Below are positions 1 through 62,706 of a stretch of DNA of 62,706 bases, one piece after another; positions within the stretch are counted from its first letter, which is position 1, and each line of letters starts with the position of its first letter. Source of the DNA: Minisyncoccota bacterium (GTDB taxonomy: Bacteria > Patescibacteriota > Minisyncoccia > JAHISW01 > Tagabacteraceae). The position numbers and the translations under genes were made by a program. The stretch is from contig JAQTSC010000004.1 of assembly GCA_028711505.1 (NCBI GenBank), positions 1 to 62,706 of the forward strand, given 5' to 3'. The notes below the pieces were generated by a model. It ran no database searches. It had not been told where the DNA came from and was given only the letters and a program-made list of their open reading frames with translations.

Positions 1-173
1 GAACTCGGTATAAAACCCGAGTTTTATAAATTAAGCGTTAAAAACAAAAAAATTTTTCTATCTTCTGTAAATCCCGTGATTAAAAACGAGATTTACATAA
101 ATAAAAACAAAATTCTGAAGAAAATATCAGGCAAGTTTAAAAAAAATAGCCCTCAAAATCTTTTCTTTACCGG

Positions 174-2720
174 TTAATCGGTAAATTTCAAAGTGATATT
201 GTATTCACTTTTATTTTTTACTTTGTCATAAACCACCAGTTTTAATGTTTTCGTGCCAGAAGAAAAAATAGAATCGTTTAAATTAAAAGAAAATCCAAAG
301 GGGTAAGACGAGGCTGAACCAAGGAATTTTTCATTGAGATAAAAATCTATTTGCCCCAAGGAAAATTTACTACGGTCAACAACACTGATGTTTACGGTTT
401 GGTTTTTTGAAAAAGATGAATTTTCCAGCGGGCTTAAAATTGTTATTTCCGGAGCGTTTTCCTGTTTGTGTATGTCATCATAATCTTTTGGGATATTGTT
501 TTCCGTTTCTTCCGCTATTTTTTGAATTTCCACCCAATTTCTTATCGGTGTTTCCCATAAAATAAATTGAGGGTCTTCCCCGGGGTTCGATGGTTTTTCT
601 CCAAGTGGATTGTTTTTATCTACCCAATAAAGGATTGAATGAATTTGCGTTAAAACTTTTATTTCCTTCATTTCTTCGGGTGTGTTGTTTGTCGCGAGTT
701 TTCCCGTTATTTTGTCGACAATATAAATTATGCCTCCGCGCCAATTTCCCGTTAATACGGGTTTCAATTCGCCTTCCCCTGTTCTTTCCGGTTTCAAAAA
801 ATCTTCTTTTGTTGTTTGCTCAAGCGCTTTTTTCATAAATGCGTTCCACATGGGAGCCGCGATGAACCCCGCCACCTTTTTTTCCATGGAGCTGTTGTCG
901 TTGTTGCCCACCCATACTCCGGCGGCGAAATTGGGCGTATAGCCTATTACCCAGGCGTCGCGGTAGTCGTTTGTTGTTCCTGTTTTTGCCGCAACCTGTC
1001 TTTCGGGAAAATAAAGGTAAGAACTTTCACCAAAAGCCGGAGTTCTGGCATTGTTGTCCGAGAGCACGTCGTTTATCATACGCGCTATTTTTTCTTCCAA
1101 CACGCGTTTTGGTTTTGAGTTGAATTTTTCCAAAATATCTCCTTCGTTATCTTTTATTTCCAAAATCGGCGTCAGTGAATTTTTTACGCCATCGTTTGCA
1201 AAAACCGAATAAGCGCCGGTCATTTCAAGGAGTTTAACTTCCCCGCCCCCAAGAACCAGCGTGAGCCCGTATCTTGAGGGGTCTCCCAAGGTGTTTATTC
1301 CAAGATCTTTGGCTGTTGCAAGAGAGTCTTTCAACCCGGCAAGATAAAGCGTTTTTACCGCCGGAACATTTATTGATTGTGCCAGCGCGTCTCTTAGACT
1401 GATTGGGCCCCTGTAAACATGGTCATAGTTTTCCGGATGATAACAAACCTCGGATTTTACTCCCGGTTTAGGGGTTCCGTTCGGGTTGCACAAAGAGCTG
1501 AATTCGGTGAATAAATCAAAAACAACAGTTTTGTCTATATACCCTTTTTTAAAGGCGGTGGCATAAACAAATGGTTTAAAAGAAGAACCGGGTTGTCTTC
1601 CTTTTTGGTAAGCGGTTACATTTACGCTTGGCTCAAACTTGCAGTTTACTCCCGGGGTGCAGTTTTCAGGAAGAGGATCCGTGTTCCAGTCTCTTGAACC
1701 TACCATCACGAGAATTTGCCCTGTTTTTGGGTCAACAGCGGTGAGCCCTGCGTTGTACGCGTTGAATTTGACCTGGTTCTCCTCCGCGTATTTTTTTACT
1801 ATTTTTTCGGCTTCTCGCTGTAAGTCCAAATCAAGCGTCGTTATAACTCTTAGCCCCCCTTGTTCAACAATGTCTTTCCCGTATTTTTCTTCAAGATAGC
1901 TTTTTACGAACATTACGAAATGGGGCGCTTGTATTCCTTTTTCTTCGGCGGTGAGAAATGCAATTTTTTCAGTTTTGGCTTTTTCGTATTCTTCTTCTTC
2001 AATAAAATTCAGATTAAGCATTCTTTGAAGAACTAAATCTTTTCTTTTTTCAAGGTCGTCGACGTGGACGCCGTAAGGAGAATAATAAGAAGGCGCTTGA
2101 GGAAGCGCGGCAAGATATGCCGCTTCCGCAAGCGTGAGGTCTTTTACTGATTTTCCCAGAAAAGAATTTGCCGCGGCCTCAATTCCGTAATTGCTTCCTC
2201 CATAGGGAATTTCATTCAGATATAAAGTGAGAATTTGGTCTTTGGAAAGCGTTTTTTCCAGTTTTAACGCGATAAAAAGCTCTTTTATTTTTCTGGTAAA
2301 GGTTTTTTCTCCGGTAAGAAAAGAGTTTTTCGCGAGTTGCTGCGTTATTGTGGACCCTCCCTGTTTTAATTCTCCGGACATTATATCCACAAAAAGCGCG
2401 CGCAATATTCCGATCGGACTTATTCCTTTATGCTGGTAAAATTCCGAATCTTCTATTGCCACCGTGGCGTTTTTTATGTTTCGCGGAATGTCTTCATAGG
2501 GGACAACCGTTCTTTTTATATTCTCATGTATGTCATAAAGAACGTTTTTCCCCGTTTTGTCGTAGATTTTGGTGGATTCAGCAACTTTTCGTTGATCAAA
2601 AGTGCTATAGTCGGGGATAGCTAAATTTTCAAACCACCTGACCAAAAGAAGCCCCGAAGCTATCGCGGCCAGTATGACGAGAATAGGCAAAAATTTTACT
2701 ATTTTTCTTTTTCGTTTCAT
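174..2720 (-). CDS. class A penicillin-binding protein (glycosyltransferase + transpeptidase, PBP1A type)
   Basis: 848-aa ORF with N-terminal membrane anchor. GT51 motifs EDSEFYQHKG and RKIKE. Transpeptidase SSFKPF (SxxK) and KTGTT motifs. Extra C-terminal extension. Confidence 0.9.
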   Translation of the reverse strand: MKRKRKIVKFLPILVILAAIASGLLLVRWFENLAIPDYSTFDQRKVAESTKIYDKTGKNVLYDIHENIKRTVVPYEDIPRNIKNATVAIEDSEFYQHKGISPIGILRALFVDIMSGELKQGGSTITQQLAKNSFLTGEKTFTRKIKELFIALKLEKTLSKDQILTLYLNEIPYGGSNYGIEAAANSFLGKSVKDLTLAEAAYLAALPQAPSYYSPYGVHVDDLEKRKDLVLQRMLNLNFIEEEEYEKAKTEKIAFLTAEEKGIQAPHFVMFVKSYLEEKYGKDIVEQGGLRVITTLDLDLQREAEKIVKKYAEENQVKFNAYNAGLTAVDPKTGQILVMVGSRDWNTDPLPENCTPGVNCKFEPSVNVTAYQKGRQPGSSFKPFVYATAFKKGYIDKTVVFDLFTEFSSLCNPNGTPKPGVKSEVCYHPENYDHVYRGPISLRDALAQSINVPAVKTLYLAGLKDSLATAKDLGINTLGDPSRYGLTLVLGGGEVKLLEMTGAYSVFANDGVKNSLTPILEIKDNEGDILEKFNSKPKRVLEEKIARMINDVLSDNNARTPAFGESSYLYFPERQVAAKTGTTNDYRDAWVIGYTPNFAAGVWVGNNDNSSMEKKVAGFIAAPMWNAFMKKALEQTTKEDFLKPERTGEGELKPVLTGNWRGGIIYIVDKITGKLATNNTPEEMKEIKVLTQIHSILYWVDKNNPLGEKPSNPGEDPQFILWETPIRNWVEIQKIAEETENNIPKDYDDIHKQENAPEITILSPLENSSFSKNQTVNISVVDRSKFSLGQIDFYLNEKFLGSASSYPFGFSFNLNDSIFSSGTKTLKLVVYDKVKNKSEYNITLKFTD

Positions 2721-2895
2721 TTAGAACTTTATCTAATTAATCTAGCCTAAAAAAAAGCCTTTTTCAACTCCAGACATGAAGATAGTAAAGTGTTTGAGCA
2801 TTTCAATTTTTGGATTTTTATATTGAGGTGAAGCCCCTAAGCTGCCGCAACCGCCGCCTTTGATTTAACGGATATTTTTTGCTAACCTGTTTTAT

Positions 2896-4089
2896 ATGGC
2901 TAAAGCGGACAGAGATAAAATAAAACAGATTTTGGAACGGAATGTTGTTGAGGTTATAGAAAAAAACGACTTGGAAAACCTGCTTAATTCCGGTAAAAAA
3001 TTACGAATTAAACTCGGCATAGACCCGACGGGCCCTCGCCTCCACCTTGGGCGCGCCATTTCTTTAAGAAAACTCAGAAATTTTCAGGAAGCCGGCCATA
3101 AAATAGTTTTGATAATTGGAGATTTTACCGCACTTGTCGGAGACGCTTCGGACAAACAATCGGCGCGCAGCCAACTCACAAAAGAGCAGATAAAAAGGAA
3201 CATGAAGGATTATAAAAAACAGATTGGGAAGATTTTGGATATAAAGAAAACGGAATTTCATTACAACAGCAAATGGCTCGCTAAATTGAAATTTGAAGAC
3301 GTTTTGCGCATTGCTTCCCTCTTTACCGTCCATCAGCTTATAGATAGAAGAAATTTTAAAGAAAGATTTGAAGCGGGCAAAATTATCGGGTTTCAGGAAT
3401 TTATGTATCCTCTTATGCAGGGATATGACTCCGTGGCGATAAAAGCGGATGTTGAAATTGGCGGAACCGACCAGCTTTTTAATCTTATGGCGGGAAGAAA
3501 GCTCCAGGAATTCTACGGGCAGAAACCTCAAAATATAATGACTCTGGAAATGCTTGACGGGCTTGATGGACAAAAAATGTCCACTTCGCAGGGAAACGTG
3601 ATAAACATAACCGATACGCCGGACGATATGTTTGGGAAAATCATGTCTATGAGAGACGAGATGATAATGGGATATTTTAAAACAACGACGGATATTTCCG
3701 ATGAAAGGCTGGGCTCGATTAAAGCAGGTCTTGATTCGGGCAGTTTAAATCCGCTTGAAGCGAAAAAAGATTTAGCTTTTGAAATAGTCAGAATGTACCA
3801 CGATTCCGCAAAAGCGGAGCGCGCCAAAGAAAAATTTGAAAGCGTTTTTCAAAAAAAAGAATTATCGGCGGATAGTTTTGATGAAATAAAAGTTCAACAG
3901 GGCGAAGAGCTCAGTGATATTAGCGTAAAACGCGGACTTGTCGCTTCGTTATCTTCTTTTAGAAGACTTATAAAATCCGGCTCGATTGATTTTGAAGGAG
4001 AAGCGATAAAAGATGTGCATTTCAGAATAAAAAAATCCGGAGTTGTCCGGATAGGAAAAAAGATCTTCGTAAAATTGATTGTCGGCTAA
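2896..4089 (+). CDS. tyrS: tyrosyl-tRNA synthetase
   Basis: 397-aa ORF with class I HIGH-type motif (PRLHLGR) and KMSTS (KMSKS-type) motif. C-terminal S4-like tail. Confidence 0.85.
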   Translation: MAKADRDKIKQILERNVVEVIEKNDLENLLNSGKKLRIKLGIDPTGPRLHLGRAISLRKLRNFQEAGHKIVLIIGDFTALVGDASDKQSARSQLTKEQIKRNMKDYKKQIGKILDIKKTEFHYNSKWLAKLKFEDVLRIASLFTVHQLIDRRNFKERFEAGKIIGFQEFMYPLMQGYDSVAIKADVEIGGTDQLFNLMAGRKLQEFYGQKPQNIMTLEMLDGLDGQKMSTSQGNVINITDTPDDMFGKIMSMRDEMIMGYFKTTTDISDERLGSIKAGLDSGSLNPLEAKKDLAFEIVRMYHDSAKAERAKEKFESVFQKKELSADSFDEIKVQQGEELSDISVKRGLVASLSSFRRLIKSGSIDFEGEAIKDVHFRIKKSGVVRIGKKIFVKLIVG

Positions 4090-4100
4090 ATTTAAAAAAA

Positions 4101-4130
4101 CAAGGCTGAGCGCGAAAGCGTTCAGCCTTG
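4101..4130. terminator. bidirectional intrinsic terminator
   Basis: CAAGGCTGAGCGC-GAAA-GCGTTCAGCCTTG hairpin, flanked by an A-run upstream and a T-run downstream. Lies between convergent tyrS and a small minus-strand ORF. Confidence 0.7.
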
Positions 4131-4139
4131 TTTTTGTTC

Positions 4140-4262
4140 TTAAAGTTCGTCGTCTGCCTCGTCCTCGGTTTCTTCGTCTTCTCCGAGCCAGTCGTCTTCC
4201 TTTTTGTCAGCATCGTCTTTTTCCTCCATTTCGTCTAACTCTAATTCTTTGTCGTCGTCCAT
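4140..4262 (-). CDS. possible 40-aa highly acidic small protein (MDDDKELELDEMEEKDDADKKEDDWLGEDEETEDEADDEL)
   Basis: ATG-to-TAA ORF below the ORF-track cutoff, read by hand. It ends 10 nt before the bidirectional terminator. No clear Shine-Dalgarno sequence. Confidence 0.3.
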   Translation of the reverse strand: MDDDKELELDEMEEKDDADKKEDDWLGEDEETEDEADDEL

Positions 4263-4396
4263 ATGTTTAATTTTGCCAAATTAATTATTTAACGACCCCC
4301 GGTTTGCCTTTTTGCTAAGCGATTAGCCGGGATGCTTATTTATTTAGCAGAAACGGTTTTTTTTGTAAAGACGTTTCAAAAAAAGTGTGAATAACT

Positions 4397-4870
4397 TTAA
4401 ATTTTTATGGTCGCGGAGGCCGTAAGGCACAGCGCTATGGCGTCGTAGGTATCGTCATATTTTACCGGACGCCTTATTTTTATAAGAAGTTTTACCATTT
4501 TTTCAACCTGGTCTTTTGACGCTTTTCCGTTTCCGCAAACAGCCGCTTTTACCTGCAGGGGCGTGTATTCTTGTATTTTAATTCCGTTTTTGGTTCCCAA
4601 AAAAATTAAAATTCCTCTTACTTCGGCGACCGCCATCGCAGTTTTTTGGTTTTTGGTGATAAAAAGTTTTTCCAGGCATAAAATATCCGGTTTGTGTTTT
4701 TTTATCATTTCTTCGACTTTTTCCGCAATTTTTAAAATTCTCTCTTCGTGTTTTTGTTTGGGACTTGTTTCAACGCAAGAATAATCAATGAGATTTTCTT
4801 CCGACTTGTTTTTTTCCAAGACCGCGTATCCCAGACGGCCGTAGCCCGGGTCAATTCCGAGAATTTTCAT
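4397..4870 (-). CDS. ruvC: crossover junction endodeoxyribonuclease RuvC
   Basis: 157 aa. N-terminal MKILGIDPGYGRLGYAV is typical of RuvC. Lies in a ruvC-yebC-ruvB cluster. Confidence 0.85.
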   Translation of the reverse strand: MKILGIDPGYGRLGYAVLEKNKSEENLIDYSCVETSPKQKHEERILKIAEKVEEMIKKHKPDILCLEKLFITKNQKTAMAVAEVRGILIFLGTKNGIKIQEYTPLQVKAAVCGNGKASKDQVEKMVKLLIKIRRPVKYDDTYDAIALCLTASATIKI

Positions 4871-4885
4871 ATGTTTTGTAAAAGA

Positions 4886-5446
4886 TTAAAGTTCGGGTTC
4901 GGTTTCAGCTTCTTTTGCGTTAGTATAAACTTTTTGCACATCGTCTCTGTCTTCCAGTTCGTCAATAATTTTTTTAAGCGATTCTTTTTCCGCGCTTCCT
5001 ATCTCCAGCGGAATTTTCGCTTTCCATGCGCCTCCGCTTTCTTTTTCAAAAGCCCAGGCCGCAGAACCCGGTTCTCCGAGTTTTACTCCTCGCTGAGAAA
5101 GCAGATGCCGTATTTCGTTAAATGTTCTGTTTTTGTTGTCGGTTATCGTTTCAATAATAAGAGAACAGCCGCCGGGTCCGAACGCTTCATACCTTGCTTC
5201 TTCGAGATTTTCTTCCTGGCTCGATCCCGCCCCTTTTTTTATCGCCTTTTCAATATTATCCGCCGGCATATTCGCGGCCTTTGCCTGATTTATGGCGTAT
5301 TTAAGTGAAGGATTCATTCCCGGGTCCGTCCCTCTTTTTGCCGCAAGAGAAATAAGCCGCGAAAATTTGGAAAAAAGCTTCCCTTTTTTCACGTCCGTAA
5401 TGGATTTTTGGTGTTTTATCTGGGCCCACTTTGAATGTCCGGACAT
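4886..5446 (-). CDS. YebC/PmpR family DNA-binding regulator (short form)
   Basis: MSGHSKWAQIKHQK N-terminus and DDVQKVYTN C-terminal motif. At 186 aa it is shorter than the usual ~240 aa. Confidence 0.8.
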   Translation of the reverse strand: MSGHSKWAQIKHQKSITDVKKGKLFSKFSRLISLAAKRGTDPGMNPSLKYAINQAKAANMPADNIEKAIKKGAGSSQEENLEEARYEAFGPGGCSLIIETITDNKNRTFNEIRHLLSQRGVKLGEPGSAAWAFEKESGGAWKAKIPLEIGSAEKESLKKIIDELEDRDDVQKVYTNAKEAETEPEL

Positions 5447-5465
5447 GTGGATTATGATTATGTTT

Positions 5466-6476
5466 TTATAATAAAGTGTCCTGGCGAGGGAAAGGCAAAC
5501 CTAAGTGCTCATAAGCTCTTTTTGTGGCCATTCTTCCCGTCCTTGTTCTTTCTATAAAGCCAAGCTGCATTAAATAAGGTTCGTAAACTTCTTCTATCGT
5601 GGCCGTTTCTTCCGACGCCGCCGCGGCAAGAGCCTGTAATCCGACTGGCCCTCCGTTAAATTTATTTATTATTGTGAGCAGTATGCTTCTGTCGGCTTGT
5701 TCAAGCCCTGCTTTGTCAATTTCCAGAAGACCGAGAGCTTCTTCCGTCGTTTTGATATCAAGGAAAACTTTTTTATTTACCTGAGCGTAGTCCCTGCACC
5801 TTTTTAAAAGTCTGTTTGCCACGCGGGGGGTGCATCTGCTGCATTCGGCTATTTTAAGAAGAGCTTCCTTTTCCGCGCGAATTCCAAGGATCTCAGCCGA
5901 CCTCCCGATTATTCTTTCTATTTCCGGAACAGTATAGAACTCAAGTTTAAAAGTTCCGCCGGAAAAACGCGACCTCAAGGGAGACGACAAAAGAGAAACT
6001 CTTGTGGTGGCGGCCAAAAGAGTAAAGGGGGGCAAATCCAACTGAAGAGTTCTGGCAGACGGGCCTTTCCCTATTATGATGTTTAACGAACGCGATTCCA
6101 TCGCCGGATAGAGAACTTCTTCTATCATTTTATTTAAGCGATGGGCTTCGTCTATAAAAAGGATGTCGTTTGAAGAAAGATTTGTAAGAACCGATGCCAA
6201 GTCTCCGACTTTTTCCAAGGCGGGACCGGAAGTTATTTTTATCGGCGAAGACATCTCTTTGGCGATGATGTGGGCAAGCGTGGTTTTGCCGAGCCCTGCC
6301 GGACCGTAAAAGAGCAGATGCTCCAGCGGTTCCCCCCTCTCCTTGGCGGCGCCTGAAAGTATTTTCAAGTTTCTTTTTATATTCTCCTGTCCAACGTATT
6401 CGTTCCATGAGCCGGGTCTCAGGGTTGAATCAAGGGAAAGGTCTTCTTTTATTTTTGCTCTTTTCAAAAGAGTCAT
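5466..6476 (-). CDS. ruvB: Holliday junction branch migration helicase RuvB
   Basis: 336 aa with Walker A GPAGLGKTTLA, Walker B FIDEAH, and RuvB C-terminal winged helix. Confidence 0.93.
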   Translation of the reverse strand: MTLLKRAKIKEDLSLDSTLRPGSWNEYVGQENIKRNLKILSGAAKERGEPLEHLLFYGPAGLGKTTLAHIIAKEMSSPIKITSGPALEKVGDLASVLTNLSSNDILFIDEAHRLNKMIEEVLYPAMESRSLNIIIGKGPSARTLQLDLPPFTLLAATTRVSLLSSPLRSRFSGGTFKLEFYTVPEIERIIGRSAEILGIRAEKEALLKIAECSRCTPRVANRLLKRCRDYAQVNKKVFLDIKTTEEALGLLEIDKAGLEQADRSILLTIINKFNGGPVGLQALAAAASEETATIEEVYEPYLMQLGFIERTRTGRMATKRAYEHLGLPFPRQDTLL

Positions 6477-6558
6477 TTTGTTGTATCTTGTTAGAGGTGT
6501 GATTTCTCGCGCCTGTTCGGCGCTAATTTATCCTCCTGCGGTTAGTAAACCGTCAGAC

Positions 6559-6587
6559 TTGACAGGTTTTTTGTTTTCTGCTACAAT
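6559..6587 (+). promoter_or_regulatory. near-consensus sigma70-type promoter with no downstream plus-strand gene
   Basis: TTGACA (6559-6564), exactly 17 nt spacer, TACAAT (6582-6587). Both flanking genes are on the minus strand. Confidence 0.55.
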
Positions 6588-6593
6588 TACAGA

Positions 6594-6787
6594 AAGTCAA
6601 AACAGAACCCTCAAAATCTCCAGACATAAAATTTATATTTATCGGGATTTTCTGCGCTTTACAGCGCTTTTAAGGACGTTCTGGTTTGCCAGGTTTCCTG
6701 GCAGGCGAGAACTATCCTTGGGAAGATCCTCCGCTTTTGGTGCCCACATTAAAAGCATTGTCTGGAGATTTTGGGGGTTTTGTTATT
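6594..6787 (+). ncRNA. candidate ~190-nt structured small RNA (rod-like, 6S-like architecture; family unknown)
   Basis: No ATG anywhere on the plus strand. A 21-bp closing helix pairs 6606-6626 with 6759-6779 (one G-U) and is followed by TTTTGTTATT. The apical hairpin 6679-6711 has 14 pairs plus 1 mismatch, with two G-U pairs that would be A-C on the other strand. A promoter sits about 7 nt upstream. Confidence 0.45.
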
Positions 6788-8453
6788 CCATATCCACCAC
6801 TCTCCTAACTTCATCAAATGAAGTTTCCCCTTTTAAAATTTTCAATGTCGCGTCCTGTTTCATGACCAGCATTTCTTGCCTCACGCTGGCTTCTCTTATT
6901 TCTGTTTCCGACGGATTTTTCATAACTAATTTTTCCATCTCGTCGTCTATAAGAATTCCTTCAAAAATTCCAATTCTTCCTTTGTATCCTATTCCCCCGC
7001 ATTTCTCGCATCCCGATGCCTGATAAAGCTTCGCTTTTTTTATGTCGATTTTTTCTATTTTTTTAGGTAATCCCTCCATTATTTTTGAAAGAATGGCCAA
7101 CTCTTCTTCTTTCGGTTTGTATTCTTTTTTGCAGTAAGGGCATAATTTTCTGACAAGACGCTGGGCTATTGCCAAGTTGACAGCCGGCGCGATTATATTC
7201 GGATTGGCTCCGAGTTCTATAAGCCGCGGTATGGTGCCGGCGGCATCGTTGGTGTGTATCGTGGAAAAGACCAGGTGCCCGGTTAAGGCCGCGTTTAAGG
7301 CTATCTCCGCTGCTTCCAGGTCCCTTATCTCGCCGACCATGATGACATCTGGGTCCTGCCTTAATATTGAGCGAAGCCCCGAAGAAAAATCATATCCTTT
7401 TTCCGAATTTGTCTGCGTTTGCGTGATTCCTTCAAGGTGGTATTCTATCGGTTCTTCGAGCGTTATTATCTTTATTTCCGGAGACTGGATTTCTTTTAGG
7501 AAAGCGTAAAGAGTCGTTGTTTTTCCCGAACCCGTGGGGCCAGTGGTAAGTATCATGCCGTTGGGTTTTTTGATTTGGGTTTTTATGATTTCCTGCAGGG
7601 AAGGGTCCATACCCAATTCGGCGAAATTGACGTTTATTGATTTCGGATTAAGTATTCTTAGAACCAAAGATTCTCCGTAAGGTCCCGGGAGAGCCGACGT
7701 ACGTATTTCTATTTCTTCGTTTTTTATCTTTACGGAGAAACGTCCGTCTTGAGCCTTTTCCTTTATATTGAGTTTCATCTCCGAAATCAGTTTTATCCGC
7801 GAAAGGAGTAGTTTGTACGCACGTTGATCGAATTCCAGAACGTCGTGAAGAACTCCGTCTATGCGGAATCTTATTTTTACTTCGTTTTCTTCCGGTTCTA
7901 TGTGGATATCCGAAGCGTCCGTTCCAAAAGCGCCGGCCATGAGTATTTCCAAAAGTTCAGAAATTTTTCTGTTTTCGCCGGTAGCCGTTTTTTGAAGGAA
8001 CGCCGCTTTTAAATTTTCAAGAGAATAAGCCTGGCTGAGGAATTCTTCTATCCTTTCCGGTGAAATGTCTATTATTCCTTTTGAAAGCTCTACGAACGCT
8101 GGAACTTCTTTATACCTTGACCACGCTTTCTCAAGGCTTTTGTTTGAAACCAAAAAAGGCTGAATTTCGTAATCTTCGCTAAGCTTTTTAATCCATATTT
8201 TTGCTGTTTCCAGGGTTGGGTTTTGTTCCGCCACCTGGATTTTTTTGCCGATGCCCTGAAACACCGCTATTTTGCCTTTTCTTGAATCTTGCTCCGGAAT
8301 AAGTTTGAGATAATCCAGGTCAATGGTCATTTCCGACAAGTCGGCATACGGAATCCCGTACTTTTTTGACAAAAGATTAGTGACTTCCTCTTCCTCTTTT
8401 TGACGGAGATGTTCTATTTTCAATTTTTGTTTTTCTTCGTCGAAGATAGCCAC
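6783..8453 (-). CDS. type II/IV secretion ATPase (GspE/PilB family), paralog 1
   Basis: 556 aa with Walker A GPTGSGKTTTLYA, Asp box, His box (TGHLVFSTIHTN) and C-terminal CxxC...CxxC Zn motif. Confidence 0.9.
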   Translation of the reverse strand: MAIFDEEKQKLKIEHLRQKEEEEVTNLLSKKYGIPYADLSEMTIDLDYLKLIPEQDSRKGKIAVFQGIGKKIQVAEQNPTLETAKIWIKKLSEDYEIQPFLVSNKSLEKAWSRYKEVPAFVELSKGIIDISPERIEEFLSQAYSLENLKAAFLQKTATGENRKISELLEILMAGAFGTDASDIHIEPEENEVKIRFRIDGVLHDVLEFDQRAYKLLLSRIKLISEMKLNIKEKAQDGRFSVKIKNEEIEIRTSALPGPYGESLVLRILNPKSINVNFAELGMDPSLQEIIKTQIKKPNGMILTTGPTGSGKTTTLYAFLKEIQSPEIKIITLEEPIEYHLEGITQTQTNSEKGYDFSSGLRSILRQDPDVIMVGEIRDLEAAEIALNAALTGHLVFSTIHTNDAAGTIPRLIELGANPNIIAPAVNLAIAQRLVRKLCPYCKKEYKPKEEELAILSKIMEGLPKKIEKIDIKKAKLYQASGCEKCGGIGYKGRIGIFEGILIDDEMEKLVMKNPSETEIREASVRQEMLVMKQDATLKILKGETSFDEVRRVVDME

Positions 8454-8482
8454 TTTTTAGAATTTTATTTTATATATAAATT

Positions 8483-9580
8483 TTACAGCACTTCTTCTTT
8501 TTTCTCCACACCTTCTTTTAATATCTGCCTTAAATTTATTTCCGCCGAAGTGAAATTTTCAAACGGTCCGGCGGTTAAAAACCCGCCTGTTTTTTTAAGC
8601 CCGGATTCTTGGAGTTTGTGGTAGGCCGCTTGCGTTCCTTCTGCCAGGCCGGGAATGACGAGCGCTTCGACATTTCCGTTCGGCTGCCACATCAGTATAT
8701 GCAAATCTTGCGCGACAATATGTTTCCTCGCGGTTTTTAATAGTTGGCGCATGTCTTCGTAGGATAATCCGAAATTGCCGGTTTTTTGAATGTCTCTGGC
8801 GTTTAAAAAGCTCCAGGAAACATTGGACTCCGAATCAACAAAGGTTCGGGCAAGAATTCTTCCGAGCAGCTGCGAAAAAGAAGTGTTTTTTTCTCCTTCC
8901 GTGACCGCTTCCACGGCATTTTTGAATCTGCCGCTTTTCCCCGAAAGTGTAGCCGCGAGATGAAAGACGTTTTCCGTCGTGTTTTCCGTGAGGCCGTTGG
9001 TTTCTTTTAAAAGAGACGCCAAAAAAATAGCGGCGACATTCTCTTTGTCCAGAAGCGAAGGATTAAATATTTTTGCCACATCAAATATTTTTTCGGTGAG
9101 AGTCTCCGCTTCCTTGGACACGAAAAATATATTTTCTTTGTTTGGAAGATTAAAATTTCCGTTTAGGCGGGAAAGGTCTTCTTCTTTTTCAAAAAAGCAG
9201 ATTACCGCTTCGGGTTCTACCGGAAGTTTTTCGAGCAGTAAATCGTTTATGGAAAGAATTTGGTTGCCGGCGGTTATTATCAAAAATAATTCGTCTTCAC
9301 TTTCTTTGTAGGAAACTTCCCTTACTTCATATCTTGATTTAGGAAGCCTTATGGATGTTTTTTTGGGAAAAGATATCTCCGGAGCTTGCCTTATTATGGC
9401 GTTCCATTTTCTGAGAAAATTTTCGGGCGGATCGGGCAAAAGAAGACAGGCCAGATTTTGAAAAGACATCGTTTCTTTTAGAGCCTCTCTCAAAAGAAGT
9501 TCGTGTTCTTCCGGAAATTCGCCCAAAAGCAAAACGAAGCTTTTGGATTTTGAAATTTTTTGCCTCGTCTTTTCTGTCAT
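8483..9580 (-). CDS. hypothetical protein, possibly a degenerate DHH/DHHA1-like fold
   Basis: 365-aa ORF. There is a weak resemblance to the NrnA-type layout (AAIFLASLLKETNGL; KTGGFLTAG in place of GGGH). Catalytic motifs are not recognisable. Confidence 0.3.
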   Translation of the reverse strand: MTEKTRQKISKSKSFVLLLGEFPEEHELLLREALKETMSFQNLACLLLPDPPENFLRKWNAIIRQAPEISFPKKTSIRLPKSRYEVREVSYKESEDELFLIITAGNQILSINDLLLEKLPVEPEAVICFFEKEEDLSRLNGNFNLPNKENIFFVSKEAETLTEKIFDVAKIFNPSLLDKENVAAIFLASLLKETNGLTENTTENVFHLAATLSGKSGRFKNAVEAVTEGEKNTSFSQLLGRILARTFVDSESNVSWSFLNARDIQKTGNFGLSYEDMRQLLKTARKHIVAQDLHILMWQPNGNVEALVIPGLAEGTQAAYHKLQESGLKKTGGFLTAGPFENFTSAEINLRQILKEGVEKKEEVL

Positions 9581-9643
9581 TACTTTCTTACTAGCATTTT
9601 TCCCTTATTCACATCAAGCTTGACCCTGTTAGAAGTTTTCAGC

Positions 9644-10108
9644 ATGCTATTATTAAAGAAAGATATGCGGAACATAACGACAAAAACCGTAAACCAAACC
9701 CAAAAACTGGCGGCAAATTTGGCAAAGAAAATTATTAAAGCCGGGCCTTTAGATAACGGGGCCTTGGTTGTCGGTCTTGTCGGCGATCTCGGGGCCGGCA
9801 AAACCGTTTTTACGCAAGGTTTTGCCGCGGCACTTGGTGTAAAAGAAAAAGTAGTTAGCCCGACTTTCGTTTTGCTTCGCCGCTACAAGATAGAAATCTC
9901 GGGTTTTAAAAATTTGATTCATATAGACGCCTATAGAATAGAAAATTCCGAAGAAATTTTGGAATTGGGGTGGAAACAGATAGTTGAAGACCCTGAAAAT
10001 ATAATTGTTGTGGAATGGGCGGAGCGCGTTAAAAACATTTTGCCGAAAAAAAGTATTGAGATAAAAATAGAACATTTTGAAAAAGACAAAAGGCGGATAG
10101 GTTTTTAA
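9644..10108 (+). CDS. tsaE: tRNA t6A37 biosynthesis protein TsaE
   Basis: P-loop GDLGAGKTVFTQG followed by SPTF. Start moved to the internal ATG at 9644, because the track start overlaps the upstream gene. Confidence 0.8.
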   Translation: MLLLKKDMRNITTKTVNQTQKLAANLAKKIIKAGPLDNGALVVGLVGDLGAGKTVFTQGFAAALGVKEKVVSPTFVLLRRYKIEISGFKNLIHIDAYRIENSEEILELGWKQIVEDPENIIVVEWAERVKNILPKKSIEIKIEHFEKDKRRIGF

Positions 10109-10138
10109 CCGGTTTGGGTTGAGGGTATAATAAATTTA

Positions 10139-12532
10139 ATGGCGGCTTTAGAAAAACAAACTCTTGTTCTTATCGATTCTCACGCGGTTTTGCACCGCGC
10201 TTTTCACGCTTTGCCTGATTTCGTTTCTCCCGGCGGCGAGCCCACGGGCGCGCTTTACGGATTTACCACCACCTTGTTAAAAGTGTTAAAAGATTTTAAC
10301 CCTTCGCATATTGCCGCTTGCTATGATTTACCGGAGCCGACTTTCCGCCACGTCTCTTATAAAAATTACAAAGCCAAGAGGCCGAAAACCGACGAGGGGC
10401 TTGCTTTGCAGATTGATAAGTCAAAAGAAATTTTAAGAGCTTTGGGAATTCCTGTTTATGAAAAAGCGGGATTTGAAGCTGACGATATTTTGGCTTCAAT
10501 AGTCGAGCAATTAGGGGAATCCCGACGTAAAGCCGGGGCTTCGGCTGAAACCTCGGGATTAAAAACCATCATAACGACCGGAGATTTGGACACTCTTCAG
10601 CTCGTAGACGACGATGTCTCGGTTTACACGATGAAAAGAGGAATCCAGGATTCTGTTTTATACGATGAAAAAGCCGTTATTGAACGTTTTGGCTTTGATC
10701 CGAAATCACTTCCCGACTACAAGGGGCTTATGGGCGATCCCTCGGATAATATAATAGGAATACCGGGAATAGGAGAAAAAACCGCGAAAATTTTGATAAA
10801 AAATTTCGGAAATATTGAAAATCTTTACAAAAAATTGAAAACAGAAAAAGTTTCCTTGGAAAAAATAGGCATAAAAGAAAGAATTATAAAGCTTCTCGAA
10901 GAGCACGAAGAGGAAGCTCTTTTCAGTAAAGTCCTTGCTGAAACAAGAAAAGACGTGGATACGGGATTTTTTCTTGGCGACTGCGAATGGCCGCGCGGTT
11001 TTAATAAAGAAAAGTCGGAAGAAATTTTTAAAGAGCTCGGTTTCCGAAGTCTTGTTTCCCGGCTTTCCGGCTTCGGAGAAAAAAAAGAGCCGGAAGATAA
11101 ACCTTTTTCTTCGGCAACTCCGGAAATTTCCGAAAGTGTAGAAAAAGAACTTAAAATAGCTTTTTGGCTCCTGGATTCAAGAAGAGCGAATCCGAAACTT
11201 GAAGAAATTTTTTCCTATACCGGAAGCTCTTCGGCAAAAGAAGCCGCGGCCTTTTTAATTTCCGAGCTTGAAAAAAACGGCATGAAAAAACTTTTTGAAG
11301 AAATGGAAAAACCGCTTATCCCTATTCTTTCGGAAATGGAAAAGACTGGAATTCTTCTCGATGTGGATTATCTGAAATTATTTTCAAAAGATTGTCGGAA
11401 AAAACTTGAAAGCGCCAAGAAAAAAATATGGAAATTGGCCGGAGTCGAATTCAATGTAAGCTCGCCAAAACAGCTTGGCGACGTTCTTTTTAACAAAATG
11501 GGAATTTCCGCGAAAGGCTTGAGAAAAACCGGAGGCGGAGCTCTTTCAACCAAATTTTCCGAGCTTGAAAAGCTAAGGGACAGACACGAAATCATAGAAG
11601 AAATTTTTTCCTACCGCGAACTCGCGAAACTCACCACTACATATATAGATAATCTTCCCGGCCTTGTTGATAAAGAAAATCGGCTGCATACGACTTTTGT
11701 CCAAACCGGCACGACCACCGGCAGGCTTTCTTCAACGGACCCGAATCTTCAGAATATTCCCATAAGAACAGAGCTTGGCCGAGGGGTCAGAAAAGCGTTT
11801 ATTTCCCCAAAGGGATTTTCTCTTTTATCGTGCGATTATTCGCAGATAGAACTTCGAGTGGCGGCTTCTCTAAGCGGAGACAAAAAACTTACAAAAGCGT
11901 TTAACGAAGGCAAAGACATTCATAATAAAGTCGCTTCGGAAGTTTTTAACGTTCCCTTTGATAAGGTGGACGCTGAGATGAGAAGAAGGGCCAAGGTAAT
12001 AAACTTCGGAATTATTTACGGGATGGGCGTTAACAGCTTGAAAAAAAATTTGAATTGCACCCGAGAAGAAGCCGAACTTTTTTACGACGAGTACTTTAAT
12101 GATTTTTCCGGTATGTCCGAGTATATCGAGAAAATAAAAATGGAAGCGAGAAAAAAAAGTTTTACGGAAACTTTTTTCAAGAGGAGACGCTACCTTCCGG
12201 AAATAAATTCTCCTGTTGAGTATATAAGAAAAGAAGCGGAAAGGATGGCGATAAACGCTCCTATTCAGGGAACAGCCGCCGATATAATAAAAATTGCCAT
12301 GGTAGACCTCGGCAAGAAAATGGCGGCGAAGGAATTTTCCGGCAAAGCGCGGCTCCTTCTGCAGGTTCATGACGAACTGCTTTTTGAAGTAAGAGATGAT
12401 ATAATTGAGGAAATCGCGTCTCTCGCGAAAGAAGAAATGGAAAAAATACGCCTGCCCGAAGTTCCTATTTTGATAGAAGCAAAAATCGGGAAAAATTGGG
12501 CGGAAATGAAAAAGCTCTCCGTTATAAACTGA
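10139..12532 (+). CDS. polA: DNA polymerase I (5'-3' exonuclease + polymerase; reduced middle domain)
   Basis: 797 aa. Pol A motifs DYSQIELR, RRRAKVINFGIIYG and QVHDEL. N-terminal 5' nuclease/H3TH region. Confidence 0.92.
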   Translation: MAALEKQTLVLIDSHAVLHRAFHALPDFVSPGGEPTGALYGFTTTLLKVLKDFNPSHIAACYDLPEPTFRHVSYKNYKAKRPKTDEGLALQIDKSKEILRALGIPVYEKAGFEADDILASIVEQLGESRRKAGASAETSGLKTIITTGDLDTLQLVDDDVSVYTMKRGIQDSVLYDEKAVIERFGFDPKSLPDYKGLMGDPSDNIIGIPGIGEKTAKILIKNFGNIENLYKKLKTEKVSLEKIGIKERIIKLLEEHEEEALFSKVLAETRKDVDTGFFLGDCEWPRGFNKEKSEEIFKELGFRSLVSRLSGFGEKKEPEDKPFSSATPEISESVEKELKIAFWLLDSRRANPKLEEIFSYTGSSSAKEAAAFLISELEKNGMKKLFEEMEKPLIPILSEMEKTGILLDVDYLKLFSKDCRKKLESAKKKIWKLAGVEFNVSSPKQLGDVLFNKMGISAKGLRKTGGGALSTKFSELEKLRDRHEIIEEIFSYRELAKLTTTYIDNLPGLVDKENRLHTTFVQTGTTTGRLSSTDPNLQNIPIRTELGRGVRKAFISPKGFSLLSCDYSQIELRVAASLSGDKKLTKAFNEGKDIHNKVASEVFNVPFDKVDAEMRRRAKVINFGIIYGMGVNSLKKNLNCTREEAELFYDEYFNDFSGMSEYIEKIKMEARKKSFTETFFKRRRYLPEINSPVEYIRKEAERMAINAPIQGTAADIIKIAMVDLGKKMAAKEFSGKARLLLQVHDELLFEVRDDIIEEIASLAKEEMEKIRLPEVPILIEAKIGKNWAEMKKLSVIN

Positions 12533-12547
12533 CAAAATCTTAAATAA

Positions 12548-13165
12548 ATGGCGTTGAATTTAGATAAAATTGATTTAAAAAAAGAGATAGCGGATCTTAA
12601 AAAAATCGCCGGAGAACAAAGAGGCAATGACGCGAAATTTTTGGTTGATTACATAAAAAAGAAAGAAGGCGAAAACGGATTTGCCCGTTTGAAAAAGGAA
12701 TTGGAAAAAAACGGATACGCGCTTCCCGACGTGGATAAAATAAAAAACACCGAATGGATTCCGGCAAGCATTCCGACCATCATCATGGTGTCGGCCGCGA
12801 AGTTTTTCAGATGGGAGGAAGAAGATGTTTTTGAAATGGGCAGAAAAGTTTTGAGTTTCTCTCCGAGCATAAAGTTGTTCTTTAAATATTTTCTTTCCCC
12901 GAGAAAAACTTTCAGTCTCGCGGAAAAGGCATGGAAAAAGATTTATTCTTTCAGCGAAATAAAACTGATAAAATACGACGAGAAGAATAAAATAATAGTA
13001 ATGAGGGTTTACAATTTCAAAAAACATCCGATTACCTGCGTTTATTTAAGAGGAGGAATTTCAAAATTTGCGGAGATAGCGACTGGTCTTAAAAAAGTCA
13101 AAGCCGAAGAAACAAAGTGCATGTTTAAAGGAGACCCGTACCACGAATATACTTTTAAATTTTAA
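12548..13165 (+). CDS. hypothetical protein (possible V4R/DUF2378-like ligand-binding domain)
   Basis: 205-aa ORF. The C-terminal E..C...GD....E motif is reminiscent of V4R-type domains. Sits directly upstream of a histidine kinase. Confidence 0.3.
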   Translation: MALNLDKIDLKKEIADLKKIAGEQRGNDAKFLVDYIKKKEGENGFARLKKELEKNGYALPDVDKIKNTEWIPASIPTIIMVSAAKFFRWEEEDVFEMGRKVLSFSPSIKLFFKYFLSPRKTFSLAEKAWKKIYSFSEIKLIKYDEKNKIIVMRVYNFKKHPITCVYLRGGISKFAEIATGLKKVKAEETKCMFKGDPYHEYTFKF

Positions 13166-13197
13166 TTTTGGCGAGAACATAAAAACGAAGCGACGAG

Positions 13198-14763
13198 ATG
13201 AAAAAAAAGAATAAAAAACATCTCCTTCCCCGGCTTAAGGCCGACGTGGAAGATCTTGAAAGATACATAGAAGAATTTTCGCTGTTTTTGCCGCTTGCTG
13301 TTTTTATCCTCAATCCTAAAAGCATCTTCATCGACGCGAATAAATCGGCGCTGAAGCTTTGCGGGTACAATGACTACGAAATAATCGGAGAAAAAATAGA
13401 ATTTCTTTTTAAGGATAAAAAGAAAGCCAGAATTTTTTTCAGGAAAGTTTCAAAAGAGAAAAAACGCGCCGAAACGGAGATGATTCTTTTGGACAAAAAA
13501 AACCGGCAAGTACCGGTGAATATTTCCCTCGCGCCCAGGATGGATGACGACGGAGATATCGTGGGTTTTTTTATGGCGGTATCCGATATAACCGAGAGCA
13601 AAAAATTTCAGGAAAATCTTGAAAATAAAGTAAAAGAAAGGACAAAAGACCTCGAAAAAGCGCGGGTGAACCTGGCGGAAACACTGGAGCAAACTCGGAA
13701 AGCCAAAGAAATTGCCGAAGAAGAAGAAAGTAAAACAAAAGCTATCTTGTTCGGTATGGACGACGGGCTTATTTTTTTCGACAAAGAAAACAAGCTCGCT
13801 CTTATGAATACGTTCGCTAAAAATCTTCTGGGCTTTAAGCAATTTAATGCTTTGTCGTCTTCTTTTTCCGAATTGTCCAGAAACCGGCGTTTCAAGGCTG
13901 TTGCCGACGCGATAGGTCCCGGATTAAAAAAGGTTTTTCGCAAACCTGTTGTGTTTGAAGGCGAAGACGCTACGGAAATTTCAACCTTTGCGGTAGGAAG
14001 CGGCCGTAAGCGGATAGGTCGCCTTGTTGTTTTCCATGATGTTGCGAGAGAAAGAGCCATGGATAAAATAAAATCCGAATTTATTTCCGTTGCGGCTCAC
14101 CAACTAAGAACGCCACTCTCTTCCGTTAAATGGGTTTTAAAAATGATTCTGGACGGTGATTTCGGAGATATTACTCCCAAGCAGAAAGAATTTATCGGAA
14201 GAGGTTATGCTTCAAACGAAAGGATGATACAGCTGGTTAACGATCTTCTGGACGTAAGTCGCATAGAAGAAGGCCAATTCGGTTTCAAGTTTACGTCGGA
14301 AGACTTTAACAATTTTTCGGCTGTTGTCGCGTCCAATTTCAGGGATGCCGCTGAAAGAAGCGGAGTTAAACTAACTATAAATGTCGGAAAAACCCCTTTG
14401 TTTTTTTCTTTTGACGTTCAGCGCATGGAAGTTGTTTTGTCTAACCTTTTAGATAACGCGATAAGATACACTTCTTCCGGAGGAGAAGTGTCTTTTTCGG
14501 TTAGCGCCGGAGAAAAGGGTGTAATTGTCTCGGTCAGAGATACTGGCGTTGGGATACCGGAAAAACAAAAAAGTCGGGTTTTTACCAAGTTTTTCCGCGG
14601 AGATAATGTCGTCAGGATGCAAACCGAAGGCACCGGGCTGGGTCTTTATCTTTCCAAAAACATAACAGAAAAACACGGAGGAAAGATAAGTTTCGAGTCC
14701 GAAGAAGGAAAAGGAACGGTTTTTAACGTGTTTTTGCCTTTTAAAACGAAATACTCTTCTTGA
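13198..14763 (+). CDS. PAS-domain sensor histidine kinase
   Basis: 521 aa with H-box SVAAHQLRTPL, N-box LSNLLDNAIRY, and G-boxes DTGVGIP / GTGLGL. Confidence 0.9.
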   Translation: MKKKNKKHLLPRLKADVEDLERYIEEFSLFLPLAVFILNPKSIFIDANKSALKLCGYNDYEIIGEKIEFLFKDKKKARIFFRKVSKEKKRAETEMILLDKKNRQVPVNISLAPRMDDDGDIVGFFMAVSDITESKKFQENLENKVKERTKDLEKARVNLAETLEQTRKAKEIAEEEESKTKAILFGMDDGLIFFDKENKLALMNTFAKNLLGFKQFNALSSSFSELSRNRRFKAVADAIGPGLKKVFRKPVVFEGEDATEISTFAVGSGRKRIGRLVVFHDVARERAMDKIKSEFISVAAHQLRTPLSSVKWVLKMILDGDFGDITPKQKEFIGRGYASNERMIQLVNDLLDVSRIEEGQFGFKFTSEDFNNFSAVVASNFRDAAERSGVKLTINVGKTPLFFSFDVQRMEVVLSNLLDNAIRYTSSGGEVSFSVSAGEKGVIVSVRDTGVGIPEKQKSRVFTKFFRGDNVVRMQTEGTGLGLYLSKNITEKHGGKISFESEEGKGTVFNVFLPFKTKYSS

Positions 14764-14851
14764 CGAATTTTTGTTTTAATCGTTTTTCGGTTAAAATTGA
14801 ATTATGCTGCTTTTAATTGGTTCGTTTTTCTAATTATAAGAAAATATTTTT

Positions 14852-15658
14852 ATGGACCGTAAAAAAATTGTAGTGATTGAGGACGAAAAGACTCTTCTTG
14901 TCGCGATTAAATCAAAACTTAAGATGGAAGGATACGATGTTTTTTCCGCCGAAGACGGGCTTGATGGAGAAAACATGGTAAAAGAGATCAAACCCGACAT
15001 GGTCTTGCTGGATATTCTGCTTCCTTCAAAAAACGGACTTGATATTTTGGAAGATCTGAGAAAAGAGGGCTTTAATTTGCCGGTTGTCATAATTTCAAAT
15101 TCCGGTCAGCCTGTAGAAGTGGACAGGGCTTTAAAACTTGGAGCGGCGGACTATTTGATAAAAGCCGATTTTAATCCGTCTGATGTTTTGCAAAAGGTGG
15201 AAAAAGTGATAGGCCCCGGAGAAAAATTTATCGGTGGAAATATTGAAACAGAACACCTGAAAGACAACGTATTAAGAGAAGAAAAAACCGTTTTAGTTAT
15301 TGAAGACGACCAATTCTTGAGAGAAGTCGTTGTTCAAAAATTAAAAAGAGAAGGTTTTGATGTCCTTTCCGCCATAGACGCGAACGAAGCGTTTTTGCGG
15401 ATAAAAGAAAAAAAACCGGGAATTATGCTTTTAGATTTGATTCTTCCCGGCATCGACGGATTTGAATTTTTAAGCCAGATCAAAAAAAATCCGGAAACGA
15501 ACAAAATCCCCGTGATTGTTTTAAGCAATTTGGGACAAAAAGAAGACGTGGACAGGGCGCGGGAAGCCGGAGCGGCGGATTATCTTGTAAAAGCCAATTA
15601 TACCCCGGGAGAAATAGCCAAAAAAATCAGAGAGGTGCTTAAAGAAAAATATATTTAG
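14852..15658 (+). CDS. response regulator with two tandem receiver domains and no output domain
   Basis: 268 aa. Two REC units (VVIEDE...DILLP...K and LVIEDD...DLILP...K). Confidence 0.85.
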   Translation: MDRKKIVVIEDEKTLLVAIKSKLKMEGYDVFSAEDGLDGENMVKEIKPDMVLLDILLPSKNGLDILEDLRKEGFNLPVVIISNSGQPVEVDRALKLGAADYLIKADFNPSDVLQKVEKVIGPGEKFIGGNIETEHLKDNVLREEKTVLVIEDDQFLREVVVQKLKREGFDVLSAIDANEAFLRIKEKKPGIMLLDLILPGIDGFEFLSQIKKNPETNKIPVIVLSNLGQKEDVDRAREAGAADYLVKANYTPGEIAKKIREVLKEKYI

Positions 15659-15663
15659 GCGAA

Positions 15664-16374
15664 ATGTTTTATTTAATTTCGGGAACCGATATTGAAAAGG
15701 TTTCCAAAAAAATTAACGAGCTTTTAAAAGATTTTTCCGGAAAGCAAGAAAGGCTTTCCATTTTTCGTTTTGACGAGGATAACTTTTCAGAAGAAGATTT
15801 TAGCGGCTTGCTTGGCGCTTCGGGGTTGTTTTTCTCGCAAAGCGCCGTCGTCTCCAGGGGTCTTTTTTCCGATAAGAGGTCTGCTCCTTTCCTGTCCGAG
15901 AATTTAGGAAAGATCAAAGATTCGGAAAACATTTTTGTCTTTATTGATAAGAAATTTGAAGAAAAAGAAAAAAGCGACGCTTCCGGGTTTTGGGATTTCG
16001 GCGGCGAAGCCCCCTCGGCAGTTCCTAAGTTTGCCTATTTCGGGCCAAATCTTTTCAGAATAGCCGATGCCCTTTTTTCAGGCAGAAAGAACGAAGCGTG
16101 GATTTTATCCCAGGAAGAAATGCTAAAAGGCATGCCCGCGGAAGAAATTTTTTGGAAAATCGTTTTTAAAATCAAGATTCTTTCCGCTATAAAAAAAGGA
16201 GAAACGAAAGGCATGAATAAATACGCGTACGATAAGTCAAAAAAAGCCGCTGACCATTTTGACGTTGACCGCTTGAGGCGCATGTCTTTTTCTCTTGTTG
16301 ATTTGTACCATAAAAACAACAAAGGCCTTGCTGACCTTTCTTGCGGGCTTGAGAAATTTATACTTTCTTTTTAG
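15664..16374 (+). CDS. probable DNA polymerase III delta subunit (short HolA-like)
   Basis: 236 aa. The N-terminus (MFYLISGTD..) and length pattern resemble HolA. Weak call. Confidence 0.4.
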   Translation: MFYLISGTDIEKVSKKINELLKDFSGKQERLSIFRFDEDNFSEEDFSGLLGASGLFFSQSAVVSRGLFSDKRSAPFLSENLGKIKDSENIFVFIDKKFEEKEKSDASGFWDFGGEAPSAVPKFAYFGPNLFRIADALFSGRKNEAWILSQEEMLKGMPAEEIFWKIVFKIKILSAIKKGETKGMNKYAYDKSKKAADHFDVDRLRRMSFSLVDLYHKNNKGLADLSCGLEKFILSF

Positions 16375-16383
16375 AAGACGTTT

Positions 16384-16644
16384 TTATTTAGAGGAAACTT
16401 TTTTGGCCAAGCCGGATTTTTTTCTTGCCGCCAGATTTTTCTTTATAACTCCGGTTTTTACGGCTTTGTCTATGGCTTTGTACGCTTCGGGAAGCAAATT
16501 CAACGCTTCCCCTTTTTTATCTTGAGAAAGGAGTTTTTTAATGTCTTTAATTTTTCCTTTTAACGCTTCTTTCTTTTTTCTGTTCGCGTTTTTTCTTTTT
16601 AGAGATTGCCTTAAAGCTTTTTTGGCTGATTTGGTTATTGGCAT
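16384..16644 (-). CDS. rpsT: 30S ribosomal protein S20
   Basis: 86 aa, basic, with MPITKSAKKALRQS N-terminus. Confidence 0.9.
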   Translation of the reverse strand: MPITKSAKKALRQSLKRKNANRKKKEALKGKIKDIKKLLSQDKKGEALNLLPEAYKAIDKAVKTGVIKKNLAARKKSGLAKKVSSK

Positions 16645-16717
16645 ACGGCTGGTTTTTAAATGTACGCTTATCCTATCAAATATGTTAAAAATTGCAATGC
16701 TAATGTAAGATACTACT

Positions 16718-17296
16718 ATGATTGCAAGAATTGAAGGCGAAGTTGTTTTTAAGGCGCAAAGATTCGTTGTTTTAGAAACGGCGGGCGTGGGCTACAAGAT
16801 TTTTATTTCCATGGAAACGCTTTCTGGTATTCCGGCGACGGGAGAGAAATTCATTTTGTGGATTCATACTCATGTCCGCGAGGACGACATTAGTCTTTAC
16901 GGATTTCTTAATTACTCGGAATTGGAATTTTTCGAACAGCTTATCCAAATATCAGGAATAGGTCCGAAAAGCGCGCTGGCTGTTTTATCCGTGGCGCCGC
17001 TCGATGTTTTGAAAAAAGCCATCGGTTCCGGAGAAATTTCATATTTGACCAAAGTTTCCGGAATCGGCAAAAAATTGGCGGAGAAAATAATATTGGAATT
17101 GAAAGACAAACTTTCCGCCTCTGGAGTTTTGATAAAAGACGGGTCTTTTGTCGAAGGAGAATACGCCGTTGAAGCGCTGAAGTCTCTCGGGTATTCGCTT
17201 AGGGAAAGCCGCGAAGCGGTGATGAAAGTTGGCCAGGATATTAAAGGAACGGAAAATATTGTAAGAGAAGCGCTGAGAAATATTAACAAAAATTGA
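16718..17296 (+). CDS. ruvA: Holliday junction DNA helicase RuvA
   Basis: 192 aa with MIARIEGEV.. N-terminus, HhH motifs (GIGPKSA, GIGKKLAEKI) and domain III. Confidence 0.9.
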   Translation: MIARIEGEVVFKAQRFVVLETAGVGYKIFISMETLSGIPATGEKFILWIHTHVREDDISLYGFLNYSELEFFEQLIQISGIGPKSALAVLSVAPLDVLKKAIGSGEISYLTKVSGIGKKLAEKIILELKDKLSASGVLIKDGSFVEGEYAVEALKSLGYSLRESREAVMKVGQDIKGTENIVREALRNINKN

Positions 17297-17299
17297 AGC

Positions 17300-18631
17300 A
17301 TGACGCTTGAAACATTTTTTGTTTTTCTGAAAAGATTTATTCCCCGAAAATTATTTGTTTTTTTTCAGCCGGTTTACCACCGGCTCCTCGCTTTTTTTGC
17401 CGCTTTAATTTATTGTTTTCCCTCCCGCAAGATTTTTGTCGTTGGAGTGACCGGCACAAAAGGAAAAACAACAGTGCTGGAAATAATAAACGCTATCCTG
17501 GAACAAGCCGGTTTTAAAACAGCTTTGATGTCTACTTTGCGTTTTAAAGTCGGAGATGAGGAAGAAAGAAATGAATTAAAGATGACAATGCCGGGAAGAT
17601 TTTTCGTGCAAAAATTTTTACGCAAGGCGGCAAAAGGCGGCTGTGAGTATGCCCTTCTGGAAATGACATCACAGGGCGTCTCCCAGTCCAGGCATAAATT
17701 TATCGCCCTTGATTCCATGATTTTTACCAATCTGGCGGCGGAGCATATCGAATCGCACGGTTCTTTCGAAAAATACCGCGAAGCGAAAGTGGAGCTTTTT
17801 AAAGCGCTTCAGAAATCGCGGAAAAAGAAAAAGGTTTTGGTTTTAAACAAGGACGATGAAAATATAAAATATTTTCTTCCGTTCAAGGCGGAAGAGAGAT
17901 GGGCTTATGGGATAGAAGGACGCGGGTTTGAAGAAAACGGTTTGGGTGAAGATTTTAAAAAACTTTATGTTTCAAAATTTATTTTGAGGGAAAACGGAAT
18001 CGATTTTGAAATTGGAGAAAAAAGTTTCAGTTCAAAACTTTTAGGCGAATTCAATTTGTATAATTTATTGGCTGCGGTTTCCTTCGCCTTGTCTCAGTCC
18101 GTCGGAGAGTCCGTGATTAAAAAAGCCGTTGAAAAATTTTCAGGAGTTTCCGGCCGCGTTGAATTTATTAATGAAGGTCAGGATTTTAAAATTGTCGTCG
18201 ACTACGCGCATACCCCGGACTCTCTTCAAAAGCTTTATGAAGTTTTTCAGGCCTCGCGCCGCATTTGTGTTTTGGGTGCCACCGGCGGCGGCCGCGACAA
18301 ATGGAAAAGAATTGAATTCGGCCGTATCGCTGCCGCTAATTGCGATGAAATAATACTTACAAACGAAGATCCTTATGATGAAAACCCGGCGGAAATAATA
18401 AGCAACATTGCCATGGGAATAGAATCTCCTTTTAAATACAAAATAATGGCCGATCGCAGGGATGCCATCCGGGAAGCGCTTCGTACGGCTAAAAAAGGCG
18501 ACACAGTTTTGATTACCGGAAAAGGAACCGACCCTTTCATAATGGGACCTAATGGGTCTAAAATTCGTTGGGACGACAGGGATGTGGCAAGAGAAGAAAT
18601 CGGGAAAATTTTGAATTCTAAACAGGAATAA
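17300..18631 (+). CDS. murE: Mur ligase, MurE-like (UDP-MurNAc-tripeptide synthetase)
   Basis: 443 aa with GVTGTKGKTT P-loop, EMTSQG, TNLAAEHIESHGSFEKYREAK, DYAHTPDSL and GGGRDKWKR. Confidence 0.75.
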   Translation: MTLETFFVFLKRFIPRKLFVFFQPVYHRLLAFFAALIYCFPSRKIFVVGVTGTKGKTTVLEIINAILEQAGFKTALMSTLRFKVGDEEERNELKMTMPGRFFVQKFLRKAAKGGCEYALLEMTSQGVSQSRHKFIALDSMIFTNLAAEHIESHGSFEKYREAKVELFKALQKSRKKKKVLVLNKDDENIKYFLPFKAEERWAYGIEGRGFEENGLGEDFKKLYVSKFILRENGIDFEIGEKSFSSKLLGEFNLYNLLAAVSFALSQSVGESVIKKAVEKFSGVSGRVEFINEGQDFKIVVDYAHTPDSLQKLYEVFQASRRICVLGATGGGRDKWKRIEFGRIAAANCDEIILTNEDPYDENPAEIISNIAMGIESPFKYKIMADRRDAIREALRTAKKGDTVLITGKGTDPFIMGPNGSKIRWDDRDVAREEIGKILNSKQE

Positions 18632-18691
18632 TATTGAGTCAAACCTGTCTGTTGCGCGGTTTCATGGCAGTTTTATTTTTAAAAACAAGAA

Positions 18692-19573
18692 ATGCCCGAG
18701 CTTCCGGAAGTCCAGACAATAATAAATGATCTCAGAAAAGTTTTACCCGGATTAAAAATTTTCGGTGTTTGGACCGATTTTCCGAAAATGATTAAACATC
18801 CGGCAAGCTCCTTTCTTTTCGAGAAAAAATTAATTCGAAGTAAATTTCTAAAAGTTGAACGGCGCGGAAAAAATATTTTATTTTATCTTTCCGGCGGAAA
18901 AACTTTGCTTATTCATCAAAAAATGACCGGCCATTTGATGTATGGGAAATGGCGGATGGAAAAGAATAAGTGGTTAAGCGTTGATAAAGGGCCTTTGCTG
19001 GAAGATCCTCAAAATCGATTTATACATCTTGTTTTTGAATTATCGAATAAAAAACAGCTTGCCCTTTCCGATGTCAGAAAATTCTCCAAGGTTTTGATAT
19101 GGAAAACCAGCGACCTTGAAAATTTAAAAGACATAAAAAATATCGGAGTTGATCCTGTCTCTGCGGATTTTACCATAAAAACTCTTGAAAAAATTTTTAA
19201 AAATAAAAAAGGAAAGATAAGAGACGTTTTAATGAATCAAGAAATAATCTCGGGAATTGGAAATATTTACGCGAGTGAAATTTTATGGGAGGCCGGGTTG
19301 CACCCGTTTTGCGAAGTTTCAAGATTCAACAAAAAAGATTTTGTGAAACTGCGCGCTTCCATTAAAAAAATTTTAAACCAGGCCATAAAATCGCGGGGAG
19401 ATTCCATTATAGATTATCGCGATCTTTACGGCAGAAAAGGAGGATATCAGCACAAACATAAAGCGTATCAAATGGAAGGCAAAAAATGCGCGAAAAAAGA
19501 CGGCGGCATCATCAAAAGAATAAAGGTCAAAGGCCGTTCCGCGTTTTATTGCCCCGTGCATCAAAAATTATAA
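18692..19573 (+). CDS. mutM: formamidopyrimidine-DNA glycosylase
   Basis: 293 aa with MPELPEV N-terminus, H2TH and a C-terminal zinc finger (C..K..G....GRSAFYCPVHQ). Confidence 0.88.
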   Translation: MPELPEVQTIINDLRKVLPGLKIFGVWTDFPKMIKHPASSFLFEKKLIRSKFLKVERRGKNILFYLSGGKTLLIHQKMTGHLMYGKWRMEKNKWLSVDKGPLLEDPQNRFIHLVFELSNKKQLALSDVRKFSKVLIWKTSDLENLKDIKNIGVDPVSADFTIKTLEKIFKNKKGKIRDVLMNQEIISGIGNIYASEILWEAGLHPFCEVSRFNKKDFVKLRASIKKILNQAIKSRGDSIIDYRDLYGRKGGYQHKHKAYQMEGKKCAKKDGGIIKRIKVKGRSAFYCPVHQKL

Positions 19574-19595
19574 ATTACTGTGGTATTATAAAATT

Positions 19596-20444
19596 ATGGA
19601 AATCGGAAGCAGCCAAGGACCGGAAAAAGACCTGAAAGTTGTCTTAGTTTTTCTTTTGGGTTTGTTTTTGGTTTGGTACGCTTTGGGCGGACCTAAAAAC
19701 ATTCCTTTTCCAAAAGACCTTTTTGTGGACAAGACTCCCTTGGATGAAAATTATGGGTCTTCCTCTTCCGAGGCGAGCGGAACAAACGGCGTTTTGGCTT
19801 CCGGAGATAAAATAAGCATAAGCGTTTCGGGTGCCCGGGAGGCGAAGCCCCAAAGAGAATACATAGAAATAAAAGCTTCAAGCGGAAATAAAAATTCGAT
19901 AGACATAACCGGATGGATTCTTGTGGGAAAAACCGGACTCGATTTAAAAATACCGCAAGCGGTCAATCTTGTCGTTGCCGGTTCTGAAAATTATAAAACT
20001 GACGTTGTTTTGAAGCCCGGAGAAAAAGCCGTTATCAATACAGGAAGAAGCCCGATAGGATACAGTTTCAGGGTAAATAAATGTTCGGGCTATTTAAGCC
20101 AAGCGAATCTTTTTTATCCTTCTGTTTCAAAAAAATGCCCTTATCCCAAAGACGAAGATTGGCCGGCCGGCCTTTCGGACGCTTGCCGCGATTTTATAAA
20201 AACAATTTCCTCGTGCAGGGTAAACGTTTCGGTTCCAGTAAAGCTTGGCGATGAGTGCGCGTCGGCGATTTCGGAAAAACTTAATTACAATAAATGCGTT
20301 TCAACTCATAAAAACGACGAGAATTTTTATCAATCCGAATGGAGGGTTTACATGGATAGAGAGGAAGAGCTTTGGAAGAAAACCAGCGAGAGAATTATTT
20401 TAAAAGACAGAAACGGCAATATAGTTATTACTTCGGCGTATTAG
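19596..20444 (+). CDS. membrane-anchored protein with lamin-tail-like (LTD) domain and Cys-rich C-terminus
   Basis: 282 aa with an N-terminal TM helix. The EYIEIKA....DITGW pattern is typical of LTD domains. Eight Cys in the C-terminal half. Confidence 0.45.
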   Translation: MEIGSSQGPEKDLKVVLVFLLGLFLVWYALGGPKNIPFPKDLFVDKTPLDENYGSSSSEASGTNGVLASGDKISISVSGAREAKPQREYIEIKASSGNKNSIDITGWILVGKTGLDLKIPQAVNLVVAGSENYKTDVVLKPGEKAVINTGRSPIGYSFRVNKCSGYLSQANLFYPSVSKKCPYPKDEDWPAGLSDACRDFIKTISSCRVNVSVPVKLGDECASAISEKLNYNKCVSTHKNDENFYQSEWRVYMDREEELWKKTSERIILKDRNGNIVITSAY

Positions 20445-20983
20445 TTTTCTAAAATTTTAAAAAGTATTATTCCTGCGGCGACCGCCACGTTCAGAGATTC
20501 TTTTCCGCGGCGTTGCCTGAGGCTCCGATTTTTAGGATGACCGGCTTGCCGAACCATCTTCCCTTTTACCGGTATTTCTATTACGGCGTCGCATTTTTTA
20601 AGAATTTGTTCCGAGAGTCCGCGAACTTCGTTTCCCAAAATTAAAGCGGCGGGAAATTTTATTCTGTCCGCGCGGACAGAACCGAATTCTCTGTAATCAA
20701 TAGAATTTTTACTTTGTTCAACGGCGGAGACAAAAACTCCGTTGTTTTTTAATTTTATTATTAATCTCCCGATGTTTTTTTGTTTTTCCCAGGCAACGTA
20801 TTTTTCCGCGCCGAGCGCGGTTTTGACGATTTCTTTCCGGGTCTTTCCGAAAATATCCAAAGGAGCCGGAGTATAGCCGGTAAGATACATTTTTGATACT
20901 CCGGCAGTATCGGCGGTTCTGAAAATAGACCCGACATTATGAAGCGACCGGATGTTGTGAAGGATGAGAAAGATTTTTTTCAT
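20441..20983 (-). CDS. SpoU/TrmH family RNA 2'-O-methyltransferase with an insertion in the knot loop
   Basis: 180 aa with NVGSIFRTA, LILGNEVRGLS and IPVKG...ESLNVAVAAGIILF motifs. Confidence 0.8.
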   Translation of the reverse strand: MKKIFLILHNIRSLHNVGSIFRTADTAGVSKMYLTGYTPAPLDIFGKTRKEIVKTALGAEKYVAWEKQKNIGRLIIKLKNNGVFVSAVEQSKNSIDYREFGSVRADRIKFPAALILGNEVRGLSEQILKKCDAVIEIPVKGKMVRQAGHPKNRSLRQRRGKESLNVAVAAGIILFKILEN

Positions 20984-20995
20984 CTTACTTGCCGA

Positions 20996-21068
20996 TGCCC
21001 CGTGAGGGATTCGAACCCCCGACCATCTCCTTAAGAGGGAGTTGCTCTACCAACTGAGCTAACGGGGC
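20996..21068 (-). tRNA. tRNA-Lys (anticodon CTT)
   Basis: Cloverleaf folded by hand: acceptor GCCCCGT/ACGGGGC, anticodon loop CTCTTAA, T-loop TTCGAAT. CCA is not encoded. Confidence 0.9.
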
Positions 21069-21077
21069 AAGTTTTAA

Positions 21078-21605
21078 TCATGTATGCCTGTCCGCGACCG
21101 AACATGCGCAAAAAGAAAAAGGTTTTATCACCGGTTCAAGACCGTGGCCTTTTACCATGCCTATTACTCCTTCCACAAAATCCTTTGTCGGTCCATTCTG
21201 TCCTACGTCTATGTGCACGGTTATCTGGTTGTTTACTCCGCCAGGCGGCGCGGATCCGTCTGCGGAGACCGGCCAGAAAAATTCTTCTCCAAGGGTTTCT
21301 TTAAGCCGGCTTTTCAGTTCTTGCGTTAATGTTATTGAAAGCATCGCTTCCTTGTAAATTCTTTCCTGTAAAGTGTGGCAAAAAATTCTTCCTGTTTTCG
21401 TCCAAAAATATCTGCCTCCGTTCCCTACCCGTAAAACCGTTATCGCCGTAACAAAAAAAGTGTTTTTTATTCCGGGAGAATCCGAACCAACGGTTACCTG
21501 ATAACGGTCAGCCGGTTTTTCATTTACATACGATTTTATTTCCTCGATGACTTCGTCGAATCCTATCCGTTTTTTTATGGTGCTGTTGTAGAATTTCGTT
21601 TCCAT
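21078..21605 (-). CDS. YkuK/DUF458-like (RNase H-fold) protein
   Basis: 175 aa. The pattern Y.V.VGSDS......FVTAI.V.R.G.G resembles the YkuK family. Call is from memory of the family. Confidence 0.45.
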   Translation of the reverse strand: METKFYNSTIKKRIGFDEVIEEIKSYVNEKPADRYQVTVGSDSPGIKNTFFVTAITVLRVGNGGRYFWTKTGRIFCHTLQERIYKEAMLSITLTQELKSRLKETLGEEFFWPVSADGSAPPGGVNNQITVHIDVGQNGPTKDFVEGVIGMVKGHGLEPVIKPFSFCACSVADRHT

Positions 21606-21613
21606 CCCTGTTT

Positions 21614-22015
21614 TTACAATGGTAAGTCAAAAGAAAAAATTCCCGGGCCTGAAACTAAAATTGATAAAGCCGCCGCCAGCACAAGAAAATCAAAATCCCA
21701 ACCGCCGATAAATCCCGCCCCTCTTTTTATTTTTACAATCATAAAAAGAGTTATTAAGACAGCGAGGACGCAGGCTATTTGCGTAAAAATTCCTAACGCG
21801 AACATTGTGGCGGAAGCGATTTCCAGAAGACCCGTCAAATAAACCCATAATTTTTCGCGTTTAAATCCTGCCGCTTTAAAAACATTGGCTGTTTGTACGA
21901 ATTCCGTAAGGATTTTAGCGCGGCCGGTTCCGAAAAACATCACTGCAAGCGCCAATCTTAAAAAAAGAGGCGACAACTCCTGGTATTTTAGGAGTTCCGG
22001 AAAAACGCTTAGCAT
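21614..22015 (-). CDS. DoxX family membrane protein
   Basis: 133 aa with four predicted TM helices and a DoxX-like N-terminal segment (LRLALAVMFFGTG). Confidence 0.55.
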   Translation of the reverse strand: MLSVFPELLKYQELSPLFLRLALAVMFFGTGRAKILTEFVQTANVFKAAGFKREKLWVYLTGLLEIASATMFALGIFTQIACVLAVLITLFMIVKIKRGAGFIGGWDFDFLVLAAALSILVSGPGIFSFDLPL

Positions 22016-22030
22016 GTTTTTACTTTAGTT

Positions 22031-22177
22031 TTAAGAGAGTTTTTTTTCAAGATGCCTGTGTTGCTGGCAGACTTTTTTTATTTTTTCCGTTTCTTCCTCA
22101 AAAGGCAGAAACAGACCGCGGATGCGGTTCTTTTCTTTTCTTATATTTATTCTCGCGCTTTTGGGCAGTTTTTTCAT
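22031..22177 (-). CDS. small basic hypothetical protein (48 aa from internal ATG)
   Basis: Only the part of the 74-aa ORF from MKKLPKS onward looks protein-like. The upstream part overlaps the pilM promoter region. Confidence 0.25.
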   Translation of the reverse strand: MKKLPKSARINIRKEKNRIRGLFLPFEEETEKIKKVCQQHRHLEKKLS

Positions 22178-22267
22178 ACGGGGAATAATAGCATTATCCA
22201 CGCCGGTTGGATACGTCTGGTTGGAGGTTCGGATTATACATAGTATAATTAACAATCATAAGCTTTC

Positions 22268-23347
22268 ATGAAATTGTTTTCTAAATTTTTTCCGCTCCCC
22301 CATTATCTGCGCGTGCCGGTAGTCGGTCTTGATATTTCCGACAGAAGCATCAAATATGCGGAATTGGATAGCCGCGGCGGGTTGCTTGCGCTTAAAAAGT
22401 TCGGGAAGAAAACAATAGAAAAAGGCATAATAGAAAAAGGCGTTATTTTGGATAAAGTAAAACTTGTTGAACAGCTGAAAAACGTGGCGCGGGATCTGGA
22501 CAATAAAAATACGGCCATTGCTCTCCCCGAAGAAAAAGCGTTTTTGAAACTGATACACCTTCCTTTTATCGAAGACAGCCAAGTCAGGGGGAGCGTTGAA
22601 GTCCAGATTGAAGAAATAGTCCCCCTTCCTTCAAGCGAAGTTGTTTTTGATTTTGAAATAATAGGGCGTTTCCCGGAAAAAAATCGTCTGGATGTCGTGT
22701 TAAGTGTTTTTCCTTCCAAGATTGCCGAAGACTATGCCGAAGTTTTGGACGAAGCGGACCTTTCTCCTTTTGCGTTTGAGGTGGAAAGCCAATCGGTTTT
22801 TCGCTCTTTGGTCAGCGCTCTTGATGGCAAAGCGACAATGGTTATTGATTTTGGCAAAACAAGAACGAGTTTTTTTGTCGGAGAAAACGGATGCGTTAAA
22901 TTCTGCTCAACGGTGGCGGTCGCAGGGGAAAGCATGGACAGCGCTCTTTCCAAGGCCATGAACATAAATGTCTTTGAAGCCGAGAAAGAAAAAAAGAATA
23001 TAGTCTTCAGGGCTAACGGAGAAAGTGCGGCGTTGTCCGCGGTTTTGCCTGCAATTTCGGTTTTAAAGGACGAAGCAAAAAGAGTTTTGAGTTATTGGCA
23101 GACTCACGCTTCCGACCAGGGTTTTGAAAATATTGACATAGAAAAAATTCTTCTTTGCGGAGGAGACGCAAATATGCCCGGACTTACGGATTATTTTTCT
23201 CATGAGCTAAAACGAACGGTAGAAAACGGCAATCCGTGGATCAATATAACTTCACTTAAGGAGTATGTTCCCGAGATGGAAAGAAGAGAATCTCTTTTGT
23301 ACGCGACGGCGCTGGGGCTTTCCTTGAGGTCTTTTTACCATGATTAA
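22268..23347 (+). CDS. pilM: type IV pilus assembly protein PilM
   Basis: 359 aa with an actin-like ATPase fold pattern (GLDISDRSIKYAEL, VIDFGKTRT, LLCGGDANMPGL). Followed by pilN/pilO-like genes. Confidence 0.85.
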   Translation: MKLFSKFFPLPHYLRVPVVGLDISDRSIKYAELDSRGGLLALKKFGKKTIEKGIIEKGVILDKVKLVEQLKNVARDLDNKNTAIALPEEKAFLKLIHLPFIEDSQVRGSVEVQIEEIVPLPSSEVVFDFEIIGRFPEKNRLDVVLSVFPSKIAEDYAEVLDEADLSPFAFEVESQSVFRSLVSALDGKATMVIDFGKTRTSFFVGENGCVKFCSTVAVAGESMDSALSKAMNINVFEAEKEKKNIVFRANGESAALSAVLPAISVLKDEAKRVLSYWQTHASDQGFENIDIEKILLCGGDANMPGLTDYFSHELKRTVENGNPWINITSLKEYVPEMERRESLLYATALGLSLRSFYHD

Positions 23348-23888
23348 TCTTCTCCCTGTTTCCTGCAAAAAAAAGGCGGAGCGCGAAATTTTAAGGCGTT
23401 TTATCGTGGTTTTTGGCTTGGGCCTGGCTTTTCTTTTTTTCGTTGAAGCCGCCGCGGCGTTCGTTCTTTATTTTACTTCCGATGTTTATCTTAAAAATTT
23501 TCAGCAGCAGATGGCTTCCACTGAAAATTTGGCGAAAATGAAAAATTTGGTCGTGCTGGAGGAAAACGTCGGAGAATTGAATGAATTTTTAAAAAGTTTT
23601 TCTTCGGAAGCGCCGGATGCGGAAAAAATTTCAAAAGAAATTTCTATTATTGCGAAATTTTTACCTTCTTCCCTTAAAATCAAATCTTTTTCTTTTGAGC
23701 CGGCAAAAGACGGAGCCTCTATTTCTAAAGTGAATCTTACCGGTTTTGCCGGAAGCCGCGATGATTTGCTTGATTTCACCGGTGATTTAAGAAGAAGCGG
23801 CGAATTTGAATCAATTCAATCTCCTGTGTCCAATATTCTGACGGAAAAAGAATTTGATTTTTTAATTGAAATAGTCCTTAAAAATTAA
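23340..23888 (+). CDS. pilN: PilN-like pilus assembly protein
   Basis: 182 aa with MINLLP N-terminus and a single TM. Start overlaps the pilM stop. Confidence 0.7.
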   Translation: MINLLPVSCKKKAEREILRRFIVVFGLGLAFLFFVEAAAAFVLYFTSDVYLKNFQQQMASTENLAKMKNLVVLEENVGELNEFLKSFSSEAPDAEKISKEISIIAKFLPSSLKIKSFSFEPAKDGASISKVNLTGFAGSRDDLLDFTGDLRRSGEFESIQSPVSNILTEKEFDFLIEIVLKN

Positions 23889-23889
23889 A

Positions 23890-24411
23890 ATGGGAAAAGG
23901 AAGAAAAAAATTCATAATAAGCCTGGCTTTAATAGCGCTATTGAATATGGCGCTGGTTTCCGCAATTTATTTTTTGCTTTCCGCCGAGTATAAGAAAAAA
24001 GCAAAAGTTGACGAGCTTAAAACAAGTATTTTGATAAACGAAAAAAGGATAGAAAATACAAAACGCCTTGAGGACCAGCTTGCTGAAGCGAAAGAAGAGA
24101 AGGAAAAAATAGAATCCGTCTTTTTGGACAAAGATAATCTGATAAAATTTATACAAGAGCTCGAATCTTTGGCAAAAATCGCGAATGTCGACATGGAAAT
24201 GAAATCCGTTGAAATGGGCTTTGGCTCCGTGGGCGCAAAACCGTTTTTCAGTTTTACCGCCGCGGGAGATTTTTCCGATATCTATCGATTTCTTGTTTTA
24301 ATCGAAAACGATCCTTACCAGATAAAAATAAGCAGGCTTCAGCTGCAAAATTTGGTTGAAGGTAAAAAATGGGAAGCCGGTTTTTCCGTGCGGCTTTTAA
24401 GTTTTAAATAA
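23890..24411 (+). CDS. PilO-like pilus assembly protein
   Basis: 173 aa with TM plus coiled coil plus C-terminal beta-rich domain. Its position follows pilN. Confidence 0.55.
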   Translation: MGKGRKKFIISLALIALLNMALVSAIYFLLSAEYKKKAKVDELKTSILINEKRIENTKRLEDQLAEAKEEKEKIESVFLDKDNLIKFIQELESLAKIANVDMEMKSVEMGFGSVGAKPFFSFTAAGDFSDIYRFLVLIENDPYQIKISRLQLQNLVEGKKWEAGFSVRLLSFK

Positions 24412-24413
24412 AA

Positions 24414-24713
24414 ATGGGAATAAAATTTAAAAATTTGCTGAAAATAAAGAAACCCAGGATTGGAAGAGGGCTGACGTGGCGTCTGGGGCTCATTGCTTTT
24501 TTCTTCTTCTTCGTTGTAATATTTGTTTTGAATTTGCGTTTTTTGGGAAGACTTCAAGAAAGCCTGAATATTGTCGCGGAAGAAAAGGATTTTTCCATTG
24601 AGTCGGTGGAGTTTGACCTTTTGACAAAGATATCAGAAAATATGGTTGAAAAAGAATCCGCTTTTGAAAAATATAAGCAGGAAGTTCCAAACATAAACGA
24701 TCCTTCTATTTAA
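24414..24713 (+). CDS. small membrane protein, last gene of the pilMNO operon
   Basis: 99 aa with one TM helix. Tightly packed after the pilO-like gene. Confidence 0.4.
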   Translation: MGIKFKNLLKIKKPRIGRGLTWRLGLIAFFFFFVVIFVLNLRFLGRLQESLNIVAEEKDFSIESVEFDLLTKISENMVEKESAFEKYKQEVPNINDPSI

Positions 24714-24734
24714 TTAAAGTTTTTAAATAATCAA

Positions 24735-24809
24735 GCCCCCGTAGTTCAACGGATAGAACGGCTCCCTTCTAAGGAGCAGATCTAGGTTCGATTCCTGGTG
24801 GGGGCACCA
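24735..24809 (+). tRNA. tRNA-Arg (anticodon TCT), CCA encoded
   Basis: Acceptor GCCCCCG/TGGGGGC, anticodon loop CTTCTAA, T-loop TTCGATT, terminal ACCA. Confidence 0.9.
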
Positions 24810-24877
24810 GTATCAAACTTTCAGGAATTTAGTAGAAACAAAGAAGAAAAAAAGTATTTTTGAATTTAAAAAACTGC

Positions 24878-24949
24878 GCGCGGTTAGCTCAGTGGCAGAG
24901 CAACGCTTTTACACAGCGAAGGCCGGGGGTTCAAATCCCTCACCGCGCA
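24878..24949 (+). tRNA. tRNA-Val (anticodon TAC)
   Basis: Acceptor GCGCGGT/ACCGCGC, D-arm GCTCAGTGGCAGAGC, anticodon loop TTTACAC, T-loop TTCAAAT. Confidence 0.88.
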
Positions 24950-25307
24950 ATGAGCGAAGCGAACGGAGCGGTGAAAGAAAAGCAAACTGCTTTGCTTTTC
25001 GCCGGGATTTGAAGGCCGGAGTTATGCCGAGCAAAGCGAGGCAAACGAGGCGGGGCCGAAAAATCCGCCAATGGCGGATATTTGTGGCAAAATCCCTCAC
25101 CGCGCAATGAGCGAAGCGAACGGAGCGGTGAAAGAAAAGCAAACTGCTTTGCTTTTCGCCGGGATTTGAAGGCCGGAGTTATGCCGAGCAAAGCGAGGCA
25201 AACGAGGCGGGGCCGAAAAATCCGCCAATGGCGGATATTTGTGGCAAAATCCCTCACCGCGCAATGAGCGAAGCGAACGGAGCGGTGAAAGAAAAGCAAA
25301 CTGCTTT
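24933..25307 (+). repeat. 2.4 tandem copies of a 157-nt unit that begins with the last 17 nt of tRNA-Val
   Basis: AAATCCCTCACCGCGCA occurs at 24933, 25090 and 25247. Units 1 and 2 are identical base for base, and unit 3 breaks off at 25307. More GC-rich than the flanks, with internal hairpins. Confidence 0.95.
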
Positions 25308-25339
25308 TTATTTTGGCAAAAATTTGAGATAATCAAAAA

Positions 25340-25657
25340 ATGGACGAATTAAAACAATTGCTTCAGCGCAACCTTGAAGTTTCCGAGGAATCCCTTAATA
25401 TATTGAAAAAAATGCACCATAGCCAGCAAATCGGCAGGGTGCTTCGTTTTTTGAAATGGACGCTCATAATAATAATATCGCTTGGCGCTTACTACTATAT
25501 CCAGCCGTTCGTATCTACTTTTTGGGACACCTTCGTAAAAATTCAATCAGATATTTCTGCTTTGAGCGGTACTGGAGAAACGCAGCCGAAAAGCGAGCCG
25601 TCTGATTTGATTCAAAATATACAGAAGCTTTTTGGCAGGCAGGTAGAGAATAATTAA
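25340..25657 (+). CDS. hypothetical single-pass membrane protein
   Basis: 105-aa ORF with one TM helix (WTLIIIISLGAYYYI). Confidence 0.4.
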   Translation: MDELKQLLQRNLEVSEESLNILKKMHHSQQIGRVLRFLKWTLIIIISLGAYYYIQPFVSTFWDTFVKIQSDISALSGTGETQPKSEPSDLIQNIQKLFGRQVENN

Positions 25658-25668
25658 AGTTTAATATT

Positions 25669-25740
25669 GCCGAGGTAGCTCAGTGGTAGAGCATTTCTCT
25701 GAAAAAGAAAGGGTCGGTGGTTCGATTCCACTCCTCGGCA
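25669..25740 (+). tRNA. tRNA-Phe (anticodon GAA)
   Basis: GCCGAGGTAGCTCAGTGGTAGAGC..., anticodon loop CTGAAAA, acceptor 3' CCTCGGC-A. Confidence 0.9.
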
Positions 25741-25965
25741 TCATACTTAGAAAAGGTCAGACTGGATGTTTTGTTCTAATCTTGCCCGAAGGCTTAGAAG
25801 AAAAATCTCTATATTGATTGTTTGGGAAATTCCAAAGAATTTCTGTTTTTATTTTTGGTTCTTGATTTTTCCCTCTGTTTTATTGTATTTTTGCCGGAGA
25901 CGGTTATTGACAGTTTGGATTGATTTGCGTTTTGGAACTTTGAAAACCAAAAAGGAGGCAAAAGG

Positions 25966-26553
25966 ATGGAAGAAAAACAAGGACTGTCTTCAAGAGAACT
26001 TCTTGAAAGCGTGTATAACGCCCTTAAAGAGGGATGCAGAGAAATTCAATTTTCATCAAGAGCGATGGCTGAAATCGCCGATGACTCGGATTGGCATAGA
26101 TCGCGGACCGGCTATACCGGTTATGAGTCCGCCGCGCTTTTTAATGCCGGCGGGAAAAAATGGGCCGTGGCTTTTGGAATTAAATGCGGAAGTTATCCGG
26201 CAGACCCCTATAATTGCGATATCGCCGCGGTGGAACTTACCGGTGGCGGAAATACCAATAAGGAAATTGCGGCGGAAGTCCAATCCGCCCTCAGAAGAAA
26301 CAGTTATTTCCGCGATTCCCTTGTCTACGCGATGGCAGACGGTCAGCTTAAGGTAAAAAAAGACGGACGTTTTAGCAAGAAGACGCTTGAACTTTTAGGT
26401 CCAAAAGTTCAAGAATTTGTGGCAAAGGACGTTAGGATTGATCCGAATTATCTAACAATGGATTTACGCCCGGTGGTAAAATCCGCTGTTCGGTATAAGC
26501 CTGAATTTGTTGCTTTTCTTCGGGATACGTTTCGAACACTTCTTTCATCTTGA
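25966..26553 (+). CDS. hypothetical protein, no recognisable domain
   Basis: 195-aa ORF with a strong AGGAGG Shine-Dalgarno sequence 8 nt upstream and a terminator downstream. Visibly more GC-rich than its neighbours. Confidence 0.6.
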   Translation: MEEKQGLSSRELLESVYNALKEGCREIQFSSRAMAEIADDSDWHRSRTGYTGYESAALFNAGGKKWAVAFGIKCGSYPADPYNCDIAAVELTGGGNTNKEIAAEVQSALRRNSYFRDSLVYAMADGQLKVKKDGRFSKKTLELLGPKVQEFVAKDVRIDPNYLTMDLRPVVKSAVRYKPEFVAFLRDTFRTLLSS

Positions 26554-26609
26554 AATAATATCTTGAATTAGCTCTTTTTAGTTCTTTCCCCCTACTTTTG
26601 TCCATAACG

Positions 26610-26641
26610 AAAAACACCTTCATTAAAATGAAGGTGTTTTT
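26610..26641. terminator. bidirectional intrinsic terminator
   Basis: AAAAACACCTTCAT-TAAA-ATGAAGGTGTTTTT, between convergent genes. Confidence 0.8.
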
Positions 26642-26655
26642 GTCTGTAGTTTATT

Positions 26656-27435
26656 TTATTCAAGCTTGCCCATGTTTTTAGCCTGCAACCATGCCAATTC
26701 AAAAATTTTTTTCATCGCGTCGGCAATCTCTCCGGACTCTATAATAATTCCAAGTTTCTCTCTCCAAGAAGCAATCATAATTTTATTGTCGTAGATATCT
26801 ATTTCAGGCGAAAAATTATATTTATCAACGGGGACCAAAGCCAAATCACGAGCTTCTTCTTTCCCCAGTTTCATGCGTTCGCGGGCAAGCGGCGTATCCG
26901 GAGCAATTCCTCGGGCAAAAATCCCTTTTTTGGCTCGACGTTTATAATAATCCGGGAAATAATTGGGCAGAGTTTTGTGCATATCGTCAAAAGTCGCGTA
27001 CGCGACAATTGATTTAGAAGCGGTAAGAGTGTCTTCGTAAACTTGCTTTAGCCCTTCAATTCCTTCATAAAAACGTACCTTTGGCCGATCTCCTATATTG
27101 TATGTTGTCATAAGCTCCGGAAGTATTTTGTTAACTTCGTCGGCAATAAATTTTTGTTTTCTTGCTTTATTGTTCAGAAAGTTCACTAATTTTTCCGGAG
27201 ACTCCGCCATATATTCTTGTTTGGGTTCTTTGCCCGAAATGCCGACTAGCCCTTTATTGGCCAAGCCGTCAAGAATCACATATCCTGTTGTTCTGTTGAT
27301 TCCGGCTTTTCGCGAAATTTCCGAAACTTTTCCTCTCCCAATTTCCAAAAGAGCCAGAAAAACAGATATTTCTTTGTCTAAGAAACCCGCTTGCTTTAGC
27401 AGACTCCCTACTTTAATTATTTGTTCTTTGATCAT
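26656..27435 (-). CDS. TrmB family transcriptional regulator
   Basis: 259 aa with an N-terminal winged HTH (VSEISRKAGINRTTGYVILDGLANKGLV) and a TrmB C-terminal domain. Confidence 0.75.
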   Translation of the reverse strand: MIKEQIIKVGSLLKQAGFLDKEISVFLALLEIGRGKVSEISRKAGINRTTGYVILDGLANKGLVGISGKEPKQEYMAESPEKLVNFLNNKARKQKFIADEVNKILPELMTTYNIGDRPKVRFYEGIEGLKQVYEDTLTASKSIVAYATFDDMHKTLPNYFPDYYKRRAKKGIFARGIAPDTPLARERMKLGKEEARDLALVPVDKYNFSPEIDIYDNKIMIASWREKLGIIIESGEIADAMKKIFELAWLQAKNMGKLE

Positions 27436-27549
27436 AAAAACATTTTAGTAAATGGTTTAAATTGTGTCAATAGTTTATAACAATATTTACAAAATATGCT
27501 TATCTCCCTGTATTTATTAGCCTGTAAAATATTAAATTGATTATTTATA

Positions 27550-27577
27550 TTGACAAATTATTCTTACGTGCTATCTT
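27550..27577 (+). promoter_or_regulatory. candidate promoter for the radical SAM gene
   Basis: TTGACA (27550-27555), 16 nt spacer, TATCTT (27572-27577). Lies about 130 nt upstream of the ATG. Confidence 0.35.
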
Positions 27578-27709
27578 TCATGGCAGAACAGGTTCGCCGT
27601 ACGTTGAAAATAGAGGAAAAACAGAAGGAGGATTAAAAACAAATTTGGATAGAAAAAGATGGCGGTTTTGGTTGCTTTTTAAACTAGCTGTTAGAAAGGA
27701 GAAGAAAAA

Positions 27710-28885
27710 ATGGGAAAGCCGATTTTTAGCATCAAGGAAATTTCTGATTTGTTTCTGCCTTACATTCTAGCTGGGGAATTGCCTTCAAGAAAAACTTTTG
27801 GCAATAATTTTATTAACGGAGTAAAACATTGGTGGTTCCCCAAGGCGGATATCCAGGAAAGTTATGCTTCCGACCGTTTGAAAATTTTGGATCTTGAATT
27901 TGGCGACATCTGCGGTTTGCGTTGCGAATATTGTTTTAGGGCCGATGACGAGAGAGACATAAGTTTGTCCAAGAACCTTACTTTGGATGAATGGAAAAAT
28001 CTGATAGACCAAGCGTTTCTTATGGGAGTTGAAGCAGTGAAGCTTATAGGCGCCGGAGAATTTTTTGAAGACGGAAGATTTATGGACGCTTTCAGATATT
28101 TAACCGAAAAAGGGATAAAGGCGGTGCTGTTTACGGCCGGATATGTATTGGCTGATGAAAAAAAGACTATAAAACTGCACGGAATGACCCCGGACGAAAT
28201 AATTGATTATCTTTATAAAAATGGCCATTCGGTTTTTATCAAAGGCGATAGTTTCAAACCTGAAGTTATGGATGCCATGGTGCACAGAAAAAATTTCAGC
28301 GACAAGAGAAATATAGTATTAAAGAAATTGCTGGAAAGAGGTTTTACTGATGAAAGCCCCACCAGGCTCGGGCTTGAAGTGCAAGCCAATATCCATAATT
28401 TTACCGAACTTTTGGATATTGATAAATTGAAATATTACCTGAACATTTATTCCGATATGGTAACTTCAATGCCTTGCGGTATCTTTAACCTAAGAAAAGA
28501 AACCGGCCGGTCAATAGATTTGTCGTTAGATCAAAAATTCGAATTGTATAAAGCCATTTACCGGCAAAATATTGATTTTGACATTCCTTTTGGCGGCATC
28601 TTCCCCTTTATCGGAGGTCTAAAATGCAGCCAGCTGGGGAATGGTCTTTACATCAATGTTAAAGGAGATGTTTATGCCTGTCCCGGGTGCTTTGAAAAGC
28701 TGGGAAATATTAAGGGAGGAAACGATACTTTAAAAACCGTGTGGAATTCTCATCAGGAGAGAGCGGTGTTTCAAAAAGACGATTATATTTGTCCTCCCAG
28801 AGAAAATGCCGGTATTACTCCGACTTTTTTATACGAGGAAATAGCCAGAAATATTTCGGAGCGGTCCGGACGCGGAAAAGATTAA
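27710..28885 (+). CDS. radical SAM enzyme with C-terminal SPASM/twitch-like Cys motif
   Basis: 391 aa with CGLRCEYC (CxxxCxxC) at residues ~68-75. C-terminal C......G.YINVKGDVYACPGC. Confidence 0.8.
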   Translation: MGKPIFSIKEISDLFLPYILAGELPSRKTFGNNFINGVKHWWFPKADIQESYASDRLKILDLEFGDICGLRCEYCFRADDERDISLSKNLTLDEWKNLIDQAFLMGVEAVKLIGAGEFFEDGRFMDAFRYLTEKGIKAVLFTAGYVLADEKKTIKLHGMTPDEIIDYLYKNGHSVFIKGDSFKPEVMDAMVHRKNFSDKRNIVLKKLLERGFTDESPTRLGLEVQANIHNFTELLDIDKLKYYLNIYSDMVTSMPCGIFNLRKETGRSIDLSLDQKFELYKAIYRQNIDFDIPFGGIFPFIGGLKCSQLGNGLYINVKGDVYACPGCFEKLGNIKGGNDTLKTVWNSHQERAVFQKDDYICPPRENAGITPTFLYEEIARNISERSGRGKD

Positions 28886-28890
28886 AACCA

Positions 28891-28921
28891 AAAGGCAGAA
28901 ATTATTTCAATTTCTGCCTTT
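28891..28921. terminator. bidirectional intrinsic terminator
   Basis: AAAGGCAGAAAT-TATTTCA-ATTTCTGCCTTT, between the convergent radical SAM and hsp20 genes. Confidence 0.75.
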
Positions 28922-28943
28922 CACTATTTTTATACGATTTATT

Positions 28944-29420
28944 TTATCCGTGTTTTATCTTCAGTTTTTGCACCTTGTCGCGGTCTATTTTTGGCAGGCG
29001 GACAATAAGCACGCCGTCTTTTGTAGAAGCTTCCGCGGCATCGGCATCCACTTCTTGCGGGAGAAGTATTGAGCGGGAAAAACTTCCCCAGTAAAGTTCT
29101 TTGTAATAATAATTTTCTTCTGTCACTTCCCTTGCTTGCTGCCTTTTCCCCCGGACCGTTATCATGTCTTTTGTCACCGAAATATCCAAATCCTCTGGTT
29201 TTACTCCTGCGATCATGGCTTCTATCACGATTTCATTCGGTTTTTGATACATGTCAACCGTAAGTTGTCCCTCTTCGGAGTCTCCGCTCATCCAGTCGTC
29301 TTCTTTCGCGACAGCTTTGTTTTTGCGCTCGAATTTCCCCAGCTCTTCGGCGTCGTCGGAATAATTTCCGGTGAGTCTGTCAAAAAAAGATCTTTTGTTC
29401 ATGTTCATAATTTTACTCAA
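28944..29420 (-). CDS. Hsp20/alpha-crystallin small heat-shock protein
   Basis: 158 aa with an alpha-crystallin domain pattern (LTVDMYQ..., ISVTKDMITVRGKR, GVLIVRLPK). Confidence 0.85.
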   Translation of the reverse strand: MSKIMNMNKRSFFDRLTGNYSDDAEELGKFERKNKAVAKEDDWMSGDSEEGQLTVDMYQKPNEIVIEAMIAGVKPEDLDISVTKDMITVRGKRQQAREVTEENYYYKELYWGSFSRSILLPQEVDADAAEASTKDGVLIVRLPKIDRDKVQKLKIKHG

Positions 29421-30141
29421 GAGTTGTCGGTGTTTGCGCCGACCTTTTTAATTTTTTAACTTTTTCAAAAATATAGAGAAGAAAAATGACCATCAGCCAA
29501 AGAGGAAAGAAAATCTGAAAAATATGTTCTCCGTTTGTCTTTATTATAAAATAATTGAAAAACGTGTGCAACAGTGTTGCCAACATAAGCCCGCCAAAAA
29601 TATTTCTGCCTAGCTTTTCTTTGTGAAAAAAGGAAAAAGCTATGCTTGCGCCGATACAGGATGAGCTTAAAACGTGCAAAAGTGTGGCTCCCGCGAATCT
29701 TAAATTGCTTGTTACTACTCCGGCTAAAAATCCGTAATGACCCACGACCTCCGTCAAAAAAATTACATTTTCAAAGGCGGCAAAACCAAGAGCCGCCGTG
29801 ATGAGATAAATGATGGCGTCAATCGGTTCGTCGAAATCTTTTCTTTCAAACGCCACCTTGCGTGCCGCCAGGTACTTTGTGAGTTCTTCCGCGAGCGCCC
29901 ACATGAATAAAAGGGCGAACCCTCCCCAAAGGTTTTCAATCGCCATTTTTTTGAACGCCCAATTGGTGATTTGTTCAATCGGAAGAGCCAAAGCCACTAC
30001 CCCCATTCCGGCCAAAAAGGTGAGTATTAGAAGTCGTCGCGGTTCCGGATGGAGCCGGTCTTCTTTTAGCCAAAACCAAAGCCATAAAAGGGCGGGCATT
30101 ATGCCTCCCGTCATCGCAAAAAATAATTCGTTGAAATTCAT
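29413..30141 (-). CDS. PrsW family intramembrane metalloprotease
   Basis: 242 aa, polytopic. EELTKY (EExxK) and LLHTFFN (HxxxN) motifs. Confidence 0.75.
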   Translation of the reverse strand: MNFNELFFAMTGGIMPALLWLWFWLKEDRLHPEPRRLLILTFLAGMGVVALALPIEQITNWAFKKMAIENLWGGFALLFMWALAEELTKYLAARKVAFERKDFDEPIDAIIYLITAALGFAAFENVIFLTEVVGHYGFLAGVVTSNLRFAGATLLHVLSSSCIGASIAFSFFHKEKLGRNIFGGLMLATLLHTFFNYFIIKTNGEHIFQIFFPLWLMVIFLLYIFEKVKKLKRSAQTPTTLE

Positions 30142-30147
30142 AAATTT

Positions 30148-32265
30148 TTATTCGGGCCACTCTTCCACTATTAACATTTTTCTTTTCGCGTCCGGCATGT
30201 TTGACCAAATTTCTTCCGTGATATGCGGCAGAAAAGGATGCAAAAGTTTAAGAGATGAAGTAAGGGTATAAATTAATATTTTTGCCGTGCTGTTTTTTAA
30301 TTTAGCGTCTTCCATTTGTTTTTTTGATGATTCAACGTATTTGTCGCAGAAATCATGCCAGAAAAATTCATAAAGATCGCGAAGCGCGTATCCGAATCTG
30401 TATTTTTCAATATTTTTATCCGTAGTTTTTATGATATTTTCCAGTTTTTTTAAAATCGTTTTGTCTTCTTTCGTCAAACCTTGGATTTTTCCTTTTGTTT
30501 TCACTTCGGCGGTTTGCTGTAAAACAAACCGGCTTGCGTTCCATATTTTATTTAGAAACTTTTTGCCGGCCAAAACCGATTCTTCCGACCAGTGCATATC
30601 TTGTCCTGCCATATCTTGCCAGATAAGCCCGAACCTTGTCGCGTCCGCCCCGTATTTTTCCACGTAATTCATCGGGTCTATGCCGGTGCCCAGGGATTTT
30701 GACATTCTTTTTCCGTCTTTTGTGAGTATTGTCGGGTGGATAATGACGTCTTTGAAAGGCTCTTTTTTTTCAAATTCAATTCCCGAAAAAACCATGCGTC
30801 CTACCCATAAGTTTATTATATCGCGCGCGGTTGAAAGCACATTGGCGGGATAAAAGGTTTTTAAATCTTTTTCGCTCATCGTGGCGAACGGCCATAGCGC
30901 GGACGAAAACCATGTATCTAAAACATCTTCGGAGTTTTCAATCGGAATTTGGTGCCCCCACCAAAGCTGCCGCGATATGCACCAATCTTTGATATTTTTA
31001 AGCCAGTCCAGATAAACTTTTTCCCAGCGTTTCGGGTGGAATTTTACTTTGCCGCTTTTTACGGCCTTTGCCGCTTTTGCCGCCAGTTCGCCCATTTTCA
31101 GAAACCATTGAAGGCTTGGAATATTTTCAACCGTGCTTCCGCATCTGTAGCATACCGCTTTGTTGTGCGTGTAGTCTTCAATTTTTTCAATAAGTCTTTC
31201 CGCTTCCAGTTCCTGAACGATTTTTTCTCTCGCCTCTTTTACGGTGAGTCCGTCGTATTTTGCGGCCTCTGTTTTTTTGAGTTCTTCGTCCAAAACCATT
31301 TTCCCGTTTTCTCCTATGGCTTTTGAAACAGGAAGATTATTTCTTTCTCCTATCTCCGCGTCTATTATGCTGTGGGCTGGCGTGACTTTTACCGCGCCTG
31401 TCCCGAATTCTTGTTCAATAATTCTGTCGCTGATTATGGGAATTTCTTTTTCAACAATCGGGAGTATCGCTTTTTTACCTATAAAATTTTTGTAGCGAGC
31501 GTCCTTTGGGTTTACCGCTACGGCTGTATCGGCAAGCATAGTTTCGGGCCGCGTTGTCGCGACCACGACGAAGTCGCGGCCGCCCTGAGCTTGTCGAAGG
31601 GTTTCATTATTTTTTATGGGATATTTTATATACCAAAGTTTCGTTTGCTCTTCTTTATATTCAAGTTCCAAGTCGGACAAACTCGTGCGGCATTTCGGAC
31701 ACCAGTTTATTACCCGTTCGGCGCGGTATATCCATCCTTTTTTGTGGTAATGAAGAAAAGCTTTTTTTACCCATTCCTGGTAATCTTTGTCCATGGTAAA
31801 ACGCGTTCGCGACCAATCGCACGAACTTCCCAGCTTTTTGAGCTGGTTTAAAATAGTATTTCCGTACTGTTCTTTCCACTCCCAGATTTTTTCCAGAAAT
31901 TTTTCGCGCCCCAAATCGTGGCGAGTTTTGTTTTCGGTTTTTAAAAGATTTTTTTCAACCACATTTTGAGTGGCGATTCCCGCGTGGTCTGTTCCGGGTA
32001 GCCACAAGGTTTTATAACCCTGCATTCGTTTTTTGCGTGTAATGATGTCCTGTATGGTGGCGTTTAACGCGTGCCCCATGTGTAAAGAGCCGGTAATGTT
32101 TGGAGGAGGAATTACAATAGTAAAAGGCTTCGCTTTTTTCGGCAATTTTAATTTATCGGGATTAAAATATCCCGATTTTTCCCATTTTTCGTAAATTTTT
32201 TGTTCTATTTCTTTCGGGTCGTAAGGCTTGTTAAAATCGCTTGCCATAAAGGATATATTAACCAA
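30148..32265 (-). CDS. valS: valyl-tRNA synthetase (short, lacks C-terminal coiled coil)
   Basis: 705 aa with PPPNITGSLHMGHALN (HIGH), RMSKSLGT (KMSKS) and a CP1 editing domain (TTRPETM). Confidence 0.92.
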   Translation of the reverse strand: MVNISFMASDFNKPYDPKEIEQKIYEKWEKSGYFNPDKLKLPKKAKPFTIVIPPPNITGSLHMGHALNATIQDIITRKKRMQGYKTLWLPGTDHAGIATQNVVEKNLLKTENKTRHDLGREKFLEKIWEWKEQYGNTILNQLKKLGSSCDWSRTRFTMDKDYQEWVKKAFLHYHKKGWIYRAERVINWCPKCRTSLSDLELEYKEEQTKLWYIKYPIKNNETLRQAQGGRDFVVVATTRPETMLADTAVAVNPKDARYKNFIGKKAILPIVEKEIPIISDRIIEQEFGTGAVKVTPAHSIIDAEIGERNNLPVSKAIGENGKMVLDEELKKTEAAKYDGLTVKEAREKIVQELEAERLIEKIEDYTHNKAVCYRCGSTVENIPSLQWFLKMGELAAKAAKAVKSGKVKFHPKRWEKVYLDWLKNIKDWCISRQLWWGHQIPIENSEDVLDTWFSSALWPFATMSEKDLKTFYPANVLSTARDIINLWVGRMVFSGIEFEKKEPFKDVIIHPTILTKDGKRMSKSLGTGIDPMNYVEKYGADATRFGLIWQDMAGQDMHWSEESVLAGKKFLNKIWNASRFVLQQTAEVKTKGKIQGLTKEDKTILKKLENIIKTTDKNIEKYRFGYALRDLYEFFWHDFCDKYVESSKKQMEDAKLKNSTAKILIYTLTSSLKLLHPFLPHITEEIWSNMPDAKRKMLIVEEWPE

Positions 32266-32287
32266 TTTTTTGTTTTTTGGGAAAGAT

Positions 32288-33487
32288 TTAAGATAGTTTT
32301 AAATTTCCGTTTGCTTGAATTTTAAGGAATTTTTTCGAGCCGGGGTCCGTTCCTTTGCCGCGTTCGGCGTACCCTGCGAGCGCTATCATCGCGGCATTAT
32401 CACCCGTGAATTTTATTTCCGGAATTAAAAGTTTTATTTGATTGTCGATTATCGGTTTCTGGCTGGCGAGCCGCTTTCGTAATTCGCTGTTTGCCGCTAC
32501 TCCGCCGCCCAAAATTATGGTTTCCGCTTTGTTTTCTTTTGCTGCGCGCAGTGTTTTTGCGATTAACACTTCAACGGCCGCGTTTTGAAATTCATAAGCA
32601 GCCGAGATTTTTATTTCCTCCGTAATTTTCGGAAATTCTTTAAGTTTGTAAAGAAGAGAGGTTTTAAGTCCGGAAAAAGAAAAATCAAAATCTTTTGAAT
32701 TGAGCATGGGCCGCGGCAAGTTTATTTTTGGAATTTGGAAATTGGAATTTGGAAATTTTCCCGCGGCCGCGGCGATGGCCGGGCCTCCCGGGTAACCTAA
32801 TTCGAGCATTTTTGCCGCCTTGTCAAAAGCTTCTCCTGCCGCGTCGTCGCGCGTCTGGCCGAGTAATTTGTATTTTAGCCATTCTTTTATTAAAACAATC
32901 TCCGTGTGTCCTCCGCTCACAAGAAGCGCTACCGCCGGAAATTTTATTTTTGGAAACCGGAAATTGATAATTGGTGATTTTTTTTCCGTTTTTCCTTGAA
33001 GAAAAGCCGAAAAGAAGTGTCCTTCCATGTGGTTTATCGGAATAATCGGTTTGTTCCACGCGAAAGAAAGCGCTTTGGCGAAATTTATTCCTACCCATAA
33101 AGCCGGTTCAAGCCCCGGACCATGAGTTATCGCTATCGCGTCAATTTTTGGCGTTCCGTATTTTTTTAGAAACGGCAGAGTCTTTTTCAGTAAAACATCT
33201 TCTCTTTTTAAAATATCGTTTGGTTCATTCTCTCTTTTTATTTTTTGATTTCGGCTTTTTAACAAACCCGCTTCTTTTAAAGCTTTAACTAAAACCGGCA
33301 CTAAATTTTTTTGGTGTTCTCTTTTTGCCAGTGTCGGCACTACCCCGCCCCATTTTGCGTGTATTTTAATTTGCGAGGAAATTATGTTTGAAAGAATTTT
33401 AAAACGGGCATTTGGAAAAATTCCGGTTGCCTCTACGACGCTTATCGCCGTTTCATCGCAAGACGTTTCTATCGCAAGAATACGCAT
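32288..33487 (-). CDS. tsaD: tRNA N6-adenosine threonylcarbamoyltransferase TsaD
   Basis: 399 aa with MRILAIETSCDETA, HMEGH and SGGHT motifs. Contains inserted segments relative to the usual ~340 aa. Confidence 0.9.
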   Translation of the reverse strand: MRILAIETSCDETAISVVEATGIFPNARFKILSNIISSQIKIHAKWGGVVPTLAKREHQKNLVPVLVKALKEAGLLKSRNQKIKRENEPNDILKREDVLLKKTLPFLKKYGTPKIDAIAITHGPGLEPALWVGINFAKALSFAWNKPIIPINHMEGHFFSAFLQGKTEKKSPIINFRFPKIKFPAVALLVSGGHTEIVLIKEWLKYKLLGQTRDDAAGEAFDKAAKMLELGYPGGPAIAAAAGKFPNSNFQIPKINLPRPMLNSKDFDFSFSGLKTSLLYKLKEFPKITEEIKISAAYEFQNAAVEVLIAKTLRAAKENKAETIILGGGVAANSELRKRLASQKPIIDNQIKLLIPEIKFTGDNAAMIALAGYAERGKGTDPGSKKFLKIQANGNLKLS

Positions 33488-33511
33488 AAAGTTATTTATA
33501 TCTTGTTTTTT

Positions 33512-33553
33512 GGAAAAATAAAACGGCGGACAGAGTATGTTTTCTGTCCGCCG
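33512..33553 (-). terminator. intrinsic terminator of the 201-aa gene
   Basis: CGGCGGACAGA / TCTGTCCGCCG 11-bp stem followed by a T-run on the minus strand. Confidence 0.7.
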
Positions 33554-33583
33554 GGGTCTGGCCGCCGAAAGCGGTTCTCGGTT

Positions 33584-34189
33584 TTAGTCTTCCTCAAAAC
33601 AGGCGGTTCTGGCCTGGACCAGCGCTCCGCTGAATCTGACCAGAAAATCTTCCATTTGCGCCGGAGAAAGGGCTGGCATTTTTTCAACTTCCGAAAGAAT
33701 TTTTTCCAAGGCGCCAATCTCCTGCCCGTGGTAGTGAGCTTGATTCCAAGAGCTTCTGTTTTTTCCCGCCATCTCCGGGCTGATTGGAAATTTTTTGTCT
33801 CGGATTTGCTCGTCCAGCGCGTTTAAGATGAGCAATAGCCCGTTTAATTCTTTTAAAAAAAGTTCGCGCCTTTCGGTGTTATTTGCGCTGCCGTCAGACT
33901 TGTCCTCAAAAAGCCCCATGTAAACTCCTAAAGCCGGAAGAATTCCGCCTCTATAATTTGTGTCTGCCGCCAGAATCCAAAGCCGTATCATTTTTTCGGC
34001 TTGGTTAAGATTTTTGGCTTCTGTTATAAAAGCCAAGACCGGCAGGTCTGTTTTTACCCTTTTGCCGCTGTCTAAGGCGGCAAAATAGACCTGTTCGGTT
34101 TGCTCCCAGTTTATTACCCCGCTAAAACACGGGGATCCTCCGAAAAACAAAATCATTATCGCCGCGGCGCAAATAAATATTTTTTTCAT
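33584..34189 (-). CDS. secreted or lipid-anchored hypothetical protein
   Basis: 201 aa with a signal-like N-terminus (MKKIFICAAAIMILFFGGSPC) and a strong GGAGGG Shine-Dalgarno sequence. Confidence 0.55.
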   Translation of the reverse strand: MKKIFICAAAIMILFFGGSPCFSGVINWEQTEQVYFAALDSGKRVKTDLPVLAFITEAKNLNQAEKMIRLWILAADTNYRGGILPALGVYMGLFEDKSDGSANNTERRELFLKELNGLLLILNALDEQIRDKKFPISPEMAGKNRSSWNQAHYHGQEIGALEKILSEVEKMPALSPAQMEDFLVRFSGALVQARTACFEED

Positions 34190-34290
34190 TCCCTCTCCCT
34201 CCTTTTTGTTTTGCGAAAAATAAAAATATAAAGAGCAGAGCCTTTTTACCCGAGTTTATTCTACCACGAGTTTTGTTTTTTGCAACCCCT

Positions 34291-34995
34291 TTAGTTTCTT
34301 TTAGATATGTTCTTGTACGAGCGTGTGTATTCGTATAAAACAGACCAGAATGCTCCTCCGCAAAAAGCGCCGAGTATTTCTTCGAGAGGAACACCAAGAA
34401 GTTTGAAGTTATTGAAAATCTGATTGGAATAAAAACGCGAAATAAAATCGTTAAAAAACGCATTTAATAGCGAGAAAAGAAAAAAATAAAAAACCCCGAA
34501 AATAATACCCGCGACGGCCATTTGTTTTATTAAATCTTTACGCAGAAAGCCGGTCAAAACGGAACCGCAGACAAAAGCCGCTAAAAGATTAAGCATGGGT
34601 TTTTGCGGGGTGAAAAATTCAGCGGCCAAAAACACCAAAACAAAAAGAAAGAACGGCGCGAGGTGAAGTTTTTTGCTTTCTTTTCCCGGGGCTTTTTTCA
34701 AACCCTTCTTTCCGATAAATTCGTAAACAACGGCCGCGATTCCGGCGATTGAAAAGGCGTAAATAAATCCTTCAACGCCGAAACCGTATTGCCGCATTAA
34801 ATTGAAAAGAGATTCGGGGTACCAATAATGAGGGACAAAAAATAATTCTATAGCTCCGAACGGCATGCCTATGAAACTTGCCCAGAGCATCTCGCGTCGC
34901 AAATCTTTCCGCAATAAAAATAAAATCAGCCAGAAAAACAAAAAAATCAGAGAGCCTGTTAAATATGCGTATTGGTATGGGATAAATAATTCCAT
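34291..34995 (-). CDS. polytopic membrane protein (possibly lycopene-cyclase-domain-like)
   Basis: Start moved to the ATG at 34995, because the track start overlaps tRNA-Ser. About 7 TM helices. The PLEE motif gives only a weak family hint. Confidence 0.45.
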   Translation of the reverse strand: MELFIPYQYAYLTGSLIFLFFWLILFLLRKDLRREMLWASFIGMPFGAIELFFVPHYWYPESLFNLMRQYGFGVEGFIYAFSIAGIAAVVYEFIGKKGLKKAPGKESKKLHLAPFFLFVLVFLAAEFFTPQKPMLNLLAAFVCGSVLTGFLRKDLIKQMAVAGIIFGVFYFFLFSLLNAFFNDFISRFYSNQIFNNFKLLGVPLEEILGAFCGGAFWSVLYEYTRSYKNISKRN

Positions 34996-35024
34996 TTTAA
35001 AGCTCGTATCAGAAATTATTGGTA

Positions 35025-35111
35025 CGGAGGAGGTGAGATTCGAACTCACGAGGCCCTTTCGAGCCTACCGCTTTTCGAGAGCGGCCCGTTCAACCACTTT
35101 GGTACTCCTCC
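35025..35111 (-). tRNA. tRNA-Ser (anticodon CGA), long variable arm
   Basis: GGAGGAGTACCAAAGTGGTTGAACGG..., anticodon loop CTCGAAA, extra arm GGCTCGAAAGGGCC, acceptor 3' CTCCTCC-G. Confidence 0.88.
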
Positions 35112-35134
35112 AGAAAAATTAAAAAGTTTATTAA

Positions 35135-35152
35135 TAGCCCCTAGGGGAGTCG
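35135..35152 (-). repeat. orphan duplicate of the last 18 nt of tRNA-Glu
   Basis: TAGCCCCTAGGGGAGTCG occurs at 35135-35152 and again as the tRNA 3' end at 35177-35194, 24 nt apart. Confidence 0.9.
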
Positions 35153-35176
35153 GTCACAGCTCTTTTGCTTCGCTTG

Positions 35177-35248
35177 TAGCCCCTAGGGGAGTCGAACCCC
35201 TGTTGCCACATTGAAAGCGTGGCGTCCTAACCGCTAGACGAAGGGGCC
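35177..35248 (-). tRNA. tRNA-Glu (anticodon TTC)
   Basis: GGCCCCTTCGTCTAGCGGTTAGGACG..., anticodon loop CTTTCAA, T-loop TTCGACT. Confidence 0.88.
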
Positions 35249-35278
35249 ATCCTTCGGTTTCGCAAAAACAATAATAAC

Positions 35279-36835
35279 CTAATTTATTTTGGAAATCAAA
35301 CTTTTTCCTGTCATTTCAGGAGGCGTTTGCAGTCCTAAAAGTTCAAGAATTGTCGGAGCGACGTCGGCTATAACTCCGGTCGCTTCTTGGTATTTATGCG
35401 AAATTTCCTGCGATGTAAGCGCCGTCTGCTTTTTAAATTTATCTCCTACTATATAAATCGGCACAGGATTGGCCGTGTGATTCGTTCTTTTTTCTCCTGT
35501 CAGTTTGTAAATTTTTTCTTCTATGTTTCCGTGGTCAGCGGTTATTATCGCCGCGCCTCCAAGCTCTATAATTTTTGGAAGAATCCTGCCCACGCATTCG
35601 TCCAGAACTTCGATCGCCTTTATGCATGAATTAAAATTCCCCGTGTGTCCCACTAAATCGGTATTGGCGAAATTTATAATCATAAAATCGTATGAGCCGA
35701 GTCTTTCCAAAACGGCTTCGGTGATTTTTCCGGCGGACATCTCCGGCTGGTCATCGTAATGAGGAATTTTTAAAGAAGGGACAAGCAGTCTGTCTTCCCC
35801 GTCAAACGGCTGTTCTTGTCCTCCGTTGAAAAAGTAAGTAACATGCGCGTATTTTTCGGTTTCTGCTATGTGAAATTGTTTAAGTCCGGCAAGAGAAATC
35901 AGCTTGCTCAAGGGGTTTTCTATATGAAACGGAGGAAACGCCACTAGTGCCGGAGAATCTTCGCTGTATTGGGTCATTGTCGTGAACAAAAGATCGGCGA
36001 CTTTTTTTCTCTCAAATTTATCAAACGACGTTGAAACAAACGCCGAGGTTATTTCTCTTTCGCTGTCTTCTCTGTAATTGAAAAAAATCACGGCATCTCC
36101 GTTTTTTATTTCTTCGGCGTTTTTGTTGAATCCGGGTTCGATAAATTCGTCCGTTATTCCCTTTTTGTAATTTTCTTCTATAAATGCCGAAGCGTATTCA
36201 AACGGCTGCCCCGTTTCTTCCGTAAAAAGTTTGTATGTTTTTTCGATACGGTCCCATTTGCTGTCGCGGTCCAGAGCGAAATATCTTCCTATTATGGACG
36301 CTATTTTTATATTCGGATAATTTTGTTCGAGTCTTTCTTCCAGTTGTTTGAAAAATCCGGCGGCTTCCGTTGCTGGAGAGTCTTTCCCGTCGGTAAAAAG
36401 ATGAAGATATGTTTTTCCGATTTCGTTGTTTTTCGCCATGTCCAAAAGAGCGTAAAGATGCTCGGCGTAAGCGTGCACTGAGCCCGATGAAAAAAGCCCC
36501 ATAAGATGCAGATTGCTTTTATTCTTTTTTACGTGGTCAACCGCCGCGACAAACGCCGGATTGGTAAAAAAGTCGCCGTCGTGTATTGAGGTGATTATTC
36601 TTGGAAGGTGATTGTAAATCGCTTTTCCGGCGCCAAGAGTAAGGTGTCCGACTTCGCTGTTCCCCGCTTCGCTCCACGGAAGCCCTACGGCGATTCCCGA
36701 CGCTTGCAAAGTGGTGAACGGATACCATTTTTCTATTTCCGAAAAAACGGGATGGTTGGCAAGCTGCCATGGAGATTCCGTGGCGTGCTTGTCGTAGCCG
36801 AATCCGTCTAGAATTATTAGAACAACTGGTTTCAT
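35279..36835 (-). CDS. gpmI: 2,3-bisphosphoglycerate-independent phosphoglycerate mutase
   Basis: 518 aa with MKPVVLIILDGFGY N-terminus, SEVGHLT, and a metal-binding ADHGN C-terminal motif. Confidence 0.92.
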   Translation of the reverse strand: MKPVVLIILDGFGYDKHATESPWQLANHPVFSEIEKWYPFTTLQASGIAVGLPWSEAGNSEVGHLTLGAGKAIYNHLPRIITSIHDGDFFTNPAFVAAVDHVKKNKSNLHLMGLFSSGSVHAYAEHLYALLDMAKNNEIGKTYLHLFTDGKDSPATEAAGFFKQLEERLEQNYPNIKIASIIGRYFALDRDSKWDRIEKTYKLFTEETGQPFEYASAFIEENYKKGITDEFIEPGFNKNAEEIKNGDAVIFFNYREDSEREITSAFVSTSFDKFERKKVADLLFTTMTQYSEDSPALVAFPPFHIENPLSKLISLAGLKQFHIAETEKYAHVTYFFNGGQEQPFDGEDRLLVPSLKIPHYDDQPEMSAGKITEAVLERLGSYDFMIINFANTDLVGHTGNFNSCIKAIEVLDECVGRILPKIIELGGAAIITADHGNIEEKIYKLTGEKRTNHTANPVPIYIVGDKFKKQTALTSQEISHKYQEATGVIADVAPTILELLGLQTPPEMTGKSLISKIN

Positions 36836-36875
36836 AAAATAATTTTAGCACAACAATAGCTTTAGCTCTAAATTT

Positions 36876-36904
36876 TTGACACCGAAACAAAAGTTTGGTA
36901 AATT
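36876..36904 (+). promoter_or_regulatory. candidate promoter of rny
   Basis: TTGACA (36876-36881), 17 nt spacer, TAAATT (36899-36904). Confidence 0.45.
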
Positions 36905-37029
36905 GAAGTTATCAAATTCATAAAGACTTTGAAATTACCAATCTTTAATATCAATGCAAAACCGTTATTTATCCGCTATCTTTGGACATTTTAGCTCTAC
37001 GGAATTTAGCGGCGCGCTAAAAAATCAAT

Positions 37030-38559
37030 ATGAACTTAACAACGCTATTTGGGGTGGCGCTGGCTTCGGTTGTCGTGGGTGGCGTGATTGGCTATTTTTT
37101 AAGGCATTTAATCGCTCTGCAGAGAAAAAGCTCAATAGAAGTTAAAATCAAGCAGCTCTTGGTTGACGCCAAGGCAAAAGCCCAGGAATCCGTTGAAGAT
37201 GCTTCAAAAAAGGCCGAAACCATTCTTGAAAAAGCAAAAGAAGAAGAGCGGGCAGTCGCTTCGCAGGTAAGAAAACTCGAAGAACGCATCGTTCGCCGGG
37301 AAGAACTTATAGAAAAGAGGCGATCGGAACTGGAAAAAGACGCTCAAAAATTCAAACAAAAAGCCGAAGAAATAAAAGAACTTCAGGAACAGCTGAAGCT
37401 TTTGGATTTTCAGAAGAGACGGGAACTGGAAGTGGTTTCAAAAATGTCCGAAAAAGACGCGAAGGAGGAACTTCTTCAGGAAGTCGAGAAAAAATACAGC
37501 GAAGATATTCTGCTTAGGATTAAGAAATTGGAAATGCTTGGGCAGGAAAAAATGGAAAATAAAGCTCAGGAAATACTGGTTACAGCGATTCAACGGCTGG
37601 CCTCTTCCACTGCTTCGGAAATTACCACAACAGCCGTTACCATTGGTTCTGACGAATTAAAAGGAAAAATAATAGGAAAAGAAGGAAGAAATATCCGCAG
37701 TTTGGAAAGGGCGGCAGGAGTGGAAATAATTGTCGATGATACTCCAGGCTCGGTGGTTATTTCCAGTTTTGATCCGGTCCGCAGGCATGTAGCGAAAATT
37801 GCTCTTGAAAATCTTATCTCGGACGGCAGAATACAGCCGGCGCGCATAGAAGAAATGGTTGCCAAGGCTAAAGTTGAAGTTGAAAAAATGGTGAAAGACA
37901 AAGGAGAGAACGCGGCGTATGAGGTTGGAGTTTTTGATATTGAACCCCGGCTCATCGTGCTTTTGGGGCGACTTTATTTCCGTGTGAGTTATGGCCAAAA
38001 TGTTTTGCAGCATTCCATTGAGACGGCTCATCTCGCGGGAATGATAGCTTCGGAAGTCGGAGCCGATGTCCCTCTCGTAAAAAAAGCCGCGCTTCTGCAC
38101 GACATCGGAAAGGCCGTTGACCATGAGATTCAGGGAACTCATGTTGAAATCGGACGCCGCATCTTGCAAAAATTTAATGTTGACGAAAGAATCGTCCATG
38201 CCATGGAATCACACCACGAAGAATATCCTTATACTTCTTTTGAGGCGGTGATAATTCAGGCGGCTGACGCTATTTCTGCTTCTCGTCCGGGAGCGAGACG
38301 CGACACATTGGAAAATTACCTAAAAAGGCTTGAGGAGCTTGAAAGCATTTCCAATTCTTTTGAAGGGGTTGAAAAATCTTACGCTATTCAGGCGGGTCGT
38401 GAAATAAGGGTTTTCGTGTCTCCTGATAAAATTTCCGACCTTGAAGCCAAAAAATTGGCACGTGACATAGCGCAAAAAATTGAACAGGAAGTAAGATTCC
38501 CGGGAGAAATAAAAGTGCATATTATTCGCGAGACCAGAATAGTGGAATATGCCCGGTGA
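37030..38559 (+). CDS. rny: ribonuclease Y
   Basis: 509 aa with an N-terminal TM, coiled coil, KH domain (GKIIGKEGRNIRSLE) and HD domain (LLHDIGKA). Confidence 0.93.
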   Translation: MNLTTLFGVALASVVVGGVIGYFLRHLIALQRKSSIEVKIKQLLVDAKAKAQESVEDASKKAETILEKAKEEERAVASQVRKLEERIVRREELIEKRRSELEKDAQKFKQKAEEIKELQEQLKLLDFQKRRELEVVSKMSEKDAKEELLQEVEKKYSEDILLRIKKLEMLGQEKMENKAQEILVTAIQRLASSTASEITTTAVTIGSDELKGKIIGKEGRNIRSLERAAGVEIIVDDTPGSVVISSFDPVRRHVAKIALENLISDGRIQPARIEEMVAKAKVEVEKMVKDKGENAAYEVGVFDIEPRLIVLLGRLYFRVSYGQNVLQHSIETAHLAGMIASEVGADVPLVKKAALLHDIGKAVDHEIQGTHVEIGRRILQKFNVDERIVHAMESHHEEYPYTSFEAVIIQAADAISASRPGARRDTLENYLKRLEELESISNSFEGVEKSYAIQAGREIRVFVSPDKISDLEAKKLARDIAQKIEQEVRFPGEIKVHIIRETRIVEYAR

Positions 38560-38664
38560 TGCGCCTGTTGATATCTCTATGGCAAAATAATGGTATTTTG
38601 CCTATAATTCGTGTATATTTTAACGAGGTCGAATTTAATCGATTTTAAGTATTGACACAGAACC

Positions 38665-38937
38665 ATGAACAAAGCATCTATTGTTGAAAACGTTGCCGCC
38701 ATGACCGCCGGAAGCAAAGCGGAAGCCGAAAGAATTGTTGATGGCATTTTTGACAGCATCGTTTCCACATTGAAAAAAGGAGAAGAAGTTTCCATTGCCG
38801 GATTTGGTATTTTTGCCGTAAAAGCAAGAGCTGCTCGTCAGGCAAGAAACCCGAAGACTGGTGAGATGGTCCAAGTAGCGGCTACTAAAGTCCCGAAATT
38901 CAGGGCTTCAAAAGCGCTAAAGGACGCCGTTAAATAG
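38665..38937 (+). CDS. hup: HU family DNA-binding protein
   Basis: 90 aa with the GFGIF.V..RAAR.ARNPKTGE signature. Confidence 0.93.
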   Translation: MNKASIVENVAAMTAGSKAEAERIVDGIFDSIVSTLKKGEEVSIAGFGIFAVKARAARQARNPKTGEMVQVAATKVPKFRASKALKDAVK

Positions 38938-38994
38938 TTTCTCGGCTAATTAAGGGTTTAGCCTTTTTGTAATCACACATCTTCCGGAAAGATG

Positions 38995-39027
38995 AATCCA
39001 GCCCCGACGCAAGGTCGGGGCTGGATT
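38995..39027 (+). terminator. intrinsic terminator of hup
   Basis: AATCCAGCCCCGAC-GCAAG-GTCGGGGCTGGATT followed by GTTTTC. Confidence 0.8.
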
Positions 39028-39048
39028 GTTTTCGGGCGAAAAAAAATT

Positions 39049-39081
39049 CCCCCATCATCTCGCATGGCGGGATGATGGGGG
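39049..39081 (-). terminator. intrinsic terminator of the minus-strand small-gene pair
   Basis: CCCCCATCATC / GATGATGGGGG 11-bp stem followed by a T8 run on the minus strand. Confidence 0.75.
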
Positions 39082-39089
39082 GCTACTGA

Positions 39090-39356
39090 TTATCTGTTCA
39101 AGAGACTGGAAGTAAATTTAGTCAATGCCATTGTTTGGTTTTTCGCGATGCATTCTTTGCAAATATGGCCATTAACATTTCGTTTGCCTGTTCCGTATTC
39201 GTAAATCTCAATAGCATACGCGAAATGTCTTGTTCCTCCTTCTCCCCCGCATCCTTCTCTCTCGCAAATCGCGCATTTTGAAAGATGCTTTGTTTCGTCC
39301 TCACAAAAATCGCAGGTCTGCACTAAAACTTCCCGTAACTCTTTTCTTTCAGCCAT
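39090..39356 (-). CDS. small Cys-rich (zinc-ribbon-like) hypothetical protein
   Basis: 88 aa with CDFC...CAIC...C...CKEC. AAGGAGGG Shine-Dalgarno sequence. Start overlaps the stop of the upstream gene by 8 nt. Confidence 0.6.
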   Translation of the reverse strand: MAERKELREVLVQTCDFCEDETKHLSKCAICEREGCGGEGGTRHFAYAIEIYEYGTGKRNVNGHICKECIAKNQTMALTKFTSSLLNR

Positions 39357-39609
39357 GTCTTAGTCCCTCCTTTAGGCTTGCTTTCCGGATTTTTTCTTTG
39401 GCATAATTTTTGGAAGAAAAAATTTTAAGCATTTCATCTACAATTTCCTGAGCCGTTTCTTTGCTTCCTTCGCAAAAGGCCCATCCACTGTCAATACATG
39501 TTAAATGGCTTAAGTTTTTCTTGATTATACCGGCGATTTTTTTCTTCAGTTTTTTAATACCAGGCGGTTTATTTTTAATCAAAACCTCCTTTTCTCTCAA
39601 TCTTGCCAT
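39349..39609 (-). CDS. small basic hypothetical protein
   Basis: 86 aa with an AAGGAGGG Shine-Dalgarno sequence. Translationally coupled to the Cys-rich ORF. Confidence 0.55.
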   Translation of the reverse strand: MARLREKEVLIKNKPPGIKKLKKKIAGIIKKNLSHLTCIDSGWAFCEGSKETAQEIVDEMLKIFSSKNYAKEKIRKASLKEGLRHG

Positions 39610-39719
39610 ATTGCCCTCCTTTTTTAGAGGTCAAGAATTCAAAATCTGCTTTATTCTTAACATGACAGATTTTTCCGGTCAAACGAGAATTACTTAATTT
39701 TAACTTGCAATTTCCTACA

Positions 39720-39793
39720 TGGTGCGGGATGGGAGAATCGAACTCCCGCCCAGAGTTTGGAAAACTCTTATTCTGCCATTAAACTAATCCCGC
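39720..39793 (-). tRNA. tRNA-Gly (anticodon TCC), CCA encoded
   Basis: GCGGGATTAGTTTAATGGCAGAAT..., anticodon loop TTTCCAA, acceptor 3' ATCCCGC-A-CCA. Confidence 0.9.
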
Positions 39794-39990
39794 GCGTTGT
39801 TTCATGTGAACCCCCCTAGAAGTTCAATGGAATGAACCTTTATTAATTCTTATTTATTTTGACCATGGGGACAAGCTGTGAATAAATATGGAAAAAATCT
39901 GTGTTATCTTATAATACCTTTGTTTATAGTGTCCATTAGAAATGTCCGATATACACAATTTGTTCATTACTTCCTCTTCATTTTCGTTTT

Positions 39991-40168
39991 TCGCAATTGC
40001 TGAACGAAGCGCGAACCTTTTTTGAACAAAATCCTGACTGATTGCCGCGCTTCGCGCGGCAGAAACTGAACGCTCGGGCGGGCAAAAAGGAAGGGGGTTG
40101 GGGGGGGAAGGAATTTTTGCCCGCCCTCGCTTTCCGACTCCGATTTTTCCGCCGCCGCCGAATTTCGT
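39991..40168. repeat. inverted repeat A (left copy, 178 nt)
   Basis: Reverse complement of 41980-42158, checked base by base. The only difference is G8 here versus C9 in the partner. Contains hairpins GCCGCGC-TTC-GCGCGGC and GGGCGGGCAAAAA-(25 nt purine loop)-TTTTTGCCCGCCC. Confidence 0.97.
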
Positions 40169-40197
40169 GCCAACTTAGTTGGCACGCCGCCTATATT

Positions 40198-40626
40198 TCA
40201 ACTCTTGGTATTTCTAATAGAACTTTTCATTCTATAAAATTCCTCTTTGTTTTCCTGGGGCTCGTTTAATGAATTATAGTCAATTAATATTTCTTCTCCT
40301 CCCTTTATATCCTTTGCAGCATAATACCATTTATATTTTTTTTGAAACACATTTGGACTTTCGGAATGATTTATATACCAGCCAATTTCCATGTGTCCAA
40401 AATCATTTGGGCAAAGTAATTTTTCCCCTCGATCAACACAATATCCCCGAAGAATCACCGGAATTTTTTCTTTGCTAACTAAACGAGCTCTATCAACCTC
40501 GTCTTCAATTTGGTTTCCCCAGAGCCTCAAACGTGTGCCTTTTATAATATCATGAATCGTGAAAACACCGATACCATGCTTCGTTGGTTTTAACACAAAT
40601 GAAAATTCGGTAGTTTTATTCTTCAT
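40198..40626 (-). CDS. SET-domain protein (putative protein lysine methyltransferase)
   Basis: 142 aa with HGIGVFT (GxG), YINHSESPN (NHSxxPN) and GEEILIDY (ELxxDY) SET signatures. Confidence 0.75.
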   Translation of the reverse strand: MKNKTTEFSFVLKPTKHGIGVFTIHDIIKGTRLRLWGNQIEDEVDRARLVSKEKIPVILRGYCVDRGEKLLCPNDFGHMEIGWYINHSESPNVFQKKYKWYYAAKDIKGGEEILIDYNSLNEPQENKEEFYRMKSSIRNTKS

Positions 40627-40638
40627 AAGAAATTTTTA

Positions 40639-41613
40639 TTACTTTCTTTTAAATATTCCAAGCTTTGCCTCCTCCTGTTGATGATATTCAAAATAGCTAC
40701 CACCCAATACTTCACCTCGCTTTTCATTTTCTTCTTTTTCTGTGTTATTCGCTTTTTCTAATACAAAATCAAATCCAAGTCGTTCGGCCGTTTCCTTTAT
40801 TTGTTCGATAATTTTTGAATCTTTATACAGCTGGTGTGTTTCCTCGAGAGTTGTTTTTTCGGTATATTCCTCATCATATGCCTCCGGATCCATATTTTTA
40901 ACTCGCTTTTCTTCTGCTATCTCTTCCGATGTCAAATCCGAAACTTTCTTCCAGACAAACTCGTTTTCTTCAAAATCAAATTTCCCCTTCCATTTAGTTG
41001 CTTTATAAATGGAAATAGGATAAATATATGCCGCTCGATCCGTAACTCGCAATATTTCGGGCAATTCTTTTTCTAAAAATGTTTTTAAATCTAGAGAGTG
41101 TTTTGGCACCGAGTCAGAAACAATAGCCACGCTTAATGCCCTATCTTTTAGGGGAAGTTTGGCAAGATCAGCCACTATATACTTTGATTTCGCTTTTTCA
41201 ATCACCGCTTGTATAGTTTCCGTATAATCTATAAATGGATTCTCAAATCCCATATTTCTTTCAAGTTCATTGGGCAATTTTTTTGCAGGATATTTATAAA
41301 TATCATTCAATGGACCTAATTGAAATTTTCTCTTAATAACCCCGCTGTACCGGGTTTGATTGGCTTCGTGCATCAAATCAATCGGAACCACATCGATGCC
41401 TCTTAACTCACCTTCCGCAGGAATTGTGGAAAAACTGGCACCCAAATCGCCAATCGGTTTTCCGGTTTTTTTATAAATCTCAGAAAGATTTTGCCAGCTC
41501 AAATTTAGATGCGGAAAAAGCTCGAAACTGCTGTCATTGCCAAGCCATCTAAATTCTTCTTTGTTTTCTCTCTTTTCTACATATTCCGGTAACTTTTCAT
41601 AAAATTTAGGCAT
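40639..41613 (-). CDS. hypothetical protein, possibly a divergent class I SAM methyltransferase fold with an acidic C-terminal region
   Basis: 324 aa with IGDLGAS (motif I-like), VVPIDL (acidic post-I) and ADLAKLPLKDRALSVAIVSDSV (motif II/III-like). Degenerate, so a weak call. Confidence 0.35.
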   Translation of the reverse strand: MPKFYEKLPEYVEKRENKEEFRWLGNDSSFELFPHLNLSWQNLSEIYKKTGKPIGDLGASFSTIPAEGELRGIDVVPIDLMHEANQTRYSGVIKRKFQLGPLNDIYKYPAKKLPNELERNMGFENPFIDYTETIQAVIEKAKSKYIVADLAKLPLKDRALSVAIVSDSVPKHSLDLKTFLEKELPEILRVTDRAAYIYPISIYKATKWKGKFDFEENEFVWKKVSDLTSEEIAEEKRVKNMDPEAYDEEYTEKTTLEETHQLYKDSKIIEQIKETAERLGFDFVLEKANNTEKEENEKRGEVLGGSYFEYHQQEEAKLGIFKRK

Positions 41614-41617
41614 AAAT

Positions 41618-41824
41618 TTATTTTAACAATTCATCCGCCGAAACTCCAAGAGCCTTAGCTAATTTCTGAATTGTTGCAAGCGTTGGGTTTCTTTTTCCAT
41701 TTTCAATCCCGCTGATATAAGCTCGGTGAACTTCTAATTTGCGAGAGATTGCGCCCTGCGACAATTTTTTAGCGGTTCTAATCCGCTTTAGATTTTGACC
41801 AAGTTTTGTTGATATTTCGACCAT
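41618..41824 (-). CDS. XRE-family helix-turn-helix regulator
   Basis: 68 aa with LKRIRTAKKLSQGAISRKLEVHRAYISGIENGKRNPTLATIQKLAKAL. Confidence 0.85.
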   Translation of the reverse strand: MVEISTKLGQNLKRIRTAKKLSQGAISRKLEVHRAYISGIENGKRNPTLATIQKLAKALGVSADELLK

Positions 41825-41979
41825 AAGATTATTTACATTGTATCTCTTGTTGCATTATTAGGCAATGTTGTATTATAATGATACATATGAATAAGGGGAG
41901 CAAATTTGTTGTGTGCGCACGGGTGGGTGGGGCAAACACAACCCCTTTTTTCTTGGCGGCGCATTTCGCAAAGCGAAAT

Positions 41980-42158
41980 ACGAAATTCGGCGGCGGCGGA
42001 AAAATCGGAGTCGGAAAGCGAGGGCGGGCAAAAATTCCTTCCCCCCCCCAACCCCCTTCCTTTTTGCCCGCCCGAGCGTTCAGTTTCTGCCGCGCGAAGC
42101 GCGGCAATCAGTCAGGATTTTGTTCAAAAAAGGTTCGCGCTTCGTTCAGCAATTGCGA
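41980..42158. repeat. inverted repeat A' (right copy, 179 nt)
   Basis: Reverse complement of 39991-40168 with one extra C in the homopolymer (42041-42049). Confidence 0.97.
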
Positions 42159-42313
42159 CCAACTTAAACTTTTTTCAAATTCAGAAGCGTTTTGTTGCTC
42201 GCTCGCCCCGCCTTCGGCGGGTCTCGCTTCGCAAAAAGCCCTGTATTTCGGAATTAAATCGTAAGGTCGGACAAATTCAAATTCAGTTTTTCGGGAAATC
42301 AAACGGCGGTTCG
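42156..42313. repeat. inverted repeat B' (158 nt), an inverted copy of the recombinase gene 3' end
   Basis: Exact reverse complement of 43836-43993. After a 33-nt indel the repeat resumes for 14 nt (42347-42360 versus 43821-43834). Confidence 0.97.
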
Positions 42314-42466
42314 GAATTGCGAAACAATTCACAAATGAAATTTGTATCCAATTTTTTCCGTTTTTGCCAAAGGCAAAAAGACAAAGCAAGTTTTTTAATC
42401 CCGCGCTTTTGCGCCGTAGGCGCAATTGCCTAAGGTGACAATTATTAACTTAATGAGGTAAACACT

Positions 42467-44110
42467 ATGAAAATAAAATTTTTTCTCTACGCAAGGAAAT
42501 CTACCGAAGATGAAGAAAGACAAGTGATGAGCATTGAAGCACAATTAGCGGAGTTGGCGGAATTTGCCAAGCGGGAAAACATAGAAATTGCCGAAACTTT
42601 TATTGAGAGCAAAAGCGCAAAGAAACCGGGCCGAGAAATTTTTAACGAGATGATGAGCAAGGTTCACGAGAGCAAAGAGCCAATCGGCTTAATTGCGTGG
42701 CACCCCGACCGCTTGGCAAGAAATTCCGTTGACGGCGGACAAATAATTTACAGCATAGACATCGGCAAGATCGTTTCTTTGCGCTTTCCCACTTTTTGGT
42801 TTGAGCCAACTCCGCAAGGTTTGTTTATGCTTCAAGTCGCCTTTGGCCAGTCAAAATATTATTCCGACAATTTGTCGGAAAATGTTAAGCGCGGGATTAG
42901 GCAAAAACTCAGGCGGGGCGAATGGCCGACACTTGCGCCGTTCGGCTATGTGAATAATCCAAAGACGAGAACCATTGAACCCGAACCGACAAAATCAAGG
43001 TGTGTTACCAAAGCGTTTGAGGAATTCGCGCAAGGCCGGCATACTTTAGAATCTTTAGGCCAACGCCTGAGTTTTTGGGGCGTGGTGAGCGGAACCGGAA
43101 AACCACTTTGTAAAGCGACACTCCAACGAATGCTGACAAACAAAGTGTATCTCGGTTTAATCGTTCATAACGGCGAAACTTATGAGGGCGGTTTTCCGGC
43201 AATTGTTTCCCGAGCGACTTTTGAAGCCGTCCAAAAAGTATTAAAACAGCGAGCAAGACCTCGCAAAAGCAAAAAACGGCATAACTTCCCATTTGTCGGA
43301 CTTTTAACTTGTGGCGAGTGTGGTGGAGCCATTACCGCGCAATTTGCCCACGGACACGGAGGAACCTATCGCTATTATCGTTGCACCAAAAAGCTCGGTA
43401 AATGTTCGCAACGATATTTGCGCGAGGACTTGCTCGCTGAACAATTAAAATTACGGCTTCAAAATGTCGCTCTTTGCGACGACTGGGCGGAGAAGATGAA
43501 AACTCAAGTTGATGTTTGGGAAAAAGATAACGCCCAGTCATCGCAATCTTTTGCCCAAAATCTTGAGGAAAAAATCAAAGAAACGGAAACGAAACTTGAT
43601 AAACTGGTCAACGCTTTCTTGGACGGCTCTATTGAAAAAGAAACTTACCTTGTCAAAAAAGACGAACTCATCAAAACAAAAACAGACCTTAACAAAAGAA
43701 AATCTGATTTTGGGCGAAAGGGAAACAATTGGATTGAACCTTTGCGGGAATGGATAAAGACTGCTCACCACGCCGAAAAACTTGCTTTGTCCAATGATTT
43801 TTATGAAATAAAATCATTGGCGGAAAAAATTGGAACGAACCGCCGTTTGATTTCCCGAAAAACTGAATTTGAATTTGTCCGACCTTACGATTTAATTCCG
43901 AAATACAGGGCTTTTTGCGAAGCGAGACCCGCCGAAGGCGGGGCGAGCGAGCAACAAAACGCTTCTGAATTTGAAAAAAGTTTAAGTTGGTCGGGGCGCC
44001 GAGACTTGAACTCGGACTACAACCTCCCAAAGGTCGCGTGCTGCCATTACACTACGCCCCGATTATGGCGCCACCATCATCCAGCTGGCCCGTTTCATAT
44101 GAAACGCTAA
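42467..44110 (+). CDS. large serine recombinase (true C-terminus uncertain; last ~39 codons read through tRNA-Pro)
   Basis: YARKSTEDEERQVMSIEAQ catalytic-Ser N-terminus, recombinase domain, Zn ribbon CGECGG...YYRCTKKLGKC, coiled coil, and a TGAGGT Shine-Dalgarno sequence. The ORF stays open through repeat B and the antisense of tRNA-Pro. Confidence 0.85.
   Translation: MKIKFFLYARKSTEDEERQVMSIEAQLAELAEFAKRENIEIAETFIESKSAKKPGREIFNEMMSKVHESKEPIGLIAWHPDRLARNSVDGGQIIYSIDIGKIVSLRFPTFWFEPTPQGLFMLQVAFGQSKYYSDNLSENVKRGIRQKLRRGEWPTLAPFGYVNNPKTRTIEPEPTKSRCVTKAFEEFAQGRHTLESLGQRLSFWGVVSGTGKPLCKATLQRMLTNKVYLGLIVHNGETYEGGFPAIVSRATFEAVQKVLKQRARPRKSKKRHNFPFVGLLTCGECGGAITAQFAHGHGGTYRYYRCTKKLGKCSQRYLREDLLAEQLKLRLQNVALCDDWAEKMKTQVDVWEKDNAQSSQSFAQNLEEKIKETETKLDKLVNAFLDGSIEKETYLVKKDELIKTKTDLNKRKSDFGRKGNNWIEPLREWIKTAHHAEKLALSNDFYEIKSLAEKIGTNRRLISRKTEFEFVRPYDLIPKYRAFCEARPAEGGASEQQNASEFEKSLSWSGRRDLNSDYNLPKVACCHYTTPRLWRHHHPAGPFHMKR
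43836..43993. repeat. inverted repeat B (158 nt)
   Basis: See B'. Its last 3 nt (TCG) are the discriminator plus the last two acceptor bases of tRNA-Pro (minus strand). Confidence 0.97.
43991..44061 (-). tRNA. tRNA-Pro (anticodon TGG)
   Basis: CGGGGCGTAGTGTAATGGCAGCAC..., anticodon loop TTTGGGA, T-loop TTCAAGT, acceptor 3' CGCCCCG-A. Confidence 0.88.
44091..44106. repeat. 16-bp perfect palindrome CGTTTCATATGAAACG
   Basis: Read directly. Lies between the cobA-like stop and tRNA-Pro. Confidence 0.9.
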
Positions 44111-44670
44111 AATTCAATTCCCTTTCTCGCTAAAATTCCTTTTTTGAAAGGGTGCTTTTTGTTTTCAAAAAAAGTAATGTAATCAGCTTTAGAAAAAATT
44201 TTTTTGTTCGCTTTTCTCCCTGTTAAAACAAGTTCGGTCCTATCAGACTTGTCTTTTATAATGTCCAATATCTTTTGGACATTTACAAGACCCATAAATT
44301 CGCTAACGCATATTTCATCCAAAACCACCAAGTCATATTTTCCCGAACAAACCACTTTTTTAGCTTCTTTCGTTGCTTTTTCAGCTTCTTTTTTATCAAT
44401 TTCTTTTGCCTCCCCTTTTCTTATAAACTCCAGTTTCCCGAATTGCTTGATGTCTATTTTACCCAGTTTTTTCAAGGATTTTATTTCTCCGTAAGGGTAT
44501 TTCCCTTTCATAAACTGAATTAAACAGCATTTTAAGTCTTGTCCGGCCGCTCTTGTTAAAAGGCCTATTCCGGCGCTTGTTTTGCCCTTTCCGTCTCCGG
44601 TGTAGACATGAACAAGTCCTGTTTTGGTTTTTGCGTTTTTCCAAGCGGGTCTTTGTTTCATGTGAACCAT
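44107..44670 (-). CDS. cob(I)yrinic acid a,c-diamide adenosyltransferase-like (CobA/BtuR family) P-loop protein
   Basis: 187 aa with VYTGDGKGKTSAGIGLLTRAAG...IQFMKG...YGE pattern. Start overlaps the yraN stop (TAATG). Confidence 0.7.
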   Translation of the reverse strand: MVHMKQRPAWKNAKTKTGLVHVYTGDGKGKTSAGIGLLTRAAGQDLKCCLIQFMKGKYPYGEIKSLKKLGKIDIKQFGKLEFIRKGEAKEIDKKEAEKATKEAKKVVCSGKYDLVVLDEICVSEFMGLVNVQKILDIIKDKSDRTELVLTGRKANKKIFSKADYITFFENKKHPFKKGILARKGIEF

Positions 44671-45065
44671 TATTCAAAAATAATGTTTTCCGTAATTCTT
44701 ATTTTATTCTCTCTTGTTTCTGAGTCTACCAAAATAGCAAAAACATCAATTTGGAATTCTGTGTTTTCTGAAATATTTTTTTCCGCCAGATAAGTTTTTA
44801 TCGTTTTCTCCAACCGTTGTTTTTTATGGAAGTGGACATTTGCTTCCGGTATTAGATTTTCAAAGTCTGTTTCATATGAAACAGACTTAACTTCTATAAA
44901 ATGCAAGATCTTTTTATTCCGAGTCTTGTCAAAGGATTCTGCTATCACATCTATCTCTCCCCATTTTTTTCTGTAATTTCTTTCAAGGATTTTATATCCG
45001 TGTTTCACAAGATGTTTCACGGTAATATCTTCCCCTTCTTTTCCTAGGTTGAGATGCTGAGCCAT
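44670..45065 (-). CDS. YraN (UPF0102) family endonuclease-like protein
   Basis: 131 aa with G...V.HL...GY.ILERNYR...GEIDVIA....L.FIEVK pattern. Confidence 0.75.
   Translation of the reverse strand: MAQHLNLGKEGEDITVKHLVKHGYKILERNYRKKWGEIDVIAESFDKTRNKKILHFIEVKSVSYETDFENLIPEANVHFHKKQRLEKTIKTYLAEKNISENTEFQIDVFAILVDSETRENKIRITENIIFE
44863..44888. repeat. 26-bp perfect palindrome AAGTCTGTTTCAT|ATGAAACAGACTT inside the yraN-like CDS
   Basis: Read directly. Encodes KSVSYETDF. Confidence 0.9.
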
Positions 45066-45088
45066 TTTAAAAAAGGATTTTAGGATTC

Positions 45089-45114
45089 TTTAGAGTTTCA
45101 TATGAAACTCTAAA
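45089..45114. repeat. 26-bp perfect palindrome TTTAGAGTTTCAT|ATGAAACTCTAAA
   Basis: Read directly. Lies between nusA and the yraN-like gene. Confidence 0.9.
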
Positions 45115-45128
45115 AAAGACCTTTTTGC

Positions 45129-46328
45129 TTATTTTTGTTGTTCCTGCTCAACGCCTTTCCCACTAACTTCGCCTTCTTCCGTTGCCTGCGCGATAGATTC
45201 GCCGGCTCTTGAACAAATATCAAGTTTCCACCCTGTTAGTTTTGCGGCTAACCGTACATTTTGACCTCTTTTCCCAATTGCCAAAGATACTTGTTCTTCA
45301 GAAACCATAACAGAAGCTTCTTTTCCGTGCGGTTTTATCTCTACTTCCAAAACTTTTGCCGGAGAAAGGGAATTGGCGATAAGGCTGGATGGTTCGTCAG
45401 ACCATTCTATAATGTCTATTTTTTCGCCGCCAAGCTCGGAAATAATAGTGCTTACACGAACCCCTTTCTGTCCGACGCAGGATCCGACAGGGTCAATTTC
45501 CTCTTTGTTTGAGGAAACCGCAATTTTGGAACGAGAACCTGCTTCTCTGGCAACGCTTTTTATTTCCACTATTCCGTTGGATATTTCCGGCACTTCCATT
45601 TCAAAAAGCTTGGTAAGAAATTTTGGATGTGTTCGGGAAAGGTAGATATTTATGCCTTTTGGAGTTTGCTCTATGAGGAAAATAATAGCTTTTATGCGTT
45701 CTCCAAGCCTGTATCTTTCTCCTCTGACCTGTTCTTCTCGCGGCAAAACAGCCGTGGCGCGGCCTAAATCAAGGAAAATATTTCCACCCTCTATTCTTTG
45801 GATAATACCGCTCGCTATTTCTCCTTCTTTATTCTTAAATTCGCCGTAAATTGAGTCTCTTTCCGCTTCTCTGATGCGTTGGATTATAACTTGTTTGCCT
45901 GTTTGAGCCGCTATTCTTCCGTAATCTGCCTGTGATTCGAGTGAAAAAATAAGTTCATCTCCGGTTTTTACGTCTTTTCTGATTTTTTGAGCCTCTTTTA
46001 TCATTATATGCCGTTCTGGATTGAATCTTATTTTGCGAATTTCTCCCTCTTCGAGCGGTTCTTCGACGATTTCTTCTGTTTCTTCGTTTTCTTCTCCTGT
46101 TTCAGGTTTTATCATTGTTTCGTCCAAGACTGTTTTTATCTGGGAAAACTCGGTTTTACCTGTCTTAAGGTCAAATTTAGCCCTTATAATTTGGCCTTTT
46201 TTGCCGTAATCCTTTTTATAGGCAGCCGCCAGCGCGTCTTCAAGGGTCTCTATAATTTTTTCTTTTGGGATATTTTTTTCGGTTTCCAGCTGTTCCAATG
46301 TTGATTGAAGAGTTTTTAGGTCAATCAT
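45129..46328 (-). CDS. nusA: transcription termination/antitermination factor NusA
   Basis: 399 aa with N-terminal domain, S1 and two KH domains (GSCVGQKGVRV, AIGKRGQNVRLA). Confidence 0.92.
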   Translation of the reverse strand: MIDLKTLQSTLEQLETEKNIPKEKIIETLEDALAAAYKKDYGKKGQIIRAKFDLKTGKTEFSQIKTVLDETMIKPETGEENEETEEIVEEPLEEGEIRKIRFNPERHIMIKEAQKIRKDVKTGDELIFSLESQADYGRIAAQTGKQVIIQRIREAERDSIYGEFKNKEGEIASGIIQRIEGGNIFLDLGRATAVLPREEQVRGERYRLGERIKAIIFLIEQTPKGINIYLSRTHPKFLTKLFEMEVPEISNGIVEIKSVAREAGSRSKIAVSSNKEEIDPVGSCVGQKGVRVSTIISELGGEKIDIIEWSDEPSSLIANSLSPAKVLEVEIKPHGKEASVMVSEEQVSLAIGKRGQNVRLAAKLTGWKLDICSRAGESIAQATEEGEVSGKGVEQEQQK

Positions 46329-46448
46329 ATGTAAGTAATTTTAATTATAAACTTTAAATTCTAAGGTTTCTTTAAAAGTTTCTATTTAAAAATCCGCTCG
46401 GCTTAAGCAGAACGGATTCTTTTTTAAGAATAGGGGAACTTTTTTAAA

Positions 46449-46489
46449 TTGTCAAATCTATTGACAAAAACGGGAATGTTTGCTTTACT
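46449..46489 (+). promoter_or_regulatory. candidate promoter with overlapping palindromic operator, upstream of the AAA+/VWA pair
   Basis: TTGACA (46461-46466), 17 nt spacer, TTTACT (46484-46489). The inverted repeat TTGTCAA-ATCTA-TTGACAA (46449-46467) covers the -35 box. Confidence 0.45.
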
Positions 46490-46602
46490 TGGCGGTGAAT
46501 TGTCCGTTGAAAAAAATCTTTTTGGCAATGCAGCTATGGAGAGAAAGGAGTTAGGAATACCACATTGGAAAAAACCTATTATAGTATGAAGGAGGAAATA
46601 GT

Positions 46603-47856
46603 ATGGCGGCAAAATTGTGCGGTCAAAATTTGAAAGACGCGGTAAAGGTTTACAATGAAATGTTTGCTGACCTTAAACGGTGTTTTGTCGGCAGAGATCA
46701 TGTTGTGGATGTTCTGAGATATGCTGTTGCTCAATGCCAACATGTTTTGATTTTCGGCGACCCTGGTACGGCCAAAACGGCCATCTTTGACGTATTTTTC
46801 TCCGGAATTGAAGGTGCCAACGGATTTCATGTCGAGCTCAATATGTTTATGACGGCGGACGAACTTTTCGGTCCGCTTAATCCGAAGAAAATGCGAGAAG
46901 AAGGTGTCCTTGAACATAATATAGAAGGGATGTTGCCTCAAGCAAATTTGGCACGGCTTGGAGAGTTTCTCGATGCCAATATGCCGCTTTTGCGTTCGAC
47001 TTTGTCGGCGTTAAACGAGCGCCGGTTCATCAGAGGCAAACAGGCAGTGAATATTCCTTTGATTACGGCCTATTGCGACACAAATACGCCTCCAGGCGTG
47101 TTTTTGGCAAAGAATCCGCAGGCGTGGGCTGTTTTCGACCGTTTTTTGTTCATCACAGAAGCTCCGTATTTGGATAATGCCGGCGATTTGGGGGAGATGA
47201 TTCGGCGTTTCCAAATGGCCGAAGTGGGAAAACTGAAATCAAAGATTTCTTTGTCTTTGATTCGAGAAATCAGTCGGCTGATTGTCGAACCACCTTCGCT
47301 TTTTACCAATCCGGCGTTTTTCCTCTCCATGGGGGAAGCTTTGTGTGAGTATAGGCAGAAGAGGCGGGGCCTTATCGCGAACAAAAGGATTTTACAGATT
47401 ATGCCTGATATTTCGGACCGTCGGATTTGTTGGGCAACCCAAATGGCAGAAGCACACGCGGTTTTAGACGACGCTAGAACCGAGATTTTTCCGGAAGATA
47501 TCCTGCATTTACATTACGCCTTGGGCACAACCGAAGACGAAAAAGCGCTTTGGCTGAGTATCGCCGAAAGATACGTGGAAAAGATAAAAGAAACAATGAA
47601 ACTTCAGTTAAGCGATTTACAATACGCCGCGCTGGAAGGTTTTGTGAAGGAAATGGAACAATTGGTTCCTGCTTCCTGCAATAATCCGGAAGCTTTGCGT
47701 CAGTCGAATAAAAGGGCGGGTGAAATTTCGCGTCAGATTGCGGCCATTGTGCCGGAAAAACCCGAAGTTGACGCCTTTAAACAGAAAGCGAAACAGACCG
47801 CCGTTGACGTCCTTAAGGATATTCAGAAAAAGATGCAGGAGTATCTGAACGGGTAG
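46603..47856 (+). CDS. MoxR-class AAA+ ATPase, RavA-like
   Basis: 417 aa with Walker A GDPGTAKT, FMTADELFGPL and LNERRF segments that parallel RavA. Strong AAGGAGG Shine-Dalgarno sequence. Confidence 0.75.
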   Translation: MAAKLCGQNLKDAVKVYNEMFADLKRCFVGRDHVVDVLRYAVAQCQHVLIFGDPGTAKTAIFDVFFSGIEGANGFHVELNMFMTADELFGPLNPKKMREEGVLEHNIEGMLPQANLARLGEFLDANMPLLRSTLSALNERRFIRGKQAVNIPLITAYCDTNTPPGVFLAKNPQAWAVFDRFLFITEAPYLDNAGDLGEMIRRFQMAEVGKLKSKISLSLIREISRLIVEPPSLFTNPAFFLSMGEALCEYRQKRRGLIANKRILQIMPDISDRRICWATQMAEAHAVLDDARTEIFPEDILHLHYALGTTEDEKALWLSIAERYVEKIKETMKLQLSDLQYAALEGFVKEMEQLVPASCNNPEALRQSNKRAGEISRQIAAIVPEKPEVDAFKQKAKQTAVDVLKDIQKKMQEYLNG

Positions 47857-47879
47857 AAAAGCGAGAAGGGAGGTGCTTT

Positions 47880-48878
47880 ATGATCGGTTTAATGGCGGCG
47901 GCAGCCGCCGCTGGTTTAGCCACGTTTCTTCTTTGTTTTCTTCTAGAAAGGATAGCAAGGAAGCGAGACAAGGAGAGGCAAAAGGAGGATCGGGCTTGGA
48001 GTGAGGCAGAAAAGCAGGCGGGGGAAGAGGCAGAGGCAAAAAGGCAGGCAGAGGAAAAAAAAGAGGCAGAAAGGGCGGAAGCAGAAAGGCGGGCAAGAGG
48101 AGAAGAAGAGCGGAGAAAAAATGTTGAACGTTTGAATCGAGAACAGAGAAGAAATGAACTTCTGGAGAGAATCGTTCGCGAGACGGAGTTTTCTTTGGGT
48201 GAGACGGAGGTTTTATCTGATTCGACTGACCCGGAGGCCGTTTCGCGACCATCAATAGTTCCCACCGGTTTCATTGACATCAGGCCTGTGCAAAGTATGG
48301 AGGAAATTCGCAATATCCTTCCTGTTCAGCAATTGATGGATGACGAAAGCTTTTACGCGAGCCTTGCAGCGCACCAGCTTTTGGTTCTTCAGCCGATGGA
48401 GTTTACGGTAAAGGCAAAAAAAGTTTTAGTCTTGCTCGTTGACCGTTCAGACAGTATGAAAGAACTCGGCCGTGTTTTTTGGGCCATAGCATTGGTTGAA
48501 AAGATGGCAGATAAGTGTTTGGACGCCGGTGCTTGCCTTATTCTGAAGGTTTTTACAGAGTTTATAGAAAGCGTTGCCAAGGCGGAGACTCCGGAACAAT
48601 TTGCCGAGCTAAAAAGGCAATTGCCTCACTTGCTTTCCCCGGACGGAGGCACAAACATTCAAGTCGCCCTTAAAAGTGCTATTGGCGAACTTTCTTCTTC
48701 TAAGATATCGGAGAAGAAAATCCTTTTGGCAACTGATGGTGATTGTCCGATAGATGAGAATGACCTTCTTTTGAGTCTTAAGGAAAATAATATATCCCTG
48801 CGTACCGTATGCATAAGCGGAGAACACGCAGGGTTGATGAGAATTTCGGAGTTTTACGATGTTCTTTGGGATCATTAA
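47880..48878 (+). CDS. membrane-anchored VWA-domain protein with a charged E/R/K/A coiled-coil linker
   Basis: 332 aa with an N-terminal TM helix, a ~70-aa EAEKQAGEEAEAKRQAEEKKEAERAEAERRA tract, a MIDAS DRSDS motif and a GGGAGG Shine-Dalgarno sequence. Confidence 0.75.
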   Translation: MIGLMAAAAAAGLATFLLCFLLERIARKRDKERQKEDRAWSEAEKQAGEEAEAKRQAEEKKEAERAEAERRARGEEERRKNVERLNREQRRNELLERIVRETEFSLGETEVLSDSTDPEAVSRPSIVPTGFIDIRPVQSMEEIRNILPVQQLMDDESFYASLAAHQLLVLQPMEFTVKAKKVLVLLVDRSDSMKELGRVFWAIALVEKMADKCLDAGACLILKVFTEFIESVAKAETPEQFAELKRQLPHLLSPDGGTNIQVALKSAIGELSSSKISEKKILLATDGDCPIDENDLLLSLKENNISLRTVCISGEHAGLMRISEFYDVLWDH

Positions 48879-48886
48879 TCATTATG

Positions 48887-48943
48887 AAAAGGCCGTTTCT
48901 CTTTGCCAATTGGCAAAATTGAGGAATGGCCTTTTGTTTTTTT
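48887..48943 (+). terminator. intrinsic terminator after the VWA gene
   Basis: AAAAGGCC...GGCCTTTT stem enclosing the TTGCCAATTGGCAA palindrome, followed by GTTTTTTT. Confidence 0.6.
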
Positions 48944-49221
48944 GCAAAACGTTGATTATGCCGTTTGGCGGTTTTCCGGCAGAAATTCCACAGTTTTTTC
49001 TGTAATCGCAAAATTTATTCTCGAAATTTTTTCGGGTCTGCTATTTTAACTTCGCCAATAAGGCTTTTTCCTTATTCTTTATCGGAATATCTTTAGCCAA
49101 GACCTTCAAATCTGTTCACAAACTTAAAGTATCACGAAACCGCGTCCGGTAAAAATATAATCGCTTAAAGGTTTTGTCAATAAAAACGAGAGAAAATTAA
49201 ATCGTCAAATTTAGCTGAAAA

Positions 49222-49548
49222 TTAGTGTTTTAGCTCGTTTTGCCCCAATTCGTAAAGCTTTTTTATGAGCTCTTCGGGATAGCCCGTCTTTTTGCTTACC
49301 GCGGCAATAGCTCCGCTTAAATTTTCTTTAAATGTTTTTGACTTTTCCAGCCCCGCTTGTTCAAGAGACTGGGGTATCCACCTCGGGTTTGAAAGAATTC
49401 TGTTAAGCTCGTGATCTTCTCTGTTTTTTATCTGCTCGGCCGCCTTGGTAGTTTTAGCTTCGGCTTCCGGGTCGGGCATGTTTTCTTTCGTTTTTGGAAA
49501 TCCGAAAGCGGCGGATTCCGCACTTTCTGTCCTTTTGAATATGTTCAT
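49222..49548 (-). CDS. hypothetical soluble protein (start uncertain)
   Basis: The minus-strand ORF has protein-like composition. I chose the internal ATG preceded by TATAAT. The longer version would overlap the kinase start. Confidence 0.4.
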   Translation of the reverse strand: MNIFKRTESAESAAFGFPKTKENMPDPEAEAKTTKAAEQIKNREDHELNRILSNPRWIPQSLEQAGLEKSKTFKENLSGAIAAVSKKTGYPEELIKKLYELGQNELKH

Positions 49549-49648
49549 TTTTTCATTATACTTTGCGATGCTAAAACTCGCAATTTCAGAAAGGAAACGC
49601 ATTCTGTGGATTAGTTTTTGTTCTTTTTTTGGTATAATAAACATACTT

Positions 49649-50605
49649 ATGGAAAAACTTTTTTCCAAAATAATTGACTCTTTAAATTTCAAAAAATACT
49701 GCCAGGACTACAAGGTGGGAATTTGGGAATGTCCGCCTTTTATTTTTACTTTAATGGGCGCGATAATCGGTATCGCTATCTTGACGACGTATTATGTCGG
49801 ACGGCTTTACACGGATCCCTATGTTTTGATTTTGATACTTTGTATTGTGGCGGTCGCGCTTTTTATTCTGAGTTATTTTATCGTGAATTCTTTTGAACGC
49901 ATCGCTTTCGCTTCAAGGGAAAAATCCGAGTTTATCGGCATAATGTCGCATCAATTGAGGGGTCCTTTGGCTTCAATAAAATGGCAGATAGACCTTTTGC
50001 TTGGAAACGGCGGAAGCAATAATCAGCTTGAGCAAAAATTTCGCGAGTCGCTTATCGCCGTTGATGAGCAGAACGAGAGAATGCTGCGCATGGTGAGCGA
50101 CCTTTTGGAAATTAGCCGCATTGAAAGCAGGACGCTGGTGCTTATGAAATCTTCTTTTCCTTTGCAGGAACTGGCAAAAGAAATTGTTGATAAATACGCG
50201 GAGAAATCTTCTTATCTTGGCGTCAATTTGGTCTTTTCTTCTTCGGGCGACAACCTGGTGGTGGCGGCCGACAAAATGAAAATAGGGGAAGCGCTTTCCC
50301 GTATAATAGACAATGCCATGAGATACAGTTCGCACGGCGGGAAAATAATGGTTTTTTTGAATAAGGAAAACAACAATGCCCGGTGTTTGGTTAATGACGA
50401 AGGCGCCGGAATTCCGGAAGAAGAATCAAAAAATTTATTTAAGAAATTTTTTAGAGGCTCTTTGGCGGATAAGTACAAACACGACGGGCTCGGGCTCGGG
50501 CTTTATATGGCAAAATCCATAGTAGAATCTTCCGGCGGGGAAATCGGTTTTTCAAGCGTTGAAGGAAAAGGCTCCACTTTTTGGTTTTCTCTTCCCTTAA
50601 GATAA
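49649..50605 (+). CDS. membrane sensor histidine kinase
   Basis: H-box IMSHQLRGPL, N-box RIIDNAMRYS, G-boxes DEGAGIP / GLGLGL. Start set at the ATG at 49649, with TATAAT 11 nt upstream. The upstream part of the track ORF is antisense to the neighbouring gene. Confidence 0.85.
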   Translation: MEKLFSKIIDSLNFKKYCQDYKVGIWECPPFIFTLMGAIIGIAILTTYYVGRLYTDPYVLILILCIVAVALFILSYFIVNSFERIAFASREKSEFIGIMSHQLRGPLASIKWQIDLLLGNGGSNNQLEQKFRESLIAVDEQNERMLRMVSDLLEISRIESRTLVLMKSSFPLQELAKEIVDKYAEKSSYLGVNLVFSSSGDNLVVAADKMKIGEALSRIIDNAMRYSSHGGKIMVFLNKENNNARCLVNDEGAGIPEEESKNLFKKFFRGSLADKYKHDGLGLGLYMAKSIVESSGGEIGFSSVEGKGSTFWFSLPLR

Positions 50606-50631
50606 TTTTACAATTAAGCCCAATTTTAATT

Positions 50632-51003
50632 ATGGCCGCAAAAAAAATTTTATTTATTGAAGATGAACGCCGTTTGCACGAGTTGATGTCTCCTGTTTTA
50701 AGGAAAGCCGGATATGAAGTTTTTGACGCTTATGACGGAGAACTCGGGCTTGAAATTTTTAAAGAACAAAAACCGGACCTGGTTATTTTGGATTTGATTC
50801 TTCCAAAAAAAGACGGCTTTGAAATTTTGGAAAAAATTCGCGAAGACAAAGAACTGAAAGATACTTCTGTCGCGATACTGACGAACCTTGAGGAGAAATT
50901 CGACATAGAAAGAGCGATGGCGTATGGCGCCAGAGCTTATCTCGTTAAAGCCAATTACGGACCGGAGGAAATATTAAAAAAAGTAAATGAAATATTGAAT
51001 TAA
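50632..51003 (+). CDS. single-domain (CheY-like) response regulator
   Basis: 123 aa from the internal ATG, with ILFIEDE...DLILP...K receiver pattern. Confidence 0.85.
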   Translation: MAAKKILFIEDERRLHELMSPVLRKAGYEVFDAYDGELGLEIFKEQKPDLVILDLILPKKDGFEILEKIREDKELKDTSVAILTNLEEKFDIERAMAYGARAYLVKANYGPEEILKKVNEILN

Positions 51004-51024
51004 ATCGTCCCTCTATTTTTCGGA

Positions 51025-52776
51025 ATGCGCGTTGAACCACAACAATTAAAAGATTTTTTGCTTGATTCCGGGCTTGTCACTTCGGCTGACGTTGAATCCG
51101 CGGAAAAAAAGGCCGGGGAAGCAAAACAGGAACTTGGAGAAATCCTCATAAAGGAAAATAAAATTTCCGAAGACGACTTGCGCCGTTTGCAGGCTTATAT
51201 TTTGGGAATTCCTTTCGTAAATTTGGAAAAAGAAAAACTTGATTTTGAAATTTTGTCGCACATACCCGAGCCGATAGCAAAATCGTATAACATCATCGCT
51301 TTTAAGAGGACGGGAAATAATCTGGAAGTGGCGATGCTTGACCCGAATGACCTTGAGGCCATAGATTTTGTCAGGAAAAAATCCAATTTTAAAATTTTAC
51401 CCAGGCTTACGACGCGCGAATCCATAAAACACGGGCTTCAGCAGTATCACAAAAGCTTGCAGGCGGAGTTCAGCGAAATAATAAAAAAAGAATCGGCGGA
51501 AATAAAAACCATAGGCGTGACCGAAGGGGAGGAAGTGAATCCTGAAGATTTGAAAAAGATGGCTGAAGATTTGCCCGTGGTGAGGATAGTGGATACGCTG
51601 CTTCAGCACGCGATAATACAGAGGGCGTCGGATATTCATATTGAACCAAGAGAAAAAGAAGTTCTCGTGAGATATCGCATCGACGGAATTTTGCGCGATA
51701 CTATGGATTTGCCCGGAGATGTTTCAGACGCGATAATCGCCCGCATAAAAATTCTTTCCAATTTGAGGCTTGATGAAAAACGCCTGCCGCAGGACGGAAG
51801 ATTTAAAATTGAAACGGAAGGTTCCAAAGTTTCTTTCAGGGTTTCCATACTTCCCGTTTCCGGCGGAGAAAAAGCGGTTTTACGTCTTTTGCCCGAAGAT
51901 TCAAAAGGATTTTCTCTTGAAGTGCTCGGTTTTTTCGGTGATCAACTGGAAGCGGTGCAAAAAGCAATGAACAGGCCGCATGGGTTGATTCTTGCGACAG
52001 GCCCTACCGGTTGCGGCAAGACCACTACTCTTTACACTGTTTTGGATATAGTGAATACGCCGGAAGTGAATATTTGCACAATTGAAGATCCGATTGAATA
52101 CCAAATTCCGCGAATAAACCAGACACAGGTAAAACCCGATATCGGTTTTACTTTCGCAAACGGGCTTCGGTCTTTAGTCAGGCAAGACCCGGATATAATA
52201 ATGGTCGGCGAAATAAGAGACGGCGAAACGGCGTCTCTTGCAATCAACGCCGCCCTTACCGGACATTTGGTTTTTTCAACTTTGCATACCAATTCAGCCG
52301 CCGGCGCGATTCCAAGACTTTTGGATATGAAAGTGGAATCTTTTCTTCTGGCTTCAACTTTGGATTTGATTATCGCGCAAAGGCTTGTCCGAACTCTTAC
52401 GAATTCAAAAAAGCCTTACAAACTTTCCAAAAAAGAAATTGAAGAACTTGGCAAAGAAGTGGACTTGAAAAGAGTTTTGGAATTTTTAAAAAATTTGAAA
52501 CTGGCCAAACCGGATCAGGCTCTTGAAGATATCACTTTTTATAAACCGGAACCGTCAGCCGAAAGTCCGGACGGATACAAGGGAAGAATCGGAATTCACG
52601 AAACACTTTCGATGCGCGACACGATAAGAACGCTTATAATGAAGAACGCGACTTCCGATGAAATAGAAGAACAGGCAAAAAAAGAGGGAATGATTACGAT
52701 GTTTGAAGACGGAATAATCAAGTCGGCGCAGGGAATTACCAGCATAGAGGAAGTCTTTCGTGTGACGAGAGAATAA
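51025..52776 (+). CDS. pilB: type IV pilus assembly ATPase PilB (GspE family), paralog 2
   Basis: 583 aa with a T2SSE N-domain, Walker A GPTGCGKTTTLY and TGHLVFSTLHTN. Confidence 0.92.
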   Translation: MRVEPQQLKDFLLDSGLVTSADVESAEKKAGEAKQELGEILIKENKISEDDLRRLQAYILGIPFVNLEKEKLDFEILSHIPEPIAKSYNIIAFKRTGNNLEVAMLDPNDLEAIDFVRKKSNFKILPRLTTRESIKHGLQQYHKSLQAEFSEIIKKESAEIKTIGVTEGEEVNPEDLKKMAEDLPVVRIVDTLLQHAIIQRASDIHIEPREKEVLVRYRIDGILRDTMDLPGDVSDAIIARIKILSNLRLDEKRLPQDGRFKIETEGSKVSFRVSILPVSGGEKAVLRLLPEDSKGFSLEVLGFFGDQLEAVQKAMNRPHGLILATGPTGCGKTTTLYTVLDIVNTPEVNICTIEDPIEYQIPRINQTQVKPDIGFTFANGLRSLVRQDPDIIMVGEIRDGETASLAINAALTGHLVFSTLHTNSAAGAIPRLLDMKVESFLLASTLDLIIAQRLVRTLTNSKKPYKLSKKEIEELGKEVDLKRVLEFLKNLKLAKPDQALEDITFYKPEPSAESPDGYKGRIGIHETLSMRDTIRTLIMKNATSDEIEEQAKKEGMITMFEDGIIKSAQGITSIEEVFRVTRE

Positions 52777-52827
52777 AAACAATTTATATTTTTAGCGGTT
52801 TTTGTTTATTATCAATAAAAACGAAAA

Positions 52828-54042
52828 ATGCCTATATTTAAATTTACCGCAAAAAATTTGAACGGCAGTTCCTTAAATGGAGCCCGGGAAGCCGAAGACA
52901 AATTTGATTTGGGCAGGAAGCTCAAGGCGGAAGGATATATGCTTGTTGAGTGCAGCGAAGAAAAAACGGGAAGGAAAGCCGCGTCTTTTTTTTCCGGAAT
53001 ATTGGGAGGAGTTCCTCTTGAAGAAAAAATGATTTTTACGCGCAATCTGGCGGTGATGATTTCGGCCGGTCTGCCTTTGGCGCGCGCGTTGAAAGTGCTT
53101 ACGAAGCAGGCAAAAAGCAAAAAATTCAAGGATGCACTTTCCGATATCTCGGATATGCTTAGCAAGGGTAAGCCGCTTCATGAAAGCTTGGACAAATACC
53201 CGAAAATTTTCTCGCATCTTTACGTGGCCATGGTGAAAGCGGGAGAAAGAAGCGGCAAAATAGACGGCGCCCTTAAATTGGTTGCACAGCAGCTGGAAAA
53301 TGATTTTATTCTTAAAAGAAAAGTGAGGGGCGCCATGATTTATCCGGCAATTCTTGTCTGCGCCATGGTCGCGATAGGAATTTTGATGCTTATATACGTG
53401 GTGCCGACGCTGGTTTCCACTTTTGACGAACTCGGCGTTGACCTTCCTGCAAGCACTCAAGTGATAGTCTGGCTCAGCAACTCTCTTATTTCCAATTCGT
53501 TTGTTATTTTAGTTTTTGCCGTGATTTTGTTCCTGGCGGCAGTTTGGCTTTTGAGAATGCCGGCGGTAAAAAAGGGCATAGATTTTTCGTTTTTGTACCT
53601 TCCGATAATATCTCCTCTTGTCAGAAAAATAAATTCAGCCAGATTTGCAAGAACGCTGTCTTCTCTTATTTCTTCCGGCGTGGATATTCTTGAAGCGTTT
53701 GATATGACTGCCGGAGTTACCCAAAATTTTTATTATAAAAAAATTATAGCGTCGGCAAAACAGGAAATACAAAAAGGTTCTTCAATCTCCGCTCCTTTTA
53801 AACAGGCGGATAATGTTTTTCCTCCGCTGATAGGCGAAATGATATCTGTCGGCGAAGAAACGGGAAAACTGTCGGAAATGCTTTTGCAGATTGCCGAATT
53901 TTACGAAGGAGAAGTTTCCGAAGCGACAAAGGATTTGGCCACTGTCATAGAACCGGTTCTGATGGTGATTATCGGCGCGGTTGTGGGATTTTTTGCAATT
54001 TCAATGATAAAGCCGATGTACTCGATGATGGGAGGAGTTTAA
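52828..54042 (+). CDS. pilC: type IV pilus platform protein PilC (GspF family)
   Basis: 404 aa with two GspF repeats and three TM segments. Its position follows pilB. Confidence 0.9.
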   Translation: MPIFKFTAKNLNGSSLNGAREAEDKFDLGRKLKAEGYMLVECSEEKTGRKAASFFSGILGGVPLEEKMIFTRNLAVMISAGLPLARALKVLTKQAKSKKFKDALSDISDMLSKGKPLHESLDKYPKIFSHLYVAMVKAGERSGKIDGALKLVAQQLENDFILKRKVRGAMIYPAILVCAMVAIGILMLIYVVPTLVSTFDELGVDLPASTQVIVWLSNSLISNSFVILVFAVILFLAAVWLLRMPAVKKGIDFSFLYLPIISPLVRKINSARFARTLSSLISSGVDILEAFDMTAGVTQNFYYKKIIASAKQEIQKGSSISAPFKQADNVFPPLIGEMISVGEETGKLSEMLLQIAEFYEGEVSEATKDLATVIEPVLMVIIGAVVGFFAISMIKPMYSMMGGV

Positions 54043-54058
54043 GGATAAAAAATAAAAA

Positions 54059-55816
54059 GTGGGAAAAATAAAAATTAACAGAGGTTTTTCTCTTGTTGAA
54101 GTTATTGTCGGCACGGCTTTAATGCTTGTGATTTTTGTGGGGCTTTTCGAGGCTTATCGCATGGTCTTTAAAATGATAGGCCAAAGCAGGAGCCGGATTA
54201 CCGCGACTTCGTTGTCCAATAAACAAATAGAGACGGCAAGAAATTTGCCGTATTCTTCCGTGGGTGTGGTCGGCGGTTTTCCAGAAGGGGTTTTGGAAAG
54301 CTCAACAACGACAGTGAGTAATAATATATTGTTTACAATAGAAAACAGGGTGGATTTTGTCGTTGACTCTTCCGACGGGGTGGCTTCCCCGGAAGATGAT
54401 TGTCCTAATGATTACAAAAGAATTGAAACCAAGGTTTCGTGGTCCGATGGTTTTGGCGGGGAAGTTGTTGCCGGGTCGGACATAGCGCCGGAAAATCTTA
54501 GCCAGGAATGTTCTTCCGACGGAGGAATTTTATCCGTTTCCGTTTTTGACAGCCATGGACAGATGGTTTTTTCACCTTTAATTGAAATAAAAGATCCGTT
54601 AACGGGTGAAGTGGTAAAATCAGCGTCTCCGTCAAGCGGCCAGCATTATTTTTCTTTGGCGACTTCCACTTACAAGATATCGGTTTCTGCGTCGGGTTTC
54701 AGCTCTGAAAATACTTATGCCAGCGGCGATATTTATGGCGGCACAACAATAATTACCCCGGAAAAGCCGAATCTGGCTGTTTTGGAAGGCTTGCTTTCCC
54801 AATCAAGTTTATCAATAGACAGAACCGGAGTTTTTTCCGTGGATACAAGTTCTCCATGGGGCAGTGATAGTTTTTCCGATTCTTTTGTTGACGAAAGTAA
54901 AATCCTTGAAAAATCCGACGTCGCTGTTTCAAGCGGCGATGCAATGCTGGCGATTGGAGCTGACGGATATTTTCTTTCCGGTTATCTTCTTTCCGTCGGG
55001 TCTTCGCCTGTAAATATTTCAAACTGGGACGAATTTTCTTTCAGTGACAATGAGCCGGCTGGCGCCGACCTTAAATATCAGATTTATTATTCTTCCTCAA
55101 CGGATTGGTACTTGGTCCCCGAAGAAGATTTGGCCGGAAATTCCGAAGGATTTGATATTTCTCCCGTCGATTTGTCGGGATTGCCGATTGCCGATTACGC
55201 CGGATTGCGGCTGAAAGCGAATTTTTCAACCGAAAGCACCACTACCACTTCGGTTCTTGAAAACTGGAGCCTTTCGTGGATCACTAGCGACCCGACTCCG
55301 ATTCCCGGAGCGACTTTTTCTTTAAGAGGAGAAAAATCAGTCGGAGACGATGAATTTGGAGATCCTATTTATAAGTATTTGGAATCGTTTGAATCGGATT
55401 CCTCGGGGCATAAAGATATTTCGGATTTGGAATGGGATTCTTACACTTTTTCGACAGAGCCGGCCGGCGGTTTGAATTTGGTGGATATAAATCCTTCTCC
55501 TCAGCCAATAGGCCTTTCTCCCTTAGAAAATATTTCAGTCGTTCTTTATCTGGATTCTTCCAATTCTTGTCTGATAACCCTGGAAGACGATATTACGCTT
55601 GAGCCGATTTTTTCCGGTTCAATAAGAATGTACAACAGCGGTTTGGGATACGATGAAACTCAATATACGGATGAAAGAGGCCAGACTCTTTTTATTCCGC
55701 TTGACGCGGGAACTTACAATTTGGAAATTTCAGGGCCAGGGTACGCGTCGGAAAATTCCAGTGTTTCGGTTTCCGGAAACACACTTAAAACAATAGGGCT
55801 GGAGCAGGTTGAATAG
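54059..55816 (+). CDS. very large pseudopilin (prepilin-type N-terminal methylation motif)
   Basis: GTG start. N-terminal RGFSLVEVIVGTALMLVIF (G|FxLxE class III signal), followed by a 550-aa extracellular part. Confidence 0.8.
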   Translation: MGKIKINRGFSLVEVIVGTALMLVIFVGLFEAYRMVFKMIGQSRSRITATSLSNKQIETARNLPYSSVGVVGGFPEGVLESSTTTVSNNILFTIENRVDFVVDSSDGVASPEDDCPNDYKRIETKVSWSDGFGGEVVAGSDIAPENLSQECSSDGGILSVSVFDSHGQMVFSPLIEIKDPLTGEVVKSASPSSGQHYFSLATSTYKISVSASGFSSENTYASGDIYGGTTIITPEKPNLAVLEGLLSQSSLSIDRTGVFSVDTSSPWGSDSFSDSFVDESKILEKSDVAVSSGDAMLAIGADGYFLSGYLLSVGSSPVNISNWDEFSFSDNEPAGADLKYQIYYSSSTDWYLVPEEDLAGNSEGFDISPVDLSGLPIADYAGLRLKANFSTESTTTTSVLENWSLSWITSDPTPIPGATFSLRGEKSVGDDEFGDPIYKYLESFESDSSGHKDISDLEWDSYTFSTEPAGGLNLVDINPSPQPIGLSPLENISVVLYLDSSNSCLITLEDDITLEPIFSGSIRMYNSGLGYDETQYTDERGQTLFIPLDAGTYNLEISGPGYASENSSVSVSGNTLKTIGLEQVE

Positions 55817-56797
55817 ATGAAAAATTACAGCAAAAAAGGATTTACTCTCATTGAAACTGTCATCGCGATAGCGATTTTCGCTCTTGCCATGACCGCGGTT
55901 TCTTCGTTTATCCTTATGCTTTACCGAAGCCAGCACTATAGCTGGGAACAATCTATTGCTGTTGATGAAGCGCGAAAGGGCGTAGAAACAATGATAAAAG
56001 AACTTAGAGAGGCTCATGAGGGCGATGACGGGTCTTATGTTATTGAAAAAGCCGATGATAAGGAAATAGTCTTTTACAGCGACATTGACCAGGATGATGA
56101 AACAGAAAGAGTCAGATATTTTCTTGGAAACGTTAATTCCGGCAGCCAGGTAAAAACTTGCGTTACTTATACGTCCGGAGGAAGTTGCAGTGTTTCTTTC
56201 TCCGATTTTTTTACCGGCACTTTGCTTTCGGTTCAAGTGCAGGTTTCAGTTGAAGGAGATTTTGGCGCGTCAAACGAAGAAGCGGATGTTTATGCCGATT
56301 CTGTTTATTTGAATGAAATTTGCGATAGCGGATGCCAAGATTGCCCCGGAGCTTGGCAGGGGACTTCGGTTTACGATGTTTTTTCTTATGCCGGAGATAA
56401 TTCTATTCAGTTTGTAGCCGACGCGAATTCCCATGTCGGTCCAAACTGCGATTGGCAAGAACCAGACCATTCCATGAAAGCCAGATTTGAATTGACTTGG
56501 ACGGAAGAAACCATGGGCACTGATTTGAAAAAGGGGGTTATCGAGCCGACTTCGGCGCCCGTTGAATACCCTTTGGCCCAGGAACAGATTAGCGTTTTGA
56601 GCTCGTATGTCATAAACGCCCCCCCGATTTTTGAGTACTTTGATAAAAATGGCGATAAAATAATAGATTCGCCGGCGCGGCTTATTGATACGAAAATGAT
56701 GAAAATCTTTATGGTTATAGACGCGGACACTGAAAACGACCCGCCGGCGTATGAGCTTGAATCAAATGTCCGGCTTAGAAACCTTAAAAATGAATAA
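55817..56797 (+). CDS. pseudopilin (prepilin-type N-terminal motif)
   Basis: KKGFTLIETVIAIAIFALAM N-terminus. 326 aa. Confidence 0.8.
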   Translation: MKNYSKKGFTLIETVIAIAIFALAMTAVSSFILMLYRSQHYSWEQSIAVDEARKGVETMIKELREAHEGDDGSYVIEKADDKEIVFYSDIDQDDETERVRYFLGNVNSGSQVKTCVTYTSGGSCSVSFSDFFTGTLLSVQVQVSVEGDFGASNEEADVYADSVYLNEICDSGCQDCPGAWQGTSVYDVFSYAGDNSIQFVADANSHVGPNCDWQEPDHSMKARFELTWTEETMGTDLKKGVIEPTSAPVEYPLAQEQISVLSSYVINAPPIFEYFDKNGDKIIDSPARLIDTKMMKIFMVIDADTENDPPAYELESNVRLRNLKNE

Positions 56798-58256
56798 AAT
56801 AAACAGCACAACAAAAAGAACCGATAGCGGCGCTATAACCATTTTGATTATGGCATTTGGGGCTATATTCATAATATTGCTTGGAGGGCTTTTCGGTTTC
56901 GTTTCCTTGCAGCTTCGCCAAAGCGTGGAAAGAGCCGCGTGGAGCGAGGCTTTGCATATTGCCGAAGCGGGAATCGATTATTACAATTGGTGTTTAAATA
57001 ATGAGGTTGAAGGAAGTTGCGCCGTTGAAAAAGATTATTATGACGCAAACGGAAATCCAGTTGGCGGTTTTTCAATTGAAGTAGACGCCACTATTTCTTG
57101 CGGAGAAACGACCAGAAGGCAGATAATTTCAACGGGGTGGACTGACGCCTTTCCCGATGTTAAAAGAAAAGTTTCTGTCTTGTATGGAAAAATGTCGGTT
57201 GCTAAATACGCTTACATTCTTAACGACAATGTTTGGATTGGGCAGGACCACGAGATAAGAGGTCCTTACCATTCAAATGGCGGCATAAGAATGGACGGCG
57301 ATAATCAGTCTCTGGTTTCAAGCGGGCAGGAAGAATGGATTTGCACTTCATCTTTTGGCTGCGGTCCCTCAAGTTTCCAGGGTCAAGGATGGGGGCTTGG
57401 CCAATGCGGAGACCCTTGCCATCTTGAAGGCAAAAACTGCTTTTGTCCCGGAGTTTTCACCACGGAAAACGGCAGTGAAGACCTGTTTACTTTTCCGGTT
57501 CCGGCTTTTGATTTTGACGGGATAACGATTGACCTGGCTGACATGAAAGATGTCGCCGTTTCTTCCGGAGTCTATCTGCCTCCTTCGGCCGATCTGGACG
57601 AAGACGGCCTTGGGTATCACATCAAATTTTTAAACAGCGGTAATTTTGAAGTATGGATTATTACGGAACTTTCAAGAACAGAGGCTTACAGCGAGGAAGA
57701 AGACTGGCATTATGATTATTTCACCATCTCGGATGAATATCTTTACAATACTTATGCTCCTCCTTCTTCTTGTTCGGTTGTTTTTGTGGAAGACGATCTT
57801 TGGGCTGAGGGCACGGTAAAAGGGAAAATCACGGTCGCTTCGGCGAATCTAATTGATACCGATGTTGATACCGACGTTGTTTTGCCCGGGAATATCGGCT
57901 ATACGACAACAAACGGCGCTGACGGCCTGGCTTTAACAGGAGAAAGGAATGTTCTAATAGGACCGCAGTCGCCCAATAATATGGAACTTCGCGGAATTTT
58001 TATCGCGCAAAAAGGCCGTTTTGGAAGAAATCATTACGAAAATAACGATAAGGACTATTTGGAAATAAACGGTTCGATCATCAGCAACGGCCGCGTGGGA
58101 ACGCAATGGACTTCGGGCAGTCAGGTGATTTCCGGCTACAGAGAAAGAGAAACATATTTTGACGCGAACTTGATTTATGGAGCTCCTCCTTTCGTCCCTA
58201 CCCTAAGCTCGGAATTTGAGATGGCTAATTGGGAAGAAATTCCCGATAGCGATTAG
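56790..58256 (+). CDS. PilX-like pilus-associated protein with a large extracellular domain
   Basis: Start set at the ATG at 56790, which overlaps the previous stop. TM helix ITILIMAFGAIFIILLGGLFG. About 488 aa. Confidence 0.55.
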   Translation: MNKINSTTKRTDSGAITILIMAFGAIFIILLGGLFGFVSLQLRQSVERAAWSEALHIAEAGIDYYNWCLNNEVEGSCAVEKDYYDANGNPVGGFSIEVDATISCGETTRRQIISTGWTDAFPDVKRKVSVLYGKMSVAKYAYILNDNVWIGQDHEIRGPYHSNGGIRMDGDNQSLVSSGQEEWICTSSFGCGPSSFQGQGWGLGQCGDPCHLEGKNCFCPGVFTTENGSEDLFTFPVPAFDFDGITIDLADMKDVAVSSGVYLPPSADLDEDGLGYHIKFLNSGNFEVWIITELSRTEAYSEEEDWHYDYFTISDEYLYNTYAPPSSCSVVFVEDDLWAEGTVKGKITVASANLIDTDVDTDVVLPGNIGYTTTNGADGLALTGERNVLIGPQSPNNMELRGIFIAQKGRFGRNHYENNDKDYLEINGSIISNGRVGTQWTSGSQVISGYRERETYFDANLIYGAPPFVPTLSSEFEMANWEEIPDSD

Positions 58257-58262
58257 AGATTT

Positions 58263-59126
58263 TTATTTTTCCAAGACAGCGGAGCTGACAGCGCGCCATA
58301 TATAAGAAAATTTTATTTTGTGCGCGAACATTTCTTCCGGTGTCAGCGGGTCAAGCCGATTTTCGATTTTACCGCTTTTTATCCTTTGGAAGATTTTTTC
58401 CGGAGTTTTTTCTTCAACGTTTAATATTACATATCCGCGGTTTAACATTCCCTGAAAATGCACATCGGCGGTTGCTATAAGCTGTTTGTTGTATTTTTCG
58501 GCGATTTTTTCCGCTTTTTCGTTAAAATTGAAAGTTTCGTTTGAAAAAATGGAAAGTTCTATCGCGTCAAAAATATCTATATTTTTTTCAAGCAATTGGA
58601 AAAGGCTTTTGCTGTCCGGCACAAAAGGATGGGGAGCGAAAACGAATATTTGAGGATTTTGTTTTTTGTATTCTCTAAGTTCTTCAAAATTTTTTATGTC
58701 TTCCGCGTTTTCGGGGCAGTTGAGAATTACGACGTCTTTTCCTTCTATGTCGGCTTCAATTCCCCGGATAAGGAGAATATTTTTATCCGCGGCGTACTCG
58801 GCGTATCTTTCGTATTTTTCATGTTCAAGAACATTTTCGTGAAACGTCAAAGCGATGGCGTCAAAATTCATTTTTTTGGCCGTGTCTATGAGGTCATAAG
58901 TTGAATAAGAAAGATTGTCTATTACATCGTCTCCGGTGTGGATGTGAAACCCGGCTTTTACGGAAAAAGCTCCGTTTTCTTGTTTGTTTTCCGGTATTTT
59001 TTTTGCCGATTTCAGCTCCTTTTCAGTTGAAGAATTTCCGTAAGCGGAAATGGCCAAAAAAATAACGACAAAAGCGGCGATTGAAATTATTGAAAGCCGC
59101 TTGGCTGTCTTTTTAAGAGATTCCAT
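58263..59126 (-). CDS. membrane-anchored PHP-domain-like metal-dependent phosphoesterase
   Basis: FHIHTGDD motif and further His/Asp positions typical of PHP. N-terminal signal anchor. Confidence 0.5.
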   Translation of the reverse strand: MESLKKTAKRLSIISIAAFVVIFLAISAYGNSSTEKELKSAKKIPENKQENGAFSVKAGFHIHTGDDVIDNLSYSTYDLIDTAKKMNFDAIALTFHENVLEHEKYERYAEYAADKNILLIRGIEADIEGKDVVILNCPENAEDIKNFEELREYKKQNPQIFVFAPHPFVPDSKSLFQLLEKNIDIFDAIELSIFSNETFNFNEKAEKIAEKYNKQLIATADVHFQGMLNRGYVILNVEEKTPEKIFQRIKSGKIENRLDPLTPEEMFAHKIKFSYIWRAVSSAVLEK

Positions 59127-59191
59127 GGATATAGATATATTATCGTTATATAATGAGATAAACAAATTATAAATAATTTTTTGGTTTTAAT

Positions 59192-59428
59192 ATGTGTCTG
59201 GCAATTCCGTTAAAAATTAAAAAAATTGAAGGCGATTGGGCCGTGGCAAGCGACGGGAACTTGGAGAAGAAAGTGAACCTCTCGCTTGTTAAGGGCGTGG
59301 AAGTCGGAGATTATGTTCTCGCTCACGCGGATATGGCATTGAACAAAGTGGAAAAAGACGAAGCGGAAAGAATTTTAGAGATGACGTCTAATTTAGAAGA
59401 GCATAATTGCGAATGCCATGAAAAATAA
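59192..59428 (+). CDS. hypC: HypC/HybG/HupF family protein
   Basis: 78 aa with MCLAIP N-terminus and a GDYVLAH.DMAL core. Confidence 0.8.
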   Translation: MCLAIPLKIKKIEGDWAVASDGNLEKKVNLSLVKGVEVGDYVLAHADMALNKVEKDEAERILEMTSNLEEHNCECHEK

Positions 59429-60326
59429 AGGGATTTACTTTGCTTACGCCGCCGCTTTAATAAGCGGGGTTTCTGTTTTTTTAAATAAGTTCGCGGTGGG
59501 TATTTGGGACAATTCTTCGGTTTTTACCACGGCTAAAAATTTGGTTGTGGTGTTTCTTCTGACTTCCTTGCTTCTGTCTCTTAAAAAAATCGGTGAACTG
59601 AAAAAGTTGTCAAAAAAACAGTGGCTGCAGATGGTTCTTATCGGTTTTATTGGCGGAAGCATTCCTTTTTTGCTGTTTTTTAAGGGTTTGTCATCGGCTT
59701 CGGCCACGAATGCCGCTTTTATACACAAAACGCTTTTTGTCTGGGTGGCTGTCTTGGCCCTGCCTTTTTTGAAAGAAAAAATTTCTTTTTTGCAGCTTAT
59801 CGCTCTTGGGGCGCTTTTCGGCGGAGTATATTTGTTTTCATCTCCATCCGATTTTAAGATCGGACACGGCGAATTTTTAATTTTCGCGGCTACCTTGATG
59901 TGGGCCGTTGAGAATATAATTGCCAAAAAAGTTTTGAAAAATATTTCCTCTTTGGCGGTCGGTTGGGGAAGAATGTTTTTCGGTTCTGCTTTTCTGCTGA
60001 TGTTTTTGATGTTTACGGGAAATATCTCCGGTCTGTTTTATGGCGTCTCCGGAAAGGGATTTGGCTGGTTGATTTTTTGCTGTTTTCTTCTTTTTGCTTA
60101 TGTCATCACTTGGTATTCCGCTTTAAAACGATTGCCGGCCATGGTAGTCAGTTCAATTTTGGTTTTGGCCGCTCCCATTACTTCGCTTTTGAATTCTGTT
60201 TTTGTCGCTCATCAAATTAAAACAGATTTAATTTTTCCGATTTTTTTAATATTGTTTGGAGTTTTACTCATCGGCAATTTACATGAACGGTTTGCAGCTT
60301 TTCATCAAGTACGCTCTTCCTCCTAA
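59418..60326 (+). CDS. EamA/DMT family transporter
   Basis: 302 aa with 10 TM helices in two EamA-like halves. Confidence 0.75.
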   Translation: MKNKGIYFAYAAALISGVSVFLNKFAVGIWDNSSVFTTAKNLVVVFLLTSLLLSLKKIGELKKLSKKQWLQMVLIGFIGGSIPFLLFFKGLSSASATNAAFIHKTLFVWVAVLALPFLKEKISFLQLIALGALFGGVYLFSSPSDFKIGHGEFLIFAATLMWAVENIIAKKVLKNISSLAVGWGRMFFGSAFLLMFLMFTGNISGLFYGVSGKGFGWLIFCCFLLFAYVITWYSALKRLPAMVVSSILVLAAPITSLLNSVFVAHQIKTDLIFPIFLILFGVLLIGNLHERFAAFHQVRSSS

Positions 60327-60981
60327 TGTTTTGGGGTATTGCGGACCCGAAGGACTATCCGCGCAAAAAAACAACGCAGAGGAGTTAAGAAATCTTCTTT
60401 CTCGATTTGAGGGCGCGGTGCCTTACCTGCGTCTTATCGCTTTGTCCAATGGGATAAAAGACGAGTTTGACGAGCGGGTGGTGGAAGCTTATTGGTTGGG
60501 GAACGACCTGCTTTTGAATGTGCTTAATAAAGATTTGTACGACAGCATTGAGGAGCGTTTTGAAAAGAAAATGAAAAACAAAGAATGGAGATGGTTGGTT
60601 TCGCAGTCTATCCCTCAAGCCAAGCCCCATCATGTTTTTCATGTTTTTGAAATTTATCGCCGCGCAGGACTTCTGCGTTCCGGAGCAAAAGACAAAATTT
60701 TGGAGACAATGGATAATTGCCGCATCGGGTGGGGAACGGTTAAATCAATCAACGGAGGTTTTGCTTTGGTCGCGTATTCGCCTTTGGAATTTAGAGAAAA
60801 AAAATTGTGTTTTGGAAAATCAACCGCAAAAAATTTTTTACTGTTGGATCCGTCCGTTAAAATCGGCGACGAAGTTTCTTTTCACTGGAATCATGTCTGC
60901 GATAAAATTACTCCGGATCAAAAAAGAAACTTGGCTTATTGGACCGATTTTCACTTAAAATTGGTGAACAAGACCATTTGA
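60283..60981 (+). CDS. hypothetical protein with a HypC-like C-terminal barrel
   Basis: 232 aa from the ATG at 60283. C-terminal G.V.......A.V.......GDEVSFHWNHV resembles the HypC fold pattern. Confidence 0.4.
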   Translation: MNGLQLFIKYALPPNVLGYCGPEGLSAQKNNAEELRNLLSRFEGAVPYLRLIALSNGIKDEFDERVVEAYWLGNDLLLNVLNKDLYDSIEERFEKKMKNKEWRWLVSQSIPQAKPHHVFHVFEIYRRAGLLRSGAKDKILETMDNCRIGWGTVKSINGGFALVAYSPLEFREKKLCFGKSTAKNFLLLDPSVKIGDEVSFHWNHVCDKITPDQKRNLAYWTDFHLKLVNKTI

Positions 60982-61014
60982 TTTGAAGAAAAAACAGAAA
61001 AAACTTGTTCGCGG

Positions 61015-61057
61015 GATAAAAAAGGCGTTTTTTCCGTTAAAACGCCTTTTTTATCCA
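61015..61057 (+). terminator. intrinsic terminator
   Basis: GGATAAAAAAGGCGTTTT-loop-AAAACGCCTTTTTTATCC, an 18-bp stem. Confidence 0.7.
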
Positions 61058-61115
61058 CACTTTTGGATATAATTCATCGCAATCTTTTTTGTGCGGGCTA
61101 TAATTAAAATAGCCC

Positions 61116-62706
61116 ATGGATGAGCCTGATATTCAAAAAATTCACAAAATTTTTCCGGATAAAATTTCTCTAAAACACGCTGCTAAAAATTACGGATATA
61201 CTCAACAGCATTTGGGGCTTCTTTGCCGTCGAGGCGAGCTTAAGTCAATGAGAATCGGCAAGAAGTGGTTTACAAAAATTGAATGGATGGAAGAGTATCT
61301 AAAAAAAGTGGAAGAACAATATAATAGTCAGGAAAACTATTTTACCGTCAATAAAAATTCTTTTGACAGCCCAAGTTCTAAAAGCGTTTCCGTTTCGTCG
61401 TATTTTTTGCCGAAAGCCGCTATCGTTTTTTCTTCGCTTTTGATTTTCTTCTTCTTTTCGCAGGCGGACGCTTCAGTTTTAAAATCAACAGCCGGTCAAT
61501 TTATAAACGCGTACGCCAAACTTATTCCCGCTTTCTCGGATTTGAATTCTTCTTTTTCTGCCGCGGCGGAGAAGCAAGCCGCTTTGTTGGGCGCGGATAA
61601 AAATGATATCGCGAACATTAAAAATGGTTTTGAAAAAAGTATTGATGCCGTTTCCGGCTACACGAAAGCCGCGAGCGACGGCATTGCTAATTTTCCTCAA
61701 AATCTTGAAGACGTTTTTGTGGAATTTTTTGACGACGAAAATATTTTTGTATATGACCAAGGCAATAAAGATAATAATATAACCGGCACAGCCTCGGCGT
61801 CCGATGAGCTGAAAGCGTTAAGAACGGAATTCGCATTATTAAAATCTCAAAATTCCATCAGCGTGGAACAATCGGTTGCGGAAAAAACCGTAGAAAAAAT
61901 TATCAGCGGATTATCCCAAAAAGATTTGGATTTAGGGCTCGCCGATCTTAACAGCCGGATTCTCGAGAGGATAGAGGCGGTAAGAAGCGAGCTTCAAAGA
62001 CAAGCGGCAGGAAATCAAAACACGATTGCTCTTACGAACAGAATAAGCCAGATTTCTTCCCCGACAATTTATACGCCGACTATTTCAGCGCCATCGGTTT
62101 CCGGAACCGCGTCTCTTGAAACTTTAACAACAAGCGGAGCCGCCACGCTAAAATCTCTTTCTGTGTCCACCACCGCCAGTGTCGGATCCGATCTTTCCGT
62201 GGGCGGAATTTTTAGCGTGAGCACTACGACCGCCACCTCGACTTTTGCGTGGGGCGTGCAGGCAACGTCATTGAATATTACTTCTTCAACCGCTACTTCA
62301 ACTTTTGCTAATGGATTAGATATTTCAGATGGCTGTTTTGCCGTTGACGGGGTGTGCGTCGGGGGAAGCTCGGGCGGAGTCGGCGATTCAACGGCTATTG
62401 GCCAGATTCCATATTACGCGGCCGTAGGATCAGAGTTATCAGCCACATCTTCCTTGTTCATTAATACGAATCAATACATCGGCATCGGCACCACAACCCC
62501 CCAATGGCTCACCCAGCTATCCGGCACCCGTCCAACACTCGCTCTTTCCGACAGCAGCGCAGGCGCCAATCTCAAACATTGGCTATTCTCATCAATGGGA
62601 GGAAACCTCTACATCGGCACATCCACCGACAGCTACGGAACTTCCACGCCATCGGCGTTAACAATACTAAACAGCGGATACACGGGCATCGGCACGACAA
62701 CCCCGG
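61116..62706 (+). CDS. large surface protein, 5' part only (N-terminal HTH-like segment, TM helix, Ser/Thr/Gly/Ala-rich repeats); runs off the window
   Basis: Frame translated by hand and open from the ATG at 61116 to the window end (530 codons). MDEPDIQKIH...LCRRGELKSMRIGKKWF (excisionase/MerR-like HTH), then AAIVFSSLLIFFFF, then repeats ending in IGIGTTTP / GIGTTTP. Confidence 0.7.
   Translation, partial: MDEPDIQKIHKIFPDKISLKHAAKNYGYTQQHLGLLCRRGELKSMRIGKKWFTKIEWMEEYLKKVEEQYNSQENYFTVNKNSFDSPSSKSVSVSSYFLPKAAIVFSSLLIFFFFSQADASVLKSTAGQFINAYAKLIPAFSDLNSSFSAAAEKQAALLGADKNDIANIKNGFEKSIDAVSGYTKAASDGIANFPQNLEDVFVEFFDDENIFVYDQGNKDNNITGTASASDELKALRTEFALLKSQNSISVEQSVAEKTVEKIISGLSQKDLDLGLADLNSRILERIEAVRSELQRQAAGNQNTIALTNRISQISSPTIYTPTISAPSVSGTASLETLTTSGAATLKSLSVSTTASVGSDLSVGGIFSVSTTTATSTFAWGVQATSLNITSSTATSTFANGLDISDGCFAVDGVCVGGSSGGVGDSTAIGQIPYYAAVGSELSATSSLFINTNQYIGIGTTTPQWLTQLSGTRPTLALSDSSAGANLKHWLFSSMGGNLYIGTSTDSYGTSTPSALTILNSGYTGIGTTTP

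What the first reader, a model, noticed from the sequence alone, without database searches (positions are those of the whole stretch)
39991..43993. Large serine recombinase embedded in two abutting modules bounded by 178/179-nt and 158-nt near-perfect inverted repeats
Checked base by base, 39991-40168 (A) is the reverse complement of 41980-42158 (A') apart from one homopolymer base. Likewise 42156-42313 (B') is the exact reverse complement of 43836-43993 (B). A/A' enclose a 1.8-kb minus-strand cassette (XRE HTH, methyltransferase-like protein, SET-domain protein) together with its promoter region. B'/B enclose the promoter and body of a >500-aa serine recombinase, and B itself is the 3' end of that gene. 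A' and B' touch with a 3-nt overlap, so the layout is A-cargo-A'B'-recombinase-B-tRNA-Pro. The repeats are far more GC-rich than their surroundings and are densely packed with hairpins. Recombination sites of known invertase switches are tens of bp long. Two adjacent segments each framed by >150 nt of essentially identical inverted sequence and sharing one composite centre is not an arrangement I can match to a described system. I see three hypotheses. First, a double DNA-inversion device. Second, an integrated element carrying an inverted copy of its own attP junction. Third, a palindromic misassembly of a heterogeneous population.
Basis: partly seen in the sequence, partly recalled or inferred. 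Interest (0 to 1): 0.9.

Follow-up and report, generated by a model that had tools for sequence, protein, structure and literature searches.

The report
Integrase island carrying mirrored spare attP
A 4-kb mobile island sits at the end of a proline tRNA gene and carries a mirror-image spare copy of its own attachment site between its regulator gene and its recombinase gene; this layout is real, is conserved in well over a hundred related elements from uncultured bacteria, and I found no description of it, but what the spare copy is for is not known.

Summary
A/A' are 178/179 nt with a single G-run indel. B'/B are 158 nt and identical. It is not a misassembly. The same layout, A-cargo-A'B'-recombinase-B-tRNA, recurs in about 30 independent genome and metagenome loci, including nanopore assemblies. 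A B'/B-type repeat brackets the recombinase gene in most of 166 relatives.

The thing is a 4.0-kb integrative element driven by a large serine recombinase (LSR). It is inserted at nucleotides 72-73 of tRNA-Pro. A and B are the two halves of the element's attP region, split by integration: attL = host|A, attR = B|tRNA. A'B' is a second, intact, inverted copy of that roughly 335-nt attP region. It lies between the divergent XRE-regulator and LSR genes.

The two arms of one element are kept alike (median 99.3%), while different elements differ (68%). Contigs exist with the tRNA on the promoter side of the LSR gene, with attP on both sides, and with a tRNA on both sides.

Hypothesis 3 is refuted. 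Hypothesis 1 (an inversion device) is plausible but unproven. The function of the spare attP is inferred, not shown. The excised circle would resemble the yeast 2-micron plasmid in architecture. I rate it a new variant of a known kind.

The parts
39720..39793 (-). tRNA-Gly(tcc). This is the host gene left of the element; about 197 nt of host spacer separates it from attL.
   Evidence: ARAGORN; Rfam tRNA, 66.6 bits.
39991..39993 (.). attL core TCG (host flank | A). The crossover is probably at TC.
   Evidence: The three-junction comparison shows attL, internal attP and attR share only TCG in the window. The choice of TC over CG is an inference: positions 2-3 would be palindromic in the Pro and Arg lineages.
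39991..40168 (+). Repeat A (178 nt), the outer copy. It is the P' side of the attP region, now the element's left end. Positions 39994-40031 are the half-site conserved across lineages. Positions 40076-40126 form a GC-stem hairpin with a G-rich loop.
   Evidence: repeat; conserved 38 nt, nnTTnCTGAACGAAGCnCGAACCTTnTTnGA; the hairpin recurs in many lineages.
40198..40626 (-). Cargo: SET-domain protein (142 aa).
   Evidence: Pfam PF00856, E = 1e-9.
40639..41613 (-). Cargo: 324-aa protein of unknown family.
   Evidence: No significant family match in Pfam, NCBIfam or PADLOC; the only hit is a chance-level Pfam match (Mistic, E 0.044, below cutoff).
41618..41824 (-). XRE-family HTH regulator (68 aa), similar to R-M controller (C) proteins. 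It is a conserved core gene of the element family and is always divergent from the recombinase gene across the internal repeat.
   Evidence: Pfam HTH_3, 2.7e-19. PADLOC Control_protein, 4.5e-18. Found in the same position and strand in 34 related loci.
41837..41865 (-). Promoter-like site for the XRE/cargo operon (TTGCCT-17-TACAAT), in the 155-nt unique spacer.
   Evidence: Consensus scan. This is a pattern match only.
41963..41979 (.). Palindrome ATTTCGC-AAA-GCGAAAT, abutting the inner edge of A'. It is a candidate operator.
   Evidence: Read in the sequence. The same motif sits at the same place in L003, L011, L110, L083 and others. The operator function is inferred.
41980..42158 (-). Repeat A' (179 nt), the inner copy of A. 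It is the P' side of the intact internal attP.
42156..42158 (.). Core (CGA) of the intact internal attP, inverted relative to attL and attR.
42156..42313 (-). Repeat B' (158 nt), the inner copy of B. It is the P side of the internal attP and a non-coding mirror of the last 52 codons of the recombinase gene.
   Evidence: Present in most relatives.
42314..42466 (+). Unique 153-nt recombinase promoter/leader region with several short palindromes.
   Evidence: The promoter was not located by the scan.
42467..44110 (+). Large serine recombinase ORF (547 aa as read). The family-conserved sequence ends at W508-S509 (TGG TCG = CCA + discriminator + G72 on the other strand). The last 38 codons are read-through of tRNA-Pro.
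   Evidence: Pfam domains. The 20-sequence alignment shows conservation up to WS and then tRNA-derived tails. Closest solved structure is SPbeta SprA, E = 1e-9.
43836..43993 (+). Repeat B (158 nt), the outer copy. It is the P side of the attP region, the 3' end of the recombinase gene and the element's right end. It supplies the CCA of tRNA-Pro.
43991..43993 (.). attR core TCG (B | tRNA body).
43988..44061 (-). tRNA-Pro(tgg), the integration target (attB, tRNA side).
   Evidence: A tRNA 3' end abuts the recombinase gene in 118 of 166 related copies.

Best explanation
Positions 39991-43993 are an integrated 4.0-kb mobile element. Its only mobility gene is a large serine recombinase (LSR). The element's attachment region (attP) is about 335 nt long. 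Its core (TCG, probable crossover at TC) sits inside the last codons of the LSR gene. Integration exchanged this core with nucleotides 72-73 of tRNA-Pro. That split one attP copy into the element's two ends: A at the left (attL = host|A) and B at the right (attR = B|tRNA). B also supplies the tRNA's CCA. The element holds a second, complete, inverted copy of the same region (A'B'), placed between the divergently transcribed XRE-regulator/cargo operon and the LSR gene. This is why the integrated form reads A-cargo-A'B'-LSR-B. The excised form would be a circle of two unique segments separated by two inverted 335-nt repeats, each centred on an attP. That is the architecture of the yeast 2-micron plasmid.

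Shown: the att logic, the conservation of the layout, the homogenisation of the two copies within each element, and the existence of contigs with the tRNA on either side of the LSR module, or with attP on both sides.

Inferred: (a) both attP copies are functional, so the circle can insert through either one. The common form is the window's. The rarer form has the tRNA next to the LSR promoter and leaves the LSR reading frame with its native 16-codon tail. (b) The long perfect arms are kept identical by gene conversion or flip-flop recombination between the copies. An inverted orientation is the only stable way to carry a duplicated site, because direct copies would delete a segment. (c) The integrated element therefore always keeps one live attP, which can still react with another free tRNA site.

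I put about 45% on (a)-(c) as the reason the spare copy is maintained. The structural identification itself I hold at about 90%.
For: The repeats are exact. The LSR domains are present. All homologues are conserved up to ...WS and then continue as the translated reverse complement of a tRNA 3' end, or as ...WSQLLNEARTFFE, which is the A arm. In the window and 17 other double-repeat loci, the three junctions fit attL/attP/attR with a 3-9 nt common core. The internal attP with the conserved A-arm half-site is present upstream of the LSR in 84 copies, and a tRNA lies downstream in 118 of 166. The A-arm CGAAC motif lies 5 nt further from the core than the tRNA T-loop GAAC does in attR. This is the offset known for P-type versus B-type LSR half-sites (the knowledge of LSR half-sites comes from the A118/LI integrase literature, from memory).

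The architecture is found in long-read assemblies (L033, L067, L070) and in MEGAHIT, SPAdes and JGI assemblies from many phyla. Arms within one element are 99.3% identical (median), against 67.9% between elements. The two copies in one Bacteroidales genome are 90% alike, yet each has 100% identical arms. Identity is anchored at the core.

Alternative states occur in contigs whose arms are distinguishable. L079 has tRNA|B'-LSR-B|A (longest identical run 44 nt). L085 has attP on both sides (62 nt). L032 has a different tRNA-Pro gene on each side (28 nt). L041 and L056 are MEGAHIT contigs that pass from the tRNA through B' into the LSR start.
Against: No empty attB site was recovered for the window's own host, so its boundaries rest on internal consistency and on 17 parallel cases. 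No reads were available, so neither a circle nor orientation heterogeneity has been seen in one population. Canonical LSRs recombine only attP with attB and need a directionality factor to excise. No such factor is recognisable here, and the smallest elements (cargo 1.1-1.7 kb) leave little room for one. An att site needs only about 50 bp, so the 92-435-nt arms are not explained by site function alone. The integrated forms are heavily skewed to one arrangement: about 61 clear cases versus 7 with the tRNA upstream. This is unexpected if both attP copies were used equally. L091 and L092 have lost the internal core and persist. L032 could be an old remnant rather than proof of a live internal site.
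Confidence: 0.7

Rival explanations
1. Programmed inversion switch. The LSR (or RecA) flips the B'-LSR-B module and/or the A-cargo-A' module. This toggles the recombinase gene between convergent with the tRNA gene (quiet, stable) and co-directional with it and with the XRE operon (read-through, active). The switch would control excision.
For: The LSR is co-directional with XRE and cargo in L083, L084/L119 and L104, and the cargo is flipped in L133, against 34 divergent cases. The tRNA lies on the promoter side in 7 copies. The scan found no intrinsic terminator between the tRNA end and the LSR start. Perfect inverted repeats of 158-178 nt are substrates for homologous recombination (established knowledge).
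Against: Every contig that strictly requires an inversion has near-identical arms (longest identical runs 88-273 nt). Such contigs could arise from wrong traversal of a collapsed repeat. The robust alternative states (L079, L085) are also explained by use of the second attP without any inversion. The LSR keeps its own promoter inside the module in both orientations. Long-read assemblies show only the common orientation.
Confidence: 0.25
2. Cis-acting accessory site. The internal attP is not a crossover partner but binds LSR dimers. It would act as a decoy or operator for autoregulation. Alternatively it would bridge attL and attR so that excision can occur without a directionality factor (a three-site synapse, as enhancers do for Hin/Gin).
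For: The site is intact and conserved between the two promoters in 84 copies. No directionality-factor candidate is recognisable, and some elements carry only one cargo gene. attP-type junctions downstream of the gene are common: 27 of 120 homologues. That suggests excision does happen.
Against: The core lies about 310-330 nt from either start codon and about 290 nt from the predicted XRE promoter, so it is too far for simple steric repression. No LSR is known to use a third site. This reading does not explain arms far longer than a binding site. There is no direct test.
Confidence: 0.15
3. RNA-level device. Transcripts crossing the element form 158-bp and 178-bp perfect stems (A:A' and B':B), like the RNase III processing stems that flank rRNAs. 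These would insulate the element or destroy read-through transcripts.
For: The geometry resembles rRNA processing stems. The host tRNA genes and the cargo are on the same strand.
Against: Differences between arms show no wobble bias. In 59 pairs there were 138 differences: 31 G·U-compatible on one strand, 35 on the other, 57 transversions and 15 indels. Rfam finds nothing but the tRNAs. Folding z-scores are unremarkable.
Confidence: 0.05
4. Copy-number amplification of the excised circle by inversion during replication, as Flp does for the 2-micron plasmid.
For: The architecture is identical in outline: two unique segments, inverted repeats with the recombination site in the middle, and the recombinase gene in one segment.
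Against: No replication gene or origin is recognisable in a 4-kb element. The family is absent from plasmid and phage collections. LSRs are not known to recombine attP with attP.
Confidence: 0.04
5. Assembly artefact (a palindromic chimera), or a functionless static duplication.
For: Perfect inverted repeats in a metagenome-derived sequence are a classic warning sign. Most related contigs break at B' or B.
Against: The same double-repeat layout occurs in about 30 independent loci, including nanopore assemblies. Many have imperfect arms, e.g. 96% in L001 and 91% in L079, which assemblers cannot create by collapse. The layout is conserved down to 56% LSR identity and across 13 or more tRNA targets, with concerted evolution of the arms. 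That argues against a neutral accident.
Confidence: 0.02

Closest known systems
Large-serine-recombinase integrative elements and prophages (phiC31, Bxb1, A118/LI, SPbeta SprA)
   Same: The domain architecture is the same (Resolvase, Recombinase, zinc ribbon, coiled-coil region). The closest solved structure is SPbeta SprA. There is a short crossover core, hybrid attL/attR sites, and a 5-nt outward shift of the outer motif in the element-side half-site.
   Different: The target is the 3' end of tRNA genes, read through the T-loop region. The attP core lies inside the recombinase ORF. The whole attP region is duplicated in inverted orientation inside the element. No directionality factor is recognisable. 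The elements are only 3-12 kb, with no phage or conjugation genes.
Yeast 2-micron plasmid (Flp/FRT) and its relatives
   Same: Two unique segments are separated by a pair of long inverted repeats. The recombination site lies in the middle of each repeat and the recombinase gene lies in one segment. The repeat sequence is not conserved between lineages but the architecture is. (The 2-micron plasmid features are from memory; the element side is.)
   Different: The recombinase is a serine enzyme, not a tyrosine one. The host is bacterial. The element is seen mainly integrated in a chromosome. There are no replication or partition genes. Recombination between the two copies has not been demonstrated.
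SSV1-type integrases of archaeal viruses (attP inside the integrase gene)
   Same: The attachment core lies within the recombinase reading frame, so integration changes the gene. The target is a tRNA gene. (The SSV1 features are from memory.)
   Different: Here only the last 16 codons are exchanged, not the gene split in two. The enzyme is a serine recombinase. A spare intact copy of the site is retained.
Serine DNA invertase switches (Hin, Gin, Cin, Pin)
   Same: Inverted repeats bracket a DNA segment next to or containing a serine recombinase gene. Phage P1's C segment also has long (about 0.6 kb) inverted repeats (from memory).
   Different: Invertases are about 190 aa with a C-terminal HTH, use 26-bp sites and need a Fis-bound enhancer. 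Here the enzyme is a roughly 510-aa LSR, the repeats contain full att sites, and one arm is the junction with a tRNA gene.
Tycheposons and other tRNA-targeting genomic islands
   Same: They are small cargo- or defence-carrying islands at tRNA genes, and a minority use LSRs (bioRxiv 10.1101/2020.12.28.424599). Cargo here includes R-M-like and HepT/MNT modules in relatives.
   Different: That paper's text shows no inverted duplication of the attachment region. Most of those elements use tyrosine integrases and many carry replication genes.

Membership tests
Large serine recombinase (integrase) family | N-terminal resolvase catalytic domain with the catalytic serine, followed by a recombinase domain and a zinc-ribbon domain with an inserted coiled coil. 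| tested here: met
   PF00239 6e-22, PF07508 6e-13, PF13408 5e-11. The YARKS motif is invariant in 20 homologues. The sequence aligns to SPbeta SprA over residues 7-416, including the coiled-coil region.
LSR-type integrative element (attP x attB -> attL + attR) | The element ends are hybrids of an element site and a host site, joined at a short common core. | tested here: met
   The three-junction comparison holds in the window and 17 other loci. The B|A junction is seen free-standing in other contigs.
LSR-type integrative element (attP x attB -> attL + attR) | An unoccupied attB exists in related genomes. | not tested
LSR-type integrative element (attP x attB -> attL + attR) | A recombination directionality factor for excision. 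| tested here: inconclusive
   None is recognisable. The only conserved partner gene is an XRE/C-protein-like HTH. Directionality factors are too diverse to exclude by sequence.
Serine DNA invertase switch (Hin/Gin/Cin/Pin) | A small (about 190 aa) recombinase with a C-terminal HTH, 26-bp crossover sites and an enhancer. | tested here: not met
   The enzyme has about 510 conserved residues with LSR domains. The repeats are 158-179 nt and contain att-type half-sites.
Serine DNA invertase switch (Hin/Gin/Cin/Pin) | Both orientations of the segment coexist in a population. | not testable with these tools
   No reads are available. Among relatives both orientations occur, but several cases could be assembly artefacts.
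2-micron-type inverted-repeat plasmid | A pair of inverted repeats, each holding the recombinase target, dividing a circle into two unique segments. | tested here: met
   This follows from attL + attR = the B|A junction plus the internal A'B'. Contigs exist with attP on both sides of the LSR module (L085, L086, L149).
2-micron-type inverted-repeat plasmid | Autonomous replication and partition functions. | tested here: not met
   No replication or partition gene was found in the window's element or in relatives' cargo. There are no relatives in the plasmid collection above 28% identity.
Assembly artefact | The structure is unique to one assembly and the arms are necessarily identical. | tested here: not met
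   The structure recurs in GTDB MAGs, JGI and ENA metagenomes and nanopore MAGs, with arm identities from 81 to 100%.
Structured RNA family (Rfam) | A match to a curated covariance model within A or B. | tested here: not met
   Only the two tRNAs match, at E <= 1, in 39500-44400.

The most novel reading that the evidence does not exclude
The spare attP is a live, selected part of the recombination machinery, and this LSR family breaks the 'attP reacts only with attB' rule. On this reading the enzyme recombines the two inverted attP copies, which would make this a bacterial, serine-recombinase counterpart of the 2-micron flip system with up to four integrated isomers. Alternatively or additionally, it uses the internal site as a third partner, so that excision needs no directionality factor. 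The internal site could also capture a second tRNA gene and so invert or rearrange the host chromosome, as L032 suggests.
Probability: 0.25. Interest if true: 0.85.

Novelty: new variant of a known kind. Interest (0 to 1): 0.7.

Why it matters
LSRs are valued in genome engineering because they are simple and strictly directional. This is a very large natural family: thousands of homologues, 70-95% identical across Patescibacteria, Omnitrophota, Planctomycetes, Bacteroidota and others. Three things make it notable.

1. It targets the universally conserved 3' end and T-loop region of tRNA genes.
2. Its attachment core sits inside its own reading frame.
3. It always keeps a second, mirrored attP.

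This suggests a rule of element design that has not been described. It may point to a way of regulating or reversing LSR reactions without a separate directionality factor.

There are practical consequences too. The repeats break short-read assemblies at these loci. Gene callers report recombinases with spurious C-terminal tails translated from tRNA genes. The elements also look like a main vehicle for small defence cargo (R-M-like and toxin-antitoxin modules) in genome-reduced, uncultured bacteria that lack plasmids and conjugation systems.

Tried and rejected
- **Rfam on both strands of 39500-44400:** only the tRNAs matched.
- **RNA-stem hypothesis:** arm-to-arm differences show no G·U bias.
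- **Promoters or terminators inside the arms:** none found by the consensus scan, and terminator counts equal the shuffled expectation.
- **Folding of A, B and the two unique spacers:** hairpins are present but z-scores are modest, and my DNA/RNA parameter switching in that script was unreliable, so I did not use it.
- **Phage or plasmid vehicle:** only 2 truncated hits in 2.9 million viral contigs, and nothing above 28% identity in plasmids.
- **Locating the crossover inside the arms from L079 vs L080:** there was only one informative position, so this was not decisive.
- **Identity gradient along the arms:** it is anchored at the core but confounded by the mixture of arm lengths.
- **Empty site for the window's host:** close LSR relatives sit in different hosts.
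- **Two readings considered and dropped.** One was a nested or tandem double insertion: L064 turned out to be two separate elements at adjacent tRNA genes. The other was a dyad axis at the GCAATTGC palindrome: that palindrome is not conserved in other lineages, and it is incompatible with the attR junction.
- **Single-strand folding model (CTXphi-like duplex attP from the two stems):** considered, but an LSR double-strand exchange on such a substrate would leave a hairpin-capped broken chromosome, so I did not pursue it.

Full report
**1.

A gapped alignment of 39991-40168 with the reverse complement of 41980-42158 gives 178 vs 179 nt, no mismatch and one extra G in a G run. The segments 42156-42313 and 43836-43993 are exact reverse complements over 158 nt. 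They are the only inverted repeats of 45 nt or more in the window. A' and B' overlap by CGA (42156-42158).

tRNA-Pro(tgg) lies at 43988-44061 on the minus strand and tRNA-Gly(tcc) at 39720-39793.
- a 547-aa ORF with Resolvase, Recombinase and Zn_ribbon_recom domains at 42467-44110;
- a 68-aa XRE HTH protein;
- a SET-domain protein.

The 324-aa 'methyltransferase-like' protein matches no family in Pfam, NCBIfam or PADLOC. A is clearly GC-rich (57%). B is only slightly so.

**2. It is not an assembly artefact**

The recombinase has thousands of homologues. The best 120 are 68-95% identical. I fetched 165 related loci from GTDB genomes and from JGI/ENA metagenomes.

An inverted repeat brackets the recombinase gene in most of them. 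It is 92-193 nt long, and one arm ends at a tRNA gene. The full double layout (A, cargo, A' abutting B', recombinase, B, tRNA) recurs in about 30 loci. One is the 640-kb nanopore contig L033. Two copies in one 6.2-Mb nanopore contig (L067, L070) each have 148-nt arms at 100%.

Arm identity ranges from 81 to 100%, for example 96% in L001. Repeat collapse cannot produce imperfect arms. Most short-read contigs simply end at B' or B, as expected for a repeat longer than the k-mer.

**3. What the repeats are**

All homologues are conserved up to ...W-S. After that they diverge in one of two ways. Some continue into strings such as GRRDLNS or GCRDSNP, which are the translated reverse complement of a tRNA 3' end (TGG = CCA). 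Others continue into ...QLLNEARTFFE..., which is the translation of the A arm. The window's minus-strand reading of B' into A' gives the same ...SLSWSQLLNEARTFFEQNPD.

In the window and 17 other double-repeat loci the three junctions follow one rule:
- the left end is host|A;
- the right end is B|tRNA;
- the internal junction is the reverse complement of B|A.

All three share a core of 3-9 nt (TCG in the window: 39991-39993, 42156-42158 inverted, 43991-43993). This is the signature of conservative site-specific integration: attP = B|A, attB = host flank|tRNA, attL = host|A, attR = B|tRNA.

The core corresponds to G72-A73 of the tRNA plus one more base. The reconstructed attB is ...CGCCCCGA|AAAACGAAAATG, and the element supplies the CCA. 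The crossover dinucleotide is probably the first two bases (TC). The alternative would be palindromic in the Pro and Arg lineages. This is inference.

The first ~38 nt of A are conserved across lineages (nnTTnCTGAACGAAGCnCGAACCTTnTTnGA). The CGAAC motif lies 5 nt further from the core than the T-loop-derived GAAC does in the tRNA half of attR. That matches the known P-type versus B-type half-site offset of large serine recombinases (knowledge from memory).

Targets are mostly tRNA-Pro, but also Gln, Met, Arg, Phe, Asp, Trp, His, Leu, Lys, Ala, Ser and Ile.

So A and B are the two halves of one attP region split by integration. A'B' is a second, intact, inverted copy of the whole region.

**4. 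The conserved core of the family**

An XRE-type HTH gene sits immediately beyond A', divergent from the recombinase, in 34 loci. Its best PADLOC match is the controller (C) protein of R-M systems.

Cargo between XRE and A varies:
- SET plus an unknown protein in the window;
- N6_N4 methylase plus a ResIII helicase/nuclease, SNF2 plus N6_Mtase/Eco57I, or HepT/MNT in relatives.

The A arms beyond the half-site are not conserved in sequence. They carry one of two large hairpin types. One has a GC stem with a loop GGAAGGGGGTTGGGGGGAAGG, whose loop is inverted (C-rich) in some lineages. A palindrome ATTTCGC-AAA-GCGAAAT sits at the inner edge of A' in many lineages.

The family is essentially absent from viral contigs and plasmids.

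**5. Dynamics**

Arms within one element are far more alike (median 99.3%) than the B arms of different elements (median 67.9%; 54 loci). Identity is anchored at the core: 0.99 over the first 40 nt. The differences between arms are unbiased with respect to G·U wobble and include many transversions and indels. Identity is therefore kept by DNA-level homogenisation, not by selection for an RNA stem.

I tallied the junction types on the two sides of 166 recombinase copies:

| Upstream / downstream of the recombinase | Copies |
|---|---|
| attP-type upstream / tRNA downstream (the window's form) | 61 |
| Partial views compatible with the window's form | 71 |
| tRNA upstream | 7 |
| attP-type on both sides | 3 |
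| attP-type downstream, upstream missing | 10 |

About 27 of the 120 best homologues carry the attP-type tail.

**6. A caveat I consider important**

Where the arms are perfect and longer than the k-mer, an assembler can leave a collapsed repeat by the wrong exit. That would manufacture exactly these 'isomers'. I therefore checked the longest identical run between arms.

Robust cases:
- L079: tRNA-Pro|B'-LSR-B|A arm, longest identical run 44 nt. Its close relative L080 has the opposite arrangement.
- L085: attP on both sides, 62 nt.
- L032: tRNA-Pro(ggg) on one side and tRNA-Pro(cgg) on the other, 28 nt.
- L041 and L056: MEGAHIT contigs that run from host DNA through the tRNA and B' into the LSR start.

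Not robust:
- L083, L084 and L104 (LSR co-directional with XRE);
- L133 (cargo flipped; its LSR is 97% identical to the window's);
- L088 and L095 (tRNA upstream; 97% and 95% identical);
- L149 (273-nt perfect repeat across the core).

The robust set needs only two things: excision to a circle, and insertion through either of the two attP copies. A true inversion of one module relative to the other is suggested only by the non-robust set.

L032 is the product expected if the internal attP of an integrated element recombined with a second tRNA-Pro gene. Its outer arm halves have diverged, so it is old and could have another history.

**7. How it most likely works**

*Shown.* This is an LSR integrative element at tRNA-Pro. 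Its attP core lies inside the LSR reading frame. Its attP region is duplicated in inverted orientation between the XRE and LSR promoters.

*Inferred.*
- The excised form is a 4.0-kb circle with two unique segments and two inverted ~335-nt repeats, each centred on an attP. That is the 2-micron plasmid architecture.
- Either copy can be used for insertion. Insertion through the copy at the 3' ends gives the window's form, and the LSR then acquires a tail read from the tRNA. Insertion through the promoter-side copy puts the tRNA next to the LSR promoter and leaves the native 16-codon tail.
- Whichever copy is used, one intact attP stays inside the integrated element.
- Inverted orientation is the only stable way to hold a duplicated site, because direct copies would delete a segment.
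- The arms longer than a ~50-bp site are best explained by gene-conversion tracts spreading from the core, as in other inverted-repeat replicons.
- Arms of this size will also flip at some rate by homologous recombination.

*Not established.* I cannot say what advantage the spare attP gives. My ranking is:
1. a second functional attP that keeps the integrated element recombination-competent;
2. an orientation switch for LSR expression;
3. a cis-acting accessory site for regulation or for excision without a directionality factor.

Simple steric autoregulation is unlikely, because the core is about 300 nt from either promoter region.

**8. Comparison with what is known, and novelty**

The enzyme and the att logic place the element among LSR integrative elements. 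Four things differ: tRNA 3'-end targeting by an LSR, the core inside the gene, the universal inverted duplication of the attP region, and the absence of a recognisable directionality factor.

Eight full-text searches found no description of such an arrangement. The tycheposon paper, which includes LSR elements at tRNA genes, does not mention it.

I class it as a new variant of a known kind. It is of real interest to people who study mobile elements and LSR mechanism. The main open question is what the spare attP does, and that can be tested directly with a handful of plasmid assays and one long-read data set.

Noticed in passing
window 24933-25307: A perfect 157-nt tandem repeat (2.4 copies) starts inside the 3' end of tRNA-Val (24878-24949). 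Each unit begins with the last 17 nt of the tRNA (AAATCCCTCACCGCGCA). It could be remnants of repeated integration at tRNA-Val or an assembly expansion.
   Followed up: partly
window 40076-40126 (and its mirror in 42022-42072); L003, L011, L024, L025, L027, L037, L045, L049, L060, L064, L110, L132, L142; inverted loop in L066, L076, L114, L150, L156, L158: The A arms of many lineages carry a 13-bp GC/A5 stem with a ~25-nt loop GGAAGGGGGTTGGGGGGAAGG (G-quadruplex-like, telomere-like T2G4 motif). In some lineages the loop is the C-rich complement, as if the loop itself had flipped. Other lineages, including ones with 94-97% identical LSRs, have a different AT-rich 18-bp-stem hairpin instead. The function is unknown.
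   Followed up: partly
window 41963-41979: The palindrome ATTTCGC-AAA-GCGAAAT lies exactly at the inner boundary of A', on the XRE side. The same motif is found at the same place in several lineages. It is a candidate XRE operator.
   Followed up: partly
L032 941-2936: A recombinase module is flanked by two different proline tRNA genes in inverted orientation: tRNA-Pro(ggg)(+)|B'-LSR-B|tRNA-Pro(cgg)(-). This is the product expected if an internal attP recombined with a second tRNA gene and inverted the chromosome between them. The outer halves of the arms have diverged.
   Followed up: partly
L091 6861-11574 and L092 80-4793: These close relatives (92% LSR identity) have lost A' and the outer 58 nt of B', i.e. 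the internal attP core. They keep only a 99-nt inner repeat. They are natural deletion variants that could serve as controls.
   Followed up: no
L064 5900-11600: Two independent elements of the family sit at adjacent tRNA-Ser and tRNA-Ala genes. Each has its own B'/B repeat and internal attP. ARAGORN missed the tRNA-Ser, which I read by eye at about 8027-8118.
   Followed up: yes
window 43994-44110 and homologues P0001-P0120: Gene callers extend these recombinases through the tRNA gene. Database entries therefore carry spurious C-terminal tails (…WSGRRDLNS…, …WSGCRDSNP…) that are translations of tRNA reverse complements. About 22% instead end in the attP-encoded …WSQLLNEARTFFE tail.
   Followed up: yes
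L003-L165 (record titles): Recombinases 70-95% identical are reported from MAGs assigned to Patescibacteria, Omnitrophota, Planctomycetia, Gammaproteobacteria, Ignavibacteria, Atribacterota, Bacteroidota and Actinomycetes. This implies either recent cross-phylum transfer or frequent mis-binning of these short, repeat-bounded contigs.
   Followed up: no
window 42108-42425 (-): A 105-aa ORF on the minus strand exists only because B' mirrors the recombinase C-terminus. Its last 68 residues equal the circle-form LSR tail. It is likely not a gene but will be called as one.
   Followed up: partly
window 40639-41613 (-): The 324-aa cargo protein has no match in Pfam, NCBIfam or PADLOC. A GDLGASFS stretch faintly recalls a SAM-binding motif, but nothing supports a methyltransferase call.
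   Followed up: partly

Follow-up and report, generated by a model that had tools for sequence, protein, structure and literature searches.

The window, by which we mean the whole 62,706-nt stretch of DNA that was analysed, contains a compact group of three genes enclosed by long inverted repeats and adjoined by a large serine recombinase ORF (Table 1). The genes encode an XRE regulator, a 324-aa protein and a SET-domain protein, and they are as tightly packed as a sequence-only reading of this DNA had described, with gaps of 4 nt between the XRE and 324-aa genes and 12 nt between the 324-aa and SET genes. The same reading had called the methyltransferase-like gene divergent, which is correct in the sense of sequence only, since all three genes are co-directional on the minus strand. 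The G+C content of the cargo is 0.34–0.37, compared with 0.42–0.48 for the flanks. In the best-holding run, a Logan contig spanning the cargo (40147-41934) showed no differences, and its depth of 12.5 was close to the 13.7 and 13.9 of the flanks, which shows that the cargo is integrated and present in one copy.

Table 1. Positions of genes, repeat arms and tRNAs at the locus, numbered from the first letter of the window
Feature	Position	Strand	Remarks
tRNA-Gly(tcc)	39720..39793	-	ARAGORN; Rfam 66.6 bits; chromosomal left flank, outside the element
Repeat arm A, outer left end of the element	39991..40168		inverted match to 41980-42158
Minimal SET-domain protein, 142 aa, predicted protein-lysine methyltransferase	40198..40626	-	cargo; PF00856
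324-aa protein, unnamed family, class I SAM-methyltransferase fold (from AF2 model)	40639..41613	-	cargo; AF2/Foldseek/VIA, no Pfam match
XRE/HTH_3 regulator, 68 aa	41618..41824	-	Pfam HTH_3 E 2.7e-19; first gene of the cargo arc
Spacer from A' to the XRE gene, 155 nt	41825..41979	-	promoter-like site at 41865-41837
Repeat arm A', inverted copy of A	41980..42158		with B, forms an intact internal attP-like junction, inverted
Repeat arm B	42156..42313		exact inverted repeat of B', the terminal 158 nt of the element
Large serine recombinase ORF, 547 codons	42467..44110	+	Resolvase, Recombinase, Zn_ribbon_recom (Pfam)
Repeat arm B', right end of the element	43836..43993		within the 3' end of the recombinase ORF
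tRNA-Pro(tgg), integration target	43988..44061	-	ARAGORN; Rfam 60.8 bits; 3' end abuts B'

The framing of the segment by A and A' was confirmed. These arms are inverted copies with 99% identity over 178 nt, and no further copy exists in the 605-kb genome; B and B' are 100% complementary over 158 nt and likewise present only twice. A' and B overlap by a 3-nt core (42156-42158), and the terminus of B' (43988-43993) consists of the tRNA CCA and a 3-nt core. The left, attL-like junction has its shared core in the first three nucleotides of A (39991-39993, TCG), and TCG is common to three junctions, namely those of the flank with A, of B' with the tRNA, and of B' with A inside the element. All four of the other elements examined (L173, L174, L176 and L182) have such a triplet of junctions, with a shared core of 4–6 nt. 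An Rfam scan of 39500-44300 detected only the two tRNAs, and the inner part of A, folded as RNA, had z-scores of 0.24 and -1.59, which lends no support to a structured RNA there. The CobA-like neighbour protein together with tRNA-Pro was not found in five genomes of the same family, and no empty tRNA-Pro site was seen there.

The recombinase is related to integrases (PHROG match, E 1.1e-77), and R10 and S12 are invariant in 19 of the 19 aligned sequences. Conservation in its family ends at about codon 510, the remaining codons being the antisense of tRNA-Pro. Homologues are abundant (6466 at E ≤ 1e-10, with 68–95% identity among the 120 matches listed). In the phage and plasmid collections all relatives were below 30% identity, and viral contigs gave two partial matches. 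Where a recombinase 94% identical to this one occurs in another metagenome (P0126), B' reads straight into A-like sequence; therefore, the junction of B' with A also exists behind a full-length gene.

Sequencing evidence at the locus consists of Logan contigs, which are broken at A, A', B and B', and the orientations of the arcs are given as assembled. Contigs bridge the left flank into A (39721-40020) and B' into tRNA-Pro and the next gene (43964-44586). None of the Logan joints listed changes strand, the contigs breaking at the four arms, and no circular form of this element is seen among contigs that end at these repeats. Run X2 also contained weak joints from 40098 to 42127 (side 22) and from 42152 to 43987 (side 30, depth ~7), which may represent related elements in the community.

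Integrase homology, the junctions and an architecture that recurs elsewhere (see below) bear out the earlier proposal that the segment is recombinase-associated and mobile. We consider it probable that positions 39991-43993 are an integrative element of ~4.0 kb at the 3' end of tRNA-Pro(tgg), with the XRE, 324-aa and SET genes as its cargo arc. Genome size (605 kb) and the names of the homologues suggest a carrier from the Candidate Phyla Radiation (Patescibacteria). The flank-A and B'-tRNA ends are the matching attL and attR, and the B'-A junction would serve as attP once the element is a free circle. Of that junction, the adjoining arms A' and B are an intact copy in inverted orientation, with the recombinase arc between B and B' and the cargo arc of XRE, 324-aa and SET between A and A'; the nesting of the two repeat pairs results from this internal inverted copy. 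The recombinase would integrate and excise the element at the core.

No Pfam, NCBIfam, PHROG or PADLOC profile matches the 324-aa protein, and sub-threshold matches to Methyltransf_11/25 were seen in only two of 37 distant relatives. Searching the PDB with the family profile gave no match even at E ≤ 10, so that a fold comparison was needed. The AF2 model (pLDDT 86.7, pTM 0.85) is a seven-stranded alpha/beta fold for which Foldseek returned 162 matches at E ≤ 1e-3, methyltransferases throughout among the matches listed. The TM-scores are low (0.24–0.40 by query) because of large insertions. In the VIA comparison the best match was 2pxx (Z 12.2, rmsd 3.7, 172 residues aligned), and all 50 listed entries are methyltransferases; the ESM Atlas search led to Methyltransf_11 clusters. 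Thus the structure check suggested by the sequence-only reading returned a SAM-methyltransferase fold, and the degenerate class I motifs claimed for the protein are indeed partly degenerate. The glycine loop, for example, reads G55-D-L-G58-A-S-F-S, with the second and third glycines of GxGxG replaced. G58, S62 and Asp79 at the end of strand 2 are each conserved in at least 90% of the family, and D157, D167, P170, K171 and S173 are invariant. What had been described as a long acidic tail is not a tail: the Glu-rich residues ~224-317 are modelled as helices and strands with mostly high confidence (means of 79–97 for 10-residue blocks), and the last strand (318-323) is conserved and belongs to the methyltransferase sheet.

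The model points to a class I methyltransferase that depends on SAM and resembles Methyltransf_11, in a rare family that has no name; on balance we predict that it binds SAM and methylates something. With the Methyltransf_11/25 class I enzymes (for example 2pxx, 1xxl, 7pd7 and 1ve3) it shares the seven-stranded Rossmann-like fold (VIA Z 11–12, 170–200 residues aligned), an acidic residue after strand 2 and a 'D..LP...D' before strand 4. It differs from them in a helical insertion of ~60 residues after strand 2, in Glu-rich insertions before the last strands, in an invariant D-x-x-P-K-H-S after strand 4 and in the G-A-S-F-S glycine loop, as well as in having no profile match that reaches threshold and in the very small size of its family. 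One search yielded 26 homologues, and 48 representatives were found among 1.84 billion; the closest (P0002-P0005) are 58–63% identical. The family was not found in 60 relatives, 400 genomes of the class and 400 genomes of the phylum, and searches of phages, plasmids and viral contigs gave nothing. In the public annotation this copy is shortened to 268 aa, so that strand 1 is missing. A confidently folded family with conserved motifs and no profile in Pfam, NCBIfam, PHROGs or PADLOC is worth keeping.

Residues 18-118 of the SET protein match PF00856 over its full length (profile positions 1–105 of 105) with E 1e-9 and 39.2 bits, against a curated cut-off of 22.4. The AF2 model (pLDDT 84.5) was identified by Foldseek as a SET fold, with 304 matches at E ≤ 1e-3 that are SET-domain proteins throughout among those listed; the best is vSET, 3kma (E 4.7e-7, TM 0.68 by target, 22% identity). 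The top sequence match in the PDB, Crov588 (E 1.1e-5), was disregarded because it consists of successive weak matches within a repeat protein. The signatures on which the sequence-only reading had relied (GxG, NHSxxPN and the catalytic Tyr of E-x-x-x-D-Y) are kept, G18, G20, N86, H87, S88, N92 and Y117 being present in 36 of 36 aligned family members. Loss of the catalytic Tyr and the SAM pocket had been named as an outcome that would speak against that reading; Tyr117 and the SAM-pocket motifs are both retained. We predict a SAM-dependent methyltransferase for protein lysines, of the minimal type represented by vSET; the protein looks active and is probably catalytically active. With vSET (from Paramecium bursaria chlorella virus 1) and other minimal SET-domain lysine methyltransferases it shares a bare SET domain, ~120–140 residues long, with GxG, NHSxxPN and a C-terminal catalytic Tyr. 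However, sequence identity to vSET is low, the carrier is a bacterial mobile element rather than a eukaryotic virus, and the C-terminus is a predicted helix (124-139, of lower confidence) in place of a Cys-rich post-SET region.

SET domains had been described as uncommon in bacteria, which does not hold for this lineage: of 400 further genomes from the class, 63 matched the SET-family profile at E ≤ 1e-8. The closest homologues (P0070-P0076) are 64–73% identical. The orthologues were found at seven loci in seven different contexts. No repeats of at least 30 nt, direct or inverted, occur at any of them, and these copies lie outside elements of the present kind. A literature search combining the SET domain and Patescibacteria found no paper, which does not prove that none exists.

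The architecture of the element is seen again elsewhere, next to other tRNAs and with other cargo. In all 28 testable related loci the 3' end of the recombinase gene is repeated in inverted form upstream of the gene, as B repeats B' here, and in 25 of 29 a convergent tRNA is located where the conserved part of the recombinase ends or no more than 450 nt away. Pairs of the A/A' type surround the cargo arc in seven of 11 elements from 10 extended loci. Elements with recombinases of only 50% identity share the inner half of A at 88–95% identity. A sample of 300 genomes from the class contained the element family in 67 cases, and the recombinase members at 68–95% protein identity, among the matches listed, come from MAGs labelled by their sources as Patescibacteria, Omnitrophota, Elusimicrobia and Acidobacteria. 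Behind the XRE gene, the sister elements carry type III restriction-modification genes, AAA_15 with HsdS, two HAD hydrolases, or unknown genes; parts of restriction-modification systems occur in three of seven sister cargo arcs.

The XRE gene, in turn, is part of the conserved backbone of these elements. Its homologues are divergent from the recombinase in nine of 14 testable loci (in the other five no XRE was detected) and in seven of 10 extended loci, and all seven sister elements with a detectable XRE have it in the same orientation, adjoining A' and divergent from the recombinase. A stretch of the spacer (41907-41978) is 94% identical by blastn to the equivalent spacer of sister element L159. 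The promoter-like site in the spacer, TTGCCT-17-TACAAT, comes from a consensus scan in which the number of sites was not above chance. From this spacer the XRE protein would regulate the leftward XRE-324-SET operon. The proposal of an XRE switch over two methyltransferases is not supported in the sense of a dedicated switch, because the gene belongs to the element backbone and other cargo follows it in sister elements. The SET and 324-aa genes are accessory cargo acquired by this copy of the element.

Could the two methyltransferases nevertheless form a single module under a regulator resembling a restriction-modification control protein? Such a module would occupy the slot that restriction-modification genes fill in sister elements, and would act either as a protective, anti-restriction modification or as a new defence or counter-defence pair. 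The best PADLOC match of the XRE protein is a restriction-modification control protein (E 4.5e-18), and the gaps within the trio are short. Like the control (C) proteins, it is a single HTH_3 domain of 68 aa that comes first ahead of restriction-modification genes in sister elements, three of whose seven cargo arcs hold such parts. However, a restriction enzyme and methylase are present in sister elements L175 and L177, whereas this arc has no nuclease, DNA methylase or other effector. Moreover, neither the SET nor the 324-aa protein matches any PADLOC model or a DNA-methyltransferase family, and by structure the 324-aa protein is closest to enzymes acting on small molecules or peptides and to generic Methyltransf_11 enzymes. 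The two families also fail to co-occur elsewhere: none of nine loci with 324-aa homologues has SET or XRE beside them, none of seven loci with SET orthologues has XRE or a 324-aa homologue, and none of 29 related-recombinase loci has the trio together. The sequence-only reading had stated that the trio never being found together would count against its interpretation, and this is what all sampled loci show. The trio is not a conserved three-gene system, and the pairing of the methyltransferases is a one-off. We therefore regard the module as quite improbable, and joint action of the SET and 324-aa proteins in one pathway as rather improbable; most likely, the two are predicted to modify the carrier cell's own proteins or small molecules.

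Another potential role is that of an effector, in which the SET protein, perhaps aided by the 324-aa protein, would methylate the chromatin or nucleoid proteins of a host, or else HU of the same cell. Secreted effectors are reported among the studied bacterial SET proteins (review PMC3980110). There are weak sequence matches to Legionella LegAS4 (a marginal E of 0.042, and an NCBIfam E of 9.5e-4 that is far under its cut-off). HU (38665-38937) is indeed encoded 1.26 kb from the SET gene, as had been pointed out. However, the HU gene lies outside the element, beyond tRNA-Gly, and the position of the element is set by tRNA-Pro, so that the proximity is incidental. The catalytic domain family is common to the SET protein, LegAS4/RomA and Chlamydia NUE, but those two effectors are larger, secreted proteins with targeting or ankyrin regions, and the 142-aa protein has little beyond the bare catalytic domain and no extra domain. 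No secretion genes were noted beside the SET orthologues in their seven contexts, and the spread of SET-like genes through the class fits an ordinary cellular enzyme. An effector function is thus highly unlikely.

The arrangement of the repeats might also suggest an invertible, phase-variable segment, in which recombination between A and A', the near-identical inverted arms beside a recombinase gene, flips XRE-324-SET relative to an outside promoter, but this is the least probable explanation, since the promoter-like site and the XRE gene are both inside the arc and would stay coupled after a flip, the XRE gene keeps one orientation at A' in every sister element in which it was detectable, and the repeats are accounted for by the duplicated attP-like junction.

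The integrative element at tRNA-Pro is the reading we prefer, and it can be set among known systems. Elements with large serine recombinases, such as phage integrases, SCC Ccr and XisF, likewise rely on a site-specific integrase with Resolvase, Recombinase and zinc-ribbon domains. Tycheposons are also small, insert at the 3' ends of tRNAs and carry variable cargo including defence genes, as described in a preprint (bioRxiv 10.1101/2020.12.28.424599), which counts tyrosine recombinases in 910 of 937 tycheposons and related elements. Tycheposons often have a replication module; the present element has a serine instead of a tyrosine recombinase and no replication gene in its 4.0 kb. It differs from both groups in that the integrated copies keep an internal, inverted, intact attP-like junction, giving two nested pairs of inverted repeats, and in that the recombinase reading frame runs on to the tRNA without its own stop. 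A full-text literature search found no description of this architecture, although this does not prove its absence from the literature. The yeast 2-micron plasmid, whose circle is divided by an inverted repeat into two arcs, offers an analogue.

Going further, one could propose that these elements make up an undescribed two-arc family built on serine recombinases, widespread in the Candidate Phyla Radiation and in other phyla known mainly from metagenomes, and that the cassette is the arc that can be exchanged. The internal inverted attP would divide the recombinase arc from the cargo arc and let the recombinase integrate via either copy, and so swap or flip cargo arcs. We offer this extension tentatively and hold it to be doubtful as it stands. 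If it were true, the elements would practise a natural form of cassette exchange with the inner half of A as a shared docking module, and the SET protein and the 324-aa methyltransferase would be a horizontally spread payload for protein modification.

The finding of the trio itself changes little, as the SET and 324-aa proteins extend superfamilies that were already known. The architecture of the element, in comparison, is unusual and reproducible, and it explains many contig breaks in metagenome-assembled genomes. Its recombinases come with natural attP/attB pairs that can be read directly from the genomes. The family also shows how genomes of ~0.6 Mb gain restriction-modification and other accessory genes.

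The three genes considered here, which encode a 68-aa XRE regulator, a 324-aa protein and a 142-aa SET-domain protein, are best read from their surroundings as the cargo of an integrative element. The sequence-only reading had placed them correctly; they are separated by gaps of 4 nt and then 12 nt, and the G+C content of the cargo is 0.34-0.37, versus 0.42-0.48 in the flanks. The association with a recombinase was also confirmed, as the cassette lies inside an element with a large serine recombinase ORF. Two abutting pairs of inverted repeats frame the cargo arc (A/A') and the recombinase arc (B/B'). B' is the 3' end of the recombinase ORF and finishes on the CCA of tRNA-Pro(tgg), encoded on the opposite strand.

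Coordinates of the repeat arms and ORFs of the element in the window
Feature	Coordinates	Strand	Remarks
Repeat arm A	39991-40168		inverted relative to A', 99% identity
Repeat arm A'	41980-42158
Repeat arm B	42156-42313		158 nt, inverted relative to B', 100% identity
Repeat arm B'	43836-43993
XRE regulator ORF, 68 aa	41824..41618	minus	HTH_3, Pfam E 2.7e-19
324-aa ORF	41613..40639	minus	no Pfam match
SET ORF, 142 aa	40626..40198	minus	Pfam SET, 39.2 bits vs cut-off of 22.4, profile matched full-length
Recombinase ORF, 547 codons	42467-44110

At the right junction B' is followed by tRNA-Pro, at the left junction the chromosomal flank is followed by A, and at the internal junction, read on the minus strand of A'B, B' runs into A. 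A 3-nt core, TCG, is common to all three (43991-43993, 39991-39993 and 42156-42158), the signature of an attR, an attL and an intact attP, and the element accordingly spans 39991-43993. Joining the sequence left of 39991 to that from 43991 onward would restore tRNA-Pro, with tRNA-Gly 187 nt further. The arrangement corresponds to a circle that carries two attP-like junctions in inverted orientation and has been opened at one of the two. No stop codon of the recombinase ORF itself precedes the target, and the frame continues for about 40 codons along the antisense strand of tRNA-Pro. By the same junction logic (43988-43993 compared with 39985-39993), the CCA would be absent from the pre-insertion tRNA-Pro gene and supplied by the end of B'. 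Within arm A, 40068-40134 can form a G+C-rich stem of 13 bp whose loop is rich in C or G, with unremarkable RNA-fold z-scores. The inner half of A and the adjoining spacer (40071-40168, 41907-42078) are 88-94% identical to positions 1034-1202 of a locus from another genome (L159, genome G169), despite a recombinase there that is only 50% identical to that of the window.

The window is one complete 62.7-kb contig from a genome of 605 kb (99.7% completeness). Homologues that bear names belong to Parcubacteria, Uhrbacteria and 'Patescibacteria group' MAGs. The public run that best covered this sequence was from a landfill metagenome, which may be the source sample. One of its contigs spans 40147-41934 with zero differences at a depth of 12.5 (flanks 13.7 and 13.9), and others join the flank to A (39721-40020) and B' to tRNA-Pro (43964-44586). 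Contigs of this run break at each repeat arm, so the orientation given for the arcs is that of the window's assembly. Summed depths were 868-1735 in the A and A' bins and 60-190 in the recombinase bins, with the genome at ~13x; many related elements in the landfill community therefore share these sequences. In related MAGs, many contigs (in G054, G121, G207, G244, G040, G288 and other genomes) end inside the B arm, 150-460 nt upstream of the recombinase start, and the perfect inverted repeat seems to be what repeatedly interrupts assembly there.

The element belongs to a large family. Among 8000 candidates scored, 6466 recombinase homologues were found at E <= 1e-10; the 120 listed share 68-95% identity with the window's recombinase, and MAGs of Patescibacteria, Omnitrophota, Elusimicrobia and Acidobacteria are the sources of those with names. 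No relative of the recombinase above 30% identity turned up in curated phage and plasmid collections. At E <= 1e-100, 67 of 300 other genomes of the class had at least one copy, often at contig ends. A second large serine recombinase gene in the window's own genome (contig C2, 218772-219959) is distant, at 27% identity. The recombinase alignment is conserved up to a W-S-G motif, beyond which the divergent tails are antisense translations of various tRNAs (Lys, Gly, Ser, Ala, Leu, Gln, Arg, Ile, Asn and Glu in loci L144-L172), and reading through tRNAs thus accounts for tRNA-derived tails on database proteins of this family. One homologue (P0126, 94% identity) runs on instead into A-like sequence matching the window's minus-strand ORF 42425..42108, so the B'|A junction is also present behind a full-length gene elsewhere. 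In 25 of 29 fetched loci the conserved part of the ORF ended at a convergent tRNA or no more than 450 nt from one, and all 28 testable loci had an upstream inverted copy of the recombinase 3' region (41-149 nt, 86-100% identity). An A/A'-type pair surrounded the adjacent arc in 7 of 11 elements (10 extended loci), and the three-junction logic, with a core of 4-6 nt, held in all four other elements examined.

Of 14 loci with enough upstream sequence, 9 had an XRE homologue oriented divergently from the recombinase. The cargo that follows it varies: a type III Mod gene (L175), a DNA methylase and type III Res gene (L177), an AAA_15 ATPase and HsdS (L181), two HAD hydrolases (L173), or unknown genes (L174, L176, L182). 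The top PADLOC match of the window's XRE was a restriction-modification control protein. At L177 (G256:C11, 4458-9739) two family elements are adjacent, each abutting its own tRNAs (Val/Ala; Ser), one of them with type III restriction-modification cargo. A dedicated XRE switch over the two methyltransferases is not supported; XRE belongs to the element, and sister elements carry other cargo behind it.

The idea that the trio forms a unit did not hold in the sampled loci. No SET, XRE or related recombinase gene was found beside 324-aa homologues in nine loci (a contig of Uhrbacteria plus eight from metagenomes, three of which exceed 7 kb); the homologue in the long loci is flanked either by RpoD and an NYN-domain gene or by NusA/DUF559 and ClpP. 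Likewise, no XRE or 324-aa homologue was near close SET orthologues in seven loci, each fetched as a stretch of 8-12.5 kb. Their neighbours differ in every locus, and none of the seven has flanking repeats; one orthologue has phage-like genes and a different serine recombinase (36% identity) beside it, a tRNA lies immediately upstream of each of two others, and one adjoins a toxin-antitoxin-like pair. A joint pathway for the SET and 324-aa proteins is unlikely.

The SET protein is a new member of a kind already known, stand-alone SET proteins of ~130 aa (55 further clusters, all with PF00856), and some sources already label clusters 'SET domain-containing protein'. The predicted signatures and catalytic Tyr are present: an alignment of 36 of the 56 sequences shows no variation at G18, G20, N86, H87, S88, N92, E111, E112 or Y117. 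The AlphaFold model (pLDDT 84.5) matched the viral minimal SET enzyme vSET best in Foldseek (3kma, E 4.7e-7), followed by MLL1, SETD8 and S. pombe Set7, with 304 matches at E <= 1e-3. SET domains had been considered uncommon in bacteria, which is not so in this class, where the family profile matched 63 of 400 other genomes at E <= 1e-8 (7 of 400 at E <= 1e-40). At least 91 viral contigs carry distant relatives (26-49% identity). The protein is probably an active protein-lysine methyltransferase.

The 324-aa protein belongs to a rare family. Its family profile found no other copy in 400 class genomes or 400 phylum genomes, and a single-query search found none in 60 relatives; homologues, all without names, numbered 26 in 5.8 billion clusters and 48 among 1.84 billion representatives (E <= 1e-3). 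The public gene call (P0001, 268 aa) begins at residue 57 and so lacks the fold's first strand along with an N-terminal region that is conserved; as the family conserves these 56 residues, the 324-aa reading is the correct one. No sequence profile search reached a named family, and sub-threshold Methyltransf_11/25 matches appeared in 2 of 37 distant relatives scanned. Structure prediction supports the proposed class I SAM-methyltransferase fold. The model from the family alignment (pLDDT 86.7, pTM 0.85) matched 162 PDB chains at E <= 1e-3 in Foldseek, the listed ones all class I SAM-dependent methyltransferases, with TM-scores by query that are low (0.24-0.40) because of insertions. In VIA-align all 50 entries listed were methyltransferases (Z 11-12, 170-200 residues aligned, model positions about 10-324), and ESM Atlas neighbours were Methyltransf_11 clusters. 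The motifs are indeed degenerate: strand 1 finishes on G55-D-L-G58 and continues into A-S-F-S, which gives a degenerate glycine loop; Asp79 comes after strand 2; strand 4 has D149-L-A-K-L-P and an invariant D157 before it and an invariant D167-x-x-P-K-H-S after it. The supposed long acidic tail proved to be Glu-rich insertions, mostly modeled with high confidence. The family is an unnamed branch within a known superfamily, and the odds somewhat favor an active class I methyltransferase. In the Uhrbacteria contig (L014, 2224-3170) the homologue is broken into overlapping ORFs (2224-2421 and 2367-3170), probably by a frameshift or sequencing error.

A role for the cassette as an effector on host chromatin, raised partly from the nearby HU gene, is unlikely, and the proximity of HU simply follows from where tRNA-Pro lies. 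Between HU and tRNA-Gly are two minus-strand ORFs of 88 and 86 aa (39090-39609) with no Pfam match, the former rich in Cys and CxxC pairs. Full-text literature searches found no description of the two-arc, internal-attP architecture. The nearest concept found was that of tycheposons, which mostly use tyrosine recombinases, whereas the recombinase here is a serine recombinase (bioRxiv 10.1101/2020.12.28.424599). The element is a new variant among large-serine-recombinase integrative elements. This copy of the element happens to carry both the SET and the 324-aa protein, two predicted SAM-dependent methyltransferases whose targets we take to be the carrier cell's own.

Follow-up and report, generated by a model that had tools for sequence, protein, structure and literature searches.

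A probable integrative element at the 3' end of tRNA-Pro with an attP inside the reading frame of its serine recombinase

In SSV1-type archaeal integrases, attP lies inside int and integration into a tRNA gene partitions int. These enzymes, tyrosine recombinases carried by viruses and plasmids of archaea, have their gene split into two large parts. The TnpX/TndX transposons (Tn4451 and Tn5397) are small, non-phage elements with a single large serine recombinase, a circular form, and no separate directionality factor. They carry GA at their ends and in their target, do not have an inverted duplication of attP, and their attP is not within the recombinase ORF. The recombinases of the yeast 2-micron plasmid and of the CTXphi attP, Flp and XerCD, are tyrosine recombinases. 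To our knowledge, few mobile elements have been described from Patescibacteria and other uncultured lineages. In the integration-dependent immunity of mycobacteriophage BPs and its relatives, attP is inside a coding gene, and integration alters the C-terminus of the encoded protein and hence the state of the element (PMC4557955).

Here we describe a 4.0-kb element (39994-43993) within a 62.7-kb window (i.e., the whole stretch of DNA analysed, 62,706 nt). We consider it highly probable that its own recombinase inserted this element at the tRNA-Pro(UGG) 3' end, with an in-frame attP, a swapped C-terminal tail, and a spare, inverted attP. A full-text search of the literature found no earlier description of this element family or its layout. 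New here are the conservation of the layout in more than 100 loci, the use of at least 10 tRNA targets, and the defence-type cargo.

Inverted repeats, junctions, and host site

The window contains only two pairs of inverted repeats of 40 nt or more. Repeat A (39991-40168, plus strand) is the outer copy, comprising the P' arm of attP and a distal part, and pairs with its inner inverted copy A' (41980-42158, minus strand). They are 178 and 179 nt long and 99.4% identical, with a single G8/G9 homopolymer indel, and appear as two 94% pieces in an ungapped repeat search. Repeat B (43836-43993, plus strand), the P arm of attP inside the 3' coding end of the recombinase gene, is 100% identical over 158 nt to B' (42156-42313, minus strand), an inverted copy of recombinase codons 457-509 placed 153 nt upstream of the recombinase start. 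The tips of both pairs carry the same trinucleotide, TCG at 39991-39993 (core of attL, flank|A) and at 43991-43993 (core of attR, B|tRNA-Pro), both on the plus strand, and CGA at 42156-42158. On one strand the junctions thus read flank|TCG|A, B|TCG|A, and B|TCG|tRNA-Pro. The earlier note had pointed to this shared trinucleotide, and the sequence bears it out. At a single locus, the chance of a 3-nt extension of one repeat into the other is 1/64. A chance overlap is countered by the rest of the family, in which a core of 2-16 nt, most often 4, is common to all three junctions in 28 of the 29 related loci where all three could be anchored.

The overlap of A' and B' forms an intact internal attP (B|TCG|A on the minus strand, approximately 42128-42186, taken as about 28 bp on either side of the core), and attP columns are conserved in an alignment of 85 sequences. 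Since this second, complete, inverted attP lies between the cargo and the recombinase, our data show that A/A' and B'/B are the halves of a single inverted attP-region duplication, split by integration. As expected of a serine integrase, attL and attR are hybrids in which attP and attB have reciprocally exchanged arms, joined at a very short common core. Serine integrases cross over with a stagger of two nucleotides; the dinucleotide here is either TC or CG, and we assign neither. The shortest core in the family is CG (locus L107), a hint that crossover may occur at tRNA positions 71-72. If crossover were at CG, the dinucleotide would be a palindrome, an unusual feature in a directional integrase. 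Dyad symmetry did not yield an assignment, as the centres of the inner and outer motifs differ by 1-2 nt.

The tRNA-Pro(UGG) gene is intact (43988-44061, minus strand; ARAGORN, and Rfam at 60.8 bits). Position 43991 is its discriminator and 43992-43993 are the final two bases of the acceptor stem, so the last TCG had been read correctly. Repeat B terminates in TGG-TCG, the antisense of the tRNA end CGA-CCA. The encoded CCA (43988-43990) comes from B, and the element supplies the last 6 nt of the gene, CGACCA. In a relative with an empty site, tRNA-Pro ends CCCGA|AAAATG and does not encode CCA. Beyond the far side of the insertion lies a host gene for tRNA-Gly(TCC) (39720-39793, minus strand; ARAGORN and Rfam). 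The flank between this gene and the element (39794-39990, no strand assigned) is the native spacer between tRNA-Pro and tRNA-Gly together with the non-tRNA arm of the former attB. It aligns to the spacer of locus L171, including the common block TATATCGGACATTTCTA.

L171 is the same locus in an unoccupied state, with CobA, tRNA-Pro, 117 nt, and tRNA-Gly. After removal of the element in silico, the window is colinear with L171 on alignment, and the reconstructed attB matches the L171 empty site. Together with the family-wide common cores, this unoccupied site supports the attL/attP/attR relationship at the tRNA-Pro 3' end that had been proposed from the window. Empty syntenic sites, which the earlier note had suggested seeking along with a circle junction, were found in two relatives (L171 and L172) whose CobA is 71-72% identical to that of the window. 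Neither a circle junction nor an empty site was found for exactly this strain: the exact empty-site pattern TTTTCGTTTTTCGGGGCGCCGAG had 0 matches in JGI metagenomes, and exact-protein look-ups of the window's flanking genes returned one short contig ending in tRNA-Gly and otherwise nothing.

The recombinase and its exchangeable C-terminus

The ORF at 42467-44110 (plus strand) encodes, as it stands in the contig, a large serine recombinase of 547 aa with Pfam Resolvase, Recombinase, and Zn_ribbon_recom domains. The catalytic domain (PF00239, E=6e-22) spans residues 6-153 and contains S12 within a YARKSTE motif that is invariant in the homolog alignment, as expected for the serine nucleophile of a resolvase-type enzyme. 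It is accompanied by the Recombinase domain (DBD1; PF07508, E=6e-13) and the zinc ribbon (DBD2; PF13408, E=5e-11), and C282, C285, C306, and C313 are invariant among aligned homologs. The ORF has serine recombinase domains only; a tyrosine catalytic domain, which an SSV-type integrase would require, was not found. More than 6500 homologs of the recombinase were found. The best NCBIfam matches are XisF and CcrA/CcrB, with XisF at 89 bits against a cut-off of 375, and the relation to the SPbeta integrase is distant (E=7e-11). A small serine DNA invertase (Hin/Gin/Pin) was considered and rejected, since the protein has 524-547 aa with recombinase and zinc-ribbon domains and does not match that type of about 190 aa, which has a C-terminal HTH and works on inverted sites of about 26 bp. 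Names such as 'DNA invertase Pin-like' in databases are generic annotation.

Only codons 1-509 are native. W508-S509 is the TGG-TCG at 43988-43993, after which the frame continues through antisense tRNA-Pro and host DNA (codons 510-547), a tail that had been judged unlikely to be native from the sequence and is not native on our data. The native end is found elsewhere in the element. Whether followed on the minus strand across B' into A', or out of TCG into outer A (39994-40041), the frame reads QLLNEARTFFEQNPD followed by a stop, 15 codons in all. This gives a native protein of 524 aa with crossover after codon 509. We therefore place attP (B|TCG|A) within the recombinase's own frame, 15 codons ahead of the native stop, a placement that our data demonstrate. 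The inner copy of the tail codons and stop (42108-42155, minus strand) is in frame with B' as part of an ORF at 42108-42425 on the same strand. The outer copy (39994-40041, plus strand), whose motif is conserved across 67 unique sequences, would join codon 509 in an excised circle. Just 3' of the tail's stop codon, both the MFE and centroid folds predict a G+C-rich hairpin, UGCCGCGC-UUC-GCGCGGCA (40043-40061, plus strand). No T-run follows, and a terminator role is unproven. The earlier note had described the inverted-copy frame as ending ahead of this GCCGCGC-TTC-GCGCGGC hairpin; the stop and the hairpin hold, while the count is 15 codons and not 17. The B'A' fragment was also considered as a separate small gene and rejected, because in roughly half of 95 loci the first in-frame stop upstream of B' is reached without any start codon. 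Since no start codon is conserved in this fragment, the tail is translatable only when joined to the recombinase gene.

Comparison with homologs indicates that both C-termini occur widely. W508/S509 is near-invariant, and homologs do not end before B; an end well before B would have refuted the proposal that the C-terminus depends on what follows this repeat. After S509, homologs carry either a conserved tail or antisense tRNA. The conserved tail has 13-20 aa, with the pattern [IL][LI]x[FE]ARTxFE followed by a stop, and is present in approximately 30 of the 120 protein clusters nearest to the recombinase, whose length is fixed at 522-528 aa. Readthrough into antisense tRNA is present in at least 74 of the 120, at variable lengths of 509-581 aa. 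Since homologs carry one or the other after W508-S509, we conclude that B is coding and that integration swaps the tail, as had been proposed. Large serine recombinases have a coiled-coil inserted in DBD2. An AlphaFold2 model of a native-tail homolog, built from 29 aligned sequences, contains long helices at 338-441 at low confidence (pLDDT 65, pTM 0.32) and is too poor to place the tail.

We asked at which level the tail is conserved. Among the 67 unique sequences the tail frame is always open, with a stop 6-21 codons past the Arg and mostly within 12. Conservation has a period of three, with hydrophobic positions kept through varied codons. Entropy per codon position is 0.89/0.68/1.21, which points to selection at the protein level. 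The Arg codon is CGA in 66 of the 67 sequences. This near-fixed codon shows that part of the conservation lies at the DNA level, so that the peptide itself might matter little for function.

The same codons hold a likely recognition motif. The invariant CGAAC of the attP arm (40012-40016, plus strand), which spans the Arg-Thr codons of the tail, is likely the motif recognized by the zinc-ribbon domain. Its attB-arm counterpart is the antisense T-loop TTGAAC of tRNA-Pro (44006-44011, plus strand). Across 67 loci, GAAC of the tRNA arm is 14 nt away from the junction, compared with 19-20 nt for the attP arm, and the attP-arm CGAAC therefore lies 5-6 bp farther from the crossover than the tRNA T-loop TCGAAC. 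In serine integrases, the DNA motif of DBD2 sits nearer the centre of attB than that of attP by about 5 bp (PMC11722253), and the same offset is found here. Since the displacement equals this attP/attB offset, our data show that the universal T-loop sequence accounts for at least part of the recognition of the tRNA arm. The other arm lacks specificity, as a second, different element has inserted into the attR of the first at one locus (L093). The idea that an AAGTTT motif of the B arm sits in different frames in different subfamilies was rejected, because the CGAAC-anchored attP alignment is colinear in a single frame. The conserved inverted attP with its repeat pairs, the T-loop mimicry at the canonical 5-bp offset, and the origin of CCA from B go beyond what the earlier note had seen.

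Recurrence of the layout and the role of the spare attP

The order A, cargo, inverted A'B', recombinase, and B|tRNA recurs in more than 100 loci, mostly from Patescibacteria and mostly uncultured, including a contig of a long-read MAG (L011). Among the first 83 loci, the B'/B repeat flanks the recombinase gene in 75 and the A/A' pair stands beside B' in 27; the latter pair is present in 42 loci overall. The inverted A'B' between cargo and recombinase, with both repeat pairs, is a constant of the family and not a peculiarity of this contig. Its purpose is undemonstrated. Antisense tRNA adjoins B in 111 of 166 loci, and the targets are tRNAs for Pro, Gln, Glu, Ser, Ala, Leu, Lys, Arg, Ile, Gly, Trp, and Tyr. 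Cores of other subfamilies include TGGCTG, GTGA, GCGG, GTGG, GTGC, and GTCC. Repeat copies are often non-identical (82-99%), which argues that they are real duplicates. At one locus (L070) the recombinase module is flanked by a tRNA-Leu gene on each side, and on this basis the inner attP appears to be recombination-competent, as far as can be judged from sequence alone.

Contigs with a native tail are unsafe as proof of circles or flips, as the repeats exceed assembler k-mers; phasing was possible for only two, L168 and L169 from two samples, in which copy-specific SNPs separated by 69 nt show R-B|A to be physically contiguous while the inner attP is intact. L167-L169 could also be a tandem array instead of a circle. 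Repeats of this length exceed the k-mers that assemblers typically use, so a wrong path through the assembly graph could account for the orientation of the recombinase segment in short-read contigs and for many of the 'native-tail' proteins. No locus examined had the terminal direct repeats of a circular contig.

The recombinase is the only mobility gene of the element. The cargo consists of three genes, all on the minus strand: a SET-domain protein of 142 aa (40198-40626; PF00856, E=1e-9), a 324-aa protein (40639-41613) with zero matches in Pfam, NCBIfam, and PADLOC, and, first beside inner A', an HTH_3 regulator of 68 aa (41618-41824; PF01381, E=3e-19; PADLOC Control_protein, E=4.5e-18) that resembles the controller (C) proteins of restriction-modification systems. 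The 324-aa protein may be related to SAM methyltransferases, an inference from motifs picked out by eye (IGDLGAS and VADLAKLPL). Elsewhere in the family the cargo is variable and defence-like, with methylases, ResIII, AbiEii-like, HepT/MNT, SocA, and LexA-like proteins. Serine integrases need a directionality factor for excision, but no conserved accessory gene or directionality factor was seen in the family cargo, nor any phage structural, replication, lysis, or rolling-circle gene. No close relatives turned up in collections of viruses, phages, and plasmids: 2.9 M viral contigs gave only 3 weak matches, and phage records reached at most 28% identity. An integrase of a temperate phage was rejected, since three cargo genes here and defence- or toxin-antitoxin-like genes elsewhere do not make a prophage.

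Since attP lies inside the recombinase frame, its recombination with attB (flank|TCG|tRNA-Pro) gave attL (flank|A) and attR (B|tRNA). We infer that the free form would be a double-stranded circle with two inverted copies of attP, and that integration would normally use the copy inside the gene. Our data show that upon integration B rebuilt the tRNA end (CGACCA), and that the recombinase gene lost the tail QLLNEARTFFEQNPD and now reads into antisense tRNA. Loss of the tail may alter or abolish recombinase activity and so stabilize the integrated state. The full-length gene could be restored by excision or by inversion of the B'-B recombinase segment.

We next weighed what the spare, inverted attP might do, on the understanding that the element integrated as above. 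Our leading guess, unproven and only tentative, extends that account to a switch within a single protein: integration through the in-gene attP, which mimics a tRNA acceptor/T-arm, truncates the enzyme and locks the element, A'B' is kept as a spare attP-tail cassette, and inversion of B'-B, driven either by homologous recombination of the host or by the enzyme itself at the inner attP and attR, restores the native tail, which re-arms the enzyme for excision in place of a separate directionality factor. This would account for a full inverted attP and tail kept near-identical to the outer copies, for a truncated isomer that prevails among integrated copies (111 loci versus 4 with the tRNA upstream), for contigs in which the native tail is followed by co-directional cargo (L002, L170, L100, and L106), and for the position of B' 2-70 nt from the start codon in many subfamilies. 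It also has a precedent, since the SPbeta Int-RDF fusion and the essential C-terminal helix of the RDF indicate that a tethered C-terminal helix can set the directionality of a serine integrase (PMC11722253). However, sightings of the flipped isomer are confined to short-read contigs for which phasing is impossible (L028, L096, and L160), the importance of the tail is without biochemical evidence, and the enzyme of the circle is always tailed, so that the tail cannot simply inhibit integration. It is also possible, though likewise only tentative, that the swap is neutral, the tail being mainly a by-product of a P'-arm binding motif that overlaps the ORF end and the tRNA-tailed protein being equally active. 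The near-fixed CGA codon, the match of CGAAC to the T-loop motif, and an ORF that is intact to codon 509 in most integrated copies are consistent with this, whereas the period-3 conservation with hydrophobic positions kept through varied codons, and a frame that is never interrupted and always stops within 21 codons of the Arg, mostly within 12, are not. We think it unlikely that the inner attP is mainly an autoregulatory operator, bound by the recombinase over its own 5' region, with copy identity due to gene conversion only. The inner attP does lie between the divergent recombinase and cargo genes, with B' abutting the start codon in many subfamilies, yet an operator needs only about 50 bp while 300-700 bp stay 95-100% identical, and there are no expression data.

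The remaining alternatives concern the element itself. In a single-stranded, CTXphi-like intermediate, the inverted BA/A'B' pair would fold within a single-stranded circle to give attP as a double-stranded stem, and a dumbbell strand of this kind, once inserted, would yield exactly A, cargo, A'B', recombinase, and B; the repeats are also much longer than a binding site requires. We nevertheless regard it as very unlikely, since serine recombinases work by concerted double-strand breaks (PMC11722253), cutting of the stem would leave a hairpin-capped, broken chromosome, and the cargo is without the rolling-circle or phage genes of a CTXphi-type element. A resident phase-variation invertase without mobility is suggested by inverted repeats that bracket the recombinase gene and by the 'Pin-like' names of some homologs, but is highly improbable given the empty sites in relatives, the variation in cargo and tRNA targets, the occurrence of tandem accretion, and an enzyme that is a large serine recombinase and not a small invertase. 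Finally, B' and B are 100% identical and longer than common k-mers, as a chimeric or hairpin assembly might produce, and the TCG overlap could be coincidence; that explanation is scarcely credible when the layout occurs in more than 100 independent contigs from many studies, a long-read MAG among them, many with non-identical repeats and different tRNAs.

If integration does swap the tail as we propose, the element would be a natural case in which the state of a recombination site is written into the C-terminus of a serine integrase, and also a case of a conserved second, inverted attP. Either of these could reveal a means of controlling directionality that dispenses with a separate factor. 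In Patescibacteria and other uncultured lineages, the family is a vehicle that very commonly carries defence and toxin-antitoxin genes at tRNA loci. It offers natural recombinase/attP/attB triplets by the hundred, which can be read directly from sequence and may interest builders of integrase tools; the attB sites are ordinary tRNA gene ends with a simple recognition logic, a T-loop motif plus an acceptor end. Since one member is present in the genome of an isolate, Chitinophagaceae bacterium PMP191F (L020), these questions are experimentally approachable.

Comparison with described systems

The element shares with large serine integrases (phiC31, Bxb1, A118/LI, and SPbeta SprA) the Resolvase, Recombinase, and zinc-ribbon domains, and the conversion of attP and attB into hybrid attL and attR with a very short core and a motif offset of about 5 bp. 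It differs from them in that attP lies within the enzyme's own ORF, the 3' end and T-arm of a tRNA gene are targeted, conservation extends to a second, inverted attP, the search for a directionality factor gave none, and the element is not a phage; the sequence relation is distant. Compared to TnpX/TndX, to which the earlier note had linked the locus through GA, the core here follows the tRNA 3' end and varies by subfamily. GA is indeed present in the window's core on the tRNA strand (CGA), but it is not a family constant, as CAGCCA, CCGC, CCAC, GCAC, and GGAC of other subfamilies do not consistently contain it. The yeast 2-micron plasmid and the CTXphi attP likewise have two inverted copies of a site within long inverted repeats that separate two unique segments; without replication or phage genes here, the likeness is one of layout only. 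In mycobacteriophage BPs, the altered gene is that of the repressor and the system is a phage with a tyrosine integrase, whereas here the recombinase itself is altered. A further parallel is with SSV1-type integrases, where the attachment site is also in the recombinase ORF, the target is also a tRNA gene, and the integrated copy also carries an altered recombinase. The analogy drawn in the earlier note stands as a way of working and not as membership: a serine enzyme exchanges only its last 15 or so codons and keeps a spare copy of its 3' end, and the element is therefore a functional analogue of the SSV-type partition and not a member of that group.

Insertion at the tRNA-Pro 3' end

Long inverted repeats occur in the 62.7-kb window as two pairs only, and both are confined to the interval that separates tRNA-Gly (39720-39793) from tRNA-Pro(UGG) (43988-44061), two minus-strand genes. 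Repeat A (39991-40168) pairs with A' (41980-42158) at 99.4% identity, the sole difference being one G8/G9 indel in a G/C homopolymer within the G-rich GGAAGGGGGTTGGGGGGGGAAGG (40098-40113 vs 42040-42056), and repeat B' (42156-42313) is 100% identical to B (43836-43993) over 158 nt. The B'/B pair encloses the gene (42467-44110) of a large serine recombinase, in which Resolvase, Recombinase, and zinc-ribbon domains are recognised. Between A and A' lie three cargo genes on the minus strand, encoding a SET-domain protein, a 324-aa protein without a family match, and a 68-aa HTH protein resembling restriction-modification controller proteins. Within this cargo (40198-41613), which had no match to known defence systems, the bacterial SET-domain protein and the 324-aa protein are both encoded downstream of the controller-like HTH, and SAM-methyltransferase-like motifs were seen by eye in the latter of the two.

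A' and B' overlap in CGA (42156-42158), and TCG forms the outer tips of A (39991-39993) and B (43991-43993). B supplies six bases of tRNA-Pro: an encoded CCA (43988-43990), the discriminator (43991), and the final two bases of the acceptor stem (43992-43993). An earlier note had described these repeats, junctions, and the tRNA-Pro end, and its description is correct on the sequence, apart from the codon count of the alternative tail (see below).

We retrieved contigs with the nearest relatives of the CobA-like gene beside the element. One such contig (L171, CobA 72% identical) contains NusA, YraN, CobA, tRNA-Pro(UGG), a 117-nt spacer, and tRNA-Gly(UCC), without a recombinase, and the window with 39994-43990 removed in silico aligns colinearly with this locus. 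The tRNA-Pro end reads CCCGA followed by AAAATG in L171 and CCCCGA followed by AAAACGAAAATG in the window, and TATATCGGACATTTCTA is common to the tRNA-Pro/tRNA-Gly spacers of both. The encoded CCA of the window tRNA-Pro was brought by the element; the L171 gene has none. In a second relative (L172), CobA is followed by tRNA-Pro without an element. Both are related species and not the same strain. The unoccupied flank/tRNA-Pro site to be expected from the earlier note is found in related species; an exact-pattern scan of JGI metagenomes for a same-strain empty site gave no match. Our data show that the 3' end of tRNA-Pro was the integration site of an element mobilised by a large serine recombinase.

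Two further features of the region were observed. A palindrome, GTTTCATATGAAAC or its variant TTGTTTCATGTGAACC, is found four times in the window (44092-44105, 45095-45108, 39797-39812, and 44653-44668), two of these upstream of tRNA-Pro and of tRNA-Gly, and also adjoins tRNA-Pro in L171 (5143-5156); a role as host promoter or regulatory motif is probable. At 24933-25307, each unit of a 157-nt tandem repeat (2.4 copies) begins with the last 17 nt of tRNA-Val(TAC) (24878-24949); these pieces of the tRNA 3' end may be scars of relic attachment sites left by other integrative elements.

Layout across the family

Genome and metagenome collections, scanned once each, yielded 160 loci, whose recombinases are 45-97% identical. 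Patescibacteria MAGs make up the majority, with other bins assigned to Planctomycetia, Omnitrophica, Bdellovibrionales, Gammaproteobacteria, Bacteroidetes, and Nitrospirales. Chitinophagaceae bacterium PMP191F, apparently an isolate genome (LGYU01000006.1), carries a family member (56% identity; a 157-nt, 100% repeat; target tRNA-Ser) and thus offers a culturable host for experiments.

In 75 of 83 sequences (the first 82 fetched loci and the window), the recombinase gene lies between B' and B copies that are 70-190 nt long and for the most part 95-100% identical, and an opposite-strand tRNA gene abuts B by 4-7 nt in 111 of 166 loci. Targets are tRNAs for Pro, Gln, Glu, Ser, Ala, Leu, Lys, Arg, Ile, Gly, Trp, and Tyr, sorted by subfamily. 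An A/A' pair lies directly beside B' in 42 loci and encloses 1.1-8.2 kb of cargo, which throughout the family resembles defence or toxin-antitoxin genes (DNA methylases, ResIII, AbiEii-like ATPases, SocA, HepT/MNT, LexA-like repressors). Integrated loci show almost a single polarity: cargo and recombinase occupy opposite strands in approximately 40 of 42 loci, and 111 loci have a recombinase that runs into the tRNA, against only 4 with a tRNA upstream. Since a common core (2-16 nt, most often 4) was found in 28 of the 29 loci with all three junctions anchored, the TCG of the window is no coincidence; the earlier note had named chance as a refuting outcome. Contig breaks inside B' or B are frequent, as expected for repeats exceeding the assembler k-mer. 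An assembly artefact is excluded by a 640-kb long-read MAG contig (L011) with the same layout as the window and by the many repeat pairs that are 82-99% and not 100% identical.

The recombinase C-terminus and the inferred free form

A search with the window protein returned more than 6500 homologs. All of the best 120 (68-94% identical) contain the B-encoded region throughout, with W508-S509 nearly invariant, which rules out that homologs end before B, one of the outcomes by which the earlier note would have been refuted. What follows WS falls into two classes. Approximately 30 clusters carry a conserved QLLNEARTFFE... tail, their lengths staying within a narrow 522-528 aa (among the best 120), and at least 74 clusters, variable in length at 509-581 aa, carry G[RC]x[DE][LS]N...PK...TPR. 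The latter is the in-frame antisense of a tRNA-Pro gene: the T-loop gives rise to DSN/DLN, and the NGG anticodon, read as its complement, to the P of PK. The alternative ending that the earlier note took for a natural gene end is the conserved tail of the first class; it comprises 15 codons and not 17.

Reading from B' into A' in 67 unique sequences, we found the tail to be [IL][LI]x[FE]ARTxFE, with a stop 6-21 (mostly 7-12) codons past the Arg and no internal stops. Its entropy by codon position (0.89/0.68/1.21), together with hydrophobic positions kept through varied codons, indicates at the level of sequence that the tail is under selection as a translated peptide. The Arg codon is CGA in 66 of the 67, so a DNA-level constraint acts in addition. 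We rejected the B'A' fragment as a gene of its own, since in approximately half of 95 loci the frame that reads through B' on the minus strand meets an upstream stop before any start codon; the tail can thus be made only when joined to the recombinase.

A'B' is an intact inverted attP, with A and B being the halves of a second attP split by integration. The simplest free form would therefore be a double-stranded circle with two inverted attP regions between cargo and recombinase, integrating through the copy inside the recombinase gene. Contigs with a native-tail recombinase exist. Two of them, from two samples (L168, L169), have the order cargo, A'B', recombinase, B-A. Their repeat copies differ at three sites, one of which, in A, is 69 nt from a B-specific site, so the contiguity is physical and not a graph mis-walk. 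They fit an excised circle; a tandem array is not excluded. In four others (L002, L170, L100, L106) the native tail is followed by co-directional cargo, a flipped arrangement for which phasing was impossible. At L070 (9780-11604), a recombinase module without A repeat or cargo, its repeat copies 93.6% identical, lies between two tRNA-Leu genes (CAA, plus strand; GAG, minus strand) and looks like a deletion in which the inner attP recombined with a second attB.

Two loci are more irregular. L096 (9565-9700) has a complete tRNA-Pro(CGG) and, 24 nt after it, a 36-nt tRNA-Pro 3' fragment with a different acceptor end; the fragment is joined to B' through CCA, which places it on the recombinase's upstream side. 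In L041 (1-5445) the recombinase lies between A'B' and BA copies 90% identical over approximately 300 nt, with extra direct and inverted copies of distal A approximately 3.3 kb downstream, and this complex arrangement is unresolved.

Attachment sites, proposed working, and known systems

With CGAAC as the anchor, the attP sequences all fall into a single frame and a colinear alignment. The distance from GAAC to the junction is 14 nt in the tRNA arm (antisense T-loop T[CT]GAAC) vs 19-20 nt in the attP arm. In large serine integrases, a DBD2 (zinc-ribbon) motif placed 5 bp further inward in attB than in attP is the accepted distinction between site types, with SPbeta as an outlier at a 4-bp shift (PMC11722253). 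Given this match, recognition by the recombinase appears to rest on the acceptor end together with the universal T-loop sequence, which would account for subfamily moves among tRNA species. Little specificity resides in the other attB arm, since flanks vary from locus to locus and since, at L093 (1-5460), two different family members stand in tandem at one tRNA-Pro: the second (recombinase 43% identical to the window's) sits in the attR of the first, with the first element's B as its flank, and the first recombinase reads into the A arm of the second element. Crossover occurs within tRNA positions 71-73; the shortest common core, CG in L107, hints at positions 71-72 without a firm assignment.

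Our data show that attP lies within the recombinase ORF, that the tail is swapped upon integration, and that the family has a conserved spare inverted attP and T-loop mimicry. We infer, with moderate confidence, that loss of the tail upon integration would alter or disable the enzyme and so stabilise the integrated state, and that excision would rebuild the gene. A tethered C-terminal helix steering direction has precedent in Int-RDF fusions (PMC11722253, PMC6511857). A rival reading, that the tail swap is neutral, is held only tentatively. Equally tentatively, we suggest that the spare cassette is there for B'-B inversion to re-arm the enzyme while the element remains integrated; if true, this would account for both the rare armed isomer and the retention of the spare. 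That the inner site serves as an autoregulatory operator seems to us improbable. A single-stranded dumbbell intermediate deserves very little credence, being hard to square with the way serine recombinases cleave both strands.

Its domains and the logic of its sites make the enzyme a large serine recombinase, though a distant member of that group. SPbeta integrase gives a match at E=7e-11, and matches to XisF and CcrA/B fall far under their NCBIfam cut-offs. Identity to any plasmid- or phage-collection entry is at most 28%, and the family is nearly absent from IMG/VR. A full-text literature search found no description of the family or layout, which is no proof of novelty. Integration also rewrites a protein's end in SSV-type integrases, to which the earlier note had drawn an analogy, and in the integration-dependent immunity of phage BPs (PMC4557955). 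The analogy holds for this working and fails for membership: since SSV-type and BPs systems use tyrosine recombinases, whereas the element described here uses a serine enzyme, it belongs to neither type.
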